DNA from: a virus | Taxonomy: Duplodnaviria; Heunggongvirae; Uroviricota; Caudoviricetes | Strand: one strand, 5' to 3' | Length of the DNA: 28,644 bases | IMG/VR virus record: IMGVR_UViG_2711768060_000004 | Location: 1-28,644 of that record | Shown here: one piece after another, positions 1-28,644 of the stretch | Layout: each line of letters opens with the position of its first letter | How positions within the stretch are numbered: the stretch's first letter is position 1 | Notes under the pieces: model-generated | What the model was told of the DNA's origin: nothing | Database searches by the model: none | The model's input: the letters and a program-made list of their open reading frames with translations, nothing else | Position numbers and translations under genes: made by a program

Positions 1-230
1 AGTACAGCACGGACAGCATCATTGATCTGCTGGCGCATCAGCGCCACCCGATAAGCCAGCGCCTCTGCCCATTTATATGCGGGATCAGATTCCACCAGAG
101 CCGAAAACAACGTATCCAGCTCCTGATACTTCGCCACTATCTGAGTGACCAGCACAGCGGTGTCCGGCACATCCACTACATCCGGTACAGGTATCGCGGA
201 CAAATCAATAATGGCCTGAGACGTTGCCAA
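1..230 (-). CDS. Baseplate assembly protein J, N-terminal part (gene runs off the window start)
   Basis: Minus-strand frame from a TTG near 230 gives (L)ATSQAIIDLSAIPVPDVVDVPD...AYRVALMRQQINDAVRAV, which resembles the remembered P2 gpJ N-terminus (MPIIDLNQLPAPDVVE...). Overlaps the upstream gp25/W gene stop as in P2. Start codon uncertain. Confidence 0.55.
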   Translation of the reverse strand, partial: MATSQAIIDLSAIPVPDVVDVPDTAVLVTQIVAKYQELDTLFSALVESDPAYKWAEALAYRVALMRQQINDAVRAV

Positions 231-561
231 TTTTTATCTCCTCGAGTCGAATCGTTTCCTGAGTTTCGTTATTCACCCCGACAAGCGTCAGCCAGGCGCA
301 GCCTTCTCCGGTCCACGTCACCTCCACCCGGCGAAGGGTCAGGCGGGGTTCCCAGCGTTCGAGGGCGGTTGCCGTTTCACGGACAATCCTCACCCGTGTG
401 AAATCATCCTGCGGGTTATCAAGCAGGCTGAACAGCCTGCTGCCGTATTCCCTGAGCAGGACCCGGCTGCCGACCGGTGTTGACAGAATATCGGTGACGG
501 ACTGACGCAGATGTTCGTTACCGTGCAGATATCTTCCGGTGGCGGAATCAATACCAATCAT
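205..561 (-). CDS. Baseplate protein W (gp25/GpW lysozyme-like family)
   Basis: Track ORF 205..651; homology starts at the internal ATG at 561 (MIGIDSATGRY...TPVGSRVLLREYGSRL...WEPRLTL), 118 aa, matching the P2 gpW/gp25 motifs TPVGSR, DYGS, WEPR. Confidence 0.7.
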   Translation of the reverse strand: MIGIDSATGRYLHGNEHLRQSVTDILSTPVGSRVLLREYGSRLFSLLDNPQDDFTRVRIVRETATALERWEPRLTLRRVEVTWTGEGCAWLTLVGVNNETQETIRLEEIKIGNVSGHY

Positions 562-572
562 GAAATTTTTCC

Positions 573-595
573 GAAAAAAAACGCCGGTGCGGCGT
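573..595 (-). terminator. Intrinsic-terminator-like hairpin plus T8 between baseplate V and W genes
   Basis: Minus strand reads ACGCCG-cac-CGGCGT (perfect 6-bp stem) followed by TTTTTTTT, directly after the V stop (596-598) and 12 nt before the W start. Confidence 0.4.
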
Positions 596-1219
596 TCACA
601 TTTCCTGGTTAGGTTTACGGGTGGTTCCCCCGCTGTCGCCGGGGTGATCATGAGTATTATAAATTTCGCGAATTTTACTCATGCTACCGGTTTTGTCGGT
701 GATCTCCTGTGAGGCACCGATATTGCCCAGAACCTGCGTATCGGCATTAATCTTCGTTTTTCCCTGTACAGTCAGGGTGTCCGTGATTTCCACCGGACCG
801 TCCAGGGTTCCCCTGCCGGTAATTTTATAGCTGCCGCCTTCAGCCAGCGTGATGAACAGGGCATTAGCCTGACGGTCGTAACGGATCTCCGTTCCGGTAT
901 CAAACAAAATAACATGCTCGTGTTCACTGCCCGCCGGTACCGGAATCGCGTCAATGTTGGCCCCCGGATACACCCGACCATTACGCAGATCACCCGCCTC
1001 CGATATCACCGTTACCGCATCTCCGGGAGCCGGGTAATTACTGACCTGCATGTAACGCCCGGACTGCACCTGAATCCAGGGCAACGGCGGTGAAAGCACA
1101 TCCCCGATATCCACCCGGACCATCACAGGGCTACCCGGGATCACCTCGTCCACCACGCCGCGACGGACCATATCCGCCACCCTGCGGCGTAACTCTGCCA
1201 CTTCATCCGCCAGACTCAT
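596..1219 (-). CDS. Baseplate assembly protein V (spike, gpV family)
   Basis: Track ORF 596..1513 trimmed to the ATG at 1219 (MSLADEVAELRRRVADMVRRG...), 207 aa. C-terminal HDHPGDSGGTT motif is typical of P2 gpV / Mu gp45. Confidence 0.7.
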   Translation of the reverse strand: MSLADEVAELRRRVADMVRRGVVDEVIPGSPVMVRVDIGDVLSPPLPWIQVQSGRYMQVSNYPAPGDAVTVISEAGDLRNGRVYPGANIDAIPVPAGSEHEHVILFDTGTEIRYDRQANALFITLAEGGSYKITGRGTLDGPVEITDTLTVQGKTKINADTQVLGNIGASQEITDKTGSMSKIREIYNTHDHPGDSGGTTRKPNQEM

Positions 1220-1769
1220 CGCCGGTGCCCTCCGCTTTCCAGATAAGACGATAATCCTGCACATGCTTTTTACCGGTTTCCGGTACTTTCCCCAGCCAGA
1301 CTTCCCGTAACGGCGCACCTGCCGGAACCGCAAACGGATCTTCGCCGGCCGGAATGTCCTGTTCAAAAGAGACCCGGAAAACGATGTAGTCGTCCAGCAG
1401 CCGGTCGAAGGTATCCACCTCAGCATCAATAAAAACCGCCGGATCAACGTTATCCAGCCCGAACGTGGCTCCATCAATCCAGTCAGATAAATCCATTGCC
1501 AGACAGCGGGCAAATATCTGCGGTTTTGACACGTTCTCCGTCTTCCCGGACCTGTCAGTCACCACAAACAGATCGCATTTCAGCGTGACCCGCATCTGCC
1601 CGTCAGCAAACGGAGCCTTGTCCCAGCCCGGTACATCCACAAACACGGCAGGCGTCACCAGTTGCGTCACTTTTTCCGGGTACTCATCGGCATCTTCCAC
1701 CCAGGGAATTTGTTTCAGACTGTCAATCACCGCCTGATGCCAGGCTCCCATCATCAATGGTTCCATCAC
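1203..1769 (-). CDS. Tail-module protein of unknown function (possible tail completion protein)
   Basis: 188-aa ORF, translationally coupled to neighbours (4-nt overlap upstream, 17-nt overlap with V). Position matches P2 R/S-type tail completion genes; no motif recognised. Confidence 0.35.
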   Translation of the reverse strand: MMEPLMMGAWHQAVIDSLKQIPWVEDADEYPEKVTQLVTPAVFVDVPGWDKAPFADGQMRVTLKCDLFVVTDRSGKTENVSKPQIFARCLAMDLSDWIDGATFGLDNVDPAVFIDAEVDTFDRLLDDYIVFRVSFEQDIPAGEDPFAVPAGAPLREVWLGKVPETGKKHVQDYRLIWKAEGTGDESGG

Positions 1770-2488
1770 TCCAGCCCCTTAAATACCCGGAATTTCAGTT
1801 CATGCTCAAAATTTTTCAGGATCAGTGCTTCCGCATCAGGGAAAACAAAATCCTCTATACGGTTCAGCATGGCTTCATAAATATCAATTTCTGCTTCGCG
1901 TACCCTTCGTCGTCCGGATGCCTGCCGGACCAAGACCGTCTTACGTCGTGAAATGCGTCCGCTCCGGTTTTCAGACTCAAATTCATTAATGAAAGCCTCT
2001 TCACCTGACCAGGTGGTGACCGGTATTGCCTCCCCGGCAGGTTTAAAACGAATCTCCCTCGCCTGTCTTCGGCGTGTGGCCGGTGCAAAACGTCCCCGTT
2101 CATCACGCAACTGATGGCGTTCGCCACGCCTTCCGCCGGTAATACGTCCGCGCAGGTCACGCACTTTGATGGCGTTCAGGCCAAACCATACCTTCGCCTC
2201 ATCAAACTCATCGCCATTTCGACGAATGATAAAAGCATTCAAGACACGGTTTTTGATCATTTTCTGACTGCGTGGCGCAACCTGTTTTTTAAACTCTGCC
2301 ATGGCCTTCATCCGCAGTGCGGACGCGGCTCTTTTCAGCGCCACGCCCCAGGCTTTACGGATCTGGCTTTTTGAACCACCCAGTTTAGCGATAATTTTCA
2401 GCACCTCATCTTCATCAATATCGACGACGAGGTTTCGTGCCAGCCGTCGCTGCCGGGCACTGCTTCGTTCATGCTCTCTGACTGCCAT
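1766..2488 (-). CDS. Arg-rich tail completion-like protein (lambda Z-like character)
   Basis: 240-aa ORF immediately after FII; Arg-rich stretch (LRGRITGGRRGERHQLRDERGRF) recalls lambda Z (LSRRRRRKKG). Assignment by position and composition only. Confidence 0.35.
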   Translation of the reverse strand: MAVREHERSSARQRRLARNLVVDIDEDEVLKIIAKLGGSKSQIRKAWGVALKRAASALRMKAMAEFKKQVAPRSQKMIKNRVLNAFIIRRNGDEFDEAKVWFGLNAIKVRDLRGRITGGRRGERHQLRDERGRFAPATRRRQAREIRFKPAGEAIPVTTWSGEEAFINEFESENRSGRISRRKTVLVRQASGRRRVREAEIDIYEAMLNRIEDFVFPDAEALILKNFEHELKFRVFKGLE

Positions 2489-2876
2489 AACGTTTACTCG
2501 GTCTGACAGGGGCGGCAGGCGTACTTCTTCCGGGTTCTCCCCGCGCGAGAGTAATGGTAATCACACCATGCCCCGCAGTACCCGACTCATCCCAGCCGGG
2601 ATCGACTACCTGATAGGGTTCACCGTGGATCATGACCCTGTCATATTTTTTCAGTCCGGCAACCCATGCGCTCCGGGTAAATAAAACTGGCGCAGTATTA
2701 CGAATTTCGCCGCTGCCAGTGTTCATCCCGGTGTTTTCTGCCGGGGCATCAAAAACGGCACGGATTCTTCTTTCCGTGCCGCCCGGATATATGCTGATTT
2801 CCGTCCCCATCGTATCCAGGATGATGTCATCCGCATCACTCATGGCCTGATCGAACAGATTATCTAACATCATCAC
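2469..2876 (-). CDS. FII: Head-tail joining protein FII
   Basis: N-terminus MMMLDNLFDQAMSDADDIILDTMGT vs lambda FII MADFDNLFDAAIARADETIRGYMGT; follows FI as in lambda. Confidence 0.75.
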   Translation of the reverse strand: MMMLDNLFDQAMSDADDIILDTMGTEISIYPGGTERRIRAVFDAPAENTGMNTGSGEIRNTAPVLFTRSAWVAGLKKYDRVMIHGEPYQVVDPGWDESGTAGHGVITITLARGEPGRSTPAAPVRPSKRYGSQRA

Positions 2877-3238
2877 TCCCGGATTTTTTCTGCCAGACCG
2901 TCCGCCAGCAACGCAGGAACTGCGGCTTCATTAACCAGCACAACACTGGAGGCCCGGGCAAACATCAACATTTTTCCCGTTACAGCATCACAGGCTGGCA
3001 TATGCGCCGTTTTCAGCATACGCACCCGGGCGAGTCCCCGCTCAGAATGCATTCCGTCGCCGGATGCATCGTTGCCCACCTCTTCCTTCCCTGTCTCCTC
3101 CCCATCGAATCCGGCGGCCTCCTCTTCCCATTCCGCCAGGCGCTGCTCAAGATCGGCTTTTGAACCTGAAATATCTGCTTCACGCCCCAGAATCACTGCC
3201 AGTTCCTGCAAACGTTCAGTCATCTGCTCTTTTGTCAT
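2873..3238 (-). CDS. FI: DNA packaging protein FI
   Basis: Track ORF 2873..3370 trimmed to the ATG at 3238 (MTKEQMTERLQELAVILGREADISGSKADLEQRLAEW) vs lambda FI MTKDELIARLRSLGEQLNRDVSLTGTKEELALRVAEL; GGGAGAG Shine-Dalgarno 5 nt upstream. Confidence 0.7.
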   Translation of the reverse strand: MTKEQMTERLQELAVILGREADISGSKADLEQRLAEWEEEAAGFDGEETGKEEVGNDASGDGMHSERGLARVRMLKTAHMPACDAVTGKMLMFARASSVVLVNEAAVPALLADGLAEKIRE

Positions 3239-3260
3239 CACATCTCTCCCGTGCGCTAAA

Positions 3261-3283
3261 GAAAAAGGCGGGAATATCCCGCC
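3261..3283 (-). terminator. Hairpin (GGCGGGAtatTCCCGCC) plus short T-run after major capsid gene
   Basis: Perfect 7-bp stem right after the E stop (3289-3291) followed by TTTTTC on the minus strand; could be a partial terminator or mRNA-stabilising hairpin. Confidence 0.35.
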
Positions 3284-3288
3284 CCGTC

Positions 3289-4317
3289 TTATTTCACCTG
3301 AACCACCACAAACGCATCCGGATCCGGCAGCACCATCAACGGCGCAGACTGCGTCATGGTATATTCGCACCCCGGGTCCCCCACCTCTAACCAGTGTTTC
3401 GGATAACGAATCGCAGAGGTGATCCCTTCACTCAGTGCCTGATTATCCTGAATGGCACCATAACAACGGACGCCTTCCGCCTGAGTGTTCCCCAGAATCA
3501 GTGTGCCTTCCGGCAGATAACGCTGTTCATCCCCGTTTTCATCGACGTAAGCGGTTTTCGCCACCACAATAGCCAGATCACCGTAATAACCCTTAAAAGA
3601 GACTACGGAGCCCAGGTCTTTCAGCGCGGTTTCCAGTTCCGATTTTGAGCCACGACGGGTATCCAGTTTTTCACGGAAAAGCTTAAAGCCATTCAGCATA
3701 CGCCAGACCGTGCCATCCATAATCGCGATATTGATGGTCCCGGAGGCAAAATCGCAGTACGCATCCAGATCGTGCGTTGGATCAAAGGTGTCAGCATTCT
3801 GCTGTGACCATCTGTTGCCGCCAGCCTGAGTAATGTTATTGGTGGCAGAGCGCCCAAAATCCACTTCCACCGTCTCAAACTGTTCCCCGCTCATGGTGTA
3901 CTTACCCTGCAGAACGGCACTGACCGCCTGCATTTCTTCCACCTGCACAATCGCCTGCTCTTCCTGCTTCAGGTTGTCCGTCAGAATACGCAGGCGGCGG
4001 TAGGCCGGGTCATTAAGACGGGCCGGATCTTCCCCCGGAAGACGTTCCACTGCCTGCTGATAATCAAAGCGGTGTTTGGGTTTTACATAACCGGGACGTA
4101 ACACGCGGGTTTCACCACCACGGCTGCGCAGCACTTTGCCTGACACCACCGGAGACACATACGCCGCAACCGGTGTTTTGCCGGTAATTTTATCCAGCAT
4201 GACTTCCTGAGTATGGAAAGTGATCGTGCGACGAAAGAACAGCTCCAGAAACAGCGCACGAAATTTCACTTTCTGCTCGGTGTACCCGAGTAACTGACGC
4301 GTGGTAAATAACCCCAT
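3289..4317 (-). CDS. E: Major capsid protein E
   Basis: 342 aa; long collinear similarity to lambda gpE (e.g. EEMQAVSAVLQGKYTMSGE, LDTRRGSKSELETALKDLG, TMTQSAPLMVLPDPD). Confidence 0.9.
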   Translation of the reverse strand: MGLFTTRQLLGYTEQKVKFRALFLELFFRRTITFHTQEVMLDKITGKTPVAAYVSPVVSGKVLRSRGGETRVLRPGYVKPKHRFDYQQAVERLPGEDPARLNDPAYRRLRILTDNLKQEEQAIVQVEEMQAVSAVLQGKYTMSGEQFETVEVDFGRSATNNITQAGGNRWSQQNADTFDPTHDLDAYCDFASGTINIAIMDGTVWRMLNGFKLFREKLDTRRGSKSELETALKDLGSVVSFKGYYGDLAIVVAKTAYVDENGDEQRYLPEGTLILGNTQAEGVRCYGAIQDNQALSEGITSAIRYPKHWLEVGDPGCEYTMTQSAPLMVLPDPDAFVVVQVK

Positions 4318-4386
4318 AATTTATTTTCCTTCAGAAACACAAACGGGCCGCATCGCGACCCGTTTTTTCAGTCAATCACTTCACCA

Positions 4387-4722
4387 TCAGGCGTGGCTGA
4401 TAGCACTTCCCACAAATGCGTTGGCTTTTTTCACCGCATCCACAGAGTCAGGCCAGACCAGCGACTCAGTGGCAAACGTACCGCTTTTGTAGTACGTCAG
4501 TGTGGGTTCTGTTCCGGCAAGCGCCAGAGCCAGCACGCCCACTGCCGTTCCGGCTTTCTGACCATCCCATGCCACCAGTTTGCCGGTGGCGTCATCCAGC
4601 ATCAGTGGCGTCAGTGCAGGCGTGGCAGCACTGACGCCACTGGTAGCGGTTGCAGTATGCGCCGGATCGCTTCCGGCAAAAATATGCACATCCGCGCGCT
4701 TTTCCGTGGTGGTTTTAATCAT
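4387..4722 (-). CDS. D: Head decoration protein D
   Basis: 111 aa; SDPAHTATA...TPLMLD...KLVAWDG...YKSGTF matches lambda gpD almost collinearly. Confidence 0.9.
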
Positions 4723-4760
4723 TTTTCAGTCTCCTGATTTATCTGAATTCCGGATATCGC

Positions 4761-6377
4761 TTACGGCATACTCATCAGCAGATCTTCTTCTCCGTGCCCG
4801 GCAGTTCCGCCACCGGAAACCGCACTGGCAGCATGCTGTGCCATAAAGCGATCAAAAAGAGTTTCCTGTGACGGTTGCGATGCCGCCGGCGCGGCTGCCA
4901 GCAGCGTTTTCGCCTGCGCCACCGTCATTCCTGGCTGTTCTGTCAGTGCCTGTGCAAGTTGTTCGCGCCCTTTCGCCTCCGGCAGCGCCATAATCTGCTC
5001 GCCGACACTTGCAGAACCCGCAACCGGTGCCGCCGCCAGTAACGTTTTGGCCTGGTCAACGGTCATTCCCGGCTGTTCAGCCAGCGCCTGCGCGAGTTGT
5101 TCACGCCCTTTTGCTTCTGGTAACGCCATAATCTGATCGCCTGTGCCTGCAGCACCGGCAGCAGGGGCTGCCGCCAGAAACGCTTTCGCCTGCGCCACCG
5201 TCATCCCCGGTTGACCTGCCAGCATCTGTGCCAGTTGCTCACGCCCCTTTGCTTCCGGCAGCGCCATAATCTGATCACCCGTGCTGTCAGTACCGGCAAC
5301 CGGCGCAGCAGCCAGCAACGTTTTCGCCTGCTCAACCGTCATTCCAGGTTGACCTGCCAGCATTTGCGCCAGTTGCTCGCGCCCTTTCGCCTCCTGACAA
5401 TTCAGGATCCCCATCACGCGCTGATTTTCCTGGGCCACCGCTTCAGCAACGGTGAGATTTTTAACAGTCATTGCATTCTCCTTCGTAACAGAGTCATTCA
5501 GTGCAGAAACCATCACTTCAACGGCATCTGCAGCATTAATCAGTTGATCAGCCAGGCCTGCATCAATGCCTGCCTGACCGTCATAAACGGCAGCCTCGGT
5601 ATTCATCACCGCCTCTGAACTCAGCCCCGTATAAAGCGCCACCTTGTCGACAAACATCCGGCGGGCCTCATCAATACGGCGCTGAAAATCTGCACGCACA
5701 CCTGCCGGCAATGCCTGAATACTGTTGCCGTCAACCTTGTGCTGCCCGGAGTAAATCAGCGTGATGTCCACCCCTTCCTGTGCCAGTTGTTTCTCGTAAC
5801 TGGTATGCGCCATCATCACGCCAATCGAACCAATTTTTGCCGTCTGCGTGACCAGCCGACGGGTACAGGCTGCCGCCAGCAACATGGCGGCTGAACAGGC
5901 CATGTCATTACACAGCGCCCACACGGGCTTCTGTTCCCGCAGACGGTAAATCATGTCAGCACAGTCAAACGCCCCGGCAGCCTGACCGCCCGGGCTGTCG
6001 ATATCCAGCAAAATGCCGCGCACATCCGGATCATTCACCGCCATCTGAAGGCGGGCCGTCAGGCCGTCATAGCCAGTCATGCCGGAGTAAGGCCGCAGGG
6101 TACCCAGTTTATGCACCAGCGTGCCGCTCACCGGAAGAATGGCGATGCCATTCTTCACCTGGTAACTCTTTGCCGGACGCTGACCGCCCGCCATATAGTC
6201 AGTCACAGCCAGTTGCATACCATCAGCATCAAGCTGAACAGCCTGCTGAGGAACGGCAAGGCTGCCGGCTCCCATCTCTTTACCCAGCGCGCAAAAGAAA
6301 ACCCGCGCATAGGCGGGTTCCAGTAAAAGCGGCTCATTAAATGCCATGGCGGCAATATGCGATAAATTACGACGCAT
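4761..6377 (-). CDS. C: Head maturation protease / scaffold fusion (lambda C with nested Nu3-like scaffold domain)
   Basis: 538 aa; position after portal B and before D as lambda C/Nu3. C-terminal third is four tandem 46-aa units (MALPEAKGREQLAQ.L..QPGMTV.QAK..LAAAP...), three with in-frame ATG. Confidence 0.8.
   Translation of the reverse strand: MRRNLSHIAAMAFNEPLLLEPAYARVFFCALGKEMGAGSLAVPQQAVQLDADGMQLAVTDYMAGGQRPAKSYQVKNGIAILPVSGTLVHKLGTLRPYSGMTGYDGLTARLQMAVNDPDVRGILLDIDSPGGQAAGAFDCADMIYRLREQKPVWALCNDMACSAAMLLAAACTRRLVTQTAKIGSIGVMMAHTSYEKQLAQEGVDITLIYSGQHKVDGNSIQALPAGVRADFQRRIDEARRMFVDKVALYTGLSSEAVMNTEAAVYDGQAGIDAGLADQLINAADAVEVMVSALNDSVTKENAMTVKNLTVAEAVAQENQRVMGILNCQEAKGREQLAQMLAGQPGMTVEQAKTLLAAAPVAGTDSTGDQIMALPEAKGREQLAQMLAGQPGMTVAQAKAFLAAAPAAGAAGTGDQIMALPEAKGREQLAQALAEQPGMTVDQAKTLLAAAPVAGSASVGEQIMALPEAKGREQLAQALTEQPGMTVAQAKTLLAAAPAASQPSQETLFDRFMAQHAASAVSGGGTAGHGEEDLLMSMP
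4880..5405. repeat. About 3.8 tandem copies of a 138-bp unit inside the C/Nu3 coding region
   Basis: In-frame ATGs recur at 4991, 5129, 5267 (138-bp period) with near-identical flanking DNA (gccataatctg..., ccagcgcctgcgc..., tcacgccc...). Confidence 0.85.
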
Positions 6378-7938
6378 CGACTTTTTCTCCCGTTGTCTGT
6401 CGGATCTGCTGCTGAAACGTGTCCTTTATCCAGATGGGGCGGGGAAGACCCGCTGCCTGTCGCTCCTGGCTTTCACGCAGTTGCTGGCGGAAAATCTCCT
6501 GATAGTCATCGCCCATCAGGGCCAGCTCTTTCTCATACGTACTTAAACCACCTTCAATACGCATCACCGCTTCCTGCACTTCCTTAAGGCCATCAATCGC
6601 CATGCGACCGGCACCAATCCACTCGGCACGACACCATCCGGAACGGGCCTCCCAGAATGAAAAACGGGATTTCGGCGGGCGGATCACACCGCGAATAAGA
6701 GCTTCCTCCAGCCAGCAGGCAAACATCTGTGATGCCAGCCGGCTGGCCACAAATTTTCGTTTGCCCATAAAATACCGCCACGACTCATTGGCGGATGCCC
6801 TGGCACTGGAATAACTGACCTGTGAATAATCACGGGAAAGCTGTTCATAGGACACCCCCAGTCCGGCAGCAATGTAACGTAACAGCGCCTTTTCCAGTTC
6901 AGAGAAACCATTATCTGCATTCTGCGCTGTCTGCAGATTCAGTGAATCCCCCGGATAAAGATGTGGAATACGGACCCCGCCCAGCTTTACCGTATTGGTG
7001 GCGTAATAACGCGCGTAGCCTTTCATGATGGTGTTCAGGGGATTTTTACCGCCATCTCCCACCCCGGCGATATATTCAAATGCTTTTTCCGAATCCAGCG
7101 TGGATTCAATCGTCGCGGCATACATCGCCCGCACCACCGCCGACTGCAGTTGCGTGGCCTGCAGTGTGTCGAGCATCTTGAGGCGCTCCATGACAGAATA
7201 AAACTGGTTGGCCCCGCGCGTCTGCCCGTCCTCCTGCGGCTGAAACACATGGATCATTCCCGGTCGCCCGGAGGGCAGCGTCGCCGCAATCCGCGTCCAG
7301 TTGCTGACACCGTAACCGGGCCAGTCATCTTCCTGAACATGGTAGGCCAGTGCTTTTCCGTACCGGTTGATTTCCACCCCGGCACGCATAAAACGATCGC
7401 CGGTACCATAACCGGGTGTACTGACACGTTTCGGGCTGATGGTTTTGAATTTCGTCCGGAATAATGACGTGGATTCCGTATCCCATACGGGCTGGACAAA
7501 AATTTCACCGTTAAATGTATGAACGCCCACCCCTTCACGAATAAATTCGGTAAACGAGCGACGCCCCTCCACATCCATCGAACCAAACACCGGATCGCAG
7601 AATTCCATCCACGCCGCCTCCACATCTTCAATAAAGGCATGTGAATCGGCTTCCGACATCCCCAGCCAGCGCCAGTTGGGCCGGTAACTCAGACGAAACA
7701 TGTGTCCGACGATATGGTCTTTATGAATTTCAACGGCGTTTGCGGCAATACCGTTATTGCGGACCAGATCATCCGCACGGGCGTTACCCAGCTGAATGGA
7801 AGGTAAGAGCGCCACGTCGGCACTTTCCGGTGCAGGCAGCCATTCCGCAAGCTGCCCGCCAAATCCGGTACCCCCTCCGGAATACCCCATACTCTGCCGC
7901 AATGGCTGCCCGTGAAGATCCACCAGTTCCCCGTTCAC
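6367..7938 (-). CDS. B: Portal protein B
   Basis: 523 aa; collinear with lambda gpB (GNARADDLVRNNG, HVFQPQEDGQTRGANQFYSVME, LNLQTAQNADNG, LLRYIAAGLGVSYEQLSR, MAIDGLKEVQEAVM). Confidence 0.9.
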   Translation of the reverse strand: MNGELVDLHGQPLRQSMGYSGGGTGFGGQLAEWLPAPESADVALLPSIQLGNARADDLVRNNGIAANAVEIHKDHIVGHMFRLSYRPNWRWLGMSEADSHAFIEDVEAAWMEFCDPVFGSMDVEGRRSFTEFIREGVGVHTFNGEIFVQPVWDTESTSLFRTKFKTISPKRVSTPGYGTGDRFMRAGVEINRYGKALAYHVQEDDWPGYGVSNWTRIAATLPSGRPGMIHVFQPQEDGQTRGANQFYSVMERLKMLDTLQATQLQSAVVRAMYAATIESTLDSEKAFEYIAGVGDGGKNPLNTIMKGYARYYATNTVKLGGVRIPHLYPGDSLNLQTAQNADNGFSELEKALLRYIAAGLGVSYEQLSRDYSQVSYSSARASANESWRYFMGKRKFVASRLASQMFACWLEEALIRGVIRPPKSRFSFWEARSGWCRAEWIGAGRMAIDGLKEVQEAVMRIEGGLSTYEKELALMGDDYQEIFRQQLRESQERQAAGLPRPIWIKDTFQQQIRQTTGEKVDAS

Positions 7939-8144
7939 AGCCCCACTCCTGCCGGGCCGCGACGCCGTCCGGATACACCCAGCGCACTTTCCAGCTCTTC
8001 AATATACTGACGCAGTTCACCAATCGTCGCCCGCGAATACTGAACCTGACGCCCGTCCTTGCTGACAGAAACCACAGCACGTCCGATCATCAGTTCATGT
8101 AATGCCCGGCGGGCATCACAAAGCATTTCATGCGTATAAACCAT
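7935..8144 (-). CDS. W: Head-tail connector protein W
   Basis: 69 aa; ARRALHELMIGRAVVSVSKDGRQV...YIEELE...RRRGPAG vs lambda W [24 protein letters not shown]...YIAELE...RRRGPAG. Confidence 0.85.
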   Translation of the reverse strand: MVYTHEMLCDARRALHELMIGRAVVSVSKDGRQVQYSRATIGELRQYIEELESALGVSGRRRGPAGVGL

Positions 8145-8147
8145 TCT

Positions 8148-16710: not shown

Positions 16711-16833
16711 GCCTTTTTCCCTTTTCTGGTTAACGTGACATACCAATAACTCTTGTCGAAACAGCCAGCAAGCTGAAAGACCAGTATTCACAACCACCAG
16801 CGCGTTTAACGTCCTGTACCGTTTTTCTGGCAT

Positions 16834-16856
16834 AAAAAAACCCGCTCAGCGGCGGG
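16834..16856 (-). terminator. tR'-like terminator downstream of the Q-like gene
   Basis: Minus strand CCCGCcgctgaGCGGG followed by TTTTTTTATG, about 65 nt after the Q-like stop; the gap (16857-16922) is AT-rich and would hold the late promoter/qut, boxes not confidently assigned. Confidence 0.6.
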
Positions 16857-16922
16857 CCTTGCTTACTTTGCCATCGCGTACAAAATCGGCAAAATATCAA
16901 ATTTACACGAAATGTACGCGCT

Positions 16923-17618
16923 TTAATTGATTTTTGCAATATCTCGTCGCGAAAAGGTCGCTTTTTGTTGCGCTCTCATTTTCACTGTGCAAATCAAGGA
17001 TTCTGTATCAAGATTCTTAAAAATGTCGCACATCTCACGCCAGTAGTTCGCATAATTATGGCTCCAGTTGTCAGGTTTAACTCCACACAGTCTGGCAAGT
17101 TCCTGTCGCTGGTAGTTCTCATGCCCGGTTACCCATCCCCTGACATCCTGCGCCGCCAGCCAGATTAATTTTTTCAGGCGCTCCCGTGTTTTCTCCGCAA
17201 TTTTTCTGGTACCAGATTGCGCGTTAAATTCATTCCACGCCCACTGTGTTATCGCAATCTGGTGTTCCCAGCAAATGCTGCCGCTGTAACACCACAGCAA
17301 CCAGGCTTTATGGTGTTCTTCAAGAGACAGAACCGCCCGTCGCCATGATGATGTCGAAAACTCAACCTGACTTACCAGAGGAATTGACGTCCCCTTTGCC
17401 AGCGATTGTTTCCCCGGGATTGGTGGATTATCCCGCGTGATAATTTTTCCAGTCACTTCATCGCGGTACCGGATTTTTTTACGCCTGTAACGCCCTGTAT
17501 CGAACATGGCATTCTCCTGCCAGGCCTCAAGCTGACCTTTTGTTGCTCCACTCAAATCGGCGGTGGCGATAATGAGCTGCTCACGCACAAACTGTAAATA
17601 CTGGTTATTCATGCGCAC
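16923..17618 (-). CDS. Putative late-gene antiterminator (Q-like)
   Basis: 231 aa, directly after rusA and before a terminator plus late genes, the position of Q in lambdoid genomes. Sequence is not lambda Q; assignment is positional. Confidence 0.5.
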   Translation of the reverse strand: MRMNNQYLQFVREQLIIATADLSGATKGQLEAWQENAMFDTGRYRRKKIRYRDEVTGKIITRDNPPIPGKQSLAKGTSIPLVSQVEFSTSSWRRAVLSLEEHHKAWLLWCYSGSICWEHQIAITQWAWNEFNAQSGTRKIAEKTRERLKKLIWLAAQDVRGWVTGHENYQRQELARLCGVKPDNWSHNYANYWREMCDIFKNLDTESLICTVKMRAQQKATFSRRDIAKIN

Positions 17619-17968
17619 TCCAGTTCTGTGATTTTTATCCCCAACCGACCACCAGGAACAGGCAGTCCGCGCACAATATTTATTTCATCAAACTGCTCGT
17701 CGTCTATGAGAAGTCCGGCATGCGTCAGCGCATCCAGTGGTGCTTTCAGAATATTGTCCAGGTCACGACGGCGCTTATCCGGTGGCTCTGCAACAATCTT
17801 TATCGCCAGCCTTCCGGACAGGTTTAACTTCAGCCGCTGCTGGCGAACAATAAGCGCCACATCACGGCGATAACGCTCACCGGCTTTTGATACAAAATAT
17901 GTGCTGCCACGACGACGCCAGTAGGTGTTCACCGTCGGCGGGTAAGGCAAAACAAACTCTATACGCAT
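17609..17968 (-). CDS. rusA: Holliday junction resolvase RusA
   Basis: 119 aa; LPYPPTVNTYWRRRG...PDKRRRDLDNILKAPLDALTHAGLLIDDEQ...GGRL matches the RusA signature (PDxRRRDLDNxxKAxxDALT). Confidence 0.85.
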   Translation of the reverse strand: MRIEFVLPYPPTVNTYWRRRGSTYFVSKAGERYRRDVALIVRQQRLKLNLSGRLAIKIVAEPPDKRRRDLDNILKAPLDALTHAGLLIDDEQFDEINIVRGLPVPGGRLGIKITELECA

Positions 17969-17980
17969 CAGTAACCTCTT

Positions 17981-19030
17981 TTACCCGAGCACGCCGGTTG
18001 CAAAGGCGTGATCAAGAAAACGAAAAATTAAATCAACCTGGGAACCATGCTTTTCTTCAAACGCCAGCGGATCCGCATGAAGTTCATTGTGATGCTCCCG
18101 GCACAGCGGTAACGTGAAAATATCGTGGGCTTTTGTTCCCATTCCACCCTGACCATGACCAATCAGGTGATGGGGATCGTTGGCTGGCTGACCACAACAC
18201 GCACACGGCTGTGTCTTTACCCAGCGTGTGTATTTCTCATTTATCCAACGGCGACGTTTAGGTCGCTTCATGAAAGATTCCGGAGACTCCGGATCTACGG
18301 CAATGCTGACCACCGTCTTTTCCTGTGGTGCGTTCTGTTGCTGGTGGACGTGAGGCAACGGCGCAAGATTTTTTGTGCGCTGCTTCAGTATGCTGGTGGC
18401 GGTCTGCTCTCCCGGTATGATGTCGCTTTCGCGGTACACCGAGCGGATTTTTTCCGCACGTAATCCCAGCGAACGACGCAATACTGTCTCCGGTAGCGCG
18501 TCCGCCACCTGATTGCAGACTGCCCACCAGGATAATTCAGCCAGCGATAATTCCCGCTCCTGTGTGCCATTCATTGCCTGGCGTATGACGTCAATCATCC
18601 ATGCTGTCAGGTTTTGGTGAGCAAGTTGCCCGAGTGATTCGGAAGTCTGGTCACGCAGCTGGTTGTCGCAGTGCCAGCACAACACCATCGCGCCGGTACC
18701 GTAACGATGTATGACGGTTTCACTGTGATGGTAGTCACCATGAGGCCACTGGCAGGATTTGACATGACGCAGGAGCCAGTCAGACAATGCACCTGCGCCG
18801 CCGGCAGCACGAATCACCCGCTCATCGCTGAAAAATGGCAGCAGAGATTTATCTTCCGCCAGCGGCTGGCAAGCGGCAGGAACGACCCCGGACGGCAGCC
18901 CGCGCATGCTTTTCGGTTCAGGCTCCACCAGCACACGCCCCTGCATAAACAAAGGCATCGCATCAGGACCGGGCCTGAAAAGTACAATCCCCAGACGGTG
19001 AGCAATTTCAGGAGTCACTAATACCCGCAC
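17981..19030 (-). CDS. DUF968-family protein (YdfU-like) with C-terminal HNH-like Cys/His motif
   Basis: 349 aa, same length and position as Qin ydfU; C-terminus CACCGQPANDPHHLIGHGQGG...LPLCREHHNELH resembles an HNH/zinc-finger nuclease motif. Confidence 0.6.
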   Translation of the reverse strand: MRVLVTPEIAHRLGIVLFRPGPDAMPLFMQGRVLVEPEPKSMRGLPSGVVPAACQPLAEDKSLLPFFSDERVIRAAGGAGALSDWLLRHVKSCQWPHGDYHHSETVIHRYGTGAMVLCWHCDNQLRDQTSESLGQLAHQNLTAWMIDVIRQAMNGTQERELSLAELSWWAVCNQVADALPETVLRRSLGLRAEKIRSVYRESDIIPGEQTATSILKQRTKNLAPLPHVHQQQNAPQEKTVVSIAVDPESPESFMKRPKRRRWINEKYTRWVKTQPCACCGQPANDPHHLIGHGQGGMGTKAHDIFTLPLCREHHNELHADPLAFEEKHGSQVDLIFRFLDHAFATGVLG

Positions 19031-19031
19031 G

Positions 19032-19316
19032 TTACCTCCAGATGCGTTGCTGGAATGTGCGGGACGGACGCGGTGGGCGTTCGGAATAAGGGAGTCTGAC
19101 GTAGATTATCCAGTGACGATAATCGAGGGTGAGGGCTTTCCTAAACTCATACCCACGTCTGCGGTAGTTCTGAATCAGCCATTCGGCCTGTTCTTCAGTG
19201 CAGGGATCGTGCTGATACCAGTCATATTTGAATGCGTGAGAACGCCGCCCGTGCCTGCTGGCAAAGACGGCTGAATTATCAGAATTGTTAATTTTTTTGT
19301 AATGCACCACTACCAT
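19032..19316 (-). CDS. Hypothetical protein (94 aa)
   Basis: ORF abutting the DUF968 gene start within the minus-strand operon; no motif recognised. Confidence 0.4.
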   Translation of the reverse strand: MVVVHYKKINNSDNSAVFASRHGRRSHAFKYDWYQHDPCTEEQAEWLIQNYRRRGYEFRKALTLDYRHWIIYVRLPYSERPPRPSRTFQQRIWR

Positions 19317-19376
19317 CCTCGTAATGGTGCGACAGACGCCAGTTGTTCAGGCTGGCTTTAACTATAGCATTATAAT

Positions 19377-19571
19377 CTAGTCTTTCTTAATGCTGAAGTG
19401 ACTGACCGAATCCGCATGCGATTCTTTGGTGATCAGAATAACATCGGGTGGCAATGGCATTACGATAAATTCACCATTCTCAAGAACTATTACTTCATAA
19501 TTACCAGGTACAGAAAGCGCAGCAATTAATTCCTTATCGTTCATAACCAAAATCCCGTGAACTTTAAACAC
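19377..19571 (-). CDS. Hypothetical small protein (55-64 aa)
   Basis: Track ORF (GTG start) or internal ATG (MNDKELIAALSV...); a 12-bp perfect palindrome CCCCTTAAGGGG sits just upstream (19574-19585). Confidence 0.3.
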   Translation of the reverse strand: MFKVHGILVMNDKELIAALSVPGNYEVIVLENGEFIVMPLPPDVILITKESHADSVSHFSIKKD

Positions 19572-19728
19572 CTCCCCTTAAGGGGTCCATCCCTCTTCTC
19601 CCTGCGCGCTACTTAAGAGCCTCGATTCTAGCCGTGAAGACATACCAATCAACAGCAATAAGCCACCTGAATAACAGAATCAGCCAGCCACATCAGTACA
19701 ACCAGATGCATCATGCTCACTGAAAATA

Positions 19729-19790
19729 AACAACAAAAAACCCGCCGAAGCGCTGAGGGGTCCCCATAAATCAGCGCTAAAGCGGGTTAA
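19729..19790 (-). terminator. hok mRNA 3' terminator (long imperfect hairpin plus T-run)
   Basis: Minus strand CCCGC-TTT-AGCGCTGA-(tttatggggacccc)-TCAGCGCT-TCG-GCGGG followed by TTTTTTGTTGTTT, about 65 nt after the hok stop. Confidence 0.6.
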
Positions 19791-19855
19791 GTGCGGGTGC
19801 ATTGAGGATACCTGACAACTTAAAGAGTGGCGGGAATTGCTCCCCGCCGTAGCTC

Positions 19856-20008
19856 TTAACGTTTTTCAACTTCGTAGGCTAAATACGCTGAAAGCTCTGT
19901 GTTTCCCTGCCTGATGTGCAGCTCGCATAGCGAACCGCGAACCATCCAGACAAATATCAGAATGGTGATGCAAACCACCACCAGACAAAACACATAGCTC
20001 CTTCGCAT
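19856..20008 (-). CDS. hok: Hok/Gef-family type I toxin
   Basis: 50-aa ORF MRRSYVFCLVVVCITILIFVWMVRGSLCELHIRQGNTELSAYLAYEVEKR vs Hok ([34 protein letters not shown]): transmembrane helix plus conserved SLCE..R.G...A...AYE. Under 60 aa, so absent from the ORF track. Confidence 0.8.
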   Translation of the reverse strand: MRRSYVFCLVVVCITILIFVWMVRGSLCELHIRQGNTELSAYLAYEVEKR

Positions 20009-20066
20009 TACAGCCCCCTGTTAGTTGATTTCTTACTGTTAAGAGGCTAATCTTTATGTGTCGCAT
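19866..20066 (-). CDS. mok: mok-like overlapping reading frame (modulator of killing)
   Basis: 66-aa track ORF starts 58 nt upstream of hok and overlaps nearly all of it in another frame, the classic mok/hok arrangement. Confidence 0.6.
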   Translation of the reverse strand: MRHIKISLLTVRNQLTGGCNAKELCVLSGGGLHHHSDICLDGSRFAMRAAHQAGKHRAFSVFSLRS

Positions 20067-20125
20067 ACAGAATGCCTCAGATTAATGTTAAGCGTCTTGC
20101 CGGACGCGTAATGTTAACTGGGGCT
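20025..20125 (+). ncRNA. sok: Candidate Sok-like antisense RNA with its promoter
   Basis: Plus-strand TTGATT (20025-20030), 17-bp spacer, TAATCT (20048-20053); predicted start near 20060, antisense to the mok start region (mok ATG at 20066-20064). The 3' end is not defined. Confidence 0.4.
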
Positions 20126-20184
20126 TTTCTCTATCTGCCGTTGGTGTTCATGCCCGAGGCAGATAGCCTCAAGCACCCGCAGCA

Positions 20185-20212
20185 ATTCTACTTAACTCTC
20201 CTTTTCCCGCAA
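20185..20212 (-). promoter_or_regulatory. Candidate hok/mok mRNA promoter
   Basis: Minus strand TTGCGG (-35), 16-bp spacer, TAGAAT (-10); predicted leader of about 110 nt before mok, as in hok/sok loci. Confidence 0.4.
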
Positions 20213-20299
20213 ACCGTTTTTATCCCCAGCGGCAAATCGAATACACCACCAGCGCCACCGCCATCGCAATTCCTACCGTTGTGAATGCTTCAGGCCAAG

Positions 20300-20896
20300 T
20301 CATCGTAAAATATCCTCCGCGCTTATCAGTCCGTTCCGCTCCAGATAACTCATCGCCTTATCCGGTAATTTGCAGTCCGGCTTCGCTTTCCTCAATTGGC
20401 TAACCAGTTGTTTAATCAGCATTGTTAATTCCCGTACCTGAACGTCCCCTTTGGTATCCTCATTGGTGAGGATACCATCGTCTTTCCCCTGAAGCATGGC
20501 GGCGCAGCAGGCGTTCCATGAAATTTCCTGAAGGGAACGACGAATCTGTGTGCTGCATATACTCCTCCCTGACTCCTGGCTGTTAAACCATGTTTCAAAT
20601 TCCGGCACTACCGTCGCTGGCGGGGCGGTGTAAAGTGGAACAACTCGCCCTCCCCATTGCTTAACACTACTCTCCGCGAACACTAAATGCTCAGTCCGAT
20701 AATACCCGGGGGCATCAATATCTTTTCTTTCGCTATCCCACATGTAAACCACCGGCTCTGCTTCCAGCGATGCCAGTGCGATACGAAACACATTAGTAAG
20801 CAGGCTGTTTGAAGATTGGTTATCGTGCGCCGGATCGCTCAGGAAACCAGTGATGAATGATTTAATTTCCGCGTTTTCTCTGGTAATAGTGGTCAT
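20300..20896 (-). CDS. Hypothetical early-region protein (198 aa)
   Basis: Track ORF 20300..20986 trimmed to the ATG at about 20896 (MTTITRENAEIKSF...), 1 nt after the upstream small gene stop; no family recognised. Confidence 0.45.
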   Translation of the reverse strand: MTTITRENAEIKSFITGFLSDPAHDNQSSNSLLTNVFRIALASLEAEPVVYMWDSERKDIDAPGYYRTEHLVFAESSVKQWGGRVVPLYTAPPATVVPEFETWFNSQESGRSICSTQIRRSLQEISWNACCAAMLQGKDDGILTNEDTKGDVQVRELTMLIKQLVSQLRKAKPDCKLPDKAMSYLERNGLISAEDILR

Positions 20897-20897
20897 A

Positions 20898-21116
20898 TCA
20901 GTTTTCCTTATACGGATTAATTTTATTGTGTAGTGTGTTGAACGGCGCCCATACCACGTCGTTATACAATTCAATAACTGGCTCAATTATTTTCCCGATA
21001 AACCAGACCAGTAATAGCGGGGATATCGGTATCATCAACACGATAAACAGAATGAGAAACAGAAATTCTGTTGTTCTACTCTTTCGCGGATATTTTTTTC
21101 TAAATAATGTGACCAT
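20898..21116 (-). CDS. Small membrane protein (72 aa)
   Basis: MVTLFRKKYPRKSRTTEFLFLILFIVLMIPISPLLLVWFIGKII...: basic N-terminus then one or two transmembrane helices. Preceded by AGGAGG plus a perfect hairpin CCGCCCgaaaGGGCGG and an AT-rich tract. Confidence 0.4.
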   Translation of the reverse strand: MVTLFRKKYPRKSRTTEFLFLILFIVLMIPISPLLLVWFIGKIIEPVIELYNDVVWAPFNTLHNKINPYKEN

Positions 21117-21210
21117 TCATTACCGCCCTTTCGGGCGGCCTCCTGATGATTTGAGGGTGAAGGAATCCCTCCGGTTAAGGATTAAATTTTATTTGCAACA
21201 CTAAATTTAA

Positions 21211-21735
21211 TTATTCAGGCGAGCGAATCTGTTCCGCACAATGCAACAATGCTTCTGTCACTTCCTTAAGCGTTACGGTATCGGCATCATCCAGTCCTGC
21301 AACTTTTGCGTGCCTGACAAACGCCGCGCGAAGTTCGTCAAACGCCACCGCCCGTACATCAGCCAAGAAAGCATCTCTAGCCGGGGTTTGCGGCATACCT
21401 CCGTCTGTTGCGCAGATATACGCATCAGATATTTCATCCTGCTCGCCATTAAACACATAGCAACTCTGTACGATAAATTTATTCAGCCGCGCATTCTCCG
21501 CCGCCAGCGTCATGCGTTCTTTCTCAAGTCGGAAAATTTCAGTCACGTATTTGGCGTTTTCACCACCCTTGATTAACTCGTTAATTCGTTTGCTTTTAAT
21601 TTCCAGTTCATCCAGCAGTTCCAACACAACCTGAGGTGTGGCTTTCATACGAAATGCCAGCAATTTTTGTGGTGTGGCTGCTATTTTTATTGCTTCTGCC
21701 GCCCCACGCAGTGCCTGATAGTCAATCTTGCTCAC
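21211..21735 (-). CDS. Early protein, possibly Ead/Ea22-like (coiled-coil)
   Basis: 174 aa starting MSKIDYQALRGAAEA..., which recalls the N-termini of Ead/Ea22-like lambdoid proteins. Call from memory, low certainty. Confidence 0.35.
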   Translation of the reverse strand: MSKIDYQALRGAAEAIKIAATPQKLLAFRMKATPQVVLELLDELEIKSKRINELIKGGENAKYVTEIFRLEKERMTLAAENARLNKFIVQSCYVFNGEQDEISDAYICATDGGMPQTPARDAFLADVRAVAFDELRAAFVRHAKVAGLDDADTVTLKEVTEALLHCAEQIRSPE

Positions 21736-21988
21736 TGGTTGTCTCCTTTTTCCATGTTTTCAGACTTTCACCACAGAACGGACAAAATGAAACCCGCACT
21801 GGTGATTTAGAAAATTCACCGGAACGCAACATCACCAAATCAGGGCCGCGAGTTAAATTCTCATTCCAGATTTTGTATATCAGCAGACCTTTTCGCATCG
21901 TGTATTCAGCATCATGCTCAAGGGACTTTGCCAGTGCTGCACATGGTTCTATCTTGTTGCCCTTAACCTGGCATTTTGATTCACTCAC
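21722..21988 (-). CDS. Small hypothetical protein with CxxC zinc-ribbon-like motif
   Basis: 88 aa; overlapping start and stop with neighbours (translational coupling); ...CPFCGESL... plus upstream Cys. Confidence 0.4.
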   Translation of the reverse strand: MSESKCQVKGNKIEPCAALAKSLEHDAEYTMRKGLLIYKIWNENLTRGPDLVMLRSGEFSKSPVRVSFCPFCGESLKTWKKETTSEQD

Positions 21989-22407
21989 CGCACCACCTCC
22001 TGAAAATTACCCTGATAAAACGCCAGTACGCGCTGCATAGCTTCTCTCTTCCGGCACTCGCTACAGATTATGTTCTGACGCCTGTCGTAGCGGCGTATTT
22101 CTCCGTCTGGTAACTTTCGAATCAGTGTCAGGTCGGTTCTTTTCTCCGGTGTCTTACGCCATACGCGATACGCCTGCTCTGATGCAAAAACACCGTATTT
22201 ACCGGACATGTATAAATCGCCACAAGCCAGCACATCCACAAGGCAGCGTCGAACCGAATGCCAGCCTGCTCCCGTCGCTCTCTCCAGCTGTGACATCGTC
22301 ATGCGTCCATTTTTGCGTACCAATCCGATAATTCGTGCCTTCAGCTCTTCCCGCTGTTCGAGAGAAAAAGGTTTCGCCATAAATCCTCCTGAAAAAATCA
22401 CCTTCAC
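21985..22407 (-). CDS. Hypothetical protein (140 aa)
   Basis: ORF coupled to flanking genes in the early operon, downstream of the P-like gene; contains a CSECRK motif; no family recognised. Confidence 0.4.
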   Translation of the reverse strand: MKVIFSGGFMAKPFSLEQREELKARIIGLVRKNGRMTMSQLERATGAGWHSVRRCLVDVLACGDLYMSGKYGVFASEQAYRVWRKTPEKRTDLTLIRKLPDGEIRRYDRRQNIICSECRKREAMQRVLAFYQGNFQEVVR

Positions 22408-22410
22408 AAT

Positions 22411-23076
22411 TCATACAAAACCAGCCGCTTTCCGGCGTTCATACTCCTGTTTCAGCAACTCAATTGGTGTTGGCCCCGACGGGCGTTTTGGTGCTGCCAG
22501 TTGCCGCCGTACGGGCGGAACGCTGAAGCCGTCACCAACATGCTTTGCCCATTTCGTCAGTTGCCGTTCTGCAAGCCGTTTTAACTCCCCTTCGGTCATC
22601 TGGCGCTCAATCCCCTTTGAACGCATCTCGAGGCAAATGTGATACAGCACAGGCTGAGGCCACGGATATTTATCGCTTCCGTCGTATCGCCAAGACTCAT
22701 TGCGCCAGCGTCGGTACTCCTCCATCACAGCATCCACCGTCAGACCGAATGGATTGGCCCCGCTTTCCGAAATCAGCGCCACAAACTCAGCCAGGTCCGG
22801 AGGCCATGTTTCACCTGCCCTGCAACGGTCCATGCACTGGCGGCAGACCTGCCGGATTTGCTGCTCAGTCATCGCGCCAATCTGTGCAATCCAGAGCTTC
22901 GAAGGTGCGGCCCCGTTCTTCTGGGTCCAGCGGTTCGAATAAACCTCCCCCATGAGTTCCCACAGCTTCCAGGCAGTTTCCGTCGTTGATAAATCCGTTT
23001 TCACGCTCCCACCGCTCACGTGCTGCCCGAATTTCCTGAACTGCCCGTGATGCGGTGCCACCTGGTGCTGCTGCAT
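22411..23076 (-). CDS. Replication protein P-like (helicase loader)
   Basis: C-terminal half resembles lambda P ([13 protein letters not shown] vs [30 protein letters not shown]...[13 protein letters not shown] vs ESYPWKSNAHYWLVTNL...TDAELRRKAADEL). Start uncertain (ATG at 23076, about 22953 or about 22872); the longest form overlaps the O-like gene by about 210 nt. Confidence 0.6.
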
Positions 23077-23911
23077 GGTTTACCCCCTTGCTGACTGGTT
23101 TAGCCTGCGCCCTGACGTGATTTACGTGACGGGCGAATTTCTGCTCCCACTGAACCTGCGTGAAAACTTTACCCTCCGCTGCCCAGTAGTCCCGGAAGGC
23201 GGCAAGTTCAGCTGGTGTAAATTCCGGCTCCGGCAGAGCCACTCCCCACAGAGCCGCCCGTCGTCGAAAATCCGGCGACGGATGCCAGCCATCGGTCATC
23301 GGAAATTTCCCGATGGGTTCGCTCAGGCCTTCCAGGTAATCAGGTTCCGCTGTTTGCAACGGCACGCCATTTGCCTCACTGGTCGGAGCACTCTCGCGCA
23401 CGCGCGCGTTATGTGTGGGGTTTAATTCTTTATCTGTATCTTTATCTGTCGTGACTCGTCGTGACATGTCGTGACATATGCGTGACTCGTCGCGCCCCCC
23501 CTCATTCTGTTTTCGTAATTTTTCCCTCTCGCGCTGCGCTCTCTTGCGCTCTGCCGGGGATTTCGCGGTTTGTGAAACGTTGCCATTGTCCTCTTTCAGT
23601 ACCTGGCGTTTTTCCCATCCACTGATCAAATCTCCATCAAGTACCCGCCCCTGCATTGCCTGTAAAATTGAATCAATTACTTCTTCCGTCACATCAAGCG
23701 CACTTGCTAAATCTTCCGCCGTGACATCAATGTGACCACGTAGTGACACGCCGTGACATGTCGTGACATTTCGTGACGCGCTCACCAGAAGGTGGATATA
23801 CACAGCCATCACTGTTGCGATTGGCTGTCCTGACACCCTGGAAATTGTTCGCCACTTAGGATCGTTTGGCATGTCATGCCATAATCTGAGCCAGGCGTTA
23901 GCCATACTCAC
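22865..23911 (-). CDS. Replication initiator (O-analog; YdaU/DUF1376-like N-terminus) containing iterons
   Basis: 348 aa (GTG start at 23911 or ATG two codons later); N-terminal domain then a hydrophilic linker encoded by iteron DNA ([16 protein letters not shown]); lies between immunity genes and the P-like gene. Confidence 0.5.
23421..23490. repeat. Origin-like element: AT-rich tract plus four direct repeats of nnGTCGTGAC
   Basis: tttaattctttatctgtatctttatctgtc followed by GTGAC copies at about 23451, 23461, 23471, 23483 (10-12 bp spacing), inside the O-like gene as ori-lambda lies inside O. Confidence 0.55.
23719..23780. repeat. Six direct GTGAC(A) repeats at about 10.5-bp periodicity
   Basis: ccGTGACatcaatGTGACcacgtaGTGACacgccGTGACatgtcGTGACatttcGTGACgcgc, within the 5' part of the O-like gene. 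Confidence 0.55.
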
Positions 23912-23975
23912 CTCTTCTGATACCGAATCTTTTACTCACGAATTGCCGGAAGCGATCCGGTATGAATATTGTCAG

Positions 23976-24401
23976 TCAATGCACAACCACAATATTTCCC
24001 GCCGGGCCACCACGATTCATCTGGTTGAAACCAGCGATCGCCACTGCGACAAAATCATCAGCGTCTCTCACCAGTCGTTCCCGCGTCTCCACCAGCTCCC
24101 GAAAATAGGCTGAACTGTGGCTGCGCATTCGGGCCACCAGCAGCGGCGGCATTGCCTTTTCGATCGCTGGTAACAGCGCCTGAATTTTTTTAACCGCATC
24201 AGGGGTGTCTTTCTCCACCCAGCGGAAAATTTTCTGAGTATTGCGAGCTAGGGCTTCCGGATAACTGTCGTCATACAGTTCCGGGAATGTCATACCCAGC
24301 TCAAAATAAGCCCGGGTTATTTCAGCTGCCGGAACTTTTTCACCGTCCGGATGCGCCCAGGCACTCATCGCCATGCGGATGTGTTCATGCTTGATTTTCA
24401 T
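23976..24401 (-). CDS. ydaT: YdaT-like protein (Rac prophage YdaT family)
   Basis: 141 aa, begins MKIKHEHI and ends ...VVVH as I recall for E. coli YdaT; immediately downstream of the Cro-like YdaS homolog. Confidence 0.55.
   Translation of the reverse strand: MKIKHEHIRMAMSAWAHPDGEKVPAAEITRAYFELGMTFPELYDDSYPEALARNTQKIFRWVEKDTPDAVKKIQALLPAIEKAMPPLLVARMRSHSSAYFRELVETRERLVRDADDFVAVAIAGFNQMNRGGPAGNIVVVH

Positions 24402-28644: not shown

What the first reader, a model, noticed from the sequence alone, without database searches (positions are those of the whole stretch)
1..2488. Mosaic morphogenesis module: lambda-type head genes joined directly to P2/Mu-type baseplate genes
Nu1, A, W, B, C, D, E, FI and FII are clearly lambda-like, yet the genes immediately downstream are not lambda Z, U, V (siphovirus tail) but two unassigned proteins followed by baseplate V (HDHPGDSGG motif), a gp25/W-like protein and baseplate J, in the P2 order with no sheath or tube before the baseplate. 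This implies a lambdoid phage with a contractile tail, and the two unassigned proteins (1203..2488) would be the head-to-tail adaptor proteins of the hybrid.
Basis: partly seen in the sequence, partly recalled or inferred. Interest (0 to 1): 0.45.

Follow-up and report, generated by a model that had tools for sequence, protein, structure and literature searches.

The report
Lambdoid prophage with contractile tail
This is the neck-to-baseplate part of an E. coli lambdoid prophage that joins a lambda/phage-21-type head to a P2/R-pyocin-type contractile tail, an arrangement already known from Wolbachia phage WO and Vibrio phage Valp1. The two "unassigned" proteins are an ordinary lambda gpZ-family tail completion protein and a tail terminator.

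Summary
On the minus strand the order is Nu1-A-W-B-C-D-E-FI-FII, a 240-aa gene, a 188-aa gene, then P2-type V, W and the start of J.

- The 240-aa protein belongs to the lambda gpZ family (tail completion, Neck1). It hits PHROG 27 at 8e-26, and a family profile matches lambda gpZ at 95.8% probability.

Together with W and FII these form a canonical Ad1-Hc1-Ne1-Tc1 neck.

Sibling E. coli prophages (up to 99% identical) continue with I, H, G, sheath, tube, E, T, U, X and D, which is a complete contractile tail. Vibrio phage Valp1 has the same gene order and is a myovirus by electron microscopy.

Lambda-head/P2-tail phages have been described since phage WO. What is specific here is a phage-21-like head block (Nu1-E) whose similarity ends at the E stop codon, next to a yong2/Chris1-like neck and tail. 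This is a new member of a known kind, of low interest.

The parts
3..230 (-). N-terminal 76 codons of baseplate wedge protein J (gp6/J family); the gene runs off the window start
   Evidence: PHROG 6 baseplate wedge 2.3e-15. 55% identical to yong2 J and 35% to P2 J. The full-length gene is annotated in sibling prophages.
205..561 (-). Baseplate wedge / sheath-initiator protein W (gp25 family), 118 aa
   Evidence: Pfam GPW_gp25 1.2e-15, above cut-off. PHROG 43 3.9e-38. 39% identical to P2 W and 59% to yong2.
579..597 (-). Terminator-like hairpin plus T-run directly after the V stop codon, in the 34-nt V-W gap
   Evidence: A hairpin plus T-run sits at the same place after V in yong2 and Chris1, although the next gene there is the sheath gene. 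Function not tested.
596..1219 (-). Baseplate central spike / assembly protein V (P2 gpV family), 207 aa, with a C-terminal HxH motif (THDHPGDSGGTT)
   Evidence: TIGR01644 2.7e-21, above cut-off. PDB 3qr8 P2 gpV 2.5e-13. Motif aligned with P2. 63% identical to Chris1 V and 27% to P2 V.
1203..1769 (-). Tail terminator / collar protein (Tc1; gpU fold, PA0615/Mu type), 187-188 aa. The probable start is the ATG at 1766, overlapping the upstream stop codon (TGATG).
1766..2488 (-). Tail completion / Neck1 protein of the lambda gpZ family, 240 aa, with a region about 60 aa long, inserted relative to gpZ, after its conserved basic (Arg-rich) stretch
   Evidence: PHROG 27 8.3e-26 over its full length. 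Lambda gpZ is in the same PHROG at 3.2e-69. 31 of 57 family members hit Pfam Minor_tail_Z. hhalign of the family against lambda gpZ: 95.8%, E 6.5e-9. dN/dS 0.10. The AF2 model is poor (pLDDT 60).
2469..2873 (-). Head closure / head-tail joining protein FII (Hc1), 134 aa
   Evidence: Pfam Phage_attach 1.2e-13. NF049848 tail_join_FII above cut-off. PDB lambda gpFII 5.8e-8. 29-36% identical to lambda, phage 21, yong2 and Chris1 alike.
2873..3238 (-). DNA packaging chaperone FI, 121 aa
   Evidence: Pfam Packaging_FI 7.5e-13. 38% identical to phage 21 FI. Start as annotated in RefSeq siblings.
3265..3288 (-). E-FI intergenic hairpin, at the point where nucleotide similarity to phage 21 ends (mosaic joint)
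   Evidence: The megablast match to phage 21 covers 3289-10748 only. Hairpin. Amino-acid identity drops from 83% (E) to 38% (FI).
3289..10608 (-). Lambda/phage-21-type packaging and head genes: E 3289-4317, D 4387-4722, C 4761-6377, B 6367-7938, W 7935-8144, A 8148-10106, Nu1 10036-10608 (ORF limits)
   Evidence: 77% nucleotide identity to phage 21. 61-90% amino-acid identity to phage 21, except W at 47%. Pfam Phage_cap_E, HDPD, Peptidase_S49, GpA_ATPase/nuclease and Phage_Nu1.

Best explanation
The region is the neck and proximal baseplate part of the late operon of a lambdoid temperate phage with a contractile tail. The phage combines a lambda/phage-21-type head with a P2/R-pyocin-type tail.

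How it most likely works:
1. The baseplate is built from the V spike, W, J and I, plus D, U and X encoded further downstream.
2. The tube and sheath then polymerise along the tape measure protein.
3. The 188-aa protein caps the tube and the last sheath ring as a hexameric terminator/collar, like PA0615 of R2 pyocin and the Mu terminator.
4. The 240-aa gpZ-family protein completes the tail, probably sitting in the lumen at the tape-measure end, where it later meets the DNA end.
5. The finished tail docks through the terminator onto FII, which together with W closes the portal of the DNA-filled head.
6. Transcription is probably lambda-style Q-antiterminated read-through, not P2 Ogr-activated promoters.

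What is shown: gene content and order, family and fold assignments, purifying selection, a complete tail gene set in near-identical prophages, and a contractile tail in a collinear relative.

What is inferred: oligomeric states, protein positions in the virion, the FII-terminator contact, the mode of transcription, and that this particular prophage is active.

Evolution: the head-neck-tail architecture as a whole is old and shared with Valp1 and WO. In the E. coli lineage a phage-21-like Nu1-E block adjoins a yong2/Chris1-like FII-Z-terminator-V-tail block, with the similarity break at the E stop codon.
For: - Family calls for V, W, J, FI and FII.
- 240-aa protein: PHROG 27, shared with lambda gpZ. 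31 of 57 relatives hit Pfam Minor_tail_Z. hhalign against gpZ gives 95.8%.
- The order W...FII-240-188 equals the canonical Ad1-Hc1-Ne1-Tc1 type 1 neck, which is found in both siphoviruses and myoviruses (PMC4362835).
- Sibling prophages at two attachment sites continue with I, H, G, sheath, tube, E, T, U, X and D. The sibling sheath matches pyocin sheath PA0622 at 1.6e-52.
- Valp1 has the same order from TerS to D, with 28-49% amino-acid identity across A, W, B, C, E, Z, terminator, V, W and J. Electron microscopy shows a 90-nm contractile tail (PMC11054321).
- dN/dS is 0.10-0.12.
- The lambdoid backbone, including Q, is in the window.
- The role and location of gpZ-type proteins are taken from the 80alpha neck structure paper (PMC11661146).
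Against: - The window ends inside J, so its own sheath and tube genes are not seen.
- The closest full-length matches cover only about 78% of the window at about 95% identity, so no identical genome was found.
- The 240-aa protein has no direct Pfam or PDB sequence hit. Its model is poor and its fold search uninformative. Its assignment rests on profile and transitive homology.
- Some sibling copies carry frameshifts in V and E, so some members are decaying.
- No isolate of this E. coli lineage is in the phage collection, so activity and morphology are unproven for it.
Confidence: 0.85

Rival explanations
1. A recent, one-off chimera made in E. coli by recombination between a lambda-like prophage and a true P2-like prophage. 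On this reading the two unassigned proteins are novel adaptors that make the mismatched head and tail fit.
For: Nucleotide similarity to phage 21 ends abruptly at the E stop codon. V, W and J are in P2 order.
Against: - V, W and J are only 27-39% identical to their P2 counterparts, but 54-63% identical to the best of yong2 and Chris1.
- The 240-aa and 188-aa proteins belong to old, widespread families: 185 clusters at 50% identity for the 240-aa family, and homologues in Wolbachia, Vibrio and Burkholderia phages.
- Valp1 is collinear from TerS to D.
- P2's own R and S proteins fall in different PHROGs, 65 and 26.
Confidence: 0.05
2. A defective remnant or a tailocin-like module: the tail genes are not used to build an infectious hybrid virion.
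For: - The window stops in J.
- The STEC383 copy has frameshifted V and E genes and a truncated fibre gene.
- The 52F4 copy carries an IS21 insertion in the late region.
- The tail genes are collinear with an R-type pyocin, and the collar and sheath hit PA0615 and PA0622.
Against: - In the window every gene from Nu1 to the start of J is intact and tightly coupled.
- Head genes, neck genes and a lambdoid regulatory, replication and lysis set are all present.
- dN/dS is about 0.1.
- The module occurs in 105 of 5426 complete genomes and at two or more attachment sites.
- FII and a gpZ homologue are pointless for a headless tailocin.
Confidence: 0.1
3. The 240-aa and 188-aa proteins are the P2 S and R tail completion proteins in diverged form, so the whole block from the 240-aa gene onward is P2-derived.
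For: They sit directly upstream of V, W and J, as R and S do in P2. P2 R is also named a tail terminator and P2 S a Neck1 protein (PMC4362835), so the functions are analogous.
Against: - P2 R is PHROG 65 and P2 S is PHROG 26, whereas the window proteins hit only PHROGs 1072 and 27.
- hhalign of the families against P2 R and S gives no signal.
- The gene order is reversed: Ne1 then terminator here, R (terminator) then S (Ne1) in P2.
- The 240-aa family links to lambda gpZ instead.
Confidence: 0.05

Closest known systems
Vibrio phage vB_VaM_Valp1 (OR500391), a temperate telomeric myovirus
   Same: The morphogenesis gene order is the same: TerS-TerL-W-portal-protease-D-like-MCP-FI-position gene-FII-Neck1-(terminator)-V-W-J-I-fibre-sheath-tube-E-T-U-X-D. 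Amino-acid identity is 28-49% for A, W, B, C, E, the 240-aa protein, the 188-aa protein, V, W and J. Electron microscopy shows a contractile tail.
   Different: Valp1 has two small extra genes, one of them PAAR, between V and W. It is a linear plasmid prophage with a protelomerase rather than an integrated lambdoid prophage. Its head genes are far from phage 21.
Hafnia phage yong2 and Citrobacter phage Chris1
   Same: They are the closest sequenced phage isolates for the neck and tail block: 240-aa protein 42-44%, 188-aa protein 49-53%, V 54-63%, W 54-59%, J 50-55%. They share the same FII-Ne1-terminator-V block, followed by a hairpin.
   Different: After V come sheath-tube-E-T-U-X-D and then W-J-I-H, a permuted tail order. 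The head uses a fused protease-capsid protein, and the terminase is only 25% identical.
Wolbachia phage WO (WOCauB, WOVitA, WORiC)
   Same: It is described in the literature as a chimera of lambda-like packaging and head genes with P2-like baseplate and tail genes. Its order is C...minor tail protein Z-hypothetical-V-(hypothetical)-W-J-I...sheath-tube. The hypothetical protein upstream of V is a homologue of the 188-aa protein, at 25-31% identity.
   Different: The host is a very distant alphaproteobacterial endosymbiont, sequence identity is low, and there are extra eukaryote-association genes.
R2-type pyocin of Pseudomonas aeruginosa (PA0615-PA0628)
   Same: The 188-aa protein is a sequence and structure homologue of collar PA0615. 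The sibling sheath matches PA0622. From my own knowledge of the pyocin locus, not tested here, the order terminator-V-W-J-I-H-chaperone-sheath-tube-E-T-U-X-D is the same.
   Different: The pyocin has no head, no FII and no gpZ homologue, and it is a bacteriocin rather than a virus.
Phage lambda / phage 21 (Z and U)
   Different: There is no V, G, T, H, M, L, K, I, J siphovirus tail. The terminator is about 55 aa longer than gpU, with a C-terminal extension of the kind seen in contractile-tail terminators. The Z homologue carries an insertion of about 60 aa.
Phage P2 (Peduoviridae)
   Same: The V-W-J-I-H-G and FI-FII-E-T-U-D gene sets and their internal order are the same. The V spike HxH motif is conserved.
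   Different: Identity is only 27-39%. The R, S and L neck proteins belong to different families. There is no P2 capsid or terminase and no Ogr. X lies between U and D rather than in the head operon.

Membership tests
Lambda gpZ / Neck1 (Ne1) tail completion family (Pfam PF06763 Minor_tail_Z; PHROG 27) | Significant match to the family profile | tested here: met
   PHROG 27 at 8.3e-26 over residues 15-239. Lambda gpZ itself hits PHROG 27 at 3.2e-69. There is no direct Pfam hit for the window protein, but 31 of 57 HMM-retrieved relatives hit PF06763, and the family profile against lambda gpZ gives 95.8% probability, E 6.5e-9.
Lambda gpZ / Neck1 (Ne1) tail completion family (Pfam PF06763 Minor_tail_Z; PHROG 27) | Gene position between head closure (Hc1/FII) and tail terminator (Tc1) | tested here: met
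   The order is FII 2469-2873, 240-aa gene 1766-2488, terminator 1203-1769. The canonical order Ad1-Hc1-Ne1-Tc1 is given in PMC4362835.
Lambda gpZ / Neck1 (Ne1) tail completion family (Pfam PF06763 Minor_tail_Z; PHROG 27) | Fold: long N-terminal helix, beta region, long C-terminal helix | tested here: inconclusive
Lambda gpZ / Neck1 (Ne1) tail completion family (Pfam PF06763 Minor_tail_Z; PHROG 27) | Virion-associated, and required for infectivity or head-tail joining | not testable with these tools
   Needs genetics or virion proteomics.
Tail terminator (Tc1; lambda gpU / Mu terminator / R2 pyocin collar PA0615 fold) | gpU-type alpha/beta fold | tested here: met
Tail terminator (Tc1; lambda gpU / Mu terminator / R2 pyocin collar PA0615 fold) | Sequence homology to a structurally characterised member | tested here: met
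   The family profile A2 against PDB sequences gives a single hit, collar PA0615, at E 3.4e-10 over residues 21-172 vs 23-165. There is no Pfam or NCBIfam hit.
Tail terminator (Tc1; lambda gpU / Mu terminator / R2 pyocin collar PA0615 fold) | Hexameric ring capping the tube (and sheath) and binding the head closure protein | not testable with these tools
   Needs cryo-EM or biochemistry. No multimer prediction was available.
P2 gpR / gpS tail completion proteins | Match to the P2 R (PHROG 65) or S (PHROG 26) profiles | tested here: not met
   The window proteins hit only PHROGs 1072 and 27, whereas P2 R and S hit 65 and 26. hhalign against P2 R and S gives probability below 1%.
P2 baseplate assembly protein V (TIGR01644) | Profile score above the curated cut-off, and the C-terminal HxH spike-tip motif | tested here: met
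   76 bits against a cut-off of 46.75. PDB 3qr8 at 2.5e-13. THDHPGDSGGTT aligns with P2 THKHPGDSGGTT. Pfam gave no hit.
gp25/W baseplate wedge (PF04965) | Profile score above the gathering threshold | tested here: met
   57.6 bits against 27.2.
Lambdoid phages (functional definition: lambda-type gene order and regulation) | cI/Cro-type immunity region, O/P-type replication, Q antiterminator, lysis cassette, then Nu1-A packaging genes, in lambda order | tested here: met
   HTH repressor 24719-25228 (+), divergent Cro-like gene, DnaT-domain and lambda P-like genes, RusA, Phage_antiter_Q at 1.3e-84, M15 endolysin, Nu1 and A.
Peduoviridae (P2-like phages) as a whole | P2-type capsid, scaffold, portal and terminase (N, O, Q, P, M) and Ogr-type late activator | tested here: not met
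   The head and packaging genes are lambda-type. No ogr-like gene is annotated after D in the sibling prophages. Only the tail is P2-like.

The most novel reading that the evidence does not exclude
In this E. coli lineage a phage-21-type head block (Nu1 to E) was grafted fairly recently, at the E/FI boundary, onto a yong2/Valp1-type myovirus neck and tail. FII travels with the tail, and gpW is unusually diverged (47-49% identity, against 74-82% for its neighbours A and B). That would make the W-FII contact, rather than the FII-terminator contact, the interface that had to adapt. The lineage would then be a natural experiment on which neck interface limits head-tail module exchange.
Probability: 0.35. 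Interest if true: 0.35.

Novelty: new member of a known kind. Interest (0 to 1): 0.2.

Why it matters
The main value is for annotation. Two genes that RefSeq labels "hypothetical protein" in about a hundred complete E. coli genomes can be named: a gpZ-family tail completion protein and a PA0615-type tail terminator. Prophages of this type should be classed as lambdoid myoviruses, not as lambda-like siphoviruses or P2-like phages. This affects predictions of host range and receptor, because these prophages carry P2-type H/G fibres and also a second, Stf-type fibre gene. It also gives another example of the type 1 neck (Ad1-Hc1-Ne1-Tc1) serving as a shared coupling between lambda-type heads and contractile tails. 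It does not open a new question.

Tried and rejected
- Pfam and NCBIfam searches on the 188-aa and 240-aa proteins and on their family members gave no significant direct hit.
- Shallow profiles compared with single reference sequences (lambda Z and U, P2 R and S) were uninformative. Only the broader A4 family alignment linked the 240-aa protein to gpZ.
- Literature searches for "lambda-like head" plus "P2-like tail", and for yong2, found nothing. Papers on CFT073 prophages and on urinary coliphages turned out to be irrelevant.
- No close phage isolate was found for 1-3288 at the DNA level.
- Rejected: that the two proteins are P2 R and S, and that the region is a recent lambda x P2 chimera or a tailocin remnant (see the rival explanations).
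Full report
**What is in the window.** All relevant genes lie on the minus strand. Read in the direction of transcription, the order is:
- Nu1 (10036-10608), A (8148-10106), W (7935-8144), B (6367-7938), C (4761-6377), D (4387-4722), E (3289-4317)
- FI (2873-3238), FII (2469-2873)
- a 240-aa gene (1766-2488) and a 188-aa gene (1203-1769)
- V (596-1219), W/gp25 (205-561), and the first 76 codons of J (230 to the window edge)

The genes overlap or abut: FII/240 overlap by 20 nt, 240/188 share a TGATG junction, and 188/V overlap by 17 nt.

Upstream, the window is a typical lambdoid genome. It has an HTH repressor with a divergent Cro-like gene, a DnaT-domain protein and a lambda P-like replication protein, RusA, a Q antiterminator (Pfam 1.3e-84), two tRNAs, holins and an M15 endolysin.

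- E, D, C, FI and FII match the lambda Pfam families. Nu1 and A do too.
- W/gp25 passes the Pfam threshold.
- V has no Pfam hit. It does pass the curated TIGR01644 phage_P2_V cut-off, and it matches the solved P2 gpV structure 3qr8 at 2.5e-13.
- The J fragment hits the baseplate wedge PHROG.

**The 188-aa protein.** No Pfam, NCBIfam or named PHROG family matches it. I built an alignment of 46 homologues. It gave an AlphaFold2 model with mean pLDDT 83.4.

The family profile also finds PA0615 by sequence alone (E 3.4e-10, nearly full length). The protein is therefore a tail terminator with the gpU fold. Its closest solved relatives are the terminators of contractile tails.

**The 240-aa protein.** It matches PHROG 27, "tail completion or Neck1 protein", at 8.3e-26 over its full length. 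Lambda gpZ belongs to the same PHROG (3.2e-69). P2 R and S belong to other PHROGs, 65 and 26.

There is no direct Pfam hit. I therefore searched 1.84 billion representative proteins with the family profile, which returned 185 clusters. Many of them are about 190 aa long and match in two stretches, because they lack the middle insertion. Of 57 sampled members, 31 hit Pfam Minor_tail_Z. The broadened alignment matches lambda gpZ at 95.8% probability, E 6.5e-9.

The AF2 model was poor (pLDDT 60), and its fold search was uninformative. In summary, this is a gpZ-family tail completion protein that carries an extra region of about 60 aa after the conserved basic stretch.

**The neck as a whole.** W (Ad1), FII (Hc1), the 240-aa protein (Ne1) and the 188-aa protein (Tc1) form the canonical type 1 neck in its usual gene order. 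This neck type occurs in both siphoviruses and myoviruses (PMC4362835).

For gpZ-type proteins, the 80alpha neck structure shows a monomer inside the tail lumen. It contacts the tape measure protein and the DNA end. Lambda particles made without gpZ are about 500-fold less infectious (PMC11661146).

The two proteins are thus tail-side completion proteins. They are not new adaptors invented for a hybrid.

**Is there a contractile tail?** The window ends in J. The region 1-3400 occurs in 105 of 5426 complete E. coli genomes. Two siblings were examined:
- In strain 52F4 (99.1% identical over 1-3400) the genes continue with I, an H-type fibre, G, sheath, tube, tail assembly protein, tape measure, U, X and D. 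A second long fibre gene follows, and then an ompW remnant.
- In STEC383 the same module sits at potB, with some frameshifts.

The sibling sheath matches pyocin sheath PA0622 at 1.6e-52. dN/dS between the window and STEC383 is 0.10-0.12 for FII, the 240-aa gene and the 188-aa gene.

**Relatives and prior knowledge.** tblastn finds both proteins, adjacent to each other and upstream of V, in Hafnia phage yong2, Citrobacter phage Chris1, Vibrio phage Valp1 and some E. coli vB_EcoM phages. The 188-aa homologue is also found upstream of V in many Wolbachia WO phages, and a Burkholderia phage carries a homologue too.

Valp1 is collinear with the window plus its sibling tail, from TerS to D. It shares 28-49% amino-acid identity across ten proteins. 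Electron microscopy shows a myovirus with a 90-nm contractile tail (PMC11054321).

The WO literature describes lambda-like packaging and head genes combined with P2-like baseplate and tail genes. It lists the order C...Z-hypothetical-V-W-J-I, and it notes Xylella prophages as further lambda/P2 chimeras (PMC3235987). The architecture is therefore known and old.

**Where the mosaic joint lies.**

| Gene(s) | Closest reference | Amino-acid identity |
|---|---|---|
| Nu1, A, B, C, D, E | phage 21 | 61-90% (77% at nucleotide level) |
| W | lambda / phage 21 | 47-49% |
| FI | phage 21 | 38% |
| FII | lambda, 21, yong2, Chris1 alike | 29-36% |
| 240-aa, 188-aa, V, W, J | yong2 / Chris1 | 42-63% |
| V, W, J | P2 | 27-39% |

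Nucleotide similarity to phage 21 stops exactly at the E stop codon, position 3289. The E. coli lineage therefore combines a phage-21-like head block with a yong2/Chris1-like neck and tail block. FII lies on the tail side of the joint. No sequenced phage isolate in the collection carries DNA close to 1-3288.

**Mechanism.** I infer standard contractile-tail assembly:
1. The baseplate forms from V, W, J and I plus the downstream D, U and X proteins.
2. The tube and sheath polymerise on the tape measure protein.
3. The 188-aa hexamer caps the tube and sheath.
4. The gpZ-like protein completes the tail.
5. The tail joins heads that have been closed by W and FII.
6. Late transcription is probably Q-antiterminated read-through, which would explain why terminator-like hairpins after D, E and V are tolerated.

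Family and fold assignments and gene content are shown. Stoichiometry, contacts, the mode of transcription and the activity of this particular prophage are inferred.

**Verdict.** This is a new member of a known kind, of low interest.

Noticed in passing
window 4886-5394 (inside gene C, minus strand): A 138-bp tandem repeat with 3.7 copies at 79% match, encoding repeats of about 46 aa (ALPEAKGREQLAQ.LAGQPGMTV.QAK.LLAAAP...) in the scaffold (Nu3-like) part of the protease/scaffold protein. C is 538 aa here, against 439 in lambda and 501 in phage 21.
   Followed up: partly
window 579-597, 3265-3285, 4341-4365 (minus strand); L002 about 9101-9125; L003 about 18366-18390: Terminator-like hairpins with T-runs lie after V, after E (exactly where similarity to phage 21 ends) and after D. 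The region has 11 such sites, against 3.9 expected. A hairpin plus T-run also follows V in yong2 and Chris1, although the next gene there is the sheath gene. FII-Z-terminator-V therefore looks like a conserved unit with a punctuated end.
   Followed up: partly
window 7935-8144 (gpW): gpW is only 47-49% identical to lambda and phage 21 W, while its neighbours A and B are 82% and 74% identical to phage 21. This may reflect co-divergence with the heterologous FII that it contacts.
   Followed up: no
window 14995-15148 and 15316-16362 (minus strand): tRNA-Gly(TCC) and tRNA-Thr(TGT) lie next to a 348-aa DNA methyltransferase gene, between Q and the lysis genes. This is the slot where Stx phages carry tRNAs and stx. 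There is no stx here. Many of the genomes that carry the module are named STEC.
   Followed up: no
L001 7106-10838 (E. coli 52F4) and L007 8363-10886 (STEC383): After tail gene D the sibling prophages carry a second, long lambdoid-type fibre gene ("prophage tail fiber N-terminal domain", 1046 aa) and a DUF4376 gene, in addition to the P2-type H/G fibre pair. The virion may therefore carry two fibre systems.
   Followed up: no
L001 (ompW site) vs L007 (potB site): The same head-neck-tail module sits at two different chromosomal attachment sites. The STEC383 copy has frameshifts in V and E and a truncated fibre gene. The 52F4 copy has an ISEc12 (IS21-family) insertion between the lysis genes and the TerB-family and DUF3927 genes.
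   Followed up: partly
window 28526-28616: A 21-bp tandem repeat with 4.3 copies (GAAACAAAACGAGCCAGAAAC) lies near the right end of the window. It was not examined.
   Followed up: no
window 1766-2488, residues about 115-175 of the 240-aa protein: An Arg-rich segment that the model predicts as disordered. Relative to gpZ, the residues after about position 121 are inserted, while the basic stretch itself aligns with the RRRRRKK stretch of lambda gpZ. This is consistent with a DNA-end or tape-measure contact, but that was not tested.
   Followed up: partly

Follow-up and report, generated by a model that had tools for sequence, protein, structure and literature searches.

The mechanism of Nu3, the scaffold protein of phage lambda, is poorly defined: its initiator structure has been described as 'ill-defined', and the protein as intrinsically disordered. 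Residues 309-439 of lambda C (131 aa, 13.4 kDa) match the characterised gpNu3, which has 201 aa in the old GenBank annotation. Nu3 self-associates and also contacts E, C and B, is required for portal incorporation, and is transient in procapsids, being degraded by the protease before DNA packaging (PMC3224144).

The locus described here lies in a 28,644-nt stretch of DNA from a Caudoviricetes virus (IMG/VR record IMGVR_UViG_2711768060_000004), the whole of which is called the window. Phage 21 (GenBank M81255; also OL657228) has the same gene pair, gp5/gp6, in the same place between the portal and decoration genes, and its protease part is 74% identical to that of the window. The annotated phage 21 scaffold, gp6, starts at aa 302 of gp5 with a Shine-Dalgarno (SD) sequence, and the equivalent residue in the window is 303. 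The two also share a unit of about 46 aa (EAKGRE...PGMTV...LAAAP), which is found in tandem in the scaffold part. The three units of phage 21 correspond to its 'Tri1 box, Tri box, Tri3 box' (L002 2448-2551, 2588-2698 and 2729-2842), described in the GenBank record as 'function unknown; putative'. A literature search found no paper discussing either Nu3/scaffold repeats or the phage 21 'Tri box'. Gifsy-1 and other Salmonella prophages encode 'lambda gpC homologues' with the same architecture, but with three tandem units rather than the four found here.

The protease-scaffold gene and its neighbours

The 538-aa gene belongs to an E. coli prophage. It is a head protease-scaffold gene of the lambda C/Nu3 type, as an earlier note on this DNA had proposed. 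It matches Pfam Peptidase_S49 (PF01343) over aa 146-290 (E=1.6e-33; 116 bits, cutoff 24.9) and the head maturation protease family phrog_53 (E=1e-218), and it lies between the portal and the decoration/capsid genes. The features of the protease part and the neighbourhood, all on the minus strand, are:

4761..6377 (-): head maturation protease/scaffold gene (lambda C homologue), 538 aa; from the ORF, Pfam and phrog_53
5472..6377 (-): N-terminal protease part, aa 1-302, with a putative Ser162/Lys214 dyad; from alignment and AF2/Foldseek
6367..7938 (-): portal gene; from the ORF and the portal annotation in relatives, with an 11-nt overlap with the start of C
4387..4722 (-): head decoration protein gene (lambda D-like); from the ORF, PF02924 and annotation in relatives
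3289..4317 (-): major capsid protein gene (lambda E-like), 342 aa; from the ORF and PF03864 in relatives

The gene order terS-terL-W-portal-C-D-E-FI is found in the window and its relatives. In E. coli STEC309 the same gene is labelled 'S49 family peptidase' and is flanked by portal and head decoration genes. The major capsid protein is the presumed partner of the scaffold. An ArtAB-like toxin pair known from one close relative is absent from the window.

Like lambda gpC/gpNu3, the gene combines an S49 protease with an in-frame nested scaffold and a similar C-terminal tail, and the whole proteins are 59% identical. S162 and K214 align with S166 and K218 of lambda C; K214 is invariant and S162 nearly so among 60 homologues, and from what is known of SppA and gpC these are presumably the catalytic residues. 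The AF2 model of the protease part matches the SppA structures 4kwb and 3rst (Foldseek E about 1e-11). A fold search with the full model matched the protease domain (SppA/ClpP) only.

A fourfold tandem array in the scaffold part

Tandem Repeats Finder reports a single array at 4886-5394, with a period of 138, 3.7 copies, 79% matches, no indels and a score of 554, in frame with the minus-strand ORF 4761-6377. At the protein level there are four units of 46 aa, starting at residues 325, 371, 417 and 463, so the fourfold in-frame amplification described in the earlier note is confirmed. Self-identity at period 46 is 0.60 for the scaffold region; the highest value reached in 1000 shuffles was 0.21. 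The four 138-bp units span 4854-5405 (-), and ATG is the first codon of units 2-4, the three ATG-initial units of the earlier note:

5268..5405 (-): repeat unit 1, aa 325-370, LNCQEAKGRE...
5130..5267 (-): repeat unit 2, aa 371-416, MALPEAKGRE...; 'extra' relative to 3-unit relatives
4992..5129 (-): repeat unit 3, aa 417-462
4854..4991 (-): repeat unit 4, aa 463-508, in which the start of the C-terminal tail replaces the linker

Unit 1 is 93-99% identical in nucleotides to unit 1 of the relatives L005, L009 and L004, and also matches the single unit of lambda. The best counterparts of unit 2 are units 2 and 3 of L005 (98%), and nucleotide comparison of units found no close counterpart in the 3-unit relative L006. 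Unit 3 is 98% identical to unit 4 of L005 and L009, and unit 4 is 96-100% identical to the last unit of the same two relatives. A plus-strand ORF opposite the repeats (5211-5618, 135 aa) has no support and is regarded as a mirror artefact of the GC-rich repeat.

Short-read assemblies classically go wrong at tandem repeats, and the earlier note allowed that the copy number might be an artefact. At least 60 independently assembled complete E. coli genomes, the best-matching ones, carry the same 1617-bp gene at 97-99.7% identity (the length is off by 1-5 bp in 4 of the 60), and the four-unit architecture recurs in hundreds of database proteins. The units would not be confused in assembly, since 22-35% of their DNA positions differ. 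Collapse or expansion of the array is therefore extremely improbable, and the artefact reading is refuted. The feature is a common prophage allele, with hundreds of E. coli, Citrobacter and Salmonella sequences.

Conserved module and predicted structure

Alignments show the leader, the EAxGRE...PGMT...LAAAP module and the C-terminal tail of Nu3-type scaffolds in the window. The conserved columns of the unit are E5, A6, G8, R9, L12, A13, L16, A17, P20, M22, A27, L31 and A33, and they suit a small helical hairpin in which the N-terminal motif is charged. Three short helices are predicted per unit (pLDDT 70-80), with linkers below 50 that are rich in Ala, Gly, Ser and Thr; a model of the unit by itself has a helix at 4-17, a loop, and a helix at 24-33. 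Within Nu3-type scaffolds, nothing but this helical module of roughly 35 residues is widely conserved. Weak Pfam matches to the repeats (DUF732, T2SSK, Bac_DNA_binding, Casein) were discarded, since none reaches its cutoff. Among all PDB chains, the sole hit to the scaffold sequence, a weak compositional match to ribosomal protein bL12 (E=0.07), was judged to be chance or low complexity.

The nested start

The repeats sit in the scaffold part and lengthen the protein, as had been noted: lambda C has 439 aa (the length given earlier is correct), against 538 aa here. The features of the nested scaffold are:

5478..5483 (-): internal SD AAGGAG, separated by 6 nt from the downstream ATG of M303; read from the sequence
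4761..5471 (-): nested in-frame Nu3-like scaffold ORF, M303-P538; from homology to phage 21 gp6
5406..5471 (-): scaffold leader, aa 303-324, ...AEAVAQENQRVMGI; conserved with lambda in the homologue alignment
4764..4853 (-): C-terminal tail, aa 509-538, DRFMAQH...EEDLLMSMP; from homologue alignments

Anti-SD pairing at M303 is -8.8 kcal/mol, no weaker than at the neighbouring true gene starts. The SD and ATG at this position are retained in relatives L005 to L008, in phage 21 (as annotated RBS and CDS) and at M309 of lambda; in L005 they are retained although the surrounding sequence is unrelated. Translation from M303, inferred from these sequence signals, would give an acidic product of 236 aa (23.9 kDa, pI 4.8), against 131 aa for the lambda scaffold from M309. 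Since M303 lies upstream of the whole array, this scaffold includes all four units. Lambda shares the leader motif AENxRIMGI and has one homologous unit (LNCEEAHGREEQARVLAETPGMTVKTARRILAAAP), preceded by a low-complexity leader of roughly 55 residues. A helix is predicted at 310-325 in the leader, and the tail is conserved in outline with the C-terminus of lambda C/Nu3.

Age of the units and selection

The earlier note called the units near-identical, which is fair for the protein (63-78% identity between whole units, 77-94% between cores) but not for the DNA, where identity is 65-78% and no in-register identical run exceeds 21 nt. The unit cores have a dS of 0.7-1.8 and a dN/dS of 0.02-0.13, showing that the units are old and that the protein sequence of each is under strong purifying selection. 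With dS about 1, a recent amplification of this four-unit allele is ruled out. The term 'recombination-prone' is likewise overstated for this allele, because its units have diverged so far in DNA; the related prediction, that copy number varies between strains, holds (see below). Units 2-4 of the window form their own clade and were therefore later re-amplified or homogenised. In the 3-unit family the units group by position from genus to genus. All three must therefore predate the divergence of these prophages and have been retained ever since.

Copy number among relatives

A profile of the unit detects lambda-type proteins as well and retrieved 595 cluster representatives. Among the best 150 of these, 134 have a single unit, which mostly lies close to the C-terminus of an S49 protein or in a short scaffold that stands alone, and the median number of residues after the last unit is 42. 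The unit is single in lambda, N15 and phi80; there are three in phage 21, Gifsy-1 and Salmonella prophages. Units per protein among 120 close homologues are three in 75 (most of them from Salmonella), four in 42, five in 3 and one in 2. Within this clade the close relatives have three, four or five units, complete genomes included, and no relative with fewer than three was seen among the 120 homologues.

Capsid proteins are 96-98% identical across loci with three, four or five units, and the capsid proteins of STEC309 (four units) and STEC005 (five units) are identical at 342 of 342 residues. These comparisons show repeated gain and loss of units through unequal recombination or slippage, with the capsid protein remaining the same. 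Recent unit duplications exist in relatives. Units 2 and 3 of L005 are 100% identical in DNA, indicating a recent gain.

Possible role of the array

The four-unit array of Nu3 core modules probably makes the product of this lambda C/Nu3-type gene a multivalent bead scaffold. The late transcript would give a little full-length 538-aa protease and abundant 236-aa acidic scaffold from M303, the latter consisting of four helix-loop-helix 'beads' on flexible Ala/Gly/Ser/Thr-rich linkers together with the leader and the 30-aa tail. Each bead may serve in binding, its likeliest partners being the major capsid protein (inner face or N-arm) and/or other scaffold molecules, and with three to five beads the scaffold would be multivalent and gain in avidity. 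The protease, having the same C-terminal region as the scaffold, would be co-assembled into the procapsid. Once assembly is complete, the S49 protease would degrade the scaffold, with cuts plausibly in the linkers, and the fragments would exit. The exact number of units would be tolerated rather than critical.

The ATGs that open units 2-4 led the earlier note to suggest several nested Nu3-like products, in which case scaffolds with three, two and one units would be made besides the full one. GGT GAT CAG before M371 and GGC GAT CAG before M417 can pair with an extended 16S 3' tail (-13.3 and -11.1 kcal/mol), which ranks them near the 1st-5th percentile of positions across the whole gene, and Met is first in 221 of the 285 later units of homologues. 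However, pairing with the core anti-SD is weak (-6.8, -4.6, -2.8), the aligned spacing of about 10 nt is long, and M463 has no SD. The SD-like pairing is also missing in Cronobacter relatives (GGCGAACAAATT, -3.7) and in phage 21. Unit 3 of L006 opens with ATT (Ile), and Leu or Ile replaces Met in the remaining 64 of the 285, so the position acts as a hydrophobic residue and not as a start codon. M303, by contrast, keeps its SD and ATG even amid unrelated sequence, and the conserved internal start thus lies upstream of the array. A ladder of products is accordingly quite improbable, and the junction ATGs are not conserved start sites; M371, with GGTGATC at long spacing, is the only one that could give a minor product, in this lineage. 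It is also unlikely that the extra units are harmless in-frame duplications whose number drifts in a flexible scaffold for which one unit suffices. Such drift is consistent with the single unit of lambda, N15 and phi80, with the pairing of one capsid protein with either four or five units, and with the recurrent gains and losses. Neutral copies would be expected to decay or disappear, but every unit, the 'extra' unit 2 included, has the low core dN/dS given above despite a near-saturated dS, the 3-unit family has kept all three of its units, and the clade has no relative below three.

It is possible, though on the whole we doubt it, that the units are not capsid binders but scaffold-scaffold 'stickers' or docking sites for portal or protease, the array serving to build a scaffold core or to recruit the portal. 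Lambda Nu3 self-associates, has a role in portal incorporation and makes Nu3-Nu3, Nu3-B and Nu3-C contacts, but a Nu3-E interaction is reported too (PMC3224144). Predicted helical modules on flexible spacers would suit multivalent self-association; the conserved leader and the C-terminal tail could mediate the Nu3 contacts just as well. The array is most likely a multivalent beads-on-a-string module, either shell-binding or self-associating, of a transient scaffold. A more speculative extension, which we consider improbable, is a 'stickers-and-spacers' scaffold in which the number of modules (one, three, four or five) sets the valence and tunes the nucleation, fidelity or rate of procapsid assembly, the rapid unit turnover among near-identical prophages being an adaptive knob rather than drift, with M371 possibly giving a minor product. 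The relatives form a natural allelic series of one, three, four and five module copies, including four and five with an identical capsid protein, and this is a ready experimental handle on scaffold valence. If the tuning reading is true, the identical-capsid series would make the mechanism of Nu3-type scaffolds directly testable. Beyond this series, the feature is an ordinary prophage allele.

Comparison with known systems

The P22 and phi29 scaffolds have a helix-turn-helix motif that binds the N-arm of the capsid protein (PMC11922011). P22 gp8 and phi29 gp7 may be compared with the scaffold described here in their way of working only, as transient internal scaffolds, the unit here being a predicted helix-loop-helix; searches found no sequence similarity and no significant structural match between them. 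They also have one such motif per chain and no fused protease, and the P22 motif is basic whereas the scaffold here is acidic. Herpesvirus UL26/UL26.5 are nested in frame in the same way, and the protease, which shares its C-terminal region with the abundant scaffold, is thereby packaged. The herpesvirus protease is unrelated in fold and sequence, and its scaffold is not known to have a tandem module array.

The Gifsy-1-type proteins are the closest among sequenced phages to the scaffold part of the window (62% protein identity). Their units have diverged by position, with within-protein identities of about 50-65%, against 77-94% here. The three units of phage 21 are about 56-63% identical to each other in nucleotides and are orthologous by position to those of the Salmonella prophages, while the window has four. 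With four units and not exactly three, the window array is a copy-number variant of the Tri-box repeat and not the same allele. It is not a new kind of element, but an old, selected copy-number variant of a repeat that is already annotated, in its three-copy form, in phage 21.

Identity of the gene and its predicted scaffold product

The window gene at 4761-6377, a minus-strand ORF of 538 aa, is a homologue of lambda C. Its product has a Pfam Peptidase_S49 domain at residues 146-290 (E=1.6e-33) and matches the PHROGs head maturation protease family phrog_53. The AF2 model of its N-terminal part matches SppA crystal structures, and S162 and K214 are conserved and aligned with S166 and K218 of lambda C. 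Together with the position of the gene, between the portal gene and the decoration and capsid genes, these features bear out the C/Nu3 assignment made in the earlier note from the sequence alone.

6367-7938, portal gene, adjoining the C gene on one side
4387-4722, decoration gene, on the other side of the C gene
3289-4317, major capsid gene, on the same side as the decoration gene

The order annotated in a 99.7%-identical relative is terS, terL, W, portal, S49 peptidase, decoration, capsid, FI.

When all in-frame ATGs are compared, M303 is the sole one with a canonical AAGGAG 6 nt ahead.

5478-5483, minus strand, AAGGAG Shine-Dalgarno (SD) sequence
5469-5471, minus strand, ATG of M303

Since this SD and ATG are retained in every relative examined, including a five-unit relative (L005) with otherwise unrelated flanks, and phage 21 records annotate an RBS and the start of scaffolding protein gp6 at the corresponding position, residue 302 of gp5, the Nu3-like product here is predicted to be M303-P538 (236 aa, 23.9 kDa, pI 4.8). 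In it, the four repeat units follow a 22-residue leader and are followed by a 30-residue tail. The array is most of the scaffold, and in this sense the suggestion of a scaffold of altered length holds.

The classic lambda record (J02459; 833-1438) annotates nu3 as 201 aa from M239, with a weak SD. The SD and ATG conserved across relatives correspond in lambda to M309 (CAGGAGGG), not M239, and the SD pairing is -10.8 kcal/mol at M309 vs -6.9 at the GenBank-annotated M239 start. Lambda residues 309-439 give a product of 131 aa and 13.4 kDa, in agreement with the size of purified gpNu3. This short Nu3 form is the one annotated in the phi80 and N15 records.

The repeat array

Tandem Repeats Finder detects a single substantial array in the region, at 4886-5394 (period 138, 3.7 copies, 79% matches, 0 indels, score 554), inside the C ORF. 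Translated, it comprises four in-frame 46-residue units.

5268-5405, minus strand, unit 1, from residue 325
5130-5267, minus strand, unit 2, from residue 371, first codon ATG
4992-5129, minus strand, unit 3, from residue 417, first codon ATG
4854-4991, minus strand, unit 4, from residue 463, first codon ATG

All four have in common ...EAKGREQLAQ.L..QPGMTV.QAK..LAAAP..., followed by a variable Ala/Gly/Ser/Thr-rich linker. At a period of 46, self-identity within the scaffold region is 0.60 vs a maximum of 0.21 in 1000 shuffles, so the array had been correctly placed (4880-5405) and described. The units had also been called near-identical, which is true of the protein (77-94% identity in the 35-residue core) and not of the DNA (65-78%, with a longest in-register identical run of 21 nt). 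A 135-aa plus-strand ORF at 5211-5618, antisense to the array and itself repetitive, appears to be an artefact that mirrors the GC-rich in-frame repeats, and is unsupported as a gene.

The window is an E. coli prophage, and the repeat number, which the earlier note listed as a possible assembly artefact, is real. The C gene is 1617 bp long in the 60 best-matching complete E. coli genomes (4/60 differ by 1-5 bp), at 97-99.7% identity, and because the units differ at a quarter of their bases an assembler could not have collapsed or expanded them. Clusters with hundreds of members, from E. coli, E. albertii, E. marmotae, Citrobacter and Salmonella, represent the 538-aa protein.

Nested Nu3-like products had been proposed to start at the ATGs that open units. 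Pairing with the extended 16S tail is -13.3 kcal/mol for GGTGATC before M371 and -11.1 kcal/mol for GGCGATC before M417, core anti-SD pairing is weak (-6.8 and -4.6, aligned spacing ~10 nt), and M463 has no SD (-3.9 and -2.8, respectively). Among the relatives compared, the junction SD pairing is absent from those in Cronobacter and from phage 21. ATT opens one unit in one relative, and when the later units of homologues are counted, position 1 is M in 221, L in 61 and I in 3. Since the pairing is not conserved and Met is replaced in this way, the unit-opening Met behaves as a hydrophobic structural residue, and a conserved ladder of products is unsupported. A minor product from M371 may be made in the window's lineage.

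Age and copy-number history

Between units, the core (codons 5-35) has dS of 0.7-1.8 and dN/dS of 0.02-0.13, so that the duplications are old and each copy is under strong purifying selection. In the unit tree, the units of a three-unit family (phage 21, Salmonella, Edwardsiella, Trabulsiella) cluster by position, the mark of an ancient triplication. Units 2-4 of the window clade group together, which indicates later re-amplification or homogenisation.

A unit profile finds, in 120 close homologues, three copies in 75, four in 42, five in 3 and one in 2. Searched exhaustively with the profile, 1.84 billion cluster representatives yielded 595 proteins; among the best 150, one unit is present in 134, two in 11 and three in 4. 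Between the unit and the C-terminus there are typically ~42 residues, in S49 proteins or in short stand-alone scaffolds. Lambda, N15, phi80 and HK225 have one unit and phage 21, Gifsy-1, ev017 and 4A7 have three; none of the sequenced phages compared has a four-unit array.

In DNA comparisons, the counterparts of window units 1, 2, 3 and 4 in L005 are its units 1, 2/3, 4 and 5 (93-98% nt). Units 2 and 3 of L005 are 100% identical, and their duplication is thus very recent. A three-unit relative (L006) best matches window units 1, 3 and 4, so that the most parsimonious reading is an addition of unit 2. The alleles in complete genomes are of 1479 bp (three units), 1608 or 1617 bp (four units) and, in nine STEC genomes, 1755 bp (five units), and RM8082 has a four-unit allele of independent derivation. 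The between-strain variation predicted in the earlier note therefore exists, although the window allele itself is stable and diverged, and the array is less recombination-prone than suggested. The capsid protein is 342 aa throughout and 96-98% identical across these loci of differing copy number. Between STEC309 (four units) and STEC005 (five units) it is identical (342/342), showing that copy number changes without a change in the shell protein.

Other rearrangements were seen among homologues. In P0044 (657 aa, E. coli), a C protein of the phage 21 type, a larger internal segment of ~156 aa is duplicated, comprising the protease-domain end, leader and units 1-2; this gives five units, split by a second copy of the leader and Nu3 start region. 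In P0041 (610 aa) the C gene is broken within unit 3 and continues as baseplate-V-like sequence, and P0121 (270 aa) joins an N-terminus resembling a methyltransferase to a scaffold region of three units. These two chimeric database proteins could be real deletions/fusions or misassemblies.

Possible role of the units

The full-length AF2 model has a mean pLDDT of 68, with the units as short helices (70-80) and the linkers below 50. A unit-only model built on a 63-sequence unit alignment gives helix 4-17, a GQPGMT loop and helix 24-33. The nearly invariant columns (E5, A6, G8, R9, L12, A13, L16, A17, P20, M22, A27, L31, A33) agree with a small hairpin that has a hydrophobic interface and, near its N-terminus, a conserved charged motif. 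Among solved structures, the unit and scaffold have no match by sequence and no significant match by fold. Scaffold residues 80-151 (within 4761-5471, minus strand) weakly resemble ribosomal protein bL12 (E=0.07), in an Ala-rich hinge followed by "...GL.LKEAK.LVE.AP"; this is probably convergent composition (a flexible Ala/Pro hinge and short helix) and not homology.

The array in the nested scaffold is modular, selected and variable in copy number, and we are highly confident of this structural and evolutionary description. Lambda Nu3 interacts with E, B, C and with itself; C degrades it, and correct procapsids require it (PMC3224144). The scaffolds of P22 and phi29 bind the N-arm of the capsid protein through helix-turn-helix motifs (PMC11922011). 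By analogy, each unit may be a binding module, and the array would make the scaffold multivalent. The full-length protease would enter the procapsid via the C-terminal region it has in common with the scaffold, and cleavage could plausibly fall in the flexible linkers. That the units specifically serve to bind the capsid protein is a tentative proposal. The main alternative, that they serve self-association or portal docking, is rather unlikely. Weaker still, and improbable, is the alternative that extra copies are near-neutral.

Remainder of the prophage and its relatives

The prophage is a mosaic (window 1-3288 and 17140-29617 of the STEC309 relative), in which head genes of the lambda type (terS, terL, W, portal, C, D, E, FI) are joined to a P2-type contractile tail module. 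The tail genes in STEC309 (95.6% identical) are baseplate V/W/J/I, sheath, tube, tape measure, X and D. Two three-unit Cronobacter relatives (L007, L008) have the same head module and lambda-type siphovirus tails (Z, U, V, G/T, H). STEC309 encodes a "scabin-related ADP-ribosyltransferase" and an "AB5 toxin binding subunit" (5535-6753), an ArtAB/pertussis-like toxin pair that lies immediately upstream of the lysis genes. The window diverges from STEC309 exactly at this site (~13276-14700), which looks like a cargo-swap site. The STEC309 prophage may be defective, since its annotation gives the terminase large subunit (10315-12230) as frameshifted; in the window, the terL ORF (8148-10106, 652 aa) is intact. 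The content of the upstream late-regulatory region (15316-19030) is typical of lambdoid phages.

13513-13938, small TerB-domain ORF, in place of the toxin pair
14108-14692, ORF without a Pfam match, in place of the toxin pair
15316-16362, N6/N4 DNA methylase, late-regulatory region
16923-17618, Q antiterminator, late-regulatory region
17981-19030, DUF968/HNH-like protein, late-regulatory region

Comparison with known repeats

The repeat has been known for decades and is common in enterobacterial prophages. Among the papers searched, none was found to discuss these repeats or their copy-number variation. The phage 21 head operon record (M81255) annotates a "Tri1 box", "Tri box" and "Tri3 box" in gene 6 ("function unknown; putative"). 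Because these boxes coincide with the three units of phage 21, the window array is a four-unit member of that known repeat. The present analysis adds the family-wide picture, in which a single unit is ancestral and usual, arrays of several units are confined to an enterobacterial clade, expansion has happened repeatedly, and the shell protein remains identical as copy number varies.

Follow-up and report, generated by a model that had tools for sequence, protein, structure and literature searches.

Elements of the hok/mok/sok locus

On the minus strand of the window (the whole stretch of DNA analysed, 28,644 nt) lies a short toxin gene of the hok family, overlapped by a mok-like frame, and on the plus strand a candidate promoter and a putative antisense RNA are found opposite to them (Table 1). 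The hok/sok locus is a textbook type I toxin-antitoxin system, in which a small membrane-killing peptide is restrained by an antisense RNA. The locus is flanked by lambda P-like, DUF977 and Ead genes and, at its other end, by DUF968, RusA and Q genes, all co-oriented with it, and its assignment to the prophage early region in the original prediction was right. That prediction had delimited a cassette at positions 19729-20212, and all of the elements it listed were found where it had placed them.

Table 1. Positions of the elements of the hok/mok/sok locus in the window
Element	Position	Strand	Remarks
hok/mok mRNA promoter, -35	20207..20213	-	TTGCGG with a 16-nt spacer, or TTTGCG with 17; putative, read from the sequence
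hok/mok mRNA promoter, -10 TAGAAT	20185..20190	-	putative; 6 nt ahead of the predicted +1 at 20178
Predicted full-length hok/mok mRNA	19733..20178	-	446 nt; begins with tac and ends in the U run of the terminator
hok mRNA leader	20006..20178	-	Rfam RF01794 ("sok/CssrC" model)
tac (translational activator) box GGGUGCUUGAGGC	20166..20178	-	mRNA nt 1-13
ucb (upstream complementary box) GCCUCGGGCAU	20150..20160	-	mRNA nt 19-29
mok Shine-Dalgarno (SD) GAGG within CUGAGGCA	20076..20079	-	8 nt 5' of the mok AUG; from the sequence
mok-like ORF	19866..20066	-	66 codons plus stop; out of frame with hok, covering nearly the whole of it
dcb (downstream complementary box) GCCUC within UUAGCCUCUUA	20043..20047	-	complement of the mok SD; shares positions with the Sok -10 region of the opposite strand
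hok toxin ORF	19856..20008	-	50 aa: MRRSYVFCLVVVCITILIFVWMVRGSLCELHIRQGNTELSAYLAYEVEKR; PF01848
fbi (fold-back inhibition) box CCUCAAUGCACCC	19795..19807	-	mRNA nt 372-384
Intrinsic terminator	19725..19788	-	long bipartite hairpin (19739-19788) and U-rich tail
Sok promoter TTGATT-17-TAATCT	20025..20053	+	TTGATT 20025-20030, TAATCT 20048-20053
Predicted Sok antisense RNA	20060..20128	+	~69 nt, mapped from the annotated sokW of 933W; spans the mok SD and AUG

The 50-aa ORF had been assigned to the Hok family, and this is borne out by the Pfam profile PF01848 (HOK_GEF), which matched it with an E-value of 9.6e-20 and 70.4 bits (cut-off 22), residues 6-45 being aligned to profile positions 3-42 of 42. 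In an alignment with HokA-E, HokW, R1 Hok and the plasmid Hok, the segments VFCLVVVCITILIFVWMV, SLCEL and LAYE fall in register, and the N-terminal hydrophobic transmembrane stretch, the (S/D)LCE motif and the C-terminal AYE-like motif are all present. The predicted 66-aa mok-like frame overlapping hok was also found, together with its GAGG SD, and its stop lies 10 nt ahead of the hok stop. The mok frames of R1 (70 codons) and of an IncI-type plasmid locus (67 codons) have the same out-of-frame layout and differ slightly in length. No Pfam match was obtained for the mok-like ORF, which is expected because it is the translation of this frame, and not its product, that matters; the frame is open in all five loci carrying the same allele despite changing amino acids.

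A search of Rfam had been suggested as a check for the Sok RNA. The model RF01794 did match the locus over its entire length (1-157 of 157 positions), scoring 93.7 bits where the gathering score is 59 (E = 3.9e-20), but the strand that it matched is that of the hok mRNA, from 20178 to 20006 and ending in the hok AUG, and not that of Sok. The hok-mRNA strand was likewise the one recognized in all 12 of the other family loci matched, including hokW, hokB, hokC, hokE, hokD of PSS-15 and plasmid loci. The first position of the model was used to set the predicted mRNA +1 at 20178. The mok AUG follows this start at a distance of 112 nt, and TTGCGG-16-TAGAAT lies ahead of the start, in agreement with the candidate mRNA promoter that had been proposed about 110 nt upstream. 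The -35 of this promoter is the same in hokW of phage 933W, and the promoter as a whole agrees with the consensus at 8 of 12 positions, which is weak.

The opposite-strand promoter had been described as good. The sequence TTGATT-17-TAATCT is present, in the 5' portion of mok, but by consensus it is not good (7 of 12 positions). A scanner for consensus promoters and terminators passed over both the hok and the Sok promoter, which were therefore placed by homology instead of by consensus. What supports the Sok promoter (Psok) is that it is homologous in position to the sokW promoter (TTGCCT-17-TAACCT) and to the R1 promoter; in sokW, mutation of the -10 abolished antitoxin activity and protection (PMC8621323, including its primers). 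The same scanner missed the bulged terminator and flagged an intragenic hairpin (19961-19982) and a promoter-like site (19652-19625), both outside the named elements. The putative Sok transcript would cover the mok SD and AUG, as had been anticipated for an antisense RNA across the mok start. It is predicted to fold (-27.7 kcal/mol) into a 14-nt single-stranded 5' tail and a long hairpin with a UUUU end, and its 3' 55 nt are identical to those of SokW, while the 5' tail is different. A 70-aa ORF on the plus strand (20072-20284), antisense to the leader, was rejected as spurious, having no Pfam match and overlapping the structured leader and promoter.

The long terminator hairpin of the original prediction lies downstream of fbi (-30.3 kcal/mol) and is followed by the U run UUUUUUGUUGUUUAUUUU. 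It consists of the hokD-type hairpin AACCCGC-UUCG-GCGGGUU with an additional inner palindrome of ~30 nt. The hairpin is thus larger than in hokD-type loci, which could slow or alter 3' processing.

Predicted pairing of the mRNA ends

The family elements are defined by hok/sok of plasmid R1 (PMC9841398), and of the conserved mRNA fold elements, a search for which the original prediction had suggested, tac, ucb, dcb and fbi are all present in the predicted mRNA. The complementary boxes are formed by UGAGGC, which occurs twice (in tac and at the mok SD), and GCCUC, which also occurs twice (as GCCUCG in ucb and GCCUCU in dcb). The 446-nt RNA has a minimum free energy (MFE) of -192.5 kcal/mol (z = -10.6 against 100 shuffles), and in its fold the full-length molecule is closed by tac and fbi (P = 0.99), which pair over 12 bp arranged as 6+6 around a one-nucleotide bulge. 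The duplex between tac and the 3' untranslated region has an energy of -21.5 kcal/mol, which was equalled or beaten by 2 of 1,000 shuffles. When fbi is removed, tac pairs with ucb instead (P = 0.98), and the resulting 11-bp hairpin (3-13:19-29) is the MFE structure both in the nascent 35-nt RNA and in RNAs of 330-371 nt (P = 0.94-0.98). This change from tac/fbi to tac/ucb, as predicted by folding, is the switch of R1 hok. In the full-length MFE structure, ucb is held in a local hairpin (13-21:40-48), whereas for R1 it is drawn on the mok SD.

The pairing of the two ends is also reflected in sequence comparisons. Position 4 of tac and its fbi partner are U-A in this locus and C-G in the IncI-type plasmid locus, which is a compensatory change, and in comparison with hokW and hokD the conservation of fbi is 87-93%, that of the coding sequences only 33-57%. 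The five same-allele sister loci do not differ in Psok, in tac or at the paired positions of fbi, the sole variable position of fbi is the bulged U, and the substitutions in ucb (C20U, G24A and G25A) all retain pairing with tac.

The hairpin between the mok SD and dcb (101-105:132-136) forms in the fold of a 145-nt RNA. In thermodynamic folds of the full-length RNA and of the 360-371-nt RNAs its probability is about zero, the SD being paired elsewhere, and unmasking of the mok SD in 3'-truncated RNAs was not reproduced by this folding. The unmasking of the SD, which would be the translational-activation step, is proposed here by homology.

Relatives of the locus and its mosaic composition

The locus was compared with characterized and annotated members of the family. 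The hokW-mokW-sokW locus of the Stx2 phage 933W (AF125520) and the Sakai prophage Sp5, which is an experimentally proven type I toxin-antitoxin system (PMC8621323), has an identical promoter, tac, ucb, Sok hairpin and Sok 3' end. The two leaders are 100% identical over mRNA nt 1 to ~100, and the fbi boxes are 87% identical. Both loci belong to lambdoid prophages and share the geometry of the Sok promoter with its 17-nt spacer, and the same small hydrophobic ORF lies just upstream. However, HokW is only 36% identical to the toxin of the window, mokW is in frame with HokW and extends it at the N terminus whereas mok of the window is out of frame, and the 5' recognition tail of SokW and the hokW terminator are different. 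The position also differs: in 933W, hokW is found towards the right end of the genome (at 58.5 of 61.7 kb), whereas the locus of the window lies between P and Q.

The genomic slot is shared with hokD (relF) of Qin-type prophages, which is located upstream of DUF968 (ydfU) and Q (ydfT). Intact hokD loci of other strains have leaders 80-97% and fbi boxes 93% identical to those of the window, with a common core terminator (AACCCGC...GCGGGUU), although HokD itself is 36% identical to the toxin of the window. In PSS-15, where the hokD locus is intact, mok takes the form of a 19-codon leader ORF ending in an AUGA overlap with hokD. The hokD of K-12 starts 71 nt after relE and has no RF01794 match; its entire leader and its Sok have been lost to relBE. 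The RF01794 leader is present in K-12 hokB, hokC and hokE as in the locus of the window, and absent from K-12 hokD and hokA, and the original prediction was correct in contrasting this locus with hokD of the K-12 Qin prophage.

The closest toxin in the collections searched is a Hok/Gef protein of IncI-type (MOBP/MPF_I) plasmids (e.g., WP_001387489.1 on NZ_CP011333), with 32 of 50 residues (64%) identical. This plasmid locus is probably the pndA/pnd system of R483. Its mok is also out of frame, comprises 67 codons and ends in ...SLRS as mok of the window does, and it has an RF01794 leader (131.7 bits) and the tac/fbi pair. However, it is carried on a plasmid and not on a prophage, its leader is only 13-70% identical, and its Sok hairpin region is much shorter. 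In the family paradigm, hok/mok/sok (parB) of R1, the promoter, tac, ucb, Sok and its target, the mok SD, dcb, mok/hok, fbi and the terminator follow each other in the same order as in the window, dcb overlaps the Sok -10, and mok extends out of frame over hok (PMC9841398). The R1 Hok is 48% identical to the toxin of the window, the leader sequence has diverged, and the role of the R1 locus is plasmid stabilization. Among the chromosomal Hok proteins of E. coli K-12, HokA is the most similar (25 of 50 residues, 50%) and shares the motif SLCELHI; the gene is chromosomal, disrupted by IS150 and without the RF01794 leader.

The locus is therefore a mosaic, in which a leader identical to that of hokW and an fbi of the hokD/hokW type flank a coding sequence that is nearer to the Hok of IncI-type plasmids (64% amino acid identity) than to HokW (36%). 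A more specific reading is that a plasmid-type toxin/mok block (like that of the IncI-type plasmids or HokA) was swapped naturally into a hokW/hokD scaffold of promoter, tac, ucb, Sok hairpin, fbi and terminator core, with orthogonality of Sok and coupling to induction as consequences. We regard this combination as improbable. One junction would lie at the 5' recognition tail of Sok, and we speculate that Sok could thereby be orthogonal to SokW and SokD of co-resident prophages. It is likewise speculation that, when the prophage is induced, transcription reading through from the early rightward operon, inside which the cassette lies, would run towards Psok, and that the ensuing transcriptional interference could turn Hok on, which would couple killing or help with lysis to induction.

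The right 16.6 kb of the window is covered to at least 80% in no complete genome of E. coli, and the prophage as a whole is therefore a new mosaic. When the hok cassette is taken by itself, its identity is 99-99.8% in 4 complete genomes of E. coli, and 11 genomes cover at least 80% of it. In deposited phage records this hok allele is absent; the DNA match there is confined to the leader (36% of the query, 93.7% identity), and the best phage protein match to Hok is 48% identical. A 27-aa ORF upstream of the locus was considered as a C-terminal remnant of DUF551, a suggestion which was rejected, as BLASTP shows no similarity. The 90% cluster of this ORF is represented by a 121-aa DUF551 protein, a link that comes from partial or fused entries such as "GGESMTWPEAF...".

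Proposed mechanism and role in the prophage

The identity of the locus as hok/mok/sok is supported in agreement by the protein and RNA families, by the four boxes of complementary sequence, by the end-pairing switch predicted from folding and by a characterized homologue. We are confident that the cassette is an intact type I toxin-antitoxin system and that a lambdoid prophage carries it as an accessory gene in its delayed-early (nin-like) region. If it works as its homologues R1 hok/sok and hokW-sokW do, transcription from a weak constitutive promoter (TTGCGG-16-TAGAAT) would yield a stable mRNA of ~446 nt. In the nascent transcript, tac would be kept in a hairpin with ucb, and in the finished mRNA the 5' tac would be locked to the 3' fbi, so that the closed molecule would be neither translated nor bound by Sok. 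Slow trimming of the 3' end would then remove the terminator and fbi, tac would pair again with ucb, and the mok ribosome-binding region would be rearranged, after which translation of mok would drive the coupled translation of the overlapping hok. The probably unstable Sok of ~69 nt, transcribed from TTGATT-17-TAATCT, would pair across the mok SD and AUG, blocking translation and targeting the duplex to RNase III. Once Sok synthesis stops, which might be caused by loss of the element, shut-off of transcription by an infecting phage or induction of the prophage, Hok would insert into the inner membrane and the cell would be killed or lysed.

A hok locus with these elements might nevertheless have ceased to function. 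Laboratory K-12 chromosomal hok loci are often inactivated, and hokA (beside IS150) and hokD (beside relBE) have no RF01794 leader; the locus of the window might be a decayed relic of the same kind, from which toxin and antitoxin are no longer made, and promoters that are weak by consensus and an extra palindrome inserted in the terminator would fit such a history. We consider it very unlikely. All of the elements are present and uninterrupted, and in the five same-allele loci, seven of the eight substitutions in the coding sequence fall at the third position of hok codons, where they alter Mok and not Hok, which means that Hok is under purifying selection. The exact protein is found on 532 public contigs, where it is named "Hok/Gef family protein", and the cluster of proteins at least 90% identical to it extends over Escherichia, Salmonella, Citrobacter and Enterobacter, while Psok, tac and the paired fbi positions have stayed the same in the sister loci. 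It has also to be considered whether Hok is produced mainly by read-through of the early rightward operon, with the Sok-like promoter being no significant source of antisense RNA. The upstream early genes (encoding Cro-like YdaS, O-like, P, DUF977 and Ead proteins) are co-oriented with hok, hok lies only ~7 nt beyond the stop of the last upstream ORF, and Psok agrees with the consensus at only 7 of 12 positions. However, Psok is homologous in position to the R1 and sokW promoters, which are functional (PMC8621323), and does not vary among the sister loci, and the predicted Sok has a canonical hairpin and U-tail identical to those of SokW. In addition, the early operon is off in a repressed lysogen, yet the cassette retains a promoter-like TAGAAT box and a conserved +1 region. 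Read-through as the main source is very unlikely in our judgement.

As to the role of the module, our best guess is that the cassette may help with lysis on induction, with addiction and phage exclusion as possible alternatives. The sole direct test of a prophage hok/sok favors the first of these, in that hokW-sokW of Sp5 produced Hok on RecA-dependent induction and twofold more phage were released (PMC8621323). It is a substantial possibility, held with somewhat less than even confidence, that the same module serves mainly in the addiction and stabilization of the prophage by post-segregational killing, or in abortive infection, rather than in helping its own lysis. Plasmids are maintained by R1 hok/sok through post-segregational killing (PMC9841398), and the same R1 system on a high-copy plasmid reduced the plating of T4 by 42%, as cited in PMC8621323. 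Moreover, the cassette recurs in the nin-like slot of many different lambdoid prophages, as would be expected of a mobile accessory gene. The sequence does not discriminate between these roles and help with lysis.

The cassette is complete but ordinary, and it is of a kind already known; identical copies are annotated as Hok/Gef in public genomes. Confirmation would change little: prophage copies have been described (hokD in Qin and hokW-sokW in Stx phages), one of them has been characterized, and the exact toxin is correctly named in RefSeq. The public copies carry no annotation for mok and the Sok RNA, for the two promoters or for the boxes (tac, ucb, dcb and fbi), and the practical gain for the window is that all of these can be placed to the base. 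Beyond this, loci with nearly equal leaders show three different frame relationships of mok and hok, while tac and fbi stay matched throughout, and the mosaic described here is a modest example of this module evolving by recombination.

Organization and leader of the hok cassette

The original prediction of a complete hok/mok/sok-like locus was confirmed as an observation, and its interpretation was supported. The 50-aa ORF (MRRSYVFCLVVVCITILIFVWMVRGSLCELHIRQGNTELSAYLAYEVEKR) proved to be of the Hok family (Pfam HOK_GEF, PF01848; E=9.6e-20; 70.4 bits, cut-off 22), and the overlapping 66-aa mok-like frame, the candidate mRNA promoter upstream of mok, and the terminator hairpin after hok (-30.3 kcal/mol) were also borne out. 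The mok frame differs from that of hok; its start precedes the hok AUG by 58 nt, and its stop precedes the hok stop by 10 nt. The mok product had no match in Pfam, which is expected because it is the translation of mok that matters and not its product (PMC9841398). The mok/hok frame relation has three arrangements among loci with an almost identical leader: a long out-of-frame overlap in the window (66 codons), a 70-codon in-frame extension of hok in hokW of the Stx2 phage 933W, and a 19-codon leader ORF in hokD of PSS-15, the end of which overlaps the start of hokD in an AUGA. The out-of-frame arrangement is shared with plasmid R1 (70 codons) and an IncI-type plasmid (67 codons).

Features of the hok cassette and its neighbors (mRNA numbering from +1, set at 20178, where the Rfam model begins)
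Feature	mRNA nt	Window position	Strand	Detail
HTH repressor (HTH_3)		24719-25228	+	
YdaS-like Cro		24385-24681	-	
YdaT		23976-24401	-	
DnaT-domain O-like protein		22865-23911	-	
lambda P		22411-23076	-	
DUF977		21985-22407	-	
Ead/Ea22		21211-21735	-	
228-aa ORF		20300-20986	-	
27-aa ORF		20220-20303	-	MTWPEAFTTVGIAMAVALVVYSICRWG
hok promoter		20207-20212 / 20185-20190	-	TTGCGG-16-TAGAAT, 6 nt before +1
hok cassette		19733-20178	-	
tac	1-13	20166-20178	-	GGGUGCUUGAGGC
ucb	19-29	20150-20160	-	GCCUCGGGCAU
mok SD	100-103	20076-20079	-	GAGG, 8 nt before AUG
mok AUG	113	20066	-	
mok ORF		19866-20066	-	66 codons
Psok		20025-20030 / 20048-20053	+	TTGATT-17-TAATCT; G20060 7 nt past -10
dcb	132-136	20043-20047	-	GCCUC inside UUAGCCUCUUA
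hok AUG	171	20008	-	
hok ORF		19856-20008	-	50 codons
fbi	372-384	19795-19807	-	CCUCAAUGCACCC
Terminator hairpin	391-440	19739-19788	-	followed by UUUUUUGUUGUUUAUUUU
DUF968		17981-19030	-	
RusA		17609-17968	-	
Q		16923-17618	-	
Methylase		15316-16362	-	
tRNA-Thr(tgt) + tRNA-Gly(tcc)		14995-15148	-	
TerB-like protein, holins, M15 endolysin, Nu1, terminase		below 14000	-	

The Rfam scan of the whole window gave a match to RF01794 'sok' at full length, from 20178 to 20006 (E=3.9e-20; 93.7 bits, gathering score 59), on the hok-mRNA strand. With its 3' end in the hok AUG, RF01794 is therefore a model of the mRNA leader, not of the antisense RNA, and its name 'sok antitoxin (CssrC)' is misleading as to strand. 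It likewise lies on the mRNA strand in 933W hokW, K-12 hokB, hokC, and hokE, an intact hokD, and two plasmid loci. The match ended in the hok AUG on this strand in every locus examined (the window and compared loci L002-L005, L007-L009, and L011-L014), and the annotated sokW (933W), sokC, and sokB (K-12) RNAs are on the opposite strand.

RNA folding, promoters, and sequence constraint

The expected fold-back elements are predicted in the mRNA. The 446-nt RNA (20178 to 19733) has a folding energy of -192.5 kcal/mol (shuffles, -133.5 +/- 5.6; z=-10.6), and its MFE structure is closed by the translational activator (tac) and the fold-back inhibition box (fbi) through GGGUGC:GCACCC and UUGAGG:CCUCAA with one bulged U, these pairs having a mean ensemble probability of 0.99 in the full-length RNA. 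The duplex of tac with the 3' UTR (-21.5 kcal/mol) was at least equalled in 2 of 1,000 shuffled UTRs, and tac position 4 co-varies with its fbi partner (U-A in the window, C-G in the IncI-type plasmid locus). When the RNA ends before fbi, tac pairs instead with the upstream complementary box (ucb) (P=0.98 for nt 1-371, 0.94 for nt 1-360), an 11-bp hairpin already present in the first 35 nt. UGAGGC occurs twice, in tac and at the mok SD, as does GCCUC, in ucb and the downstream complementary box (dcb), and these paired boxes correspond to the four-box logic known from R1 (PMC9841398). The mok SD stays paired in equilibrium folds of the truncated RNA, with no unmasking predicted, so the activation step, the opening of this SD, would rest on homology; the SD/dcb hairpin was seen only in a 145-nt RNA under equilibrium folding.

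It had also been proposed that a good promoter for the antisense RNA lies on the opposite strand. The TTGATT-17-TAATCT is present, but it matches the consensus at only 7 of 12 positions, and a simple promoter scanner called neither Psok nor the hok promoter. The support is positional, through homologous loci, and not from consensus. The TAATCT of the window occupies the same position as the TAACCT of 933W sokW (TTGCCT-17-TAACCT), the annotated sokW start is the seventh nucleotide after its -10, the same spacing as for G20060, and the R1-type locus has TTGCGC-17-TATCCT at the homologous position, as read off the alignment. According to the primers of Takada et al., the sokW -10 itself was mutated in the 'pro-less' construct; antitoxin activity was lost from it, and sokW supplied in trans gave a partial rescue (PMC8621323). 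In the predicted Sok RNA (20060-20128, 69 nt, -27.7 kcal/mol), a free 5' tail of 14 nt is followed by a long hairpin, and the end is UUUU. The sole promoter called by the scanner within 19500-20500 was a promoter-like TTGATT-16-TAGAAT (9/12) at 19625-19652 (minus strand), about 80 nt past the hok terminator, with a 64-aa ORF (19377-19571) downstream of it.

Selection was examined among five loci of the same allele (the window, ETEC4085, E7-1N7, 95NR1, and PK8241). In the hok/mok overlap, seven of the eight substitutions fall at the third position of a hok codon (position 1 in mok); they alter Mok and leave Hok as it is. The mok frame is open in all five loci. The ucb changes C20U, G24A, and G25A all keep the pairing with tac, the bulged nucleotide is the only one changed in fbi, and Psok is invariant. 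Such a substitution pattern is the one expected for a functional module.

Genomic context and mosaic structure

The genes listed are all leftward on the minus strand apart from the repressor, and their order around the cassette places it in the nin-like delayed-early region, in line with the early-region placement first suggested. Other prophages carry this hok allele or hokD at the corresponding place. The hokD of K-12 Qin lies there too (relB-relE-hokD-rem-ydfU-ydfT), but its gap from relE is only 71 nt and no RF01794 leader was found in it, which upholds the distinction drawn between the intact copy here and the truncated one in Qin.

The immunity region belongs to the Rac/Qin type, with YdaS-like (Cro-type HTH) and YdaT-like genes facing the divergent HTH_3 repressor; YdaS and YdaT are 'toxins' by Pfam name, yet they occupy the cro and cII positions here. 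The two tRNA genes lie between the methylase/Q genes and the lysis cassette, and the related ETEC4085 prophage is annotated with the same pair. Related STEC prophages have stx2 genes within the matched region; the ORF list for the tRNA/lysis part of the window holds no ORF of Stx2A size. Sister prophages with this hok allele (L012 357-558, L013 357-558) carry a C4 antisense RNA, its a1/b1 targets, and isrK adjoining an ORF6N antirepressor gene, and the Rfam scan detected none of these RNAs in the window.

The AUG of the hydrophobic 27-aa ORF overlaps the stop of the 228-aa ORF (ATGA), and its end is separated from the hok -35 by about 7 nt. 933W has a close variant at the same place upstream of hokW. 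The exact peptide occurs on 79 contigs, named 'bacteriophage protein' or hypothetical, and had no match in Pfam. A relationship to DUF551 was rejected: the ORF is unrelated to DUF551 proteins, despite falling in one database cluster with them. It may encode a small membrane protein travelling with the hok leader, but the sister locus 95NR1 appears to lack it, because divergence begins at about position -12 upstream.

At least 80% of the 484-nt region is present in 11 of 5,426 complete E. coli genomes, and four of these, three porcine ETEC strains and strain A36 (native mouse), are 99.0-99.8% identical over its entire length. The CDS is annotated in E. coli genomes as 'Hok/Gef family protein' (WP_001585819.1); the element is thus already in public databases and correctly named. 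In a wider protein collection, the exact Hok occurs on 532 contigs (Escherichia, E. albertii), and its 90% cluster extends to Salmonella, Citrobacter, Enterobacter, and E. marmotae. Phage records match the leader alone (93.7% over 20040-20212), in the hokW/mokW/sokW region of 933W, VT2-Sakai, and many Stx phages.

By its sequence, the locus is a mosaic. Nucleotides 1 to ~100 of the mRNA are 100% identical to hokW and 80-97% to an intact hokD, the mok/hok coding block is 33-57% identical to hokW and hokD and 63-77% to the IncI-type plasmid Hok/Gef locus, and the fbi bin is 87-93% identical to hokW and hokD. The toxin protein shows 64% identity to that of the IncI-type plasmid, 50% to HokA, 48% to R1 Hok, 42% to HokE, 40% to HokB and HokC, and 36% to HokD and HokW. 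The 3' 55 nt of the predicted Sok are exactly those of SokW, whereas its 5' tail, which covers the mok AUG, is unlike both SokW and SokD. The terminator is a hairpin of the hokD type (AACCCGC-UUCG-GCGGGUU) whose loop contains an additional palindrome of ~30 nt (AGCGCUGA...UCAGCGCU; 19749-19778, minus strand). Among the aligned loci, only the window and the ETEC4085 locus (99.8% identical) have this insert; other same-allele loci lack it and diverge from the window across that stretch. No complete E. coli genome covers at least 80% of 12000-28644 (16.6 kb), the best cover being 74% at 92.7% identity by Stx2e-type STEC prophages. The whole prophage is therefore a new mosaic, but the hok cassette is not new.

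Probable mechanism and possible role

The mechanism is most likely that of R1 (PMC9841398). The mRNA would be stable and translationally silent with its ends paired, until slow 3' trimming lets tac pair with ucb and makes the mok initiation region accessible, whereupon translation of hok would be coupled to that of mok. Short-lived Sok RNA would block mok and trigger cleavage by RNase III, and killing would follow when Sok synthesis stops.

Help in lysis on induction, plasmid-style addiction, and T4 exclusion are three candidate roles, among which the sequence does not decide. T4 exclusion has been reported for R1 hok/sok (cited in PMC8621323). For the lysis candidate, hokW-sokW in the Sakai prophage Sp5 seems to be the sole direct evidence from a prophage: after mitomycin C, sokW was lost, HokW was made in a RecA-dependent manner, and twofold more phage was released (PMC8621323). 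As a member of a very well known family the element is a regular one; its mosaic structure and enlarged terminator are minor variations.
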